Source of the DNA: Gammaproteobacteria bacterium | GTDB lineage: Bacteria > Pseudomonadota > Gammaproteobacteria > UBA12402 | Length of the DNA: 64,000 nt | Direction: 5' to 3' | Assembly (NCBI GenBank): GCA_018812595.1 | Contig: JAHJDF010000002.1 | Location: 1,790 to 65,789, forward strand | Shown here: piece after piece, positions 1-64,000 of the stretch | Layout of the letters: every line of letters begins with the position of its first letter | Numbering within the stretch: the first letter of the stretch is position 1 | Program-made: the position numbers and the translations under genes | Notes under the pieces: generated by a model | Seen by the model: the letters and a program-made list of their open reading frames with translations, nothing else | Databases searched by the model: none | Told to the model about the DNA's origin: nothing

Positions 1-8817: not shown

Positions 8818-10227
8818 ATGACAACGGTTAGAACACGATTTGCCCCTAGTCCGACAGGACATTTGCATGTCGGTAGCGTGCATACCGCTCTTTATTCTTG
8901 GTTGATTGCCAAGAAATACAAAGGGCAATTTATCCTGCGCATTGAAGATACGGATTTAGAACGTTCAGAATCTACTCATGTGCAAACGATTTTGCAGTCC
9001 ATGGAATGGTTGGGGATGGATTATGACGAAGGGCCGTATTTTCAAACACAACGTTTAGCTCGTTATAAAGAAGTGATTGACCAGCTGTTAAAAGACGGGC
9101 TGGCGTATCGTTGTTATTGTTCTAAGGAAAGGCTTGAGCACTTGCGGGAATGCCAATTAGCCAATAAAGAAAAGCCTCGTTACGACGGTTGTTGCCGTAA
9201 TCAACATGAGTTTAAAGATTGTCCTTTTGTGATTCGTTTTCGTAACCCGGAAGAGGGTGTGGTTGCTTTTGATGATTTGGTGCATGGACATATTGAGTTT
9301 CAAAACAGTGAGCTCGATGATTTGATCATCGCAAGAGCAGACGGCTCACCGACCTATAATTTTTGTGTGGTTGTGGATGATTTGGATATGGGGATCACCC
9401 ACGTGATTCGTGGGGATGATCACGTCAACAATACGCCGCGACAAATCAATATTCTTCGTGCGCTAGGAGGCAAAGAACCTTTGTATGGACACGTGCCGAC
9501 GATTTTGGGACCAGATGGCAAAAAACTGTCTAAGCGGCATGGGGCTGTGAGTATTCAGCAGTTTCGTGACGATGGGTTTTTGCCACATGCATTGTTGAAT
9601 TACCTTGTGCGCTTAGGGTGGTCGCACGGGGATCAAGAAATTTTTTCGTTGGATGAAATGATTGAATATTTTGATTTTGATCACCTCAATAATTCTCCTG
9701 CCACGTTTGATATCGAAAAATTGTTGTGGTTGAACCAGCATTATTTGAAAGAAGCAAAATCAGAAGATTTGGTGCAAGAGTTGGATGCACAAATGGCGAA
9801 AGCAGGGGTGTCGATTTTAGACGGTCCGGATTTGGTGGATCTTATTCAAGTACAAAAAGAGCGTTGTAAAACGTTGGTCGATCTGGCCGAAAAGAGTCGT
9901 TATTTTTATGAAGATTTCACGGAATACGATGAAAAAGCAAAAGCGAAAAACTTGAAGAAAGAAGTGATTCCTGTGTTGCAAAGTGTGCTGACGAAATTGG
10001 AACTTGTGTCACATTGGAAAGCCGAACCGTTGCATGCATGCATTCTTCAAACGGCTGAAGATTTAGATTTGAAATTAGGAAAAGTCGCACAGCCTGTTCG
10101 CGTCGCTATCACCGGTGGTAGTGTTTCTCCTCCACTGGATGTCACTTTGGAATTAATAGGCCGTCATCGTTCCTTACACCGCATCAAAGAAGCTATTCAA
10201 ATTTGTGAGGCAGGGCTGTTGCATTAA
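8818..10227 (+). CDS. gltX: Glutamyl-tRNA synthetase
   Basis: Class I motifs PSPTGHLHVGS (HIGH) and KLSKRHG (KMSKS); 469 aa. Confidence 0.95.
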   Translation: MTTVRTRFAPSPTGHLHVGSVHTALYSWLIAKKYKGQFILRIEDTDLERSESTHVQTILQSMEWLGMDYDEGPYFQTQRLARYKEVIDQLLKDGLAYRCYCSKERLEHLRECQLANKEKPRYDGCCRNQHEFKDCPFVIRFRNPEEGVVAFDDLVHGHIEFQNSELDDLIIARADGSPTYNFCVVVDDLDMGITHVIRGDDHVNNTPRQINILRALGGKEPLYGHVPTILGPDGKKLSKRHGAVSIQQFRDDGFLPHALLNYLVRLGWSHGDQEIFSLDEMIEYFDFDHLNNSPATFDIEKLLWLNQHYLKEAKSEDLVQELDAQMAKAGVSILDGPDLVDLIQVQKERCKTLVDLAEKSRYFYEDFTEYDEKAKAKNLKKEVIPVLQSVLTKLELVSHWKAEPLHACILQTAEDLDLKLGKVAQPVRVAITGGSVSPPLDVTLELIGRHRSLHRIKEAIQICEAGLLH

Positions 10228-10232
10228 AACTG

Positions 10233-10310
10233 TCGTCATTCCCGTTTCGCTGTGAATGGGCGTGTTGCAATCCGCCCGTTTATCATCCCCGCGAAAGCTA
10301 AGGATCCAGA
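10233..10310. repeat. Family-B hairpin element (degenerate left half, intact TATCATCCCCGCGAAAGCTAAGGATCCAGAA right part)
   Basis: Direct reading immediately after gltX stop. Confidence 0.7.
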
Positions 10311-10449
10311 AACATCAATAAATTACGCGTCAAAAATTTCTCGAAAAATTCGGATTGCAATAGGCCTTGAATCCAGACATTCCTTCGCAGAAATAACAAT
10401 GCTGTGTTTCCATCACAAGATCAAAATGAAGAGATGTTGTTGCTTTTTA

Positions 10450-10854
10450 TTATCTAAATTTGATTGTGCAGTTATTTGTAAGACTTTTATTTGTAGGGCT
10501 TTTTTTCTGTTGCGCTGTTTTTGCCCATAAAAGAACAGCTTCGAGAGTTCTATTTGTATTTAGATATTTATCTAATCCTTTAGATGTGATGAGAGTGATT
10601 AAGCCAACTATTTCAGAGAATGGATCACAGCTGCAATTGAATTCCCATGAAAAAATATGAGCACGAGTGCCAACAGAATGTTTTATTTTAAGTGGTGAGG
10701 AATCTATTTTAATGTTGATTGTTACCTGAGGATCATTCGATTTCGTTTTCGTTTGTAAGTTAAAGTTTTCAGGATCTTTTAATGCTGCCATTAAAGTAAG
10801 CCATGTTCTTTGAAGCTCATTTGCAGGATTGGTCTTTTTTCTTGGGGATAACAT
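10450..10854 (-). CDS. Hypothetical 134-aa protein in an AT-rich islet
   Basis: Only sizeable ORF in the ~850-bp AT-rich gltX-murA spacer; no recognisable motifs; could be non-coding. Confidence 0.3.
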   Translation of the reverse strand: MLSPRKKTNPANELQRTWLTLMAALKDPENFNLQTKTKSNDPQVTINIKIDSSPLKIKHSVGTRAHIFSWEFNCSCDPFSEIVGLITLITSKGLDKYLNTNRTLEAVLLWAKTAQQKKSPTNKSLTNNCTIKFR

Positions 10855-11050
10855 AAATTTATTTCTCGTTATTATTATTTTTATGAAAATGCTTGAAATA
10901 AACTTCCTGGCGGCGATTTATCTTAATAAAAAAAATCGTTGCCATTTCTGTTTATAAAACAAGTAAGAATAAAGTATCAAATTTAAAGTTTTCTTAAGAG
11001 CAAAAAAAGAGGAATAAACACGCGAAATTGAAAAATTAGCGTCTTAAGGC

Positions 11051-11100
11051 TCCAGAAAATATATTTATAAAACTGGATTCTCGCTTTCGCGGGAATGACG
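11051..11100. repeat. Family-B half element (CCAGAAAATATATTTATAAAACTGGATTCTCGCTTTCGCGGGAATGACG)
   Basis: Matches right half of the composite element seen at 50398 and 59945. Confidence 0.75.
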
Positions 11101-11174
11101 ATTTCTATATCATCCCGGCTCTTTTTTAGAGGCTGTCAGCCTTGTTTTTACAGTGTTTTTATTCATTTTATTAA

Positions 11175-12440
<1,266 letters not shown>

Positions 12441-12442
12441 AC

Positions 12443-13879
12443 ATGATAAGAAATCAAAAGTTCAAACGGTTTTTTAAACCGAGTGAATCTTATTTGCGTC
12501 AAGAATTGTCTATGTCTGTGATGGCGTTGTTAGCAATTTTAGTAGGCATTGTGGCGGGTTTTGGCGCTGTTGTTTTTCGACTCATGATTGGTTTTATACA
12601 TAACCTTATGTTTACGGGCCGTATTCGATTTTTATACGACGCGAACGTGCATACCACGGTGAATCCTTGGGGATGGCTCATCATTTTCGTTCCTGTGATT
12701 GGAGCGATTGCGGTTGTTTGGCTAGTAAAAACATTTGCACCTGAAGCAAAAGGACATGGTGTGCCTGAGGTGCTTGAGGCGATTCATTTTAATGGCGGAA
12801 AAATTCGTCCCATTGTGGTGGTGATTAAATCATTGGCCTCCGCTATTTCTATCGGCACAGGCGGTTCAGTAGGACGTGAAGGCCCTATTGTCCAAATCGG
12901 TGCAGCGTTTGGTTCCTTATTAGGGGTGTTGGCAAAGTTATCTGCAGAGCAACGGAATGTTTTGATTGCGGCAGGAGCGGCTGGAGGTATTGCTGCAACG
13001 TTTAATACGCCGGTAGGTGCTTTAGCTTTTGCAATTGAGTTGATGTTGATGTCGGTAAATGCGTTTACTTTGTTTCCTCTCGGGCTTTCTGTGGTGACTG
13101 CAACATATATCGGTCGCTTATTTCTGGGGATGACTCCTTCTTTTTATATTCCTGAATTAGGTATTCCGATGTTTCACCTGATCGCTTTAAAGGTGTTATT
13201 GATTTTCATTCCTTTCGGAATCTTGATCGGATTATTTTCTATGTTGTTTTTGCGCAGCATCTATTGGTTTGAAGACTTGTTCGATCGTTTTTCTGGCAGT
13301 TATTACGTGCGTCATTTGAGTGGAATGTTTGTCATTGGGTTAATCATGTATGCCTTTTTCAGATTTAGCGGACATTACTATGTGGAAGGTGTGGGCTATG
13401 CAACGATTGTTGATGTGCTTTCGTCGACGTTGTCCCATCCGATGTTTTTATTGTTGTTAGCATTTGCGAAGTTGTTATCGACAGATCTGACATTAGGTTC
13501 AGGCGCGTCTGGCGGTATTTTTTCTCCTGCATTGTTTTTAGGTGCGACATTTGGAGCTGCCATTGGTTCTGTCTCGCAAATGATTGTTCCCGGGTTTGGA
13601 TCGCACCCCATTTATTTTGCAATCGCAGGTATGGCAGGAATGATTGGAGGTTCAACAGGCGCTGTGATTACGGCAGTGACTATGGTGATAGAAATGACGC
13701 AAGACAATAACGTAATTTTGCCAATTATCGTTGCTGCAACGACTGCATATGCAGTTAGAAAGCTCTTTTCTGAAGCTAGTATTTATACGATGAAATTATT
13801 GCGTCGCGGAGAAATAGTGCAAGAAGGATTGCAAGCGATGCCGGCTTTCAAAATTGACATCGCTAGGGACGATCCATAG
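12443..13879 (+). CDS. ClC-family chloride channel/H+-Cl- antiporter (no C-terminal CBS domains; likely start at internal Met ~12509)
   Basis: ClC selectivity motifs GHGVPEV, GREGP, GIFSPALFLG; ~10 TM helices. Confidence 0.85.
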   Translation: MIRNQKFKRFFKPSESYLRQELSMSVMALLAILVGIVAGFGAVVFRLMIGFIHNLMFTGRIRFLYDANVHTTVNPWGWLIIFVPVIGAIAVVWLVKTFAPEAKGHGVPEVLEAIHFNGGKIRPIVVVIKSLASAISIGTGGSVGREGPIVQIGAAFGSLLGVLAKLSAEQRNVLIAAGAAGGIAATFNTPVGALAFAIELMLMSVNAFTLFPLGLSVVTATYIGRLFLGMTPSFYIPELGIPMFHLIALKVLLIFIPFGILIGLFSMLFLRSIYWFEDLFDRFSGSYYVRHLSGMFVIGLIMYAFFRFSGHYYVEGVGYATIVDVLSSTLSHPMFLLLLAFAKLLSTDLTLGSGASGGIFSPALFLGATFGAAIGSVSQMIVPGFGSHPIYFAIAGMAGMIGGSTGAVITAVTMVIEMTQDNNVILPIIVAATTAYAVRKLFSEASIYTMKLLRRGEIVQEGLQAMPAFKIDIARDDP

Positions 13880-13898
13880 AATGCGCGCCTTTTTGTGA

Positions 13899-13974
13899 GG
13901 GGCTATAGCTCAGCCGGGAGAGCATTTGCATGGCATGCAAAGGGTCGGCGGTTCGATCCCGCCTAGCTCCACCA
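13899..13974 (+). tRNA. tRNA-Ala (anticodon GGC)
   Basis: GGGGCTATAGCTCAG...anticodon loop AUGGCAU...GGTTCGATCCCGCC...CCA; cloverleaf folds by eye. Confidence 0.9.
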
Positions 13975-13985
13975 CCCATCATCAC

Positions 13986-14061
13986 GTCCCCATCGTCTAG
14001 TGGCCTAGGACACTGCCCTTTCACGGCGGTAACAGCGGTTCGAGTCCGCTTGGGGACGCCA
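13986..14061 (+). tRNA. tRNA-Glu (anticodon TTC)
   Basis: GTCCCCATCGTCTAGTGGCCTAGGACAC...loop CUUUCAC...GGTTCGAGTCC...GCCA. Confidence 0.9.
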
Positions 14062-14099
14062 TATTGTGCCTGGCGGCCATTAGCGGCACATCTTCAGGC

Positions 14100-14164
14100 G
14101 AAAAAAAATCTTTTTAAATGCTCACGTATGTCTATATACGCTGCGCTTTAAAAAGATTTTTTTC
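14100..14164 (+). terminator. Long AT-rich hairpin (19-nt stems GAAAAAAAATCTTTTTAAA / TTTAAAAAGATTTTTTTC, 28-nt loop) after the tRNA pair
   Basis: Perfect inverted repeat read directly; T-run on 3' side. Confidence 0.45.
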
Positions 14165-14217
14165 ACCTGAATCTACGGCACTACTGACCGTCCTCAAGCA
14201 CTATCCGTAATTTATAT

Positions 14218-14841
14218 AACGTAGAGACGCGATTTATCGCGTCTCTATGTTTGGAAATATAGATCTTTTTTCCAATTCAATGGGTTATAGGTGATGTATT
14301 CAAGTACCTGTAGATATTCTTTTTCATCACGAATGACATGTTCGTAAAAACGAGGTTGCCATGAAAAATGGAAATTTCTTTTTCTAATTGCATAAGTGGT
14401 ACGCGCTTTATACCAACGAATAATGTGCGATAAATTTCCGTGTAGCATTGGATTATATTTTTGAGTAATTCCTCCTTTTTTACTTGCTGAAGCATTGTTC
14501 AAGAAATTTGAGCAGTACTTGTTAATAGTAATTACGCCATGTAGGTGATTAGGCATAAGAATCCAGGGATCCAGTTGTACAAATTGAAAATACTTGGGCA
14601 CTTGTCGCCAATGATCATTTGCTAATTGTCCGATTAAAGATAATTCCACTTCATTATCCAAAATGCGGCCAAACAAACATTTTCTATCTTTGATGCACAA
14701 GGTTACGAAATAAGCGCCTGGCTCGCCGTAGTCATAACCTTTGCTGCGTGTAGATGAAATACGGTATTTATTTCTGAATTTTTTCATTTCGAATCGATGG
14801 TATTTTTAATAAACGTAGAGACGCGATTTATCGCGTCTCTG
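14218..14841 (-). mobile_element. REP/RAYT unit: HuH Y1 transposase gene flanked by inverted family-A palindromes
   Basis: AACGTAGAGACGCGATTTATCGCGTCTCTATG at 14218-14249 and AACGTAGAGACGCGATTTATCGCGTCTCTGTG at 14810-14841 bracket the transposase ORF. Confidence 0.8.
14245..14787 (-). CDS. REP-associated tyrosine transposase (RAYT; IS200/IS605 TnpA Y1 family)
   Basis: 180 aa; HuH motif LMPNHLHGVI, conserved C-terminal Tyr region (RWYKARTTYAIRK); flanked by its cognate REP palindromes. Confidence 0.8.
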   Translation of the reverse strand: MKKFRNKYRISSTRSKGYDYGEPGAYFVTLCIKDRKCLFGRILDNEVELSLIGQLANDHWRQVPKYFQFVQLDPWILMPNHLHGVITINKYCSNFLNNASASKKGGITQKYNPMLHGNLSHIIRWYKARTTYAIRKRNFHFSWQPRFYEHVIRDEKEYLQVLEYITYNPLNWKKDLYFQT

Positions 14842-14852
14842 TGAAGCGGGGG

Positions 14853-15872
14853 TTACAAATACGTCGAATCGTTGGAGGTTTTTTTTAGGTTGTTTAAGAC
14901 TGTTTGGATGCTGGATTGGGTGAAGAGGGAAAGGCGATCTAAGGGGCTTTTTTTCTTTTTGTATTTGATTTCGTAGATGTCGTGTTGTTTAGCAGCATTT
15001 AATAAATAAGCGTCGCTCGTAATCAATTCGTCGACCATGTTTAATTCTTTTGCTTTTTTTGCAAACCAATATTCGCCGGTGGCGATGGCATCGATTTCTA
15101 CTTGCGGTCTATGTTGTTTTACGAATGATTTAAATAACTCATGCGCTTCGTTGATCTCTTCTTGAAATTTTTTGCGACCGTCTCGCGTGTTTTCCCCAAA
15201 CAAGGACAACGTGCGTTTGTATTCGCCGGCAGTGATTTGTTCGAATTCGATGTCGTTCTTTTTCAATACGCGATGGAAGTTGGGCAATTGTGCTAAAACG
15301 CCTATAGAGCCAATAATGGCAAACGGTGCAGCTAACAGTCGATCTGCAACACATGCCATCATGTAACCGCCGCTTGCGGCGATTTTGTCGACGGCGATGG
15401 TTAATGGAATGGCATTGTTTTTAATACGCTGTAGTTGGGAGGCGGCTAATCCGTATCCGTGCACAACGCCGCCGGAGCTTTCGAGACGCAACACAATTTC
15501 ATCGGTTGTTTTAGCAACCATCAAAATGGCAGAGATTTCTTCTCTTAACGTGTCGACGTTTTTTGCTTTTAAGTCCCCATCAAAATTTATGACAAAAATT
15601 CTTTTTTTCGAGACAGGCATTTGATCTTTGTTTTTCAACGCTTGTTTTTTTTCTTTCGCTAATTTTTTTCGTTCCTTTTTCGAAAGAATTTCCTCTTGAA
15701 TGGCTTCTGCCATCTTTTCATAAAATTGATTGATCTTTCGTATCGATAATTGTGGTTTTGATTTTGTTTTACTAAGCAGGGCAACGATGCCGGCAGTGAT
15801 GATCAAAATCGCAACGACAACGATAAATGTTTGTAGAAAAAATATCGCTAAATGAAGAAGTGCGTCGAGCAT
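14853..15872 (-). CDS. sohB: S49-family periplasmic serine peptidase (SohB / short SppA type)
   Basis: N-terminal TM then S49 core (IAASGGYMMACVADRLLAAPFAIIGSIGV); 339 aa. Confidence 0.7.
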   Translation of the reverse strand: MLDALLHLAIFFLQTFIVVVAILIITAGIVALLSKTKSKPQLSIRKINQFYEKMAEAIQEEILSKKERKKLAKEKKQALKNKDQMPVSKKRIFVINFDGDLKAKNVDTLREEISAILMVAKTTDEIVLRLESSGGVVHGYGLAASQLQRIKNNAIPLTIAVDKIAASGGYMMACVADRLLAAPFAIIGSIGVLAQLPNFHRVLKKNDIEFEQITAGEYKRTLSLFGENTRDGRKKFQEEINEAHELFKSFVKQHRPQVEIDAIATGEYWFAKKAKELNMVDELITSDAYLLNAAKQHDIYEIKYKKKKSPLDRLSLFTQSSIQTVLNNLKKTSNDSTYL

Positions 15873-15894
15873 GATATCTATCCTTTATCGGTGG

Positions 15895-17937
15895 TTATGA
15901 GCGTTTTCGAGGCCTAATTAAAATGATTCTGTGATCAGATTTTATTTTTGGTAAGTCCTTTGTTGTCACAATTCGTACTTGCCAAGAATAGTCCGTGAGC
16001 GATGGGAACAAAGTATTAGCCGCAAATTCAATTTCTACCGGACGAACATACGAGTGGAATACAAAAAGATGCTTGTGTGGAATGTCGTAATACACAGTGC
16101 CCACCCAGAGCGGTTGATGTTTGCATACAGAGACAATATGGCTATTCCATAACCGTAAGATGAGTGGAGGAGATTGTTGCTGAACAAATTTAATTAATGT
16201 CAGTGTTGGTTTTTGATCAAGATACAAAGGAGGGAATAGCGATTGATGCTCCAGGGTCTTTTGTTTGGAAATGATTTTGAGCGTAGAGAAATAATCCTCT
16301 GAATTCAGTGTATTCCACCCGTGCAATTTTAAGGTCGTATAAATTGCATTGATGTTTCCAGCCCATTGCACATTCAATAGCTGGATGGGTTTTCCTAATC
16401 GGTTCGTTCGATACAACGGCAAGCAATGAGCGTGTTGATTCCACCAAGTCGTCAAGCTCATTTGTTGTTCCGGCCAAGTACATTGAGAAGCTTTTAGCAT
16501 TTTCTTAAAAGCAAAATGTAAATCGATACTGACTGCAAGCACCATGGTGATGAGCGCAATAAGGAAAAGGGACAAGGGGCGTAGTTCGTCTTTCTGGTAG
16601 CGACGATAAGAAATGATGATCAATGCGGAGCAAAAGAGACCTAGAAAAGTGCCGCCGAGTACATCCGTGAACCAGTGAGCCCCGAGGTACAGTCTCGAGA
16701 TGCCGATCAATGCGCAGATTGCTATGGTGAGCCAAACGATCGGTTTGCGATATGTTTTGGGAAGGTTGATGCAAATGAAATATGCCAAAAGACTGTAGAT
16801 GCCTACGGACAAAGTGGTGTGTCCGCTTGGAAAGGATGAGGATAAGGCTTGTTTGACGATCCCTATCGGCCGCGGGTTGTAATACAACGATTTAAAGACT
16901 TTGACGGCTACAAACAATAAACCACAGCCAAAAAACCAATGCAGAGCGGTGTTCCAATGTTTACGAATGAGTAACCACAGCGTGATGACAAAGGTGAGGA
17001 TCAAAAGGAATTTGCCGTAACCAAAAAGGGTTGCCGTAATCATGATGCGGTCAAGCGTCTGTGTGCGCAGTCCTCTAAAGAGATGATAAATCGCATGATT
17101 CCAAGCTAATAAAGGCCCGTGAAAAATTACATTGAGATACAGAACGGCGAATAACAATGAGGCGATGAGGAAATTGATGGCCAGTAGCAATTGTCCCCGT
17201 TGATGTTCTCTTCCTGCATGTTTCAAAAGCACACAAAACCAGTGCTTTGACGGTTGCTTTGACCAGGTTTGCCATTCTCTATCGAGCAAGTTTGAAAAGT
17301 AGCTATGCGTTTTGTCGTATAGATAGTTAATCGTTTTTGCTACTGCCCAAATGATGATGAGAAGTGTGAGAACGAAGAAAATTAATTCAGCCGCAACATC
17401 TGCGGGCATTTCAAGAGAGATCGCGCCCAATAAAAAACCCGGCAACATGTAAAGCGGTGCCCATAAAATAGCGGACGGAATGCTGGCCAAAAAATAGAGA
17501 CGAGGGCGCATGTTTAACATGCCAGCGATGATGGGAATCATGGCTCGTACCGGACCCACAAAACGACCGATAAAAACACTTAACGTGCCGTGTTTTTCAA
17601 AGAATTTTTCACCTTTGATCAAAATGTTTGGATATTTTTTAAAGAGCCATTTCTTTTGGAGATTTCCTTTAAAAACATATCCCAATAGATAACTGCAACT
17701 GTCGCCCGCGATGGCTCCTAGAATTGCAAATAAGAGCACGACCCAGACTGGAATGATTCCAGCGCCAGCAAGAATTCCAATGGCCATCATTGTGATAGAG
17801 CCAGGGATAAATGTTCCGATAAAGGCAATAGATTCAGCGAAAGCGATGAGAAATGCTGCAACGCCGCCCCAATGTGGGTGAAGGTGTAACCAATTGGTAA
17901 ATAAAGCGTAATGAATGAAGTGCATAAGCTCGTCCAA
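15895..17937 (-). CDS. Three-part membrane protein: N-terminal DedA/SNARE-associated domain, central PAP2 phosphatase domain, ~240-aa C-terminal domain of unknown function
   Basis: DedA-like N-terminus (IAFAESIAFIGTFIPGSITMM...FIGRFVGPVRAMIPIIAGM); PAP2 motifs KSLYYNPRP (KX6RP), PSGH, SRLYLGAHWFTD (SRX5HX3D). Confidence 0.75.
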   Translation of the reverse strand: MDELMHFIHYALFTNWLHLHPHWGGVAAFLIAFAESIAFIGTFIPGSITMMAIGILAGAGIIPVWVVLLFAILGAIAGDSCSYLLGYVFKGNLQKKWLFKKYPNILIKGEKFFEKHGTLSVFIGRFVGPVRAMIPIIAGMLNMRPRLYFLASIPSAILWAPLYMLPGFLLGAISLEMPADVAAELIFFVLTLLIIIWAVAKTINYLYDKTHSYFSNLLDREWQTWSKQPSKHWFCVLLKHAGREHQRGQLLLAINFLIASLLFAVLYLNVIFHGPLLAWNHAIYHLFRGLRTQTLDRIMITATLFGYGKFLLILTFVITLWLLIRKHWNTALHWFFGCGLLFVAVKVFKSLYYNPRPIGIVKQALSSSFPSGHTTLSVGIYSLLAYFICINLPKTYRKPIVWLTIAICALIGISRLYLGAHWFTDVLGGTFLGLFCSALIIISYRRYQKDELRPLSLFLIALITMVLAVSIDLHFAFKKMLKASQCTWPEQQMSLTTWWNQHAHCLPLYRTNRLGKPIQLLNVQWAGNINAIYTTLKLHGWNTLNSEDYFSTLKIISKQKTLEHQSLFPPLYLDQKPTLTLIKFVQQQSPPLILRLWNSHIVSVCKHQPLWVGTVYYDIPHKHLFVFHSYVRPVEIEFAANTLFPSLTDYSWQVRIVTTKDLPKIKSDHRIILIRPRKRS

Positions 17938-17967
17938 GCAGGTTAAAAGCGTGCGATTTTATAGTGT

Positions 17968-18234
17968 TCACAAAACCATGACTACTTGTTTACATTGAGT
18001 GAATGAGGCATAGAGCCTATCGATTTGAGGCTTATTTTTAGCGGTAAAAGTGAAGGTGAAAGAGAGATATTTTTTGCTGGTACTTTTGTTTTTTCGTAAT
18101 TCTATAAATGCACCTTTAGGGCATTTTTTTTCTACGATTTTTTTCACCTCTTCTTCAAAAGCAGGGCTGTTGTGACCGATGATTTTTATCGGGAATTTGC
18201 AAGGAAATGTCAGGGCGCTTTTAGTATTTTTCAT
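17968..18234 (-). CDS. ybeD: YbeD-family (UPF0250/DUF493) small protein
   Basis: FPCKFPIKIIG signature; conserved position next to dacA as in E. coli. Confidence 0.7.
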   Translation of the reverse strand: MKNTKSALTFPCKFPIKIIGHNSPAFEEEVKKIVEKKCPKGAFIELRKNKSTSKKYLSFTFTFTAKNKPQIDRLYASFTQCKQVVMVL

Positions 18235-19085
18235 AGGCTATTTTTATGCGTTTGAAAGAGAGAATGCATTTTTTTCCAAAGGGGACCGGGTTTGCCATTA
18301 GCGATTTTTTGGTCGTTTACAAAACTGATGGGCATCACGTCTCGTGAGGAGCTTGTGATCCAGACTTCATCTGCATTTAGTAATCGAGTTAAGGTCAATT
18401 GTTTTTCTTGAAGCGATAGTTTGTTTTTTTGAGCCAGCTCGATCACAAGGGCGCGTGTTGTGCCGCCTAAGAGCGATGATGAGAGTGGAGGGGTATAAAT
18501 CACATTTGATTTTGCGATAAATACATTGCTGCTGGCGCCTTCAATAATTTTTTTATCGCGAATCAAAAGAACTTCGTTCGCTCCTTCATTTAAAGCTTCT
18601 TGCTGCATCAAAATATTCGGTAACAACGCTGTGGTTTTAATGTGGCAGAGTTTCCAACGAATATCTTCTCGAGTAATGACTTTAAAGCCTTTAGAAAGAT
18701 TTGAGTAATCCGGTTGAATTAATTCTTTTAACATAACAAAGACAGTGGGTTTTAAGTGCGATTTTGGTAATGCGAGTGAACGCGTGGAATCAACACCGCG
18801 AGTCATTTGTAAATACAGGGATTTGTTTTCTGTTTTTATCTGATTGAGTTTGAGCAACTTTGAAAAAATGCGAAGCCATTGTGCTTGCGAAAAAGGTTGT
18901 AACAAACCAATTGCTTGTGCGCTGTGGTTTAAGCGATCTATGTGCTTGTGAGCGAGGAAAGGTTTTCCATTGTAGACGCTGATAACTTCATAAATCCCGT
19001 CAGAAAACAAAAAGCCTCGGTCAAGGACCGAGACTTTTGCTTTTTCAGTCGTTAAGTAATGTCCGTTTAAATAGACGATGTTCAT
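18231..19085 (-). CDS. Class IV (D-amino acid / branched-chain) aminotransferase
   Basis: N-terminus VLDRGFLFSDGIYEVISVYNGKPF and EVWITSSSRDVMPI region typical of fold-type IV PLP enzymes. Confidence 0.8.
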   Translation of the reverse strand: MNIVYLNGHYLTTEKAKVSVLDRGFLFSDGIYEVISVYNGKPFLAHKHIDRLNHSAQAIGLLQPFSQAQWLRIFSKLLKLNQIKTENKSLYLQMTRGVDSTRSLALPKSHLKPTVFVMLKELIQPDYSNLSKGFKVITREDIRWKLCHIKTTALLPNILMQQEALNEGANEVLLIRDKKIIEGASSNVFIAKSNVIYTPPLSSSLLGGTTRALVIELAQKNKLSLQEKQLTLTRLLNADEVWITSSSRDVMPISFVNDQKIANGKPGPLWKKMHSLFQTHKNSL

Positions 19086-20527
19086 GGATTAGCAGAGGTT
19101 CCATTTGCTGGTTTTTGTGCTGGATTTTGCATCGTCTGTTGAACGGATTGCTGTATCGGCTGCTGTTCTGGATTTTGCATCGTCTGTTGAGCCGGTTGCT
19201 GAACAGGTTGCGCTACATTGGTTGGTGTTGCTAGCGTGTTGTTTTCAGCAGGCATTTGAGAGTTTGTATCCATCGATTGTGCTGAAACAGAGCCCGTTTG
19301 CTTTGCCGGCTTGCTTTTAAACCAACTGTGGAAGAAGTGATTGATGTGATCAACTGCGCGATGGAAAATGCCACCTTTTGCATCTTCTTTAAGAGCAACT
19401 AACGGTTGAGATGTGACGGTTTGGTTGTTCAACGTCACTGTCAAAGTTCCAATGTTTTGACCTTTTGTAACGGGTGCTTTTAGGTCTGGGAGCAACGATA
19501 TGTTGACTTGTATGTTTTTAAATTGCCCGTGAGGAATGGTTACATATAAGTCGTTGGTGACTCCTGCAGGGACTGTTTTTTCGCTGCCGAGCCAGACACG
19601 AGCTTTCGTGATAACGCTCGTTGCTTGATAAATTGGATGGGTCTCGAAGAAACGGAACCCGTAGGAAAGTAAAGTGATGCTGTCATTTGCACGGGCTTCA
19701 TCGGTTGGCGCGCCGACAACAACGGAAATGAGGCGCATTCCATCTTTTAGTGCAGAAGAAACTAAGCAGTAACCTGCTTCATCTGTGTGACCTGTTTTGA
19801 GTCCGTCTGCATACGGATAACGCCACAGTAATCGATTGCGATTGGGTTGACGGATGCCGTTATAAGAAAACCATTTTTGTTTGTACCACTCATAATCTTG
19901 TGGATAATTTTTAATGATCGCTTGAGCCAAAACAGCTAAGTCATGTGCAGTGGAATAATGATCTTTGGTTGGTAGACCTGTGCAGTCGGCAAAATGAGAA
20001 TTGTTCATGCCAAGTCGTTGGGCTTCTGCATTCATCATGTTGACGAAAGCGTCTTCTGAACCCGCGATGTACTCTGACATAGCAACGCAAGCATCGTTTC
20101 CGGAATCCACAATAATGCCTTGAACTAAGTCTTTAACAGGGACTGATTTTCCAACGCGAACAAACATTTTTGATCCACCGGTTTGCCATGCTTTTTTACT
20201 AATCAGTACTTTGCTGTCGAGTTGGATAGAGTTTGAAGCGATCGCTTGAGAAACAATGTACATGGTCATCATTTTCGTCAAGCTGGCTGGGGCAATGCGT
20301 TGGTCCATGTTTTTCTGAGCAATAATTTTTCCACTATTTGCATCCATTAGGATATACGCACTTGCATTAATATCAGGGGGCGAAGGAATCAGCATTGCTT
20401 GTTGCGTTGCTGGGGGACTCGATGGAAGAGGGGTTGATGTAGGCGCGGGTTGTTGGGCAAAAGCCAGGCTTGTACAAAACAAGCTGATGAGCAGAAAAGA
20501 CAGGTATTTATAGTATTTTTTAAGCAT
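19082..20527 (-). CDS. dacA: D-alanyl-D-alanine carboxypeptidase (PBP5/6, DacA-like) with C-terminal Q/P-rich tandem-repeat tail
   Basis: Signal peptide from Met at 20527 (MLKKYYKYLSFLLISLFCTSLAFA); SxxK ASLTK, SGN, KTG motifs; C-terminal ~45-bp tandem DNA repeats (19100-19200). Confidence 0.85.
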   Translation of the reverse strand: MLKKYYKYLSFLLISLFCTSLAFAQQPAPTSTPLPSSPPATQQAMLIPSPPDINASAYILMDANSGKIIAQKNMDQRIAPASLTKMMTMYIVSQAIASNSIQLDSKVLISKKAWQTGGSKMFVRVGKSVPVKDLVQGIIVDSGNDACVAMSEYIAGSEDAFVNMMNAEAQRLGMNNSHFADCTGLPTKDHYSTAHDLAVLAQAIIKNYPQDYEWYKQKWFSYNGIRQPNRNRLLWRYPYADGLKTGHTDEAGYCLVSSALKDGMRLISVVVGAPTDEARANDSITLLSYGFRFFETHPIYQATSVITKARVWLGSEKTVPAGVTNDLYVTIPHGQFKNIQVNISLLPDLKAPVTKGQNIGTLTVTLNNQTVTSQPLVALKEDAKGGIFHRAVDHINHFFHSWFKSKPAKQTGSVSAQSMDTNSQMPAENNTLATPTNVAQPVQQPAQQTMQNPEQQPIQQSVQQTMQNPAQKPANGTSANP

Positions 20528-20624
20528 GAGCGTTATTCCTTTGATGCTGATAAAAAAACGGGCGCGATTGTAACAATAAGCAAAGGGGTGGAAAAGATCG
20601 GACTTTGTTGCGACCTTATTAAAA

Positions 20625-22259
20625 GTGCAGTTATTGCGAGGAAACGAGTTAATACATTTATTTCTTCGTTTCTTTTGCATTGCTATGATGCCGCTTCATT
20701 TTTTCACAGGACTTCCCTCGATGTTTGAATCGCTTAAAAAAGACCGTTATTTGCGGTGGTTTTTAATCACCTTAATTACCGTTTTTATTGTCAAAAGTAT
20801 TCTTGCTAGCGTGTTTCCATTAACAGGAGACGAAGCATATTACGTGATCTGGGGGAAATTCTTTCAGTGGGGATATTACGATCACACGCCGTTTATTGGA
20901 TGGTTGTTGTGGCCTTTTGTCCATCTCAGTACCGCTAACTTTATCGTGCGCTTGCCGACGCTTCTTGTGACAACAGCAATTGGTATCGGACTGTATGGAT
21001 TTTTGCGATCGTATGATGCTGAAAAAGCATCGCTGATTGCTATTTTGTATTTGATTTCTCCTATCAATTTATGCGGTGTGTTGATCACGACAGACATTCC
21101 TTTGATCTTGTTTTCATTTTTTTCAGGGCTTTTTTTGGTGCTCGCGGTGCGAGAGCAGGATCATCTTGGCTATTATCTTTTATCCGGTTTGTGCTTAGGG
21201 TTGGCCTTTTTCTCGAAGTATTTTGCGGTGTTACTTGCGCTGGCGTATCTCTTTTATTTTCTGTTTTCTGAGAAATCGAAAAAAAGAACGCTTGGCTTTG
21301 TGCTTTTGTTTTTAGCTGTTTTGCCTTTTGGGTTAGAAAATCTTTATTGGAACTACAGCCACGATTGGGCAAATATTTTATTTAATGTCTTTAATAGGAA
21401 TCGAGGTATTACGTTTGAATGGCATACCGTCGCGCTTTATTTGTTAGTTGTTTTCTATATTGCAACGCCGCCCATTTTTTATTACTGCTGTAAGCATTGG
21501 AAAAAATTGTTTCGGTCGAGCGCTTTATTTGAATTTAACGTTTTAATCGTGTCTGTATTTGTGCCTTTAGTGTTCTTTTTAGGGTTGAGCACGATGAAGT
21601 CCATTGGGTTGCATTGGCCATTGTAGTTTGTGCCGTTTTTATATGCCCTTTTATTGATCTATTTATCGCGCATTGAGCTGGTGCGATGTATTCGCTTTAT
21701 GTTTGGGTTTTCTTTTGTGCATCTTGTGTTAATTGCGGTTGTTTTGTTGTTTCCTATCCAGATACTTCAGGCGCTCCACTTAAAAGGGCCTCGATATGCA
21801 GATTGGATTTTTGCATTGAAACATCGCGAAATAAGTCGTGTGCTGCATCAAGAAAATATGCAGTTTGTTCTTTCAAGTAATAGCTATGCGAAAGCAGATT
21901 TGATGTACATCGACAGCGGCAAGTACAGTCCTTCATTTGGGGTTGGTACAGCTCATGGCCGTGAAGGGGATTTTCTTACTAATTTTGCCGCAATGCAGGG
22001 AAAGAGCTTTTTAATCTTGCTGAATAGGCGGCCAGACCTTAGTGATTACTTGCCGTATTTCCATGTGACGCGTGTGCAGCCGTGGCGCTTTGATGGGGCA
22101 GTGTTTTATTTAGTGATGGGCTATCACTTTAATTATCTTGCTTATCGTCATGGTGTTCTCAAGGCAATCAATCAGCGTTATTGGACTGTGCCTTCGTTTT
22201 TACCGCATACCAAAAGTTTCTTTTTTAAGAAATATTGGTCCGCTGCGTTACCTCATTAA
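20625..22259 (+). pseudogene. ArnT/PMT-family (GT39/GT83-like) membrane glycosyltransferase apparently interrupted by an in-frame TAG at 21624-21626 (333-aa and 209-aa ORFs in the same frame)
   Basis: N-terminal part has LTGDEAYY motif and multiple TM helices; second ORF continues in the same frame (offset 1005 nt); combined length ~543 aa matches intact family members. Confidence 0.5.
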
Positions 22260-23195
22260 AAACGTAGAGACGCGATGAATAAGCGTCTTCGGATTAAGCA
22301 CATTCCTTTTAAGTATCTTTGCCAAGATATTTGGGTAATCCGTAATAATTCCATCGACACCAAAGTTCCTCATGAGCTGCATGTCCGCTGGATCGTTCAC
22401 AGTCCATGTGATGACCTTCAGGCCATTTTTATGCGCTTCTTGTATGCGGTCTGCGGTTAATTCTTGAAAATTAGGTCCCCAAATGTTCCCTCCTAACTGG
22501 GCAATCATGTAAGGAATCGAATTTTTATATTGCTTTAATAATTGATTATCAGACCAGAGTCCTGCAATGACAGGATTAGCTGAAGTCATGTCGTTTGAAA
22601 TGCGTGGGTCTGTTAGATAGGCCGTTTCGATTTTTGTTTGGGCCAGTTGGATGTTTTTTAAGACACGCCAATCAAAAGCTTGTATTTCGGTTCGATCTTC
22701 AATTTTTTCTTCTCTAATAATGTTGACGATTTCTTTAGCTAGATCTTCAGGTGTATGGGTGCGTTCTGGGTGTGAAGGGTCAGTTTTAACTTCAATTTGG
22801 AAACGTACCGGGTATTGGGCGTATTTTTTGAGGTATTGGATGACTTGTTTTAATGAGGAAATGTGTGTTCCGTCTATCGCTACCTGTTGTGAAAACTGGT
22901 GTGCGTAGTACGTATTAGGGTTTATGCGGCCAACGTCGTATTGCTGTAATTGTTCAAACGTTAAATCTTTAATACAAACCGCTTCATTGGCATCGATCCA
23001 TCGTCCATTTTGATCGCGTGTAATAAGCGGGTTCAGGGTTAAATGATGTGTGACTACAACAACATGATCTTTCGTCATGTTGACGTCCATATCAACGGCA
23101 TCGCTCTTTAGGTCGATAGCTTTTTTGAAGGCTGGAAGGGTGTTTTCAGGAGCCAGGCCTCGAGCTCCACGGTGGGCATAAATTTTTATTTTCAT
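22248..23195 (-). CDS. Glycerophosphodiester phosphodiesterase (GDPD family)
   Basis: N-terminus KIYAHRGARGLAPENTLPAFKKAI and ...HHLTLNPL typical of GlpQ/UgpQ. Confidence 0.85.
   Translation of the reverse strand: MKIKIYAHRGARGLAPENTLPAFKKAIDLKSDAVDMDVNMTKDHVVVVTHHLTLNPLITRDQNGRWIDANEAVCIKDLTFEQLQQYDVGRINPNTYYAHQFSQQVAIDGTHISSLKQVIQYLKKYAQYPVRFQIEVKTDPSHPERTHTPEDLAKEIVNIIREEKIEDRTEIQAFDWRVLKNIQLAQTKIETAYLTDPRISNDMTSANPVIAGLWSDNQLLKQYKNSIPYMIAQLGGNIWGPNFQELTADRIQEAHKNGLKVITWTVNDPADMQLMRNFGVDGIITDYPNILAKILKRNVLNPKTLIHRVSTFLMR
22260..22291. repeat. Degenerate family-A REP copy (AACGTAGAGACGCGATGAATAAGCGTCTTCGG)
   Basis: Left arm intact, right arm decayed; overlaps convergent gene ends. Confidence 0.6.
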
Positions 23196-23439
23196 GAAAT
23201 TAGAGCGCTTCTTTTATGAATATTATTTTTTTGAAAAAGATATCAATGAACTTGAGTCGAGCAAAATAATTTCGAAGATTTTGTATGACTTGTTGACACT
23301 ATCAATTCTGCATACACTGCGCCGCCTTGATAACTTGTGACCATGGTGGAGAGTGGTGAAGTTTTCCTCATCTATATGCTATTTGTGAGCCGTGGAGTGT
23401 GTTTACAAATGGTTCTTCATCGTGATCGATTCTTGATTA

Positions 23440-24138
23440 GTGAGAACAATCATGGTGAGTCCGACAGTTCAAGAGATAGACGCTAAAAGTCCCGGCGATC
23501 GTTTGAAACAGATTCGAAAACTGTTGCGAGTGTCGCGTGCTTATTTTTATCAGAAATATGGTTTGTCTACCGATACTTTAAAAGCATGGGAAAACAATAA
23601 AGCGCCATTAACGGAAAAAGGGCTTGTTCGTTGTATGCAAATGTTCCGTGAAGAGGGTGTCGATGTTTCAAAAGATTGGGTACGTACGGGCGAAGGAATG
23701 GATCCCAAAATTGCCATTGATTTTGGTCGCTATGTGCATGAGTTCACATCGAATTATGATGCTGAAAAAAGTGACGATGCTTTCTTATTAATGCAGGAAA
23801 TAGAATTTTTTAAATCACATGCAGCGAATGCGATCGTTATGTTGGTTCCGGATGAGACTATGTTGCCGTTCTACCAGTCTGGCGCTTATGTAGGAGGTTT
23901 TTTAAAACCAGGATCGCAAGTGCGCGATGCTTTAGATCAAGATTGCATTGTGATTACCAAAGATAAGAAACAGTATTTTCGTCGGTTAAATATAGGAAGC
24001 AGAGACGGGTTGTTTAATCTGACCTCTCTTAATCCACAATGGAAACAGAACCATCTTCCAGTGATTTATGATGTTGAAATTGCACATGTGGCTCCAGTTG
24101 TATGGTACAGGCGTCCAGCCTCTGTCGTTACCCAATAA
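23440..24138 (+). CDS. XRE-family HTH regulator with C-terminal LexA/CI-like (S24-like, possibly non-catalytic) domain
   Basis: N-terminal HTH (LKQIRKLLRVSRAYFYQKYGLSTDTLKAWENNKAPLTEKGL); C-terminal beta-rich region with VPDETMLP in place of the GDSMxP motif. Confidence 0.5.
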   Translation: MRTIMVSPTVQEIDAKSPGDRLKQIRKLLRVSRAYFYQKYGLSTDTLKAWENNKAPLTEKGLVRCMQMFREEGVDVSKDWVRTGEGMDPKIAIDFGRYVHEFTSNYDAEKSDDAFLLMQEIEFFKSHAANAIVMLVPDETMLPFYQSGAYVGGFLKPGSQVRDALDQDCIVITKDKKQYFRRLNIGSRDGLFNLTSLNPQWKQNHLPVIYDVEIAHVAPVVWYRRPASVVTQ

Positions 24139-24316
24139 TTGGTAATAATGTTGATTTTTATCCCTTTTTAGATAAAATCTTTTGCGCTTGCTATGAGTTC
24201 CATGGCAACTGAATTTCTATAAGCTGTTACAAGAAAACTTTTAATTTGCGCGACTAAGTCCTCTGTTTTTCCTCACTTTTTCTTGTTTTAGCATCCTTTT
24301 AAGGAGTTAGACACAT

Positions 24317-24538
24317 ATGTTGATTGTGACAAGGAGCATTGGGGAAGGGGTAATGATCGGCAATGAAATAAAGATCACTTTCTTAAGGATTAGAGGTAAA
24401 AAAATACGGATGGGTATTCAAGCTCCTTCTCAATTTAAAATTACGCAACTTACAGAACAAGTGTCTTTTGATGCTACGAAGCCTTCAGGATGGGAGGTCG
24501 TTGAGTTCCAAGATTTTAACGAATCGGTCGATTCGTAA
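24317..24538 (+). CDS. Divergent CsrA-family RNA-binding protein (73 aa, extended C-terminus)
   Basis: MLIVTRSIGEGVMIGNEIKITFLRIRGKKIRMGIQAP matches the CsrA fold core; the canonical VHREEI segment is replaced by FKITQL, and there is a 15-aa tail. Confidence 0.75.
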   Translation: MLIVTRSIGEGVMIGNEIKITFLRIRGKKIRMGIQAPSQFKITQLTEQVSFDATKPSGWEVVEFQDFNESVDS

Positions 24539-24629
24539 ATCAGATTTTTCTTACGATATTTCTTACAAGTCTTTGAGCTCTTTTGGATTTTCAATTTGCG
24601 GTATGCGCGTAAAGTGCATCCTCGTTAAT

Positions 24630-24696
24630 CGCATAATACCTAGAGCAGGGATGTTTAAAGAATTCAGGAGGAATTAGGTATTATGCGTTTTTTTTT
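24630..24696 (+). terminator. Hairpin (12-bp stem CGCATAATACCT/AGGTATTATGCG, 34-nt loop with AGGGA and AGGAGGA) followed by T9
   Basis: Direct reading downstream of the csrA-like gene. Confidence 0.55.
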
Positions 24697-24845
24697 GCCT
24701 TTCGTAGATTCCATCTTTTTTCTTAATTTTTGCTTATGAAGTTTTCTATTGTCATTTGCACAGAAAGTAAGAACTCAAGTTCCCATCGTCTCCATTAAAG
24801 TGTCTTGTCGTTATCCTAAGGGATAAGAATTGATATTTTTCTTTT

Positions 24846-24908
24846 CTAGATTCCCGCTTTCGCGGGAATGACGGTAAAGAGTAGATTCCCGCTTTCGCGA
24901 GGATGATT
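24846..24908. repeat. Two family-B inverse-half elements (AGATTCCCGCTTTCGCGGGAATGACGG; AGATTCCCGCTTTCGCGAGGATGATT)
   Basis: Direct reading. Confidence 0.8.
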
Positions 24909-24916
24909 ATAAATTT

Positions 24917-26260
24917 TTATTGGTATTTCGAATGACAGTGCGTTTCTTTGGCTATCAATACCGCAAGCAAACCCAATACAAAAGCAATCGGCATGAGCCA
25001 CAGAGCTCTGTGATAGTCGGCTAGAGAATGCAACGGAATGCCGTATAGCATTTGCTTATTCCAATGTAGGTCTAACAGCCATCCAAAGAGAGATGACGGG
25101 ATGGTGCCGCCTGCCATGATCAAAGTAGATCCAATGCTTAAACTGGCTCCTACGATATTAGATGGATTGCTTTCCGCAATGGCGGGATAACCGATGACCT
25201 GTGCGCTCGTAATGAACCCAAGGCCTAAGAAGAGCATTAATAAGCTCAACAAATTAAGGTGAGGAACGTACATGATCAGCAACATCAATACGATCGAAAT
25301 GATGGCTCCGAGGATCATAGGAGGTTTCCTTGCTCCCCATTTATCTGAGATGTACCCGAGAACAGGTGATCCAATCATTGCTCCGATCAAAAGCATACTG
25401 GTGACGTAAGTTGCATTTTCTAAAGATAGGGTTTGTGCTTGTTGTAGATATCTCACACCAAAGACGCCGCCTAGAATGAAAATCGGTAAATTCAATAAAC
25501 AGGTATAAAGACCAAACAACCAGTTCTGCGGATTAGAAACCGCTTTCTTAATACTGAATACCAAAAAGCTCAAACTCATCACTTCTTCTTTGGACATCTC
25601 ATGTTTGTATCCTTCTGGATAATCTTGAATCGTGAGCCACATAACAAAAATAAGGAATAATCCAAATAGAGCGTCTAATTGCAATGCATGACGCCATCCA
25701 ACGGCGCCTTCAAGCAAAGCTAATGGGGTTTGCCCAACCACTCCTCCGAGAAATCCCATGGTAATAATGGTTCCGCTTACGAGCGCCATATGAGAGGGCG
25801 TAAACCAGCGAGCGGCTAGACGCAAGCCAACAAGCAGAGCGAATGCGCCGCCTATGCCAATCAATAATCGGCTTAAAAAAGCAACTGTGATCGAGTTTGA
25901 GAAGGAGAAGAGAAAGGTGCCGATCACGACCAACATCATGGTGCTTAAGATGATTTTTTTTGTGGAAAAACGATCCAACATTAATCCCGCTGGAAATAAG
26001 AAAATGACATTTCCCCAGAAGTAAGCAGAGAAGAGGGTGCCAAATTTTGTAGAGGTTAATTGCAGGGTGGTCATTAGATCTTGACCAATGGCATTGAACA
26101 TCAGCATTTGAATAAAAATATAAAAAAAGAATAGCGATGCAGATAAGCACACAATCCATCCTTTCATTGAATTTTGTCCCATAGAATTTTGAGAAAGAGT
26201 ATTCATAAAGTTTCCTTCTGTTGTATGAGATGAAAAAGGGAAGAGACGGAACGCAATCAT
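24917..26260 (-). CDS. MFS transporter (likely start at internal Met ~26206)
   Basis: 12 predicted TM segments; MFS-like loop motifs. Confidence 0.75.
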   Translation of the reverse strand: MIAFRLFPFSSHTTEGNFMNTLSQNSMGQNSMKGWIVCLSASLFFFYIFIQMLMFNAIGQDLMTTLQLTSTKFGTLFSAYFWGNVIFLFPAGLMLDRFSTKKIILSTMMLVVIGTFLFSFSNSITVAFLSRLLIGIGGAFALLVGLRLAARWFTPSHMALVSGTIITMGFLGGVVGQTPLALLEGAVGWRHALQLDALFGLFLIFVMWLTIQDYPEGYKHEMSKEEVMSLSFLVFSIKKAVSNPQNWLFGLYTCLLNLPIFILGGVFGVRYLQQAQTLSLENATYVTSMLLIGAMIGSPVLGYISDKWGARKPPMILGAIISIVLMLLIMYVPHLNLLSLLMLFLGLGFITSAQVIGYPAIAESNPSNIVGASLSIGSTLIMAGGTIPSSLFGWLLDLHWNKQMLYGIPLHSLADYHRALWLMPIAFVLGLLAVLIAKETHCHSKYQ

Positions 26261-26351
26261 ATAACAAAATGAGAAGTGAGATAGTTTTTGTCAGTGTGCA
26301 TACTCTTTGGTACGTTCCTGAATTTCTATTCATGCTTCAGGAGAAATCGAC

Positions 26352-28196
26352 ATGCGGAAAGTTTTTTGGATATTGGGCGTCATTTTGCTGATAGGCGCCA
26401 TACTGTTTGCTCTCTTGTTCTACTTCTCTCGGCCTAATTATTTAAAACCATTAATCATTTCAAAAGTACAGAAAGCGACCGGGCGTGAATTAGTGATCGG
26501 TGGCAATTTGCATTGGACGATCTTCCCGACTCTTGGCATTGAAGTTGATCAAATCACCTTAAAAAACACCCCTGCATTTGGCTCAACTCCGTTTGCAACC
26601 ATGCAAAACGCGACGATTGGTGTCAAATTGTTGCCTCTTTTCCATCGAAAAGTAGAAACGTCTCGTATTTTGATTCAAGGACTATCTCTTCATTTAATGA
26701 AAGATAAAAACGGACAAACGAACTGGGAAGATTTGATCAAGCCGAAAACAGAAGATACTTCATCTTCTGCGTCAACCACACCATCAGAACCGACGCCGAA
26801 AACGCAAAGCAACTTTCAACTCGACATTCCGGAAGTAGCGATCAAAGATGCTAGCCTTTCTTGGGAAGATCAAAGCACAGGAAAACAAGTGCAATTGCAT
26901 CACATCGATATCCAATCGAAAAACATCGGCACAAAAAGAGCGTTTCCTTTGCAAGTGGTCTTACATGTTGAGAGCAAACAGCCGGCCCTTTCTGGCAAAG
27001 TTCAGCTGGATTCGCAAGTGATGCTGCATCAAACCGATCAGCAACTAGAACTACGTGATTTTAAAGTCGTAACAGAAATGAAAGGCAAGGCGCTTCCTAA
27101 AGAAAATCTGCAAGCAACTTTAGCCGCTCCGTCGATAGTGCTAGGGCAAAATCATCTGCAATCACAAACGTTCACACTTGATCTCAACGACACGCATTGC
27201 CAAGGCAAGGTGAACCTTTCTGATTTACAAACGGGCTCTGGGAGTTTTGCTTTAAATGTTGATACGTTGAACTTAGATCAATGGATGCAAAAGCAGGCTA
27301 AAAAAACAAAAGGAAGCAAAGCAACGCAAGCTTCTGGCAAAACAAAATCATCTAACATGCAATTGCCATCTTTCTTGAAAACCCTTCAATTAAACGGACA
27401 GATCAATATTCAACGTTTAATTGTCAATCGATTGCACTTACAAAAGATCAAAGTTGGCATTCAAGCGAAGCAAGGAATCATCACGTTTTCACCTTTAAGC
27501 TCACAACTTTATCGAGGAACGTTTCGCGGAAAACTCGTCCTTAATGCGCAGGGGAAGACCTTGCGTATTTCGAAGCAGGGGCAAGTGAATCAAATTAGTT
27601 TCCAACCTTTATTTACCGATCTGAATGGATATAAAAATTTATTAGGCACTGGAACGATGAGTTTTTCGCTGACCACCTCTGGTTTGAATCAAACTGCTTT
27701 ACTAAGGCAATTAAATGGAAAAATTTCGTTTAATGTCAAAGACGGTGCGCTCAAAGGTCTTGATATTGCTTACTTGATCCATGCGGCGCGGGCGATTATT
27801 AAAAAGCAATTACCTCCTGTTAATAGCGGAGGGAATCAATCCAACTTTGGAACGTTAACCGGAACCGCAAACATTCAACAAGGCGTCCTCAGTTGTAATG
27901 ATTTGCGTTTGGTTTCAAAAGCCTATGTCGTTACAGGAAAGGGCACTGTTAATCTCGTGAATAAAAGGGTTGATTACCGATTAGAGGTCGACCCAAAAGA
28001 TCCAAGCATTAAATTCACGATTCCGATTTCGGTGACTGGAACGTACGACAAGCCTTCTGGATCGCTCGATAAAGCGGAACTTTTGAAACGTCTTTTAGTT
28101 GCCGCTCCAACGGAGCTAATTAAAAAACAAATAAAACAAACTTTACCTCTTGGAATCGGTAACCACATAGACACTATAAAGGGGTTGTTATCATAA
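26352..28196 (+). CDS. asmA: AsmA-family outer-membrane biogenesis protein
   Basis: N-terminal TM anchor then AsmA-like N domain (GRELVIGGNLHWTIFPTLGIEVDQITLKN) and AsmA C-terminal region. Confidence 0.75.
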   Translation: MRKVFWILGVILLIGAILFALLFYFSRPNYLKPLIISKVQKATGRELVIGGNLHWTIFPTLGIEVDQITLKNTPAFGSTPFATMQNATIGVKLLPLFHRKVETSRILIQGLSLHLMKDKNGQTNWEDLIKPKTEDTSSSASTTPSEPTPKTQSNFQLDIPEVAIKDASLSWEDQSTGKQVQLHHIDIQSKNIGTKRAFPLQVVLHVESKQPALSGKVQLDSQVMLHQTDQQLELRDFKVVTEMKGKALPKENLQATLAAPSIVLGQNHLQSQTFTLDLNDTHCQGKVNLSDLQTGSGSFALNVDTLNLDQWMQKQAKKTKGSKATQASGKTKSSNMQLPSFLKTLQLNGQINIQRLIVNRLHLQKIKVGIQAKQGIITFSPLSSQLYRGTFRGKLVLNAQGKTLRISKQGQVNQISFQPLFTDLNGYKNLLGTGTMSFSLTTSGLNQTALLRQLNGKISFNVKDGALKGLDIAYLIHAARAIIKKQLPPVNSGGNQSNFGTLTGTANIQQGVLSCNDLRLVSKAYVVTGKGTVNLVNKRVDYRLEVDPKDPSIKFTIPISVTGTYDKPSGSLDKAELLKRLLVAAPTELIKKQIKQTLPLGIGNHIDTIKGLLS

Positions 28197-28208
28197 GCCT
28201 TTGTGGTG

Positions 28209-28236
28209 CCATCCCCGCGAAAGCGGGGATGATGAT
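28209..28236. repeat. Family-B single hairpin (CATCCCCGCGAAAGCGGGGATG)
   Basis: Perfect 9-bp stem with GAAA loop. Confidence 0.8.
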
Positions 28237-28353
28237 GTCCTGCTCTGCTTTCCCAGAGATCACACGATAGATTGCCAAATATTTGATGCCTGTTTATAGT
28301 GATTTTTGCGGTGCATAGATATCGCAGTGTTTTGTTACAAGGAGAAGTATCTA

Positions 28354-28584
28354 ATGAAAAAGGTTTTATTAATTAGCAGCACACTTTTATTAGCCTTCAG
28401 TTTGACGGCCTGTCAAAACATGAAAGGCAGGGATATTGGTACTGTGGCTGGCGGTGCAACGGGTGCCTTAGTAGGCAGCCAAATCGGCAAAGGCTCAGGG
28501 CAAGCAGTTGCCATTGCAGGCGGAGCTGTTGTTGGTGCTGTCGTCGGTCACCAAGTCGGCAAGAGCATGGAGAAAAAGAAATAA
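28354..28584 (+). CDS. Glycine-zipper outer-membrane lipoprotein (17-kDa antigen/OmlA-like)
   Basis: Lipobox LTAC; G-x3-G repeats GTVAGGATGALVGSQIGKGSGQAVAIAGGAVVGAVVG. Confidence 0.7.
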   Translation: MKKVLLISSTLLLAFSLTACQNMKGRDIGTVAGGATGALVGSQIGKGSGQAVAIAGGAVVGAVVGHQVGKSMEKKK

Positions 28585-28604
28585 ATTTCTAATGTCACAA
28601 CTGT

Positions 28605-28693
28605 GTCATCCCCGCGAAAGCGGGGATCTGCAAAAACAGTCTTTTCTTTCTTTTCTCTTCTTTGTGTCATCCCCGCGAAAGCGGGGATCTAGA
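28605..28693. repeat. Two direct family-B hairpins (GTCATCCCCGCGAAAGCGGGGATCT) separated by a CT-rich spacer
   Basis: Direct reading. Confidence 0.85.
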
Positions 28694-28842
28694 CAATGTC
28701 CTTAATCAAGTGACTAGATTATGAGAATGAGAAAAATACGTAGAGACTATATGTCTCGTGTTTTCTTTTTCTCATTTTTCAACATAGAACAAATTTTGAA
28801 AACAGATTAAAAAAAAGCAATTTCAATGGAGCAAGCTTAGAT

Positions 28843-29139
28843 GTGGATTTGTTGTGCAAAGGCTATGATTTTTCCACGGTGTTTCCGGAAGGGAGTATTG
28901 ATGAGCATTGGAGGGATCTTATTCGGGCAGTTGTGGTGAACATGTTGGAAAAATTGCAAGACAGATGCTCAACATTGCGTCCAGATTATGATGCGTTGAA
29001 GAACTTTTTTACACAGTTACATGCCTTAGCTTTGGCAATAGAGCAGAAAAAGGATGACAGAGAGATCGAAGGTTTATTGAAGGCATTACAAACATCGCAA
29101 GAATCACAAGAATCAAAAAGACATGGATATGGTCGTTGA
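28843..29139 (+). CDS. Hypothetical protein (98 aa, GTG start; uncertain)
   Basis: ORF only; no motif recognised. Confidence 0.3.
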   Translation: MDLLCKGYDFSTVFPEGSIDEHWRDLIRAVVVNMLEKLQDRCSTLRPDYDALKNFFTQLHALALAIEQKKDDREIEGLLKALQTSQESQESKRHGYGR

Positions 29140-29219
29140 CCTATCTTGTGCCAACAGCGTGGTAGAGCAGCTCCATGTGTCTGTTTCTACAAAACAGTGA
29201 CATCACATCGCCTTGCTGA

Positions 29220-30338
<1,119 letters not shown>

Positions 30339-30341
30339 ATT

Positions 30342-30371
30342 GTGAGACGCGATAAATCGCGTCTCTACGTT
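30342..30371. repeat. Family-A REP palindrome (GTGAGACGCGATAAATCGCGTCTCTACGTT), likely doubling as mreB terminator
   Basis: Perfect palindrome followed by TTTTATTT. Confidence 0.8.
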
Positions 30372-30402
30372 TTATTTGGCGCAACAATGAATTTTACTCC
30401 AG

Positions 30403-31263
30403 ATGTTTAAAGAGACTGCTACAGGTTTACGAACCTTACTATTCCTTTTGATGGCGTTATTGCTGATGATTTTTGATCAGCAAAGCGCTGTTTTCCATCG
30501 CTTCAAATCATATGTAGCGATCGCCGTTGTCCCTATTCAATACGTTGTAAATTTTCCAGTGGCTTTTCTGAATTGGACAGAAGACACCTTGACCTCCCGC
30601 CAACAACTGATCAAAGACAACACGCATCTTAAAGCACAACTCATCTTGTTAGAGGCTCGGCTTCAACAACAAAATGCCATTGAAGCAGACAATCAACAAT
30701 TGAAAGCCTTGCTGCGTTCTACTTCAGGTGTGCAAGGCAAAGTATTGGAAGCTCAGTTATTAGCTGTTGCTTCTGAGCCATCCGTGCGCCAAGTCGTGTT
30801 AAACAAAGGTACTGTCGATCACGTTTATATCGGTCAACCCGTGATCGATCCTTACGGTGTGATTGGGCAAGTGATTGAAGTTGGAAAATTAACCAGTCGA
30901 GCGATGTTATTAACAGATGCTCAAAGTGCTATTCCAGTTCAGGTGTTACGTACCGGTGTTCGATCCATTGCGGTTGGCGAAGGAGTGTTGGACAGCATGA
31001 GGTTGTTGCATGTTCCAGAAACGACCGACATTCGGGTGGGGGATCAATTAATTACGTCAGGACTTGGTCAGCATTTTCCTTACGGATATCCGGTGGGCAA
31101 AGTAGTAACTGTGAATAAGGATCCTGGAAGTACGTTTATGGATATTAAGGTGTTGCCTTCCGGACATTTAAATCACAGCCGTTTAGTGTTGTTGGTGTGG
31201 CCAGTTGTAACGATGAATACATCTGCAACTCAAACAGAGAAAAAATATGTTTCCAAAAAATAA
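30403..31263 (+). CDS. mreC: MreC
   Basis: N-terminal TM, coiled-coil, beta-domain; operon position. Confidence 0.85.
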   Translation: MFKETATGLRTLLFLLMALLLMIFDQQSAVFHRFKSYVAIAVVPIQYVVNFPVAFLNWTEDTLTSRQQLIKDNTHLKAQLILLEARLQQQNAIEADNQQLKALLRSTSGVQGKVLEAQLLAVASEPSVRQVVLNKGTVDHVYIGQPVIDPYGVIGQVIEVGKLTSRAMLLTDAQSAIPVQVLRTGVRSIAVGEGVLDSMRLLHVPETTDIRVGDQLITSGLGQHFPYGYPVGKVVTVNKDPGSTFMDIKVLPSGHLNHSRLVLLVWPVVTMNTSATQTEKKYVSKK

Positions 31264-31735
31264 ACACAAACACAGCCTCATTTTGATCACGGTACTGATT
31301 GCACTCATGTTAGACATCTTGCCGTTGCCGCGAGTAATGATTTGGATTCGTCCACATTGGGTTTTTCTAGTTTTTGTTTATTGGACGTTGGCATTGCCTG
31401 AAGTAGTGGGGCTTGCCTATGCATTTTTTATCGGTGTGTTCTTTGATCTATTAAGCGGTGCTTTGCTTGGTGAACATGCGTTTGCATTCGTCGTGATTTC
31501 TTACATTCTGTTAAAAACTTACAAATTAGTGAGGGTGTATCCACTTTTTCAGCAAACGCTTGTTGTTGCGTTGTTGCTCGTCTTGTACCAAGTCATTCTT
31601 TTAACCATTCAAGGGACAGTGCATCCTTTGATGTATACACCGCTTTATGGATTGACTGTACTCACGTCTACATTATTGTGGCCGCTTATATTTATGGTTT
31701 TAAGAGACTATCGACTGCGTTTTCAAATAAATTGA
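31247..31735 (+). CDS. mreD: MreD
   Basis: Small polytopic membrane protein overlapping mreC end. Confidence 0.8.
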   Translation: MFPKNKHKHSLILITVLIALMLDILPLPRVMIWIRPHWVFLVFVYWTLALPEVVGLAYAFFIGVFFDLLSGALLGEHAFAFVVISYILLKTYKLVRVYPLFQQTLVVALLLVLYQVILLTIQGTVHPLMYTPLYGLTVLTSTLLWPLIFMVLRDYRLRFQIN

Positions 31736-31814
31736 TGAACACAAATCCGTACGAGAGTGAATATCAGACGCCTACGCGGGAATAACAACAAGTACTATAG
31801 AAACACGATCGATT

Positions 31815-34800
31815 GTGTTTCTTGTTATTGCAGGAGCAAAAATGATGCCTCAGTTTCATCGAAGCAAACGCGTGATCAAAAAAGGGATGTTGCTTGCTTG
31901 GTATTTGTTAGCAGCTGGACTTATTTTTTTAGCTTTTGTTGTTTCAATCGCGCGAGGCATAACGCCTCAATTAAACAAACACAAACAACAGTTTGCGGCG
32001 TGGGCAGGACAGCAACTCAATCAGCCAATCAAAATTGGTCAAATGAGAGCTTGGTTTCAAGGCTTCTCTCCGGAAATCGTGTTTAGAGACGTTTCGATCT
32101 TAGATCGCACACAAAAGACAACTCTCACACACATCAAGGAACTGCAAGTCGACATTAATGTCTTGCGATCGATCTTGACCTTCCAATTACAGCCTTCACA
32201 GATTCATGTTGTGGGTACTTCGTTGAGCATTCATCAACAATCAGATGGCACGTACCAAATACAAGGCTTTCAACAGCACATTATTTCGGGCGGTGAAGAC
32301 AATAATCATGATTTCTTAGAATGGATTTTCTCTAGGAAAGCCTTGGTGTTTAGCGATGTCCAAATTGATTTTTATGGAAAAGATAAATCGCATTACCCGC
32401 TGATCTTTGATTCGCTCAAATTAGTCAATAAAGGTAAAACTCATGAATGCACAGGGCTTGTTCGCATTCAAAAATTTTCAGAACCCACAGTGCTCAACTT
32501 CAATTTATCGATTACGGGAGTAGTGGATCAATTAAAAGAAGCGGATATCTCTCTTTATTTATCGTTGAAACAAATTGATCTCAAAGATTGGCTAAAAGGC
32601 CGAACCTTCAAGCAATATCAATTGCAGGACGGTACCTTTACTGGAGATGTGTGGTTGCATATCGATAAGGGGCAACTAGAACGTGCTCAGACTTTGTTTG
32701 ATGCCTATAACGTTGTGTTGCAGCAAAAAGGAATCAAGCAACCTTTTGTTGTGAAATACCTGAAAGGAAATGCGGCACTTTTGTTTGATGCCGATCGTCA
32801 GTGGAAATTTACTCTGCAATTTAATCCATTATCGATTCCTCGTTGGAATGGTTTTCCAGGCGTTGAAAATGCTTCAGGTATCGTTGAGCTCAACGAACAG
32901 AATGGACAATTCTCGATTCAATCCAATCAGGTGCAATTGGATTTTGGAAAACTCTTTCCTCAATCCTTGTCTTTAGAAAAATTGCTTTTGCAAGGACGCT
33001 GGTTGAAGCGATTCGACCAATCGTGGGAGATCAGCGTGCCGCATTTTGAAGTGGTGAACGATCAGATTGCTTTAAATGGACAGGCAGGTTTGTTGCTTCC
33101 TTCTGACTTTAAAAATCCTGTGCTGAGCGTTTCAGCCGGTTTTGATTTAGAAGATCTTTCCACTGTTAAAAATTATTTACCGGTCGGTATTTTTACAAAG
33201 AATTTGACGCAATGGTTAAACGCGGCGTTTGTCGAAGGACAAGATGCGCAAGGAACTGTCGTTATTCGCGGGCCTATTGATGATTTTCCGTTTGGAGACC
33301 GTATGGGGACGTTTATCGTTGATAGCCAAGTGCATGATTTGCAATTTCATTTTGCTCCCGGGTGGCCCAACTTGGAGCATGTCGATTCACACCTTGTTTT
33401 TCATAATCGAAGTATGGTTTGTGATGCAATAGCAGGACAAGCATATGGCATTACTTTGCATGATGCGCATGCAGAGATTCCAGTGATTGGTAAAGCAAAT
33501 ATGTTCGAGCAATTATCTTTGCAGGCGCACTTAACAGGAGATGCGCAATATTATTTGGATTTTATCCATCATTCTCCCCTCGAAGACTCTATCGGAGACG
33601 ACTTGCAACCCTTTTCTATGAAGGGAAATGCTGGTTTAAGTTTGGGATTAGATGTCCCCTTATCGACTCCAGAAAAAACAAAAGTAAATGGCACGATAGA
33701 TCTAGAAAAAAACACGTTGAAAGCTGGGGCTCTCAATTTATTGGTGAACGACATCAATGGCCAAATTTCCTTTACCGAAAATACATTAAAGTCCAATCCA
33801 ATGACTGCAACCATTTTCGATGAACCGGCTACCTTGCAGTTAAGTTCCATTACAGGTGCGAATCCTGTGACGCGTTTAACGTGTGATAGTCGTATTGAAC
33901 TGGAGGTATTAAAGAAATATTTGCAGGTGAAAGATTTGCCTTATTTAAAAGGACAAACGAGTTATCACGCGGTTTTGGATATGAATACACATAAAAAAAA
34001 TGATTCGCAAAATGTATTGACCGTGCAATCAGACCTTCAAGGGGTAGAGGTCGATTTGCCTCAACCGTTGGGTAAAGACGCAAACAGCACGATGCCGATT
34101 AATCTGAAAGTCTGGTTAGGAGGGCAACTGCCACCGCAGGTGTTGTTGCGTTATGGGGCGGACTTTAGTGCTGCATTGAATTACAAACACGTAGAGAAAC
34201 AGTTGAAATTATTTAGCGTGAATTTGCATTTGGGCAAAACGGATGCTGAATTTCAAAAGCAGCCGGGCTTGTATATAGACGGCACGTTAAAGACGTTCGA
34301 TTGGGCTTATTGGAAAAATTTCTATAACGAAATCAAACAGAAGTTAGCGGCGCAAAAAAATGGGGCGGCGACGAGTCTTCAGAATCAGCTTCGAACCATT
34401 CAAGTAAATATTGAGCAACTGAATTTATTCGGACTTGCATTTCCAGATACGGTAGTGAGCTATCAGCCTCAAGAGGATGCCTCGCGTTTAAGCTTCAAGG
34501 GAAGCCGTGTGGATGGATATGTGCTGATTGCAAAGAATTATAAAACGCAAGGCCTCACAGGAATCTTCAAGAAACTGTATTTATTCGACGCCAAGGCCAA
34601 AGAGACGCCTGTGAAAACAGATATTGTGCCTAGTCAATTACCTCCTTTGACTTTGCAGATTGATGATTTTAAGCAAGGGAAGAAAACGTATGGTCAAGTT
34701 GCCTTGATCGCAAAACCAGGTTTGCATGTTTATCAGTTGGCTAAAATCACTCTTCGTTCACCGTTGTTGAAAGCAGAAATGCAAGGGGAGTGGGCGGATG

Positions 34801-35444
34801 CTGTGAAAGGACAGTACCAAAGTCGTTTGTCTGGAGAGTTTTACAGCCCGAATATGACACAACTTTTCAAACAATGGGGAATGCCTTCCAGTGTGATTGC
34901 GTCTTCAGGGAATGCAAATTTTCAATTGTATTGGGCAGGGCCACTCTATGCGCCTTCGTTGAAAGTATTAAATGGCAATGTCTATCTGAAGTTACGCAAA
35001 GGGTACATCGTGGATCTTGGTACCAGTACTTCGGTAAAGATCAATCTTGGTCGGTTGCTCACGTTGTTAGATATTAATCGATTGTTGATGATGAATTTTT
35101 CAAGCTTAACTTCTCCTGGATATAGCTTTGACAACATGAGTACGCATTTGCAATTCAAAGACGGGAATGTTTCAACGAACGATTTATTGTTTGATGGTTC
35201 TATCGCAAAAATTTTGATTAAAGGGACTATGAATTTAGTTCATAAAAATTTAAATCTTCAGTTGTTCGTAACGCCGTATTTGACTTCGAGTTTGCCAGTT
35301 GTTGCAACGATCGCCGGTGGCCCGATTGCCGGTGCGATTACATGGTTAGCGGACAAAGTGGTGGGGCAAACAGTAGAAAAAATTACAACGTATCAATATC
35401 GAGTGACTGGCACGGTCGAAAAACCGGTTATTCAAAAGCAGTAA
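31815..35444 (+). CDS. yhdP: YhdP-like large AsmA-family protein (DUF3971/AsmA_2; start probably at Met ~31842)
   Basis: 1209 aa, N-terminal TM anchor, beta-rich repetitive body; conserved position downstream of mreBCD. Confidence 0.7.
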   Translation: MFLVIAGAKMMPQFHRSKRVIKKGMLLAWYLLAAGLIFLAFVVSIARGITPQLNKHKQQFAAWAGQQLNQPIKIGQMRAWFQGFSPEIVFRDVSILDRTQKTTLTHIKELQVDINVLRSILTFQLQPSQIHVVGTSLSIHQQSDGTYQIQGFQQHIISGGEDNNHDFLEWIFSRKALVFSDVQIDFYGKDKSHYPLIFDSLKLVNKGKTHECTGLVRIQKFSEPTVLNFNLSITGVVDQLKEADISLYLSLKQIDLKDWLKGRTFKQYQLQDGTFTGDVWLHIDKGQLERAQTLFDAYNVVLQQKGIKQPFVVKYLKGNAALLFDADRQWKFTLQFNPLSIPRWNGFPGVENASGIVELNEQNGQFSIQSNQVQLDFGKLFPQSLSLEKLLLQGRWLKRFDQSWEISVPHFEVVNDQIALNGQAGLLLPSDFKNPVLSVSAGFDLEDLSTVKNYLPVGIFTKNLTQWLNAAFVEGQDAQGTVVIRGPIDDFPFGDRMGTFIVDSQVHDLQFHFAPGWPNLEHVDSHLVFHNRSMVCDAIAGQAYGITLHDAHAEIPVIGKANMFEQLSLQAHLTGDAQYYLDFIHHSPLEDSIGDDLQPFSMKGNAGLSLGLDVPLSTPEKTKVNGTIDLEKNTLKAGALNLLVNDINGQISFTENTLKSNPMTATIFDEPATLQLSSITGANPVTRLTCDSRIELEVLKKYLQVKDLPYLKGQTSYHAVLDMNTHKKNDSQNVLTVQSDLQGVEVDLPQPLGKDANSTMPINLKVWLGGQLPPQVLLRYGADFSAALNYKHVEKQLKLFSVNLHLGKTDAEFQKQPGLYIDGTLKTFDWAYWKNFYNEIKQKLAAQKNGAATSLQNQLRTIQVNIEQLNLFGLAFPDTVVSYQPQEDASRLSFKGSRVDGYVLIAKNYKTQGLTGIFKKLYLFDAKAKETPVKTDIVPSQLPPLTLQIDDFKQGKKTYGQVALIAKPGLHVYQLAKITLRSPLLKAEMQGEWADAVKGQYQSRLSGEFYSPNMTQLFKQWGMPSSVIASSGNANFQLYWAGPLYAPSLKVLNGNVYLKLRKGYIVDLGTSTSVKINLGRLLTLLDINRLLMMNFSSLTSPGYSFDNMSTHLQFKDGNVSTNDLLFDGSIAKILIKGTMNLVHKNLNLQLFVTPYLTSSLPVVATIAGGPIAGAITWLADKVVGQTVEKITTYQYRVTGTVEKPVIQKQ

Positions 35445-35616
35445 CTTTTCTATAATCCGATCCCCGTCGTCTTCTTTGTTACAGCGGGGATCCTAAAAAA
35501 TCAGCAAAGGACACTTTACAGAAAGACAGAATCGTGTCTTTCAGAGTGTTCTCTGTTGTCTTATCTTCAATCTTTTCTATAACTAAAGAATCGAATAAAG
35601 AATAAAAAGGCCCTTT

Positions 35617-38600
35617 ATGCATTCCTTTCCTTTTGAACCCACCGAGGTTTTGACAAGTCGTTTGGAGGATGTTGCACAAATAATTGATAGCAATGCTCAG
35701 TTATTAGTTGAGGGCCAGCAGCAAGTAACAACGAACCCTGTTGTTCGATCAACCCTGAGATGGATCTTTGACGTTTTAAGAGCAGATCCATTTGAAATTG
35801 CTTCTGTCTCAGAGTGTTTTAATGCCGTGTTAAAGCAACCGAAGGGCATTGATGTTTTGGATTACGCGTTGGGTGTTTTTCAAAACTCATTGGAGTCATC
35901 GGAGATTCAAAAATTACTGAATTATTTTTCCCCTATTTTGAAACGTTACAAGATTCACATTGAGCCAGAGAATCTCATTGCTGTATCGAAAGATTGCAAA
36001 GTGCCTGAAGGGAAGTTGGATCTTTCCGCGCGAGTCGATGAGGTTGAATCATCTCATCAAGACGATATGGTTCAGCGTCAAGGAGCACCTACAGTAAGTG
36101 ATTTCCTCTCAGGACATCCAGATCACCCATTAGCTCTTCAGATCAAAGCCTGTGCCTCTCAAGTAGATGGATACGACTTAAGTAGCTTGGCGTTTACAGC
36201 GATTGAGTCTTTGTATGAACGCTTTGGGCAAAAGGATCACGTGAGAATTGATAATCTTCAATGGCATATTAAAGAAGATCCTAACTTTGATGTGACGCTT
36301 ATTTTTAGCACCGGAATTTTTTCTGAAAAAGGGGAGTGTCTTGCAGACCATTCTTTAGTGTATTCGCTCACTCAAAAAGAAGATGGGGTCTATGGCAATT
36401 TCGAACAGTTCATCTTGAGACCGTATAACAACGCATTTCATCGGATTTGTGTTGCAAGTGCGTTATTTAGCGATCATCTCTTTCCTTTAGAAGCGCCTGA
36501 AAGTTTGTTTATGAATAACTTAGAGGACCGTGTGGTTCTGGATAGGTATTGGGAATTATTTTCCTCGTCGATGAAAAAAAGCATTCAAGAACAAATAGGT
36601 TTTTTTGAAACATTAATAACAGATGCAGAGATTTCGTTACATGCCCTTGCTTTATTAGCTGTTTTACAAGTATTGCAACAGCAAGGAGTAAAGATCGGTG
36701 GAAAGATAGATAGCGAGAGAGGTTGGCTAGAAGATCTTTTGGAATACCGCGAAGGGACTCATTTTTTAGATTATGTTTTAGGCAAATTTTATAAAAAAGC
36801 TTTTGCCAATCCGGAGAAGCAACAATCGAAAAAGATGATGCACGTATTGATCCATCATTTTTTACCGATGATGTTAGAGAGAAAGATCGTGTATCCGCAT
36901 CTATGGTATGTAGGACATACCGAGCAAGGGAATCGAATTGTTGTTGAACCGCTTACAAACTCTTTTAAGGAGTTGAATGAAAAATATCGTGATCCAGAAC
37001 AACGAGCAGAGATTGTAGCGTTCGTTGAAACACGTTATGCGACGGATCGGGACCGAGGGATTTCTCTATTGGACGCAGTCTTGCAATCATCTCCTGGTCA
37101 TGAGTTGGCTCTTTTCTTGAAAGCTTTGTTGTCACAAGGAACTAGTTTTGGAGATTATGGCGTTGTTAATGGTTCTGCTGGTCCATTGATTCAATGGTTT
37201 TTAGAAGCAGGGAAAAGTGTGAGTAAGAATAATTTTGATCTTTCGCTTGATGAGATTACTGGCGGTTATCGGGTTTCTATCCGACACGGTTATTGCAATT
37301 TGAGCGATAAGCTCGATCCGGAAAAACAAAAAATAAGTGAATTATCGTTTTTTAATAGCTCATTAACTTTTGAGTTAACCTGGAATGAAAAGCAGGAGAA
37401 AGCGGAGTTACGGTTTATTGGTTTGGGTTATACACCTTATGACAACGAAGCTGCTCCTGTGTTCGCGAGACAACAATGCTTTGGTGGAATATCAAAGCAA
37501 CCGCAGATGGTTTGTGCAAATACCCCAATGCCAAAAGATCCTGAGCAATATCGTCCTTATTTGCTGCGTTTTCTTTTTTCTGAAAATCCAGAAGCTGTTA
37601 GTCATCGATGGTCCGATTATTTTCAACGCTATATGCATTTGTCATTATCCGTCAGACCTGTTTTCTTGGATGTTATTGATCAGAGCAATTTGTCATCGGA
37701 AGAAAAAGAGACGATTTTTAAAAAAATATTCGAAAGACAAATTAAAGAGTTCTTCAAACACGATGCGAAGTTTGAACTTTTTCAAACCTTTTGTTTTGGA
37801 TTAACCCCTCATTTACAAGTTCTCTTTTATCGCTACTTGAAATGTTATTTTGCTGAGACGCATAACAATGCAACAGATGAAAACAGGCGTAAAACATGGT
37901 TGAAGAATTTAGAGAAACAACAATTGAATGGAGATGCGTTGCCGGTCTTGGAGCAAGATTTTATGTTTTGGGAAGGTCTGAAAAGTTTTATTTCTGAAGC
38001 CCCCATATCTGATGACGAATCGCTTCACATTTCTTTCCAATCGGGAAAAACATTTGCTCTATCAGAAAATGCTCATTCTTGGTTGTTGGATGAGAATGGA
38101 AACTTTCGTGAACCGCCAACAGATCGTGCGGGTACCCATTGCGTTTTCACCGTTTGTTCAGATATTCCTTATGACCCTAATCTCAATCTTGATGAATACA
38201 AAGGACCTGTATACGAAGTGGTTTTTTGGCCGGACATGCCGTCCTTTGCCATGCAGCGACTTGCGCAGCGCGTGTTTGGCGAGAAAATATTGCCGCGAGC
38301 TGCCGTGGCGCGTCTCGATTATCGTGGGAAGATAATTGCTATAGAGATTCGCGAACATGTGAAAGGACGATTGTTATCGAATGTCTTAAAAGAAAGCCCT
38401 GATGACCTTAATAGAATCAATTCTGTATCTTTTACACGTAATTTTTTATTTTTTCTCTTGTTGTTGATTTCAGATTTGCACGGGCGAAATGCTGTGTTGC
38501 AAGCATCCGATAATGATTCCTTTGATTTTAGAGTTTTTGATGCTCGTGCATTCAAAGAACAAGAGGATATGAAGAAGCCTGAACTTATTAATATGTTTTT

Positions 38601-41600
38601 CTTATTAGATTTAATGCGTATTCCTATTTTAGATCCAGATGTCTTCCATCAATTCTTAACATTAGATTTTGATATGGTCTTGAAAGCGTGGATTGAAGAG
38701 TGCCGGGTTGAAAATAGCAGGTTGTCGATGCTGTTTAATGGCTATATAGGACAACTCTATGAGTCAGGGAAAGAGAAATTTAACACAACTCGTCCTGTTA
38801 ACCCTTTAGAAACACATAAGTTAAATTCCAGCCTCTTGTGTATTCCTATTGGAGGGTATGTTCAAAGCTTGTTTTTTCGAATGAAGAAATTGAGAGAAGA
38901 ATTAGAAGTGTGGACGAATGAATCACCGTTTGTGATCTTGCGCCATGTATTGTCTCTTTTATCTAAGTTTTATAAACCGTGTTTTAAAAAAGGAGCTGTT
39001 CAAGAACGTTTCGATCACTTGCTGCAGATGGCACAGAATGGATTGTCCTCGTCTACTTATTCGAGCCGTTCATTAATAGCCTCAGAGCCGACTGCAACAA
39101 CTACCCAATACAATTTTTTGTTATATGGGGAAGGTTTGCGTGGTATCACAAAAGCTTTGGGATATAGACGATCTCCGTTTCAATTGTCTAAAGAAGAAGT
39201 AGAGGAGATCGCAAATGAGCGTGATGATTTCTTTTCTCCCACACAGGCCAAAGGCTTATTAGAGCAATTAATCGCTTTTTACGAGCAAGAAGATCACTCG
39301 ACTATAGTTCAGCTTCACGGCGATTTATTGCGCAAAAAACCGTTCACACTTAGATTCGAACAACTTTTTCCTGAGGAGAAATATTTATGTTTAGAAAGGC
39401 TTTATAAACATATTGATGAAATAAAGATATTGCTTACACGAGAGCAGCAACGAGCAATTTTAGATATTTTATTGGTTACCCCTTTCTCTTCACTGTCGCT
39501 ACATCGTTATGCCCAGGTGCTCAAAGATCGCGATATTTTGAAATTAATGAATGGGCCTATTTATCATCTCCGTACCTTGAATCTTAATGAGACGTTGCTC
39601 ACGGATTCAGCTATGGAGCATCTGAGCCGTGCAACCGATTTGCCTTTAGAGCATTTGATTTTGAGTAATATGCCAAACCTACGTTTGATGACTCCCAACT
39701 TGAAATTGAATTTTCCGAATTTGCGAATCCTCGATTTAAGAGGAAGCGGGAATATTCGTAGACTTCCTTTTGTTTTACCGAATTTAAAGGAGTTGTACTT
39801 AGATAATAATTGGGGAATTGAATCTTTCTTACGAAATCTTATCGATCGACAATCTGAACAGAAAATTGTGATTCATTTAAGCGGTGAAGCAAAATTCGCA
39901 ATTGATCTCATTCATGCTTTTTTTAGGGTTTCGAATGTTCATTTTGAAATCGATGATCCAAATCTGCAGAGCTCTGTTTTGTATGATTCGATGAAAACTG
40001 GAGTTCCTTTTTTTAGTCTTGGAGATTATTTAAAAAGAGTTATCGATCAATTGCATTTTCTACCGCGGTTCGAGCAGTTTGTTATTTCTCGTCGTTTAGA
40101 ACCAAACATTTATATGGAGCTGTCTTTAATCATTCAACCCATTATAAAAGAGATGAAACGCATCAAAATTATAGAAGGGTGGTGTGACAGTGAATTGATC
40201 TTATTTTTATTGCGTTGTTTTCCCTCTGTGAATCAAATCGATCTTGAAATGGACGAGGAAAAATTTTCAATCCGATTAGACGAATGGCGTCAAAGTATTC
40301 GTTTTGTTGCAATGACTGATCATTACGTGGCTATTCGTTTTAATTCACCTGAAACGGAAGAGGTATTGTACAAGCTAGGGTTTTTAGATCGTGATAGTCA
40401 TCAAGTGGAGGATTTTCCAAATTGTTTCTTTTTTCACAAAGAAACAATCCAGGCATTGGTTGGGGACTCTATCAACAAAAAGAAAGTGGAACGTGAAGAC
40501 TTCAGTTCTTTTTTATCGATAAAAGACGAGAGAATTACTGCTCTTTCTATTGATATGTGTCCAGATGCTTGGGGTATGTTTGTGGAGATAGCGTGTGATT
40601 ATGCTCGTAAACATCCAGAATGCCTTTGGTGCATTCATTTGAATGACGCAATGTTGAGTGATCTTTTCTTTTTGGGACAAATCAATTTTCCACAAGAAGG
40701 TAGTTCGTTAGTCGTTTCCTCTCCGTTGGCTCAAAAGATTGTGGATCTGTATTGGGAACGTTGGAGCGGGCCTGATGATAGAAGTTCATTGTTAAACATT
40801 TTGCTGTCGCTTCGCGTGTCGGAAGAGTACGAAAAACAATTTTGTGATCAAGTTTTTGAGATCCTGTCTGCTGATAGTCTACGGTCTCCACAAGAGAAAT
40901 ATTGTTTTTTAAAAAAGCTTGTGACCGTATATTCGGTTCCTGTTCTAACGGAATTGGTTGGTCTTTATGAGGGGCTTCAGTCACACCAAACTATGTCGTC
41001 TGAAGCACAGAAGATTGCGGCGATTTATCAAGAGCATAGTGCTCATATAGATAGGCTTTGGCCTAAATTGTGGCTTGAGATTCAACGGTTGGCTGTACAA
41101 CATGCAGACGTACAGGATTACGCATCTGCGTGTCTTTTGTTCGATGTTGTTTTTGCTCGTCATGAGGAACGGATTGATCAATGTTCTTGTAAGGATTGGG
41201 AGCATTATTACCAATCTTTAAAAGAAGAAGACCCCAACAGTGATTTATCTGACTTGATTCATCGTCGTGTTCAATTGTTGGTGCAGCAAAAAAGAAAAAT
41301 GGTTTTGGGTGAACGTGCTTTATTCAAACGATTACTGAAAGAGAATCCTCAAAATCAGAATCTTAGAAATGTTTTATTGTTGTATGGCGATGAACATTTC
41401 TATTTTGTGAATGAATTAAAAAAGGCTGTTCAATGGGTTGTGGACTGCGTTGGTGGTCCAGAGTGGTTGAATCATTTGTGTTATGCGCCGTGTAACCAAG
41501 ATGGGCGTATGAATAAGCGACAGACAATTATTGCGGCAATTTATCTACAGGAACAATTCGAACGAAGAGTTGATGAGAGTTTAATAGGCATCTCTGTTCT

Positions 41601-50397: not shown

Positions 50398-50482
50398 TAG
50401 CAACTGTATCGTCATGCCCGCGAAAGCGGGCATCCAGAAAATATATATATTCTGGATTCTTGGCTTTCGCGAGGATGACGGT
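50398..50482. repeat. Full composite family-B element (GTAGCAACTGTATCGTCATGCCCGCGAAAGCGGGCATCCAGAAAATATATATATTCTGGATTCTTGGCTTTCGCGAGGATGACGG)
   Basis: Two opposed hairpins around a (TA)n centre; near-identical copy at 59945. Confidence 0.85.
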
Positions 50483-50614
50483 GGAACACCGCGATTTATC
50501 TTGCCTTGAGACGGGGCGTTGCGATTTTATTTCAGGACATTGTTGGAAGGTGACGGGGATAGGGGGTTTTGTTATGATTTTTTGCCTTTTGTTTCCTTTG
50601 TAAGGAGTTTTTCG

Positions 50615-51022
50615 ATGAAAAAAATACTTGTGATTGTGTCTTTGTTGTTAAGTGGCATTGCGTTCGCTCAAATGCCTGTTCCAACAATTCCGCCGATGAG
50701 TTGTGAGAGTTTTCTTAAGAATGAGTTGGTGCAAGATCAGTTGAATGAAGTCTTTGGTGATAGTGCGCAATACAACGTGCAATACGATCAGCAAAAAAAT
50801 ATATGCACTTTATCGGTGACAGGAACGAAGCAGGGAAAAGATTATAAATTCAGCACGATTTCTTCAGATAATTTCTTGTTAGACGGTAAGTCCTTAACAC
50901 TTTCTTTATTTGCTGCGGATAAACCACAGTGTCTGAATGTCCTTGAAGCAGACTATGCGGATAACACTATTGTAGATGTCTCCTATGCTTTTCCTTATGT
51001 GGATAACACGTGTGACAAATAG
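50615..51022 (+). CDS. Small secreted protein (135 aa, signal peptide), unknown function
   Basis: RBS TAAGGAG 8 nt upstream of ATG 50615; signal peptide MKKILVIVSLLLSGIAFA. Confidence 0.5.
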   Translation: MKKILVIVSLLLSGIAFAQMPVPTIPPMSCESFLKNELVQDQLNEVFGDSAQYNVQYDQQKNICTLSVTGTKQGKDYKFSTISSDNFLLDGKSLTLSLFAADKPQCLNVLEADYADNTIVDVSYAFPYVDNTCDK

Positions 51023-51036
51023 CGCGTCGTGAATTA

Positions 51037-51066
51037 TTTTGTTTGTTAAGAGACGCGGTGAATCGC
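51037..51066. repeat. Family-A REP palindrome (TAAGAGACGCGGTGAATCGCGTCTCTACAG) between convergent genes
   Basis: Direct reading. Confidence 0.8.
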
Positions 51067-51070
51067 GTCT

Positions 51071-52384
51071 CTACAGTTTTCCCCATAAATCATATGCATC
51101 GGCGTCTGTTATTTTTACTTTCACAAAATCCCCAGGGAGTAACTGAAAAGATCCTTCTATAAATACATTGCCATCGACTTCGGGAGCGTCGCCTTCTGAG
51201 CGTCCAATCATCTGATCTTCTGTTACTTCATCCACCAATACTTCTATTGTTTTGCCGATTTTCTTCTGCATCTTTTCTTCACTGATGTCTGCTTGCAAAG
51301 TCATGAGTGCTTCTAGCCGTTGTTCTTTGACGTCTTCAGGAATGTAGTCTGGCAGTTCATTGGCTTTTGCGCCTTTGACTTGTGAGTATTTGAAACATCC
51401 CACGCGATCTAATTGCGCGTTCTCTAAAAAGCGTAACAATTCTTCAAATTCTTGATCCGTTTCACCCGGAAAACCCACAATGAATGTGCTGCGAATCGTT
51501 AAATTGGGGCATTGTTCTCGCCACTTTGAGATGCGTTCTAGCATTTTCTCCGTATGAGCCGGACGACGCATCAGCTCCAGAATACGTGCGTTTGCATGCT
51601 GTAAAGGTACATCGAGGTACGGAAGGATTTTTCCTTCGGCCATCAATGGAATCAGTTCATCAACGTTGGGGTAGGGATAGAGATAATGCAGTCGAATCCA
51701 TATGCCGAATTCCCCTAACGTCTTTGCTAGATCCAATAGGTTGGTTTTTAACGGGCGTCCTTTCCAAAAGTCTGTTTTAAATTTTAAGTCACTTCCGTAA
51801 GCGCTGGTGTCTTGTGCGATGATCAACAGTTCTTTAACACCTGCGTTCACGAGCGTTTCTGCCTCATCCAAAATGTTTCCAATAGAGCGGCTGACAAGAG
51901 GGCCGCGCAATTCAGGGATGATGCAATACGTGCATTGATGATTGCATCCTTCTGAAATTTTCAAATAAGCATAATGGGATGGTGTGAGTTTGATGCCTTG
52001 TTTTGGCAAGGAAGTAGCAACAGCATGGCGTGGCGGAGATAAATGCTGATGAACCAGTTGCAACACAGCTTTTGTATCGTTTGGCCCGACAATGCCGAGT
52101 ACGAGCGGGAATTGCTCCAATATCGTCACTTTTCGTTTTCCAAGGCAGCCCATTACGATGACTTTGCCGTTTTCGAGCAAGGCTTCTTTGATGGCAAGGA
52201 GCGATTCTTCGATGGCTTCGTTAATAAAGGCGCACGTATTGATGATGATGAGGTCTGCTTGTTTGTAATCGTCTACGATTTCATACCCTTCACGGCGCAA
52301 TTCCGTCATGACTTGTTCAGAATCCACCAAAGCTTTTGCGCACCCTAAGCTCACAAATCCAATAGCAGGTTTTTGTTCTGACAT
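51071..52384 (-). CDS. rimO: Ribosomal protein S12 methylthiotransferase RimO (radical SAM, MTTase)
   Basis: N-terminal MTTase domain ([17 protein letters not shown]...INTCAFI), radical-SAM CxxxCxx[15 protein letters not shown] domain. Confidence 0.9.
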
Positions 52385-52555
52385 ATTTATCCCCTGACAA
52401 AAAAGGGCGGCATTCTACTCTGGCTTGTTTTGATGCGCATTCGGGTTCTAACATCGAGTTTCATGTATATGGATTTATAGCTGCTATATTTTACTAACTA
52501 TGTTCTTAGGAATGTGGGGAATTATGAGAAAAACAAAAAAATAATGAGATGAGTT

Positions 52556-54172
52556 ATGGGAAAAAAAAGAAAAAGAAACGTAGAAGAAGTTGTGATGCCA
52601 AAAGTTCTACACAAACAGAAATTTGTTGTTTTGTCAGAAAAAGAAAAAGAGGCTCTTGATCGGCTGAAGGAAAGATATTTCTTTTCCAAATTTCAACTGA
52701 ATGATTTCAATCAGGAGGAAATTCTTCACGTTATTCGTAGTTTGCAGTCTGCTCGTTTTAAAAGTGCTCCGCAGGCACGCAAAGTAACCTACTATCGGAA
52801 GGCGTTGTTTCAGTATCTTACTGATAATCGGTTTTCTGAATTTGACGAGATTTTCAACGATGCATTCAGAACATTTTCCACTTTCCTGAATGCATATAAA
52901 TACCGATTTCGACGTGGTCCACGAAAACCTGTTTATTTGTCAGAAGAGGATAAAGAGGTGCTTGAGCAGCTCAAACAAGGCCGGCTTTTTCCCCCAGAAT
53001 CTTTGGATGTAGTTCTTTCTGGTGAAGAGGAAATTATTAACACGGTGATTGAGTTAGAAATGAACCGTTTTCAAGGGAAAAGAGCTTCATATGTACATGA
53101 AATAAATGCTTATAGAAAACTAATGTTTGAATCTCTTGGTGGCCGAGCAACTGAATATTTTGAATTTACGGAGTTCTGTCGTCTCGTTAATAATCGAAAA
53201 AATAATGGCCAACAACTCTCTGTTTATTTGTCCGACAAAGAAAAAGCATATCTTCAAAAGCTTAAGAAACGTTGCTCTTCAGATGAATGTTTTCACCTTA
53301 GCTTTCTAAGTCGACAAACAGTTATTGAGGCTGTTTTAAAATTAGAATGTCTGCATTTTCAAGGCGAGAGCACTATCAGCACTGTTGCCATACAAAAATT
53401 TCGAGGCGAGGTAGTTGATTATCTCGTACAAGGTGAAGTTGAGTATGAAGCGTTCAAAAATTTTTCCATGTCAGTAAGTAAAGAAAAATTGAGGATAAAA
53501 GAGTTATGGAAAAAGATGTCAGAAAAAAGAAGATTGGACAAAAAAGAAACACCTCCTCGCAAACGAGTGCGTTATGAGATAGGCCATTATGAAATTAGAG
53601 AACTTCTCGCAGAACAAGAGGAGGTTAAAGGAGAGGAATATAAACAGGAGGATTGTTTATTACATCACCCAAAAGCGTTTATTTGTTGGCTCGATACTTT
53701 TTTAGTTAATTTAGAAGATTCTGTGAATTCATTGTTGCAGCAAGAGGCCGTTCAATTTTTTAATTTTGTTGATGAAGGGTTCTTTCATTCTGTGAGTACC
53801 TTTTTCCCCTATACATATAATGAGGATGAAGAAAAAGAGACATCATTGTTTTCAGTCATCACCAATGTTGATCAAGTGTTGCAACAGTTGCGTTTTATGA
53901 TGAAAAGTAGTTGTAGCCATTTTGAAATGGATGGCTTTTCGAAGCTTGAAAAGAGTTTTAGTGATTTAAGGCTGGGGTGGGGATATCAAAATAAACTGTC
54001 CGATATTTCCTCTGCTTTTTCTTCAGAAGAGCGGGTGAAACAAATACGTGATCTATTCGATAAATCCAGTTCGTTAAGGCGGCGCATAGATACGAAGAAA
54101 GAACAGATAATGACGATCACCGAGAGTCAAATGCGCTGTAACGATGAAGAAAATCTAAGACTGACAGTGTAG
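52556..54172 (+). CDS. Hypothetical 538-aa protein, paralog A of tandem pair; three internal ~95-aa repeats plus conserved C-terminal module
   Basis: Internal repeats each containing (V/I)YLS-x2-(E/D)K-x2-L-x2-LK...; C-terminal 170 aa >85% identical to paralog B incl. acidic NEDEEKE block. Confidence 0.7.
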   Translation: MGKKRKRNVEEVVMPKVLHKQKFVVLSEKEKEALDRLKERYFFSKFQLNDFNQEEILHVIRSLQSARFKSAPQARKVTYYRKALFQYLTDNRFSEFDEIFNDAFRTFSTFLNAYKYRFRRGPRKPVYLSEEDKEVLEQLKQGRLFPPESLDVVLSGEEEIINTVIELEMNRFQGKRASYVHEINAYRKLMFESLGGRATEYFEFTEFCRLVNNRKNNGQQLSVYLSDKEKAYLQKLKKRCSSDECFHLSFLSRQTVIEAVLKLECLHFQGESTISTVAIQKFRGEVVDYLVQGEVEYEAFKNFSMSVSKEKLRIKELWKKMSEKRRLDKKETPPRKRVRYEIGHYEIRELLAEQEEVKGEEYKQEDCLLHHPKAFICWLDTFLVNLEDSVNSLLQQEAVQFFNFVDEGFFHSVSTFFPYTYNEDEEKETSLFSVITNVDQVLQQLRFMMKSSCSHFEMDGFSKLEKSFSDLRLGWGYQNKLSDISSAFSSEERVKQIRDLFDKSSSLRRRIDTKKEQIMTITESQMRCNDEENLRLTV

Positions 54173-54212
54173 CAACTGTATCGTCATGCTTAGCTTCGGC
54201 GGGGGTATCCAG
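54168..54212. repeat. Degenerate family-B half element (GTAGCAACTGTATCGTCATGCTTAGCTTCGGCGGGGGTATCCAG) that supplies the TAG stop codon of paralog A
   Basis: Shares the 20-nt leader GTAGCAACTGTATCGTCATG with copies at 50398, 59945 and 60566. Confidence 0.7.
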
Positions 54213-54301
54213 TCATTCATTTTCCGGCTGTCATGTTTCAGTATTTGACTTCAAAACCTGTGTCATCATGAGAAAAACAAAAAAAATAATGAGGATGAGT
54301 T

Positions 54302-55546
54302 ATGGGAAAAGAAATAATAAGAACAGTAGAAGAACAGCAACTTGTTTATTTGTCAGAAGAAGATAAAAAGGTCCTTGAGACGCTTAAACAAGACTGGCGC
54401 TTCTCTTTAAAGTTCAATCAAAAGGAAATTGTTGACACTGTGGCTGAGTTGGAAATTGACTGCTTTAAAGAGAAAAAAAATCCATATGTACGAGATGTAT
54501 ATGCTTATAGAAAATTAATGTTTCAGTTTCTCTTTGATGATCTATCAACTGAATCTTTTGAATTTAAGGTATTCCGTCGTCTCATTAGCAAGCGAAAAAG
54601 TAACAGGCGGCCAATCTTTGTTTGTTTGTCCAACGAAGAAAAAGATTTTCTTCAAGGGCTTATGAAACATTGTTCTTTAAATGAAAATTTCCCATTCGGG
54701 GTTTTAATGCAAAAAGAAATTATTGAGGCAGTTGCAGGGCTCGAGTGTCTGCATTTTCAAGGCGCAAGGACCATAAATACCTGTGCTAGACGAAAGTTTC
54801 GATGGGAGGTGGCTAGCTATCTCCTACAAAGCGCACCTAAGGGGCAAGAGATCGAAAGGTTCTCTCGTTTATTAAGCAGGAAAAAGCCGCAGATGTTAAA
54901 AAGGATGCAGGAAACATGGCTCATAAATAATAAAGGATATCGTGGTCAGCAGTGTTATGAGGCGTTTGTTTTTAAACCAGTTCAAAAAGAGGTTAAAGAG
55001 GTTCAACAAGAGGAATGTAGACGTTTAATAAATAACTTCCCGAATTTTCTTTATTTGCTCGATATTTTTTTAGTTGATTTAGAAAATTCTGTGAATTCAT
55101 TGTTGCAGCAAGAGGCTGTTCAATTTTTTCATTTTGTTGATGACGGGCTCTTTCATTCTGTGAGTACCTTTTTTCCCCACACATATAATGAGGATGAAGA
55201 AAAAGAGACATCATTGTTTTCAGTCATCACCAATGTTGATCAAGTGTTGCAACAGTTGAATTTTATGATGAAAAGTAGTTGTAGCCATTTTGAAATGGAT
55301 GGTTTTTCGGAGCTTGAAAAGAGTTTTAGTGATTTAAGGAAACAGGGGCTGATGTATCAAAATAAACTGTCCGATATTTTTTCTGCTTTTCCTTCAGAAG
55401 AGCTGGTGAAAAAAATACGTGATCTGTTCGATAAATCCAGTTTGTTAAGGTGGCATATAGATACGAAGAAAAAACAGGTCATGATGATCACAGAGAGTCA
55501 AATGCGCTGTAACGATGAAGAAAATCAGTTAAGACTGATGGCGTAG
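54302..55546 (+). CDS. Hypothetical 414-aa protein, paralog B of tandem pair; two internal repeats plus conserved C-terminal module
   Basis: Same 5' leader (CATGAGAAAAACAAAAAAAATAATGAGGATGAGTTATGGG) and C-terminal module as paralog A. Confidence 0.7.
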   Translation: MGKEIIRTVEEQQLVYLSEEDKKVLETLKQDWRFSLKFNQKEIVDTVAELEIDCFKEKKNPYVRDVYAYRKLMFQFLFDDLSTESFEFKVFRRLISKRKSNRRPIFVCLSNEEKDFLQGLMKHCSLNENFPFGVLMQKEIIEAVAGLECLHFQGARTINTCARRKFRWEVASYLLQSAPKGQEIERFSRLLSRKKPQMLKRMQETWLINNKGYRGQQCYEAFVFKPVQKEVKEVQQEECRRLINNFPNFLYLLDIFLVDLENSVNSLLQQEAVQFFHFVDDGLFHSVSTFFPHTYNEDEEKETSLFSVITNVDQVLQQLNFMMKSSCSHFEMDGFSELEKSFSDLRKQGLMYQNKLSDIFSAFPSEELVKKIRDLFDKSSLLRWHIDTKKKQVMMITESQMRCNDEENQLRLMA

Positions 55547-55565
55547 CGATGCGATCTGTCATGTT

Positions 55566-56984
55566 TCAGCATTTGTGCTGTGGCGAGTTTGTGTAAAGAG
55601 GTGATGGTTTTTTGTTAGTGTTTTCGATGTTTCTTATTAAGTCTGTCAAAAATGATTTTTGCTTCCATTCCAGTATTTTTTCTTCTGCCCACTCCTGCAA
55701 TGCGTTGTCTTTGCCGCTTAGACAGAACAGAACTAGATCTTTGAGAAAGTCCATATGTGCTTTTTTTGTCTCCTCTCTATCAAACAAGGGGTTGCCAAAT
55801 AAGGAGCTATGCTCGATGCAGAATAAACAGTCGCTTATATATATATTTGTTATGTTTTGCTGTTTATTCGATAGATGTGTACACAAAACAGCACGGGCTA
55901 GGTTTTTGTGATCTGGATTTTTGCTTGCGATGCAATGTTGCATAATATCTCTGCTATACGATTGTATGTTGTAATCTTTGCCATCCTCGCATAGCAATAG
56001 GACTTGATGTGTTGCTTGAAAAGAAGGGAAATCAGGATTCGAAGTAATTATGTATTTTAGAAAGATAGATTGAATCTTTGAATCCTGTGGCTGCAAGCAT
56101 ATTGCTTGATAGAGAATGCTTTCGAGTTCATTTATATCTTCTTTTTTTAGTTCGTGTGGAGAAACATAACGATTTATCTCTTCAATAAAAGAGGGCTCTA
56201 GGTCGGATAGCTTTATTTCTCGATAGATCTCTTCATTTTGATGTAGGGATAAAAACATAAAAAGTTTGAAAAAGTTGAATTTCACCCCGTGCCTTATTTC
56301 GCCGTATGGATTTCTTTCTTGAATACATCGTTCCATTACGTTTTTAACGATTTCTACATTCTTCTTTTGTATGAGATCAAGCAGAATCGATAGGGCTGTT
56401 GATTGCCATTTCTTTTCTGATTGCTCATACCTTTCCGGATGCTGTTTTCGTTTCTCTTCCCATAATTTTTTGGGATCTATAAGTTGTAGAATCGTATCTA
56501 TAGCAAAATCTTTTAACTTCGGATCATCAGAGTTCGCATTGTTCAAAATGATTTCTTGTGCAAATGCTGATTCTTTGCCCCATCCGGCTACGTATGTGAG
56601 AAGAATTTGGAATGCCAATTTTAGTTGTATTATTTCAGACGCTCCTTTGGCTCCATATTCGTTGATTGTTTTTTCAGCCCAGTTTTGAGCCACCTTATTT
56701 TCAGATTTTGCGCATGCAATCATCGCATCGATCGGAAACTGATCTAGACGTTCTTGTTGTTTTCGGTCGTAGGGATTGCGTCTGTTCCTACAGTGGTAAA
56801 AGAAATCCTTTATGGCCTCTTGAGCACTTGCCTCTTTAGAGGCTATACATTTAACAACCACATCGGGTGCGTCAAGTTGGCCGGTTGTTACGAGGGTCCT
56901 CATCTCTTCTTGAAAAGCTTTATCATTGGATGTTGCTAATGTAACCAGTTTGTTGATTTTTTTGGAGAGGGAGAATAGATACAT
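55566..56984 (-). CDS. Hypothetical 472-aa all-helical protein (convergent with paralog B)
   Basis: Long ORF with ATG start; no recognisable catalytic motifs; helical-repeat-like composition. Confidence 0.6.
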   Translation of the reverse strand: MYLFSLSKKINKLVTLATSNDKAFQEEMRTLVTTGQLDAPDVVVKCIASKEASAQEAIKDFFYHCRNRRNPYDRKQQERLDQFPIDAMIACAKSENKVAQNWAEKTINEYGAKGASEIIQLKLAFQILLTYVAGWGKESAFAQEIILNNANSDDPKLKDFAIDTILQLIDPKKLWEEKRKQHPERYEQSEKKWQSTALSILLDLIQKKNVEIVKNVMERCIQERNPYGEIRHGVKFNFFKLFMFLSLHQNEEIYREIKLSDLEPSFIEEINRYVSPHELKKEDINELESILYQAICLQPQDSKIQSIFLKYIITSNPDFPSFQATHQVLLLCEDGKDYNIQSYSRDIMQHCIASKNPDHKNLARAVLCTHLSNKQQNITNIYISDCLFCIEHSSLFGNPLFDREETKKAHMDFLKDLVLFCLSGKDNALQEWAEEKILEWKQKSFLTDLIRNIENTNKKPSPLYTNSPQHKC

Positions 56985-57064
56985 GGTGCGTCTTTGTTAT
57001 TTTATTCGTACAACTACGAACATTCTTTTATTAACAAATAGCAACATTTTTTAATAAGGCAACT

Positions 57065-58429
57065 TTATTCTTCATCGATGGATTTTATAACTTCACATTC
57101 CAGCGTGCCTTGATGCAGCTTTGCTTGCACGGCATCTCCTATATGTACCTGATGAGCATTTTTTACGACACACCCGTTTGCATCCGTTATGACAGAATAA
57201 CCGCGGGCAAGAATGGCCAGTGGGCTCATGGCTTGTAGGGTTCGTGCGAGGGTCTGAAAACGCGCTTGTAACATTTGAAGACGATGATTGACGCTTCTTT
57301 CACACTTTTGTCCAAGCATGTTCAGTTGATATTGCATGTGTTCTAAACGATGGCGTGGATGGAATTGTTGCAGTGTGGTTGAGAGGTGTAGCCATCGTGA
57401 TTTCTTTTGTTCGAGGATTTGTTTGATTTGTGAGCGCAATTGATGAGCAGCATAGTCCAACTGTTGTGATTGTTGTTGTAAGAGATAAATCGGATGCGCA
57501 CGTTCTAACCTTTTCTTTAGAACATCTAATGTTTGATGATGTTCCTTCAATTGTTGATTTAGCTTTTGATACAGATAGGAATAGTGCTGTTTAAGTTGTT
57601 GTTTTAGCTTTATTTGATCAGGGCTCACAATCTCTGCAGCAGCGCTCGGTGTGGGAGCGCGTTTATCTGCGACGTAATCAGAAATAGTGAAATCGATTTC
57701 GTGGCCAACACTGGACACAACAGGAATGACACTGGCATAGATTGCGCGCGCGACAATTTCTTCGTTGAAAGGCCACAGATCTTCAAGCGATCCACCCCCG
57801 CGGCCGACAATCAGCACATCGCATTCGTGTCGTTGATTAGCTATCTCAATGGCTTTTGCAATTTTTGGAGCCGCTGTATCGCCTTGCACAGGGGTTGGAT
57901 AAATGATGACAGAGGCGAGGGGATAGCGACGGTTTAAAACAGTGAGAATGTCTCTGATTGCTGCTCCCGTCGGGGAAGTCACAACACCAATGCATTTCGG
58001 AAAAAGCGGCAAGGCTTTTTTATGAGCCTCATCGAACAAACCTTCCTCTGACAACTTCTTTTTCAGCATTTCGTACGTATGTTGCAGTGCACCGAAACCG
58101 GCTTCTTCTAAGTGATCGATGATGAGCTGAAAATTTCCGCGATTTTGGTAAAGACTTACTCGCGCATGCACCAAAACTTTCTGACCGTGCTTTGGAGTGA
58201 AACTGAGTTTCTGGTTGGCAAAACGAAACATGGCGCAGCTGACTTGAGCGTTCGCATCTTTTAAAGTGAAGTACCAATGACCTGATGCTGCATTGGCCGT
58301 GAAGTTCGAAATTTCACCTTCGACCCAAATAGAAGGAAATTGGTTTTCCAAGAGATCGTGCACTAATTTATTGAGATTCGAGACAGTTAAGATCGGTTGG
58401 TCGGTTGAAGGCTGTTGTGTTTTAATCAT
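57065..58429 (-). CDS. xseA: Exodeoxyribonuclease VII large subunit
   Basis: N-terminal OB-fold (LTVSNLNKLVHDLLENQFPSIWVEGEISNF), catalytic domain, coiled-coil C-terminus. Confidence 0.9.
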   Translation of the reverse strand: MIKTQQPSTDQPILTVSNLNKLVHDLLENQFPSIWVEGEISNFTANAASGHWYFTLKDANAQVSCAMFRFANQKLSFTPKHGQKVLVHARVSLYQNRGNFQLIIDHLEEAGFGALQHTYEMLKKKLSEEGLFDEAHKKALPLFPKCIGVVTSPTGAAIRDILTVLNRRYPLASVIIYPTPVQGDTAAPKIAKAIEIANQRHECDVLIVGRGGGSLEDLWPFNEEIVARAIYASVIPVVSSVGHEIDFTISDYVADKRAPTPSAAAEIVSPDQIKLKQQLKQHYSYLYQKLNQQLKEHHQTLDVLKKRLERAHPIYLLQQQSQQLDYAAHQLRSQIKQILEQKKSRWLHLSTTLQQFHPRHRLEHMQYQLNMLGQKCERSVNHRLQMLQARFQTLARTLQAMSPLAILARGYSVITDANGCVVKNAHQVHIGDAVQAKLHQGTLECEVIKSIDEE

Positions 58430-58483
58430 GTGCGCTCTAATTTTTTGAATAACGTCGCAGATACTAAGAAAAGGAGAATAAAA

Positions 58484-59941
58484 ATGCCAACTCTATCCGA
58501 TTTACAACCGCACTCTCTTTGGGGTTTTTTTCAATCGATCTGTGACATTCCTCATCCTTCAGGAAAAGAACAAGTGATTTCCAAGTTCGTAAAAGATTTT
58601 GGTGAACGTTTGGGATTTGAGACGGTGATGGATGCTGTTGGAAATGTATTGATCCGAAAACCTGCAACAACAGGCCGTGAGAATGTTCCGGGAGTTATTT
58701 TGCAAGGGCATTTGGACATGGTGCCGCAGAAAAACAGCGATCGAGATTTCGATTTTGAAAAAGATTCGATTCCTGTTTATGTGGATGGAGAGTGGGTGAC
58801 AGCCCAAGGAACTACGTTAGGCGCAGACAATGGGATTGGTGTGGCCGCGATTTTGGCGGTTTTGGCTTCCAATGAAATTGCGCATGGGCCGATTGAGGCT
58901 TTATTTACGGTGGATGAAGAAAGTGGCATGACGGGGGCTTTTGGATTGCAGCCGGGTTTTTTGCGTTATTCCACGTTGATCAATTTGGATTCTGAACAAG
59001 ACGGTGAAATTTTTGTTGGTTGCGCCGGTGGGGAGCGAACGGATATTTCGATTCCCTATCATGAAGAAGCCGCGCCGCAAGAGGGTGTGACTTATCGAGT
59101 TACCGTGAAAGGTTTAAAAGGAGGGCATTCCGGAGCGGACATTCATTTAGGCCGAGGCAACGCCAACAAGATTTTAAATCGTGTGTTGTGGAATATGGCT
59201 CGTACACACAGTGCGCGTTTGTCGAGCATCGATGGCGGTGGGTTGTTTAATGCAATTCCTCGTGAATCAAAAGCTGTCGTCGTTGTGTCTCGTGGTCATG
59301 AAGCAGCTTTCGTGAAAGATGCACATGCCTTGGCTGAGGTGATACGGCAGGAGTTACGAACCGTCGAACCGGATTTGCAAATTTTGTTGGAGTCTGTGGA
59401 TCCTGTTTCAATAGTGATGGATGAGTCATCACAACAGCACTTATTTAATCTTCTTTATGCTTTTCCAAATGGGGTCATGAGCATGAGCGCTGTTATGCCA
59501 GGGCTTGTGGAAACCTCGACCAATTTGGCGCGCGTGGTGTCTGACGTAAAAGAGAAACGCGTTCATATTTCTTCTTTACAACGCAGTTCGGTGGATTCAT
59601 TGCGGCAAGATTTGGCGGACATGATCGATAGTGCAGTGACAGCTATTCCAGGTGTTGAGGTAAAGCATTTAGATGCGTACCCCGGTTGGGCGCCGAATTT
59701 AGATTCAAAGATTCTGTCTGTTGTGAAAGATGCTTATGCCGCTTTGTTTCATGAGCAACCTGTCTTTCAAGCAATTCATGCCGGCTTAGAGTGCGCGTTG
59801 TTTAGTGGTGCCTATCCGGAAATGGATATGGTTTCCTTTGGTCCAACCATCGAAAACGCTCATTCTCCAGACGAAAGGGTGCGGGTGACATCGGTACAAC
59901 ATTTTTGGAACTGGCTAGTCCAGGTGCTAGAGAGTATTTAA
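58484..59941 (+). CDS. pepD: Cytosol non-specific (Xaa-His) dipeptidase PepD, M20C family
   Basis: RBS AAGGAG before ATG 58484; M20 metal-binding contexts (HLDMV, DNGIG, EESG). Confidence 0.85.
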   Translation: MPTLSDLQPHSLWGFFQSICDIPHPSGKEQVISKFVKDFGERLGFETVMDAVGNVLIRKPATTGRENVPGVILQGHLDMVPQKNSDRDFDFEKDSIPVYVDGEWVTAQGTTLGADNGIGVAAILAVLASNEIAHGPIEALFTVDEESGMTGAFGLQPGFLRYSTLINLDSEQDGEIFVGCAGGERTDISIPYHEEAAPQEGVTYRVTVKGLKGGHSGADIHLGRGNANKILNRVLWNMARTHSARLSSIDGGGLFNAIPRESKAVVVVSRGHEAAFVKDAHALAEVIRQELRTVEPDLQILLESVDPVSIVMDESSQQHLFNLLYAFPNGVMSMSAVMPGLVETSTNLARVVSDVKEKRVHISSLQRSSVDSLRQDLADMIDSAVTAIPGVEVKHLDAYPGWAPNLDSKILSVVKDAYAALFHEQPVFQAIHAGLECALFSGAYPEMDMVSFGPTIENAHSPDERVRVTSVQHFWNWLVQVLESI

Positions 59942-59944
59942 TAA

Positions 59945-60028
59945 CGTAGCAACTGTATCGTCATGCCCGCGAAAGCGGGCATCCAGAAAATATATATACC
60001 TGGATTCTTAGCTTTCGCGGGGGTGACG
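59945..60028. repeat. Full composite family-B element, near-identical to 50398-50482
   Basis: GTAGCAACTGTATCGTCATGCCCGCGAAAGCGGGCATCCAGAAAATATATATACCTGGATTCTTAGCTTTCGCGGGGGTGACGG. Confidence 0.85.
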
Positions 60029-60041
60029 GTGGATCACATGC

Positions 60042-60073
60042 TGTAGAGACGCGATAAATCGCGTCTCTACGTT
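60042..60073. repeat. Family-A REP palindrome (TGTAGAGACGCGATAAATCGCGTCTCTACGTT)
   Basis: Direct reading; 14 nt after the family-B element. Confidence 0.8.
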
Positions 60074-60090
60074 TGAGTAGAGAAAACGAT

Positions 60091-60549
60091 ATGAATTTCA
60101 GTGATCTCACATTTATGCAACAGGCCCTTCGATTAGCGCGATTGGCTGAAGAGAAAGGCGAAGTTCCTGTTGGCGCTGTGCTTGTCTTTCAAGATGAAAT
60201 CGTTGGAGAGGGTTGGAATCAGCCGATTGGTTTGCAGGATCCAACTGCGCATGCGGAAATCATGGCGTTGCGAGACGCTTCTCAAGCGCTTTCTAATTAT
60301 CGTCTGCCGGGAACGACGTTATATGTCACATTGGAACCGTGTTTAATGTGTGTGGGCGCGATGATTCATGCGCGTATTGAGCGCTTGGTTTTTGGTGCTT
60401 ATGACGCGCGTGCTGGAGCGGTGGAGAGTGTCTTTCATGTTCTAGATGATTCGCATTTAAACCATCACATCGAGTATGAAGGCGGTGTGTTGAGTGAAAA
60501 GTGCAGTCAATTACTCAAAGATTTTTTCCAGAAAAGAAGGCAGGGATAA
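60091..60549 (+). CDS. tadA: tRNA-specific adenosine deaminase TadA
   Basis: CDA zinc motifs HAEIMALRDA and PCLMCVGAM. Confidence 0.9.
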   Translation: MNFSDLTFMQQALRLARLAEEKGEVPVGAVLVFQDEIVGEGWNQPIGLQDPTAHAEIMALRDASQALSNYRLPGTTLYVTLEPCLMCVGAMIHARIERLVFGAYDARAGAVESVFHVLDDSHLNHHIEYEGGVLSEKCSQLLKDFFQKRRQG

Positions 60550-60565
60550 CACGATTACCAAAAAC

Positions 60566-60608
60566 GTAATAACTGTATCGTCATGCCCGCGAAAGCGGGC
60601 ATCCAGAC
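60566..60608. repeat. Family-B left half element (AATAACTGTATCGTCATGCCCGCGAAAGCGGGCATCCAGACAGG)
   Basis: Direct reading after tadA stop. Confidence 0.8.
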
Positions 60609-60699
60609 AGGCGGCTTAATAGGGCAGCTGGATCCTAGGCTTTCAAAGGGGTAACGATGGGGCATGCGGTAGAGACTATATTCCTTTCGTCTTTTCTCG

Positions 60700-64000: not shown

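Follow-up and report, generated by a model that had tools for sequence, protein, structure and literature searches.

The stretch of DNA analysed here (64,000 nucleotides, hereafter the window) very probably contains a REPtron (we put the probability at roughly 0.85), that is, a single-copy RAYT/TnpAREP transposase gene that lies between its cognate REPs and has its own dispersed REP family (Table 1). The initial annotation of this DNA had read the locus as an intact REP/RAYT unit with a dispersed REP family, and homology, predicted fold and anatomy all back that core reading. The system itself has already been described (Quentin et al. 2018, BMC Genomics 19:475, PMC6006769), and the assignment most consistent with the sequence is to that study's TnpAREP subclass 2.4, which is equivalent to RAYT group 4 of Bertels, Gallie & Rainey 2017 (PMC5581495).

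The RAYT gene and its protein

The HuH Y1 transposase of 180 aa that was originally reported at this locus is indeed encoded by an intact ORF that contains the LMPNHLHGVI motif. Its product matches the NCBIfam family REP_Tyr_transpos with E=2e-17, and its scores of 63.4 bits for NCBIfam NF047646 (cut-off 80) and 15.8 for Pfam Y1_Tnp (cut-off 23) both lie under their cut-offs; the homology is significant despite these sub-threshold scores, and the protein is a divergent family member. Homologues carry the source annotation "REP element-mobilizing transposase RayT". The current annotation of the gene in the window is "transposase" only.

The sole PDB match of the protein found by phmmer is the TnpAREP structure 4ER8, and this alignment pairs PNHLHG with PEHMHC and WQPRFYEHVIR...EYITYNP with WQPRFWEHAIR...DYIYINP. 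It places the HuH motif at H81-L-H83, the catalytic Tyr at Y164 (on Y115 of 4ER8) and N168 on N119 (Y164-I-T-Y-N168-P169 versus Y115-I-Y-I-N119-P120), the Asn that is essential in the E. coli enzyme (residue roles are from PMC6006769). The E. coli residues that touch the GTAG foot, W94, Q95, E100, H101 and R104 (PMC6006769), are all kept, as W143, Q144, E149, H150 and R153, respectively. In an alignment of 46 sequences of the clade the residues T29, P79, H81, H83, G84, W143, Q144, Y164, N168 and W172 are invariant. The initial annotation had staked its reading on the presence of the HuH and the catalytic Tyr, and finding both favours the RAYT reading. The conserved N-terminal Thr of classical gammaproteobacterial RAYTs, which combine it with a C-terminal NP(L/V)(R/K)xG motif (Nunvar 2010, PMC2817692), is T29 here, and the C-terminal motif is NPLNWK, in which NP-L is kept and (R/K)xG is absent.

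An AF2 model of the protein (pLDDT 85.8, pTM 0.80) was compared with the PDB by Foldseek, and the top match was again 4ER8_A (E=3.7e-8), with TM-scores of 0.57 by model length and 0.62 by 4ER8 chain length; the next matches were the IS608/ISDra2 TnpAs. The protein is thus predicted by the model to have a TnpAREP-like three-dimensional fold.

Horizontal import of the gene is probable: its GC content is 35% (window, 42%), its nearest homologues in the protein collection share no more than 48% identity with it, those of them that are named come from Bacteroidota, and subclass 2.4/group 4 is reported as rare in Proteobacteria. No promoter is predicted and no good ribosome-binding site is present upstream of it, and a REP hairpin stands toward sohB, so its expression is probably low and due to read-through from sohB.

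REP copies and their genomic setting

The two copies that flank the gene, which thus has cognate REPs at both of its sides as a REPtron should, contain the GTAG-headed palindrome AACGTAGAGACGCGAT-TT-ATCGCGTCTCT and are identical over 29 nt (AACGTAGAGACGCGATTTATCGCGTCTCT). The one after the gene lies on the tRNA-Glu side. They had been described as inverted copies, but their AACGTAG heads and TT loops are both on the plus strand and they are direct repeats; the inverted orientation of flanking REPs that is a feature of classical REPtrons (Nunvar 2010, PMC2817692) is therefore absent.

Table 1. The RAYT gene and the REP copies and relics of the window.
Feature	Position	Strand	Remarks
REP copy, 3' end of RAYT gene	14218..14246	+	AAC-GTAG head, 11-bp stem, TT loop
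RAYT stop codon (TAG)			overlaps far end of REP copy 14218..14246
RAYT / TnpAREP gene	14245..14787	-	uninterrupted ORF, 180 aa, stop codon included
REP copy between sohB stop codon (14853) and RAYT start (14787)	14811..14840	+
Decayed REP copy AAACGTAGAGACGCGATGAATAAGCGTCTT	22260..22289	+	begins directly after PMT_2 stop codon
Short REP variant or relic GTAGAGACTATATGTCTC, upstream of mreB	28740..28757	+	GTAGAGAC-TATAT-GTCTC
REP copy, mreB-mreC spacer	30343..30372	-	4 nt past mreB stop codon
Possible strongly diverged REP relic AGAAACACGATCGATTGTGTTTCT, mreD/yhdP interval	31799..31822	.	membership uncertain
REP copy between convergent ORF167 and rimO	51049..51078	-	TAG of its GTAG head serves as the rimO stop codon
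Double-foot REP copy, pepD-tadA spacer	60043..60074	-	about 20 nt before tadA ATG
Decayed head-bearing REP relic GTAGAGACTATATTCCTTTCGTCTTTTCTC	60669..60698	+	head-outward, opposite the 60710 copy
REP copy between convergent tadA and tgt	60710..60739	-	TAG of its GTAG head serves as the tgt stop codon

Identical hairpins on the same strand that bracket a gene this closely, one over its stop codon and the other 26 nt upstream of its start, resemble the ends of IS200/IS605 elements. The REP-gene-REP unit could accordingly be an autonomous insertion sequence of that type, the direct hairpins marking its left and its right end and the palindromes elsewhere being solo ends or miniature derivatives, and both the GC content of the gene, which is lower than its host's, and the IS608/ISDra2 TnpAs as next-best structural matches point in this direction. 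We nevertheless consider it highly improbable, since the exact protein occurs at one locus only (sohB / tRNA-Glu / ClC-channel gene) in all sibling assemblies, no homologue more than 48% identical was found in the protein collection and no paralogue in the window, near-identical copies of a whole element are absent, tnpB is not present, and over 74 kb of this organism there are at least 9 palindromes to the 1 gene. The protein, too, matches TnpAREP better than IS200, given the NCBIfam REP_Tyr_transpos match, the sub-threshold Pfam Y1_Tnp score and a YxxxNP motif (YITYNP) in place of YxxxQ.

Searching the window for AGAGACGCGATNNATCGCGTCTCT with up to 3 mismatches gave six matches (14223, 14817, 30343, 51049, 60045 and 60710), and 100 of 100 dinucleotide-preserving shuffles gave 0, so no strong REP copies are expected by chance; the head GTAGAGAC occurs 10 times in the window against 1.6 expected. 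The 10 kb to the left of the window contain two further copies, one of which has a compensatory G>A/C>T change in its stem, bringing the number of full-length copies to nine (eight strong, one decayed) plus relics in about 74 kb of the organism. This density approximates the genome-wide enrichment on which the initial annotation had also staked its reading. The dispersed copies reported initially were found, four strong and one decayed, within 3–12 nt of the stated places; the given positions 30342 and 60042 were accurate, 51037 and 60700 were about 10 nt off, the decayed copy given at 22260 is present there, and the relics at 28740 and 60669 were absent from that list.

Each copy combines a leader rich in A with a GTAG "foot", a G+C-rich stem of 10–11 bp, (A)GAGACGCGAT, and a 2-nt loop. 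GTAG precedes the stem in eight of ten aligned copies (GTTG and TTTG in the remaining two), and conservation of the head, the leader and the TY loop is confined to one side. Most window copies have a single foot and the A-rich leader, and the copy at 60043 has two, its GTAG...CTAC feet spanning 60043-60070. Covariation analysis across 10 copies detected a single compensatory pair and no signal that stood out from shuffles, and a search of Rfam returned four tRNAs only and no match at the REP sites. The copies are singletons; the sole inverted pair (60669/60710), possibly a degenerate inverted doublet, has one decayed arm. There are no clear REPIN doublets among the copies found, and an organization into REPINs (inverted pairs of about 60–110 bp) was rejected because the copies stand singly and the doublet that sibling strains have upstream of the RAYT gene is direct. 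A replication-strand bias was likewise discarded, as the GC skew is positive across the whole window and each strand has roughly half of the REP heads.

Every REP copy stands at a gene 3' end or between convergent genes, and none of the copies found lies between divergent genes. The gene contexts given in the initial annotation (mreB/mreC junction, tadA, tgt, rimO) are as stated there, the copies being in the mreB/mreC and pepD/tadA spacers and between the convergent pairs tadA/tgt and ORF167/rimO. REPs have small-scale effects on the genes that they adjoin: in three genes (RAYT, rimO and tgt) the TAG of a REP head supplies the stop codon, and the decayed copy at 22260..22289 lies inside the 3' end of GDPD, where it is translated on the minus strand as the last GDPD codons.

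Sibling strains (99.6–100% identical) share every dispersed REP site. Such fixation, the decay of the copies at 22260, 28740, 60669 and perhaps 31799, and the absence of a promoter or good ribosome-binding site ahead of the gene would all suit a fossil system, in which the REPs are old, fixed and immobile and the RAYT gene owes its intactness to chance or to retention for some other reason. This seems to us unlikely, as the ORF is full length with all of its catalytic and DNA-contact residues intact, the 25-nt core CGTAGAGACGCGATTTATCGCGTCTC is identical in four copies, and a 72-bp REP-bounded indel (one REP versus two, the doublet being in direct orientation) immediately upstream of the RAYT gene segregates among these near-identical strains, which are too close to show turnover, so that the shared sites are uninformative on mobility or turnover. 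Six sibling contigs terminate inside REPs. In a relative whose MreC is 51% identical, the mreB-mreC spacer measures 27 nt and 19 kb contain nothing that resembles a REP.

For the preferred REPtron reading a mechanism can be drawn from the E. coli enzyme. A monomeric HuH/Tyr enzyme would bind a REP hairpin on single-stranded DNA, recognise its GTAG foot with the conserved W-Q...E-H..R patch, and cleave and rejoin the DNA via a covalent 5'-phosphotyrosine bond at Y164, and REP units would thereby be copied or moved to new sites. The REP sites that survive would be the permissive ones (gene 3' ends and convergent spacers), and the RAYT gene itself would not be multiplied.

Hairpins as possible terminators or attenuators

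The hairpins of the REP copies are strong (dG of -16 to -21.5 kcal/mol), and the statement in the initial annotation that the copies appear "co-opted as terminators or attenuators" is a conjecture that can be set out more fully as follows: the REP copies would be mainly host-co-opted RNA elements, serving as intrinsic terminators or attenuators or stabilising 3' ends behind mreB, sohB, pepD, lptB and other genes, and expression of the RAYT gene itself would be gated by one copy. The idea supplements the REPtron reading and does not compete with it, and we hold it tentatively, as rather more doubtful than not. REPs are known to stabilise mRNA and attenuate transcription elsewhere (PMC3733652; PMC6006769), and the avoidance of divergent gene pairs (above) is in keeping with such roles. 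The copies behind sohB and mreB satisfy a hairpin-plus-T-tract rule, the former being followed on the minus strand by ACGTTTATTA and the latter (30343..30372) being terminator-like on both strands, and so do both copies of the left extension, which have T-rich tails. T-runs had been claimed after several copies, and the claim holds for those at 14817 and 30344, but the rest fail even a loose form of the rule, so that a terminator-like tail is present in just two of the seven window copies (four of nine with the 10-kb extension). In addition, the T-run is just the AAAC of the element's conserved A-rich leader (AAAC-GTAG) seen from the opposite strand, so it need not reflect selection.

The orientation of REP copies relative to transcription, which the initial annotation had proposed as a check, did not help this case. 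In tandem-gene spacers (U)ACGUUU comes after the hairpin on the mRNA strand in five of six copies (five of five before the 28740 relic is included), but this proportion is not significant, and a crude ORF-context count at loci where this REP occurs in other organisms showed the opposite trend, 5 sense versus 12 antisense; orientation bias was accordingly rejected as evidence of selection. The A-rich leader gives each copy a hairpin plus U-tract in one orientation, so the REP of this genome may act as a portable attenuator, also before its own transposase gene. For annotation purposes these hairpins are best labelled as REPs of a RAYT system and not as genuine terminators or as regulatory sites of unknown kind.

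The same stem in other genomes and comparison with known systems

The 22-nt stem GAGACGCGAT-NN-ATCGCGTCTC recurs base for base in many phyla. Scanning a genome collection with the REP pattern returned at least 120 stretches, those listed all being from other organisms (Cyanobacteria, Bacteroidota, CPR phyla, Omnitrophota, Chlorobiota, Spirochaetia, Deferribacteres and Gammaproteobacteria), and 33 viral-contig stretches contain the stem as well; a metagenome scan with a lineage-tuned 23-mer gave 69 stretches, none from this organism. In the other genomes the stem is usually framed by GTA...TAC feet, and most of the more than 120 copies from other phyla are double-footed. Because the stem includes two BsmBI/Esp3I sites a cloning artefact was considered, but this and contamination were ruled out by the occurrence of the palindrome in complete isolate genomes (Calothrix, Fischerella). 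A RAYT homologue lies within 8 kb of the palindrome at 9 of the 120 unrelated genome loci listed; RAYTs linked to the stem are 28–51% identical to that of the window (full-length matches), and homologues with other inner stems retain a GTAGAGAC...GTCTCTAC outline.

Two explanations for this identity can be offered. Subclass-2.4 REPtrons could move between phyla, in which case the gammaproteobacterial copy would be a recent import and phages could be the carriers, or this RAYT clade could read the entire stem base-specifically, unlike the accepted fast co-evolution of RAYT and REP. Either of these, taken together with the attenuator role (above), is in our estimate speculative and rather improbable. 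The identity of the REP stem across phyla may merit a comparative study of its own.

Among known systems, IS200/IS605 elements (IS608, ISDra2) share with this locus an HuH/Y1 enzyme that acts on single-stranded DNA hairpins and the placement of hairpins on the same strand at both gene ends. They differ in being multi-copy and mobile as a unit and in having a dimeric enzyme, a YxxxQ motif and often tnpB, none of which is seen here.

E. coli TnpAREP (YafM; 4ER8, Messing et al. 2012, PMC3479197; Ton-Hoang et al. 2012) has the same HuH/Y1 fold, and its HuH, Tyr (Y115/Y164), Asn (N119/N168) and GTAG-contact residues are conserved in the window's protein; in both systems a single-copy gene is flanked by REPs whose hairpins have a 5' GTAG. 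The two proteins are, however, only about 22% identical over the structural alignment, and E. coli REPs have bulged stems, form BIMEs/REPINs and surround the gene as inverted pairs, whereas those of the window have perfect stems, are singletons and flank the gene as direct copies.

The GTAG REP superfamily (Di Nocera, De Gregorio & Rocco 2013, PMC3733652) is similar in its terminal GTAG tag, its stem of 6–13 bp, its very short loop (which TY fits), its REPtrons and its location downstream of ORFs, in convergent or unidirectional spacers and overlapping gene 3' ends (PMC3733652). The stem AGACGCGAT of the window REPs may or may not correspond to one of the 24 GTAG families published there (PMC3733652), and a full-text literature search for GAGACGCGAT yielded no REP paper.

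The closest resemblance is to subclass 2.4. Its published motifs are NH[IFV]H, WQ and YIxNNP (PMC6006769), the consensus of the 45 nearest homologues of the window protein is NHxH (within MPNHxHG), WQ and YIxNNP, and the protein itself has NHLH, WQ and YITYNP, so that two of its motifs are each one residue off the published ones. A mean length of about 190 aa, a variable, low-confidence loop in the interval between HuH and Tyr, long GTAG-footed or double-foot REPs (GT[AG]G ... C[TC]AC; compare GTAG...CTAC in the 60043 copy) and a patchy distribution over many phyla are further points of agreement. In-frame REPs within tnpAREP, between HuH and Tyr, are a frequent but not universal hallmark of the subclass (PMC6006769) and are present in the nearest homologues (L004, L035, L072, L073, L079, L088, P0001, P0002 and P0004); having been published, their occurrence in RAYT genes of other phyla was set aside as a novelty. 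The window's gene differs in having no in-gene REP and its REPs in being mostly single-footed with an A-rich leader, and its placement in the subclass is by motifs and neighbours and not by a tree. Subclass 2.4/group 4 is reported to be rare in Proteobacteria, and the host here, an uncultured gammaproteobacterium, would add a proteobacterial member to the hosts of a RAYT subclass so far described chiefly in Cyanobacteria and Bacteroidota.

The RAYT gene and its protein

The initial annotation described a 180-aa ORF carrying LMPNHLHGVI and bracketed by two inverted copies of AACGTAGAGACGCGATTTATCGCGTCTCT. The ORF is uninterrupted on the minus strand and a copy lies on each side of it, but the two are direct repeats, with the GTAG head, A-rich leader and TT loop all on the plus strand in both. 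One flanking REP overlaps the stop codon of the RAYT (REP-associated tyrosine transposase) gene, and the other ends 26 nt upstream of its ATG, about 12 nt past the sohB stop codon. In every assembly the gene sits at the same locus: sohB is its neighbour on one flank, and tRNA-Glu, tRNA-Ala and a ClC-type channel gene are found on the opposite flank. The GC content of the gene is 35% versus 42% for the window, and no homologue of >48% identity was found among 5.8 billion protein clusters. An AT-rich inverted repeat, AAAAAAAATCTTTTTAAA ... TTTAAAAAGATTTTTTT, stands between tRNA-Glu and the RAYT 3' REP and resembles a terminator working in both directions, on the tRNA pair and on the sohB-RAYT unit.

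Pfam gave no match to the protein at E<0.01 (Y1_Tnp alone appeared, at E=0.016 and below its threshold), and the NCBIfam REP-associated tyrosine transposase model gave E=2e-17, yet only 63 bits against a curated cut-off of 80. The sole significant match among all PDB sequences is E. coli TnpAREP (4ER8); in this alignment the RAYT PNHLHG falls on the HuH motif, WQPRFYEHVIR on the GTAG-contacting segment WQPRFWEHAIR, and Y164-I-T-Y-N168-P on Y115-I-Y-I-N119-P. Aligning the protein with 45 homologues shows T29, P79, H81, H83, G84, W143, Q144, Y164, N168 and W172 to be invariant. An AlphaFold model built from that alignment has a mean pLDDT of 85.8 with a single low-confidence loop (residues 90-118), and its best PDB match is again 4ER8 (E=3.7e-8); the IS608, ISDra2 and IS200 transposases come next. 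With the roles of catalytic and foot-contact residues taken from Quentin et al. 2018 (PMC6006769), the enzyme looks intact, all of these residues being kept. Loss of the HuH motif or catalytic Tyr had been named as what would overturn the REP/RAYT reading; both are present in the alignment, and that reading is therefore not refuted by this test.

REP copies, their surroundings and orientation

The dispersed palindromes were recovered by searching for AGAGACGCGATNNATCGCGTCTCT with ≤3 mismatches, which gave six sites in the window and none in any of 100 dinucleotide-preserving shuffles. The decayed copy claimed near 22260 is also real, two further head-bearing relics had been overlooked, and a strongly diverged sequence is a possible eleventh copy; the window contains 10 occurrences of GTAGAGAC versus 1.6 expected. 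The 10 kb to the left of the window adds two copies, one in the lptB-hpf spacer and one behind a 1835-aa gene, for a density of 9 full-length copies in ~74 kb. The gene order there (L211, a stretch reaching left of the window, 10736-12935) is lptB, REP, hpf, rapZ, and the lptB-hpf interval lacks rpoN; the usual gammaproteobacterial order is lptB-rpoN-hpf.

Positions of features in the window, with the settings of the REP copies
Feature	Position	Start of match to AGAGACGCGATNNATCGCGTCTCT	Setting or remark
RAYT gene	14245-14787 (-)		
REP	14218-14246	14223	past RAYT gene, towards tRNA-Glu
REP	14811-14840	14817	between sohB and RAYT gene
REP, decayed	22260-22289		convergent PMT_2/GDPD junction
REP	30343-30372	30343	mreB-mreC spacer, 4 nt past mreB
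REP	51049-51078	51049	between convergent ORF167 and rimO
REP, two copies	60043-60074, 60710-60739	60045, 60710	pepD-tadA spacer; between convergent tadA and tgt
Head-bearing relics	28740-28757, 60669-60698		
Possible eleventh copy	31799-31822		strongly diverged
AT-rich inverted repeat	14101-14165		
GDPD ORF through decayed REP	22248-22300 (-)		
PMT_2 ORFs	20625-21626, 21630-22259		divided by TAG at 21624-21626
Second repeat family	2009-2158, 7517-7644, 8723-8784, 28210-28231, 45516-45555, 59960-60035, 60575-60650		also L211 12930-13265

Alignment of the seven full-length window copies, the two from the left 10 kb and one from a sibling strain gives an asymmetric unit: an A-rich leader ending AAC or AAAC, GTAG, a 10-11-bp stem (A)GAGACGCGAT, a two-base loop (TT, TC or TG in 8 of the 10) and a return arm, past which there is no conservation. 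Only the copy at 60043-60070 has the foot on both sides (GTAG...CTAC). Folded as RNA, the hairpins have energies of -16 to -21.5 kcal/mol, and one copy outside the window carries a compensatory G>A/C>T stem change. Covariation statistics on this alignment gave nothing, the copies being too few and too alike, and Rfam has no family at the REP sites.

None of the copies in the window lies between divergent genes (neighbours were named from NCBIfam: MreB, MreC, RimO, a PepD-like beta-Ala-His dipeptidase, TadA, Tgt and SohB). Three genes (RAYT, rimO and tgt) have as their stop codon the TAG within the (G/A)TAG head, and the GDPD (glycerophosphodiester phosphodiesterase-like) ORF runs through the decayed copy and has a REP-derived tail, ...TLIHRVSTFLMR. 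T-runs had been ascribed to several copies; under a loose hairpin-plus-T-tract rule, two of the seven full-length ones qualify (14817 on the minus strand, and 30344) and the other five do not. The REP's own leader, read on the opposite strand, supplies the T-run. That the copies behind sohB and mreB and the two in the left extension act as terminators or attenuators is plausible, though not established.

REPs in tandem-gene spacers of the window organism are oriented one way in 5 of 6 cases; this sense-orientation bias was not found in other organisms with the same REP. In a crude tally of ORF contexts at metagenome loci carrying the same REP variant (L125-L193), 13 copies fall within long ORFs; tandem spacers hold 12 antisense and 5 sense copies, convergent spacers 7 and divergent spacers 0. 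Divergent (promoter) spacers are generally avoided; the sense orientation of the window organism is not general. Nor is there a replication-strand bias, because GC skew is positive along the whole window while REP heads are evenly divided between the strands.

Cognate GTAG hairpins stand on both sides of the RAYT gene; nine or more further sites also carry them, and these are restricted to gene 3' ends. On the model of IS200/IS605 elements and of the E. coli protein, the TnpAREP-type enzyme would bind the folded REP on single-stranded DNA, read its GTAG foot, and cleave and rejoin through Y164; REPs would thereby be multiplied or relocated, with the RAYT gene itself staying put. RAYT expression would be low, by sohB read-through past the upstream REP, since neither a promoter-like site nor a good ribosome-binding site was found ahead of the gene.

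Sibling strains and REP polymorphism

Exact window proteins occur in several MAGs labelled "Gammaproteobacteria bacterium" (including GCA_018829805.1, GCA_018824895.1, GCA_018822115.1, GCA_018821805.1 and GCA_043810905.1), and sibling assemblies are 99.6-100% identical to the window. Beyond this population the nearest MreC reaches only 56% identity, which marks the lineage as isolated; a relative with a 51% identical MreC has no REP-like sequence in 19 kb and a mreB-mreC spacer of 27 nt. Dispersed REP sites are all common to the sibling strains, which is uninformative at 99.6-100% identity. The sohB-RAYT spacer does differ: two strains (L121 9877-9970; L124 6712-6805) carry a pair of REPs 72 bp apart, and the window (14840-14853) and strain L122 have a single REP. 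The extra segment is one REP plus ~50 nt, 72 bp in total, and the outer flanks of the doublet match those of the single REP. This difference is a REP-bounded deletion or duplication polymorphism, with the junctions expected of recombination or slippage between two REPs. Six sibling contigs terminate within REPs, an expected assembler effect of repeated or palindromic sequence and weak evidence.

Other differences also segregate among these strains. A TAG stop (TCG in L121) divides a PMT_2-family glycosyltransferase into two ORFs in the window and L122, and L121 encodes one 512-aa protein, a strain-level nonsense polymorphism. A second, more abundant repeat family consists of GTCATTCCCGCGAAAGCGGGAATCC / GTCATCCCCGCGTAGGCGGGGATCC hairpins, many of them arranged as inverted pairs or tandem arrays, and adjoins family-A REPs in two spacers, pepD-tadA and tadA-tgt. 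Sibling strains L211 and L212 have different numbers of copies in one of its tandem arrays, and an indel near 7628-7666 segregates as well.

The same palindrome elsewhere and known REP/RAYT systems

In a scan of one genome per species (596 Gb), GAGACGCGATNNATCGCGTCTC was found in at least 120 stretches, with ~1 expected by chance. Hosts among the matches listed include Cyanobacteria, Bacteroidota, several CPR phyla, Omnitrophota, Chlorobiota, Spirochaetia, Deferribacteres, Methylococcales and others, and nearly all listed matches have GTA...TAC flanks, though these lay outside the search pattern. Of the 120 stretches listed, 9 also hold a RAYT homologue within their 8 kb; eight are full-length or nearly so (28-51% identity) and the ninth (L065) is a 34-residue fragment (62%). 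RAYT homologues fetched by protein carry the same palindrome, or the same outline with another inner stem (GTAGGGACATCACATGTGATGTCCCTAC, ACAGACGCCCAAATTGGGCGTCTCTAC or GTAGAGACAAGGCATGCCTTGTCTCTAC). Many homologues (among them L004, L035, L072, L073, L079, L088 and L194, all from other phyla) contain one to three in-frame REPs, mostly past the HuH motif, encoding RDA(I/M)(N/H)RVST (e.g., ...RDAINRVST...) or (V/A)ETR(L/F)IAS (e.g., ...ETRLIAS...). The gene of the closest homologue by E-value (P0001, 43-46% identity; L194, GCA_031421935.1, JANOPQ010000062.1) is part of a type I restriction-modification operon, where its neighbours are an Abi_2 gene and hsdR; it has REPs within it and none flanking it.

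The stem also occurs in 33 viral-contig stretches (IMG/VR, L215-L247; GC 36 to 62%, ≤3 copies each), and two viral contigs (L248, L249) encode RAYT relatives; such contigs could be vehicles of spread between phyla, or they could be host DNA mislabelled as viral. Full-text searching with the stem found no REP paper, published consensus sequences sitting in figures and supplements; its base-for-base identity across phyla may be the most novel feature of the system.

The REP/RAYT class is well described (Nunvar et al. 2010, PMC2817692; Di Nocera et al. 2013, PMC3733652; the 4ER8 paper, PMC3479197; Bertels et al. 2017, PMC5581495), and a system with its own REP family was correctly recognised here, given an intact TnpAREP-type enzyme with cognate flanking and dispersed GTAG hairpins. 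By its motifs and nearest homologues the locus most probably belongs to the recently well-characterised TnpAREP subclass 2.4 of Quentin et al. 2018 (PMC6006769), equivalent to Bertels group 4. [quoted passage not shown] The proteobacterial, uncultured host of this REPtron (the gene plus flanking REPs) is unusual for the subclass, and the REPtron was probably acquired horizontally. The window REPs resemble the GTAG superfamily of Di Nocera et al. (PMC3733652) in their short TY loop and position downstream of ORFs. However, the flanking REPs are direct whereas those of the classical REPtron (PMC2817692) are inverted, the protein has NPLNWK in place of the classical C-terminal NP(L/V)(R/K)xG, the gene lacks the in-gene REP of subclass 2.4, and the REP copies are singletons, unlike the doublets of REPINs.

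Follow-up and report, generated by a model that had tools for sequence, protein, structure and literature searches.

A CI-like repressor and an Arg44-lacking CsrA paralog: a probable chromosomal derivative of a Legionellales mobile-element regulator pair

The repressor/csrA-like gene pair

Two adjoining regulatory genes, one for a repressor of the lambda CI type and one for a small CsrA-family protein, were analyzed on contig JAHJDF010000002.1 in a window of 64 kb (the whole stretch of DNA examined). Judged from its sequence, the pair is an orphaned, reduced variant of an already known mobile-element regulator pair, and its function is a predicted one. It probably arose by reduction and chromosomal fixation of a Legionellales mobile-element cassette comprising a repressor of the LvrR family and a CsrA paralog of the CsrT/LvrC type. 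To our knowledge, no other bacteria have as many CsrA paralogs as Legionella and its relatives. The paralogs borne by conjugative elements are considered to adjust transfer as well as host traits.

The repressor gene (23452..24138) and the csrA-like gene (24317..24538) are both on the plus strand, and are separated by a 178-bp spacer (24139..24316). As an earlier, sequence-only reading of this DNA had described, they lie between a GDPD gene upstream (22248-23195) and an MFS transporter gene downstream (24917-26260), both on the minus strand, and no conjugative element adjoins them. Among the ORFs of at least 150 aa in the window, most of which are housekeeping genes and a minority of which had no Pfam match, there were no matches to conjugation, T4SS, relaxase, integrase or replication families. 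tRNA genes are located at 13.9 and 48.3–48.6 kb of the window, with no integrase adjoining. The pair lies in core chromosomal surroundings without mobility genes, at a locus with a GC content slightly under the window mean. The same reading had suggested that the pair controls effector-like genes, but nothing was found that links them.

No other csrA was detected in the 64-kb window. An Rfam search of the window returned only tRNAs at the gathering score and no RsmY/Z-like RNA; relaxing the threshold to E ≤ 5 added no credible match near the locus. PADLOC gave no defence-system matches. The locus is carried by nine public contigs with 99.8–100% identity, and dN/dS from population variation is therefore unusable. 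The adjoining MFS protein had nine homologs in metagenomes (41–47% identity), none of them accompanied by GDPD, AsmA or the pair. The LssY_C-domain product of a neighboring gene and the distribution of the repressor family suggest an affiliation of the uncultured host with the Legionellales.

The repressor

Translation of the repressor can start at GTG 23440 (232 aa) or at ATG 23452 (228 aa). The latter is preferred, as in the public gene calls, so that the protein with an XRE-type HTH and a LexA/CI-like domain proposed previously is retained in architecture but shortened from 232 aa. In Pfam, Peptidase_S24 scored just below its cut-off (22.9 vs 23.3 bits) and the match to HTH_3 was weak. The PHROG family phrog_4, annotated as "transcriptional repressor", covered residues 14–222 (E 4e-9), and supports a CI-type architecture independently of the weak Pfam scores. 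In the AlphaFold model (pLDDT 87.6), the N-terminal domain is a Cro/C2-type HTH resembling P22 C2, 434 Cro and ImmR (TM 0.84). It is followed by a disordered linker (residues 93–103) and a beta domain resembling the C-terminal domains of lambda CI and LexA (TM 0.61–0.64). According to this model, the architecture is of the phage-CI type, with the two domains found in lambda CI, P22 C2, LexA and ICEBs1 ImmR.

The catalytic residues of these peptidases are S119 and K156 in LexA, and S149 and K192 in lambda CI. Unlike in those proteins, Thr136 (in DETM) and Arg177 (in FRRL) occupy the Ser/Lys dyad positions of the repressor; its sequence at the GDSMxP motif of S24 peptidases is VPDETMLPF. In its family, T, D, G, A or S is found at the Ser position and Arg177 is invariant at the Lys position, as are Met137 and Pro139, and the family appears to be non-catalytic throughout. 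The linker contains neither AG nor CG, i.e. it is without an Ala-Gly cleavage site. The change from GDSM to DETM noted in the sequence-only reading was confirmed, but not as a loss specific to this gene: judged from the alignment, the dyad is missing family-wide and DETM is a family trait. The C-terminal domain is thus, by its sequence, a pseudo-peptidase, which implies that the repressor would not be inactivated by RecA-stimulated self-cleavage.

The family consists of more than 160 proteins, and all members named to genus or order belong to Legionella, Tatlockia or Aquicella. The repressor of the window matched the family profile with E values of about 1e-80 to 5e-102. As a single query in a word-indexed protein search it found one relative, and a profile of four sequences was needed to reach the family.

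The CsrA-like protein

The presence of a 73-aa CsrA-family gene 178 bp downstream of the repressor gene was borne out by Pfam CsrA (PF02599), which matched with 55 bits (gathering score 27, E 7.7e-15) over residues 1–42 only, the profile having 53 positions. PDB CsrA chains aligned with the same residues without gaps (E about 1e-9 to 1e-7). Like canonical CsrA, RsmA and RsmE (PDB 1y00, 2bti, 2jpp), the protein has beta1–beta4, Leu2, Arg6 and the Gly33/Ala36-Pro37 turn. Unlike them, it is without His43-Arg44 and Glu46, has Ser in place of Arg7 and Val in place of Leu4, and ends in a 26-residue acidic tail with no predicted C-terminal alpha-helix. In a model of the monomer, beta2–beta4 had a pLDDT of 90–95, and residues 45–73 were predicted to be disordered (50–56).

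HMMER and MAFFT alignments to canonical CsrA agreed with the previous observation that the beta-strand core is kept and the VHREEI segment lost; in them, position 44 is either Q or falls within a two-residue gap that removes His43-Arg44. Of the aligned CsrA domains, 230 of 252 have Arg44 and 209 of 241 have Glu46; R44 is known to be essential for RNA binding by CsrA (PMC7366521; PMC4471563). A frameshift as the cause of the divergent C-terminus was ruled out, since no VHREEI-like peptide occurs in any frame.

Identity to E. coli CsrA was 43% (31% over the full length). The 73-aa protein exceeds E. coli CsrA in length by 12 residues, a figure that replaces the previously claimed 15-aa extension. 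Element-borne CsrAs showed 36–48% identity, but the approximately 42 alignable residues do not place the protein with CsrT/LvrC specifically. The BLAST alignment with a Legionella plasmid CsrA extends into the tail (KPGQW vs KPSGW), where the resemblance is weak. The scores against the NCBIfam equivalogs NF002469 and TIGR00202 were below both cut-offs (52.2 vs 73 and 47.9 vs 70.1). Together with the missing Arg44, these scores indicate a CsrA-like protein that is not canonical, as had been proposed.

The csrA-like gene could also be a relic, i.e. a csrT-type gene that lost its function together with His43-Arg44 and the helix but is not yet disrupted, so that only the repressor is functional. 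Among the residues lost, Arg44 and Glu46 are the most conserved RNA-contact residues, and the part of the protein beyond the core is the part predicted to be disordered. Moreover, no relative above 50% identity was found among 1.84 billion representatives, and a word-indexed search of 5.8 billion clusters returned only the protein itself. The intact ORF proves nothing in this respect, because all public copies are near-identical. On the other hand, residues 1–42 are too strongly CsrA-like to have decayed randomly, and no other frame hides a remnant of VHREEI. In codon usage the tail resembles the translated genes of this genome, ranking at the 68th percentile among in-frame gene segments and higher than every out-of-frame segment, and the gene has a strong Shine-Dalgarno sequence and a significant terminator hairpin of its own. 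In addition, two element-borne relatives have Lys (locus L014) or Leu (L021) at position 44, which hints that this class tolerates change there. On balance, a relic is rather unlikely.

Genomic context of repressor relatives

A homolog of the repressor (25% identity, 97% coverage, E 4e-14) is found beside csrA on Legionella conjugative plasmids. On all nine homolog-bearing plasmids, csrA lies 1.9–2.9 kb from the repressor gene on the other strand. On NZ_CP011106, the one plasmid inspected for gene order, the repressor gene is divergent from an operon of three hypothetical genes, csrA, traT and traA/L/E/K/B, in which csrA heads the F-type tra genes. This order agrees with the published layout, in which lvrRABC lies upstream of the T4SS (PMC3864950), and from the layout we infer that the repressor gene of NZ_CP011106 is lvrR. 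Pseudomonas, Piscirickettsia and Xanthomonas were also among the genera of the plasmid matches.

The lvrRABC module, whose LvrC proteins are CsrT-class CsrA paralogs, heads T4SS clusters of ICEs and plasmids (PMC3864950; Abbott et al. 2015, as summarized in PMC7366521 and PMC5655016). The locus of the window appears similar in combining an HTH + S24-like repressor with a small CsrA-family gene close by in a Legionellales host. It differs in that lvrA and lvrB are absent, in that the two genes are co-directional at 178 bp and not divergent at about 2 kb, and in that the window contains no T4SS, integrase or att site. A tblastn search of the window with the three intervening plasmid proteins gave nothing better than E 0.5, and the spacer contains no ORF. 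The lvrR/csrT-like module proposed in the sequence-only reading is thus upheld as far as the repressor is genuinely, if distantly, homologous to the plasmid repressors linked to csrA, but not in gene content or orientation.

Nor is the lvrR/csrT cassette the nearest kin. The closest subfamily of repressors (42–46% identity) is located in a conserved module of an SDR, the repressor, an autoinducer-binding-like protein (AIB), an MFS transporter and CMD. A genome scan with the four-sequence subfamily alignment gave 12 loci, among which the species of the window itself was absent. The MFS gene of the window is not that of the module (no similarity at E ≤ 1), and no remnant of an AIB gene was found in the window.

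In the closest subfamily, AIB is the partner at 14 of 15 loci, and csrA is present at three, where it follows the module (L014, L019 and L021). L014 is a plasmid with the order SSB-CsrA-Arc-traA and onwards. At L021, AIB, MFS and CMD genes on the opposite strand separate the repressor gene from csrA, and removal of these three genes would give the co-directional layout seen in the window. As 12 of the 15 loci have no adjoining csrA, the pairing with csrA is possibly secondary.

These counts also bear on whether the two genes came together by chance, i.e. whether a stray repressor of the SDR-repressor-AIB-MFS family lies next to an independently arrived CsrA paralog, with no common cassette and no functional coupling. 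The closest relatives, P0003 and P0242, have ordinary chromosomal surroundings without csrA, and no operator-like repeat is common to the two intergenic regions of the locus, as would fit such an origin. However, members of this repressor family are found together with csrA repeatedly, in three subfamilies and in several layouts, one of them a second bare pair (L039) that has no T4SS in the 6 kb around it. Furthermore, a related repressor is adjoined by an Hfq paralog (L040). Taken together, these cases favor a genuine link between the family and small RNA-binding regulators. Chance juxtaposition is considered quite improbable.

Proposed origin and function of the pair

Derivation from a mobile-element cassette would require that the genes between repressor and csrA were deleted and the transfer genes lost, leaving the two regulators adjoining. 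In the proposed scheme, the repressor would bind DNA as a dimer or oligomer via its CI-like domain, and would act on its own promoter and, probably, on the csrA-like gene downstream. The CsrA-like protein would still dimerize, but may bind GGA RNA weakly or with a changed specificity, so that its activity is more likely to be modulatory than classical translational repression. A canonical CsrA could in turn repress the csrA-like mRNA via two AAGGAG motifs, one in the Shine-Dalgarno sequence and one in codons 5–7. Repression of Legionella csrR by CsrA is a demonstrated precedent (PMC4471563).

CsrR (lpg1593), a CsrA paralog of the Legionella core genome under CsrA repression, is distinguished by Asp2, which creates the BS3 GGA site, and by retention of Arg44 (PMC4471563). 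The protein of the window resembles CsrR as a divergent paralog at a chromosomal, non-ICE locus whose mRNA has GGA motifs at the Shine-Dalgarno sequence and first codons. By these published diagnostic residues, which stand in for the CsrR sequence in this comparison, it differs in starting Met-Leu and in having no Arg44. That the gene is the canonical csrA of the organism or a csrR ortholog would suit its core housekeeping neighborhood, which Legionella csrA and csrR share (PMC4471563), and the lack of a second csrA in the window, but this is highly improbable given the equivalog scores, the low full-length identity to E. coli CsrA, Leu2 in place of Asp2, and the absence of an arginine that 70 of 71 Legionella CsrA-like proteins have at position 44, the other having Lys (PMC4471563).

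The Legionella paralogs in general keep Arg44, and in this respect the paralog of the window is unlike them. The plasmid- and phage-borne CsrA/Rsm proteins of Pseudomonas, Piscirickettsia and Xanthomonas (PMC7366521) would be comparable in that they, too, are borne by mobile elements or originate from them. They have the RNA-binding arginine and are encoded on recognizable mobile elements, whereas neither holds for the protein of the window.

A more speculative idea, to which little probability is attached, is that the paralog without Arg44 counteracts the Csr system at the protein level instead of regulating RNA, as a dominant-negative "anti-CsrA" domesticated from a mobile-element cassette and switched by a non-cleavable CI-like repressor. 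As the dimerization core is kept, mixed dimers with canonical CsrA are possible. Such dimers would have only one intact RNA-binding face and be unable to bridge two GGA sites. In that case the relatives with Lys44 and Leu44 (L014 and L021) might act likewise, and, together with the Hfq paralog of L040, mobile elements of the Legionellales might more widely tamper with post-transcriptional control of the host.

If the pair is a derivative of a mobile-element cassette, a repressor/CsrA pairing can outlast its mobile element and become fixed in the core chromosome. The accompanying repressor family, a predicted pseudo-peptidase throughout, would escape SOS cleavage. The CsrA fold, in turn, can evidently be retained, and its codon usage stay normal, in the absence of the arginine held to be indispensable for RNA binding. 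An active CsrA-like protein would lend itself naturally to the study of functions independent of canonical GGA recognition, for example heterodimer poisoning or a shift in specificity, while an inactive one would be a snapshot of regulator decay following domestication.

Non-coding features of the locus

The GDPD and repressor genes are divergent, and the region between them (23196..23451) presumably contains the promoter of the repressor gene and may serve as its operator region. An imperfect palindrome (23255-23290) with arms of 13 nt and a spacer of 10 nt is located within it. A promoter scan of this region and of the 178-bp spacer gave nothing above chance level, including a sigma-70-like match in the spacer (24151-24178) with 9 of 12 positions. 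No terminator was predicted in the spacer, and no operator-like repeat shared by the two regions was found.

The Shine-Dalgarno sequence of the csrA-like gene, AAGGAG, is located at 24301-24306, and the second AAGGAG lies at 24331-24336, 30 nt from the first. Neither the fold of the leader (z -1.1) nor that of the whole 3' UTR (z -0.3) was significant. An intrinsic-terminator-like hairpin on the plus strand (24629..24697), about 90 nt past the stop codon of the csrA-like gene, precedes a tract of nine U. Its predicted stability is -20 kcal/mol (z -2.56), which was equaled by one of 200 shuffles. In the centroid structure it has a 13-bp stem and two small apical hairpins with the loops GGGA and AGGAG.

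The repeats reported to follow the pair are indeed present at 24847-24913. Rather than being peculiar to the locus, they are copies of a REP-like palindrome of a genome-wide type, which occurs 14 times in intergenic regions of the window, with none expected.

The repressor/CsrA-like gene pair

The pair is best read as a reduced derivative of a regulatory cassette of Legionellales mobile elements, now orphaned and fixed at a core site of the chromosome. This kind of regulator pair is already known, and the variant is new. The sequence-only reading was correct in its observation and partly supported in its interpretation. Both ORFs exist as it described them, and both lie on the + strand: an HTH repressor with a CI/LexA-like domain (open from 23440; 23452-24138 with ATG 23452, the start in public gene calls on identical contigs, giving 228 aa) and, after a 178-bp spacer, a CsrA-family protein of 73 aa (24317-24538). 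The main interest of the locus is a CsrA fold that naturally lacks Arg44 and keeps its coding signatures intact; a second is that LvrR-type repressors now prove to be pseudo-peptidases across the family and to occur in diverse contexts.

The LvrR-type repressor family

The repressor combines a DNA-binding HTH with a non-catalytic CI-like domain. Its match to Pfam Peptidase_S24 (22.9 bits) fell just below the cut-off of 23.3 and that to HTH_3 was weak, and the architecture was therefore tested independently. The PHROG family phrog_4 ('transcriptional repressor') covers residues 14-222 (E 4e-9). An AlphaFold2 model built from a 36-sequence family alignment (mean pLDDT 87.6) resembled the DNA-binding domains of P22 C2, 434 Cro and ImmR in its N-terminal domain (TM about 0.84), and the C-terminal domains of lambda CI and LexA in its C-terminal domain (TM 0.61-0.64). 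A profile search detected over 160 relatives, about 205-230 aa long, and all of those with genus- or order-level names belong to Legionella, Tatlockia or Aquicella; a genome scan found further relatives in Coxiellaceae and in MAGs labelled 'Legionellales bacterium'.

In the 36-sequence alignment, the counterpart of the S24 motif GDSMxP is D-x-x-M-x-P, with Met137 and Pro139 invariant. With the catalytic residues of LexA and lambda CI as a guide, the serine position was occupied by T, D, G, A or S, and the general-base lysine position by an invariant Arg177. Thus, the previously noted replacement of GDSM by DETM is real but is not local degeneration, and the alignment indicates that the whole LvrR-type family, not one degenerate copy, is a pseudo-peptidase. 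The linker, which the model shows as disordered over residues 93-103, contains no Ala-Gly site. Presumably, the CI-like domain functions in oligomerisation or partner binding alone.

The CsrA-like protein

The dimer core is retained in the CsrA-like protein, and the key beta5 RNA contacts are missing. The protein scored 55 bits against Pfam CsrA (gathering score 27; E 7.7e-15), with the match limited to residues 1-42 against a profile of 53 positions. The same residues align without gaps to CsrA/RsmE structures from E. coli, Yersinia and Pseudomonas (E 5e-9 to 1e-7). In beta5, alignments place either Gln at position 44 or a two-residue gap deleting His43-Arg44. R44 is essential for RNA binding by CsrA (PMC7366521), and among 71 Legionella CsrA-like proteins position 44 is Arg in 70 and Lys in the remaining one (PMC4471563). 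In our alignment of 272 CsrA domains, taken from the best 150 library matches and reference sequences, Arg44 was kept in 230 of the 252 domains that have a residue at this position, and Glu46 in 209 of 241; the exceptions came mostly from tandem CsrA-CsrA fusions, as first domains that are truncated. An AlphaFold model of the monomer (beta2-beta4, pLDDT 90-95; residues 45-73, pLDDT 50-56 and no helix) is limited evidence, because known CsrA is an interlocked dimer. RNA binding by the protein is probably weak or altered, and its role modulatory at most.

Among 1.84 billion representatives no relative exceeded the 50% clustering level, and a word-indexed set of 5.8 billion yielded none. The BLAST match to a Legionella plasmid CsrA reaches into the tail (KPGQW versus KPSGW), a weak hint of CsrT/LvrC-type ancestry.

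A functionless relic, to which the missing contacts might point, is unlikely. No remnant of VHREEI occurs in the other reading frames, and codon usage in codons 44-73 ranks at the 68th percentile when compared with 30-codon in-frame segments from genes of this genome, and exceeds that of all 5000 out-of-frame segments. Together with a strong Shine-Dalgarno sequence (AAGGAG, 10 nt upstream of the ATG) and a terminator-like hairpin, these observations argue that the gene is not simply broken.

The hairpin (24629-24697, + strand; -20 kcal/mol, z -2.56) is accompanied by a run of nine U. Its stem carries two small apical hairpins, with loops GGGA and AGGAG, which resemble the CsrA-binding hairpins of Rsm-type sRNAs; it had no Rfam match, and its three GGA in 79 nt are not clearly above chance. 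The fold of the mRNA leader was not significant. A second AAGGAG, at codons 5-7, lies 30 nt from that of the Shine-Dalgarno sequence, a geometry that would suit repression by a dimer of canonical CsrA. Such control would be analogous to that of csrR, where regulation by CsrA through a GGA in the first codons was shown experimentally (PMC4471563). Probable targets of the repressor are its own promoter and the CsrA-like gene downstream.

The top-scoring relatives among the library matches (P0004-P0066) were natural tandem CsrA-CsrA fusions of 2-4 domains, in which the first domain often ends short of Arg44. Such a fusion would be a pseudo-dimer within a single chain, one of its RNA-binding faces being degenerate.

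Genomic contexts of the repressor relatives

Homologs on Legionella plasmids share 24.6-25.2% identity with the repressor (92-97% coverage, E 4e-14 to 3e-12), and in nine of nine plasmids having the homolog, csrA is encoded on the opposite strand at a distance of 1.9-2.9 kb. In NZ_CP011106 the repressor is followed divergently by three hypothetical genes, csrA, traT, traA, traL, traE, traK and traB, the same arrangement as the published lvrRABC upstream of Legionella T4SS clusters (PMC3864950). On an Aquicella lusitana plasmid, repA and an F-type tra operon run divergently from the homolog, and csrA is absent there.

The closest subfamily (42-46% identity) is nearly always surrounded by the module SDR> repressor> <AIB <MFS <CMD. 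AIB, an autoinducer-binding-like protein of 166-175 aa without an HTH or other DNA-binding domain, was the partner in 14 of 15 loci (L010, L014 and L016-L028). The module occurs on Legionellales plasmids and chromosomes, and looks like an undescribed small-molecule signalling cassette. In three of these loci csrA follows the module: L014, a ParAB/Rep3 plasmid (module at 4274-7496) on which SSB-CsrA-Arc runs into traA-traC; L019, a chromosomal contig that has IcmQ and IS elements in the vicinity; and L021. Position 44 of the adjacent csrA is Lys in L014 (VHKEEI, 8067-8246) and Leu in L021 (VHLDEV, 3497-3709).

A bare divergent repressor/csrA pair was found on the 178-kb contig L039 (5505-6651, 245-bp spacer), with an 83-aa CsrA that keeps Arg44; T4SS genes are lacking within 6 kb, and orphan pairs thus also occur outside the window. 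In locus L040 (6001-7296) the gene 367 bp downstream of a family member encodes a 97-aa Hfq paralog, so that this repressor family is paired with RNA-binding regulators of two kinds; an RRM_1 protein is encoded nearby. These contexts show a recurrent, though not obligatory, association of the family with small RNA-binding regulator genes and conjugation modules. Set against this association, the accidental juxtaposition of a stray module-type repressor and an unrelated CsrA paralog is improbable.

Origin of the pair

The locus is present on nine public contigs (99.8-100% identical), four of them NCBI MAGs labelled only Gammaproteobacteria or Pseudomonadota bacterium. The pair's neighbours are housekeeping genes, with sppA, an LssY_C-domain protein, dacA, a PMT_2 glycosyltransferase and GDPD on one flank and MFS, AsmA, mreBCD and YhdP on the other. 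The remaining window genes include lptA/C, mlaFEDC, gltX, murA, a CLC channel, AcrB/HlyD, DegP, Nramp, RimO, XseA and Tgt; a minority of ORFs had no Pfam match. No integrase, relaxase, T4SS or replication family was matched among the window ORFs examined, in agreement with the claim that a conjugative element is not adjacent. GC across the pair (0.36-0.41) is slightly under the window mean of 0.42. The proposal of an orphaned mobile-element regulator is the best supported, at a core site, but the pair is not a complete lvr cassette, since the window has no trace of lvrA or lvrB; none of AIB was found either. A single deletion of AIB, MFS and CMD from the L021-type layout (rep> <AIB <MFS <CMD csrA>) could have produced that of the window. 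The MFS gene adjacent to the pair was ruled out as the module's MFS, the two being unrelated.

It is very improbable that the CsrA-like protein is the canonical CsrA or a CsrR ortholog, whose defining features it lacks: it shares 31% identity with E. coli CsrA over the full length, scored below both NCBIfam canonical-CsrA equivalog cut-offs (52.2 versus 73, 47.9 versus 70.1), has no Arg44, and carries Leu2 in place of CsrR's diagnostic Asp2, confirming the non-canonical nature first assigned to it.

Other features of the window

The repeats reported after the pair are present, as two copies at 24847-24913, but belong to a REP-like 20-nt palindrome, ATTCCCGCTTTCGCGGGAAT, with 14 intergenic copies across the window versus 0 expected (2055, 2088, 7620, 8711, 11077, 24850, 24885, 28211, 28608, 28669, 45587, 50414, 59963 and 60583; up to 3 mismatches). 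The window and contig L003 differ in how many copies they have at 24847-24913.

The ORFs without a Pfam match at E <= 0.001 (one of 2259 aa, three of 414-538 aa and two of 199-284 aa; 35617-42396, 52556-56984 and 61900-63357) may be the 'effector-like' genes of the sequence-only reading.

An in-frame TAG at 21624-21626 splits the 512-aa PMT_2 glycosyltransferase gene (20625-22259) into ORFs of 333 and 209 aa. This codon is TCG (Ser) on contigs L001, L002 and L005 and TAG on L004; the population is polymorphic for the nonsense codon.
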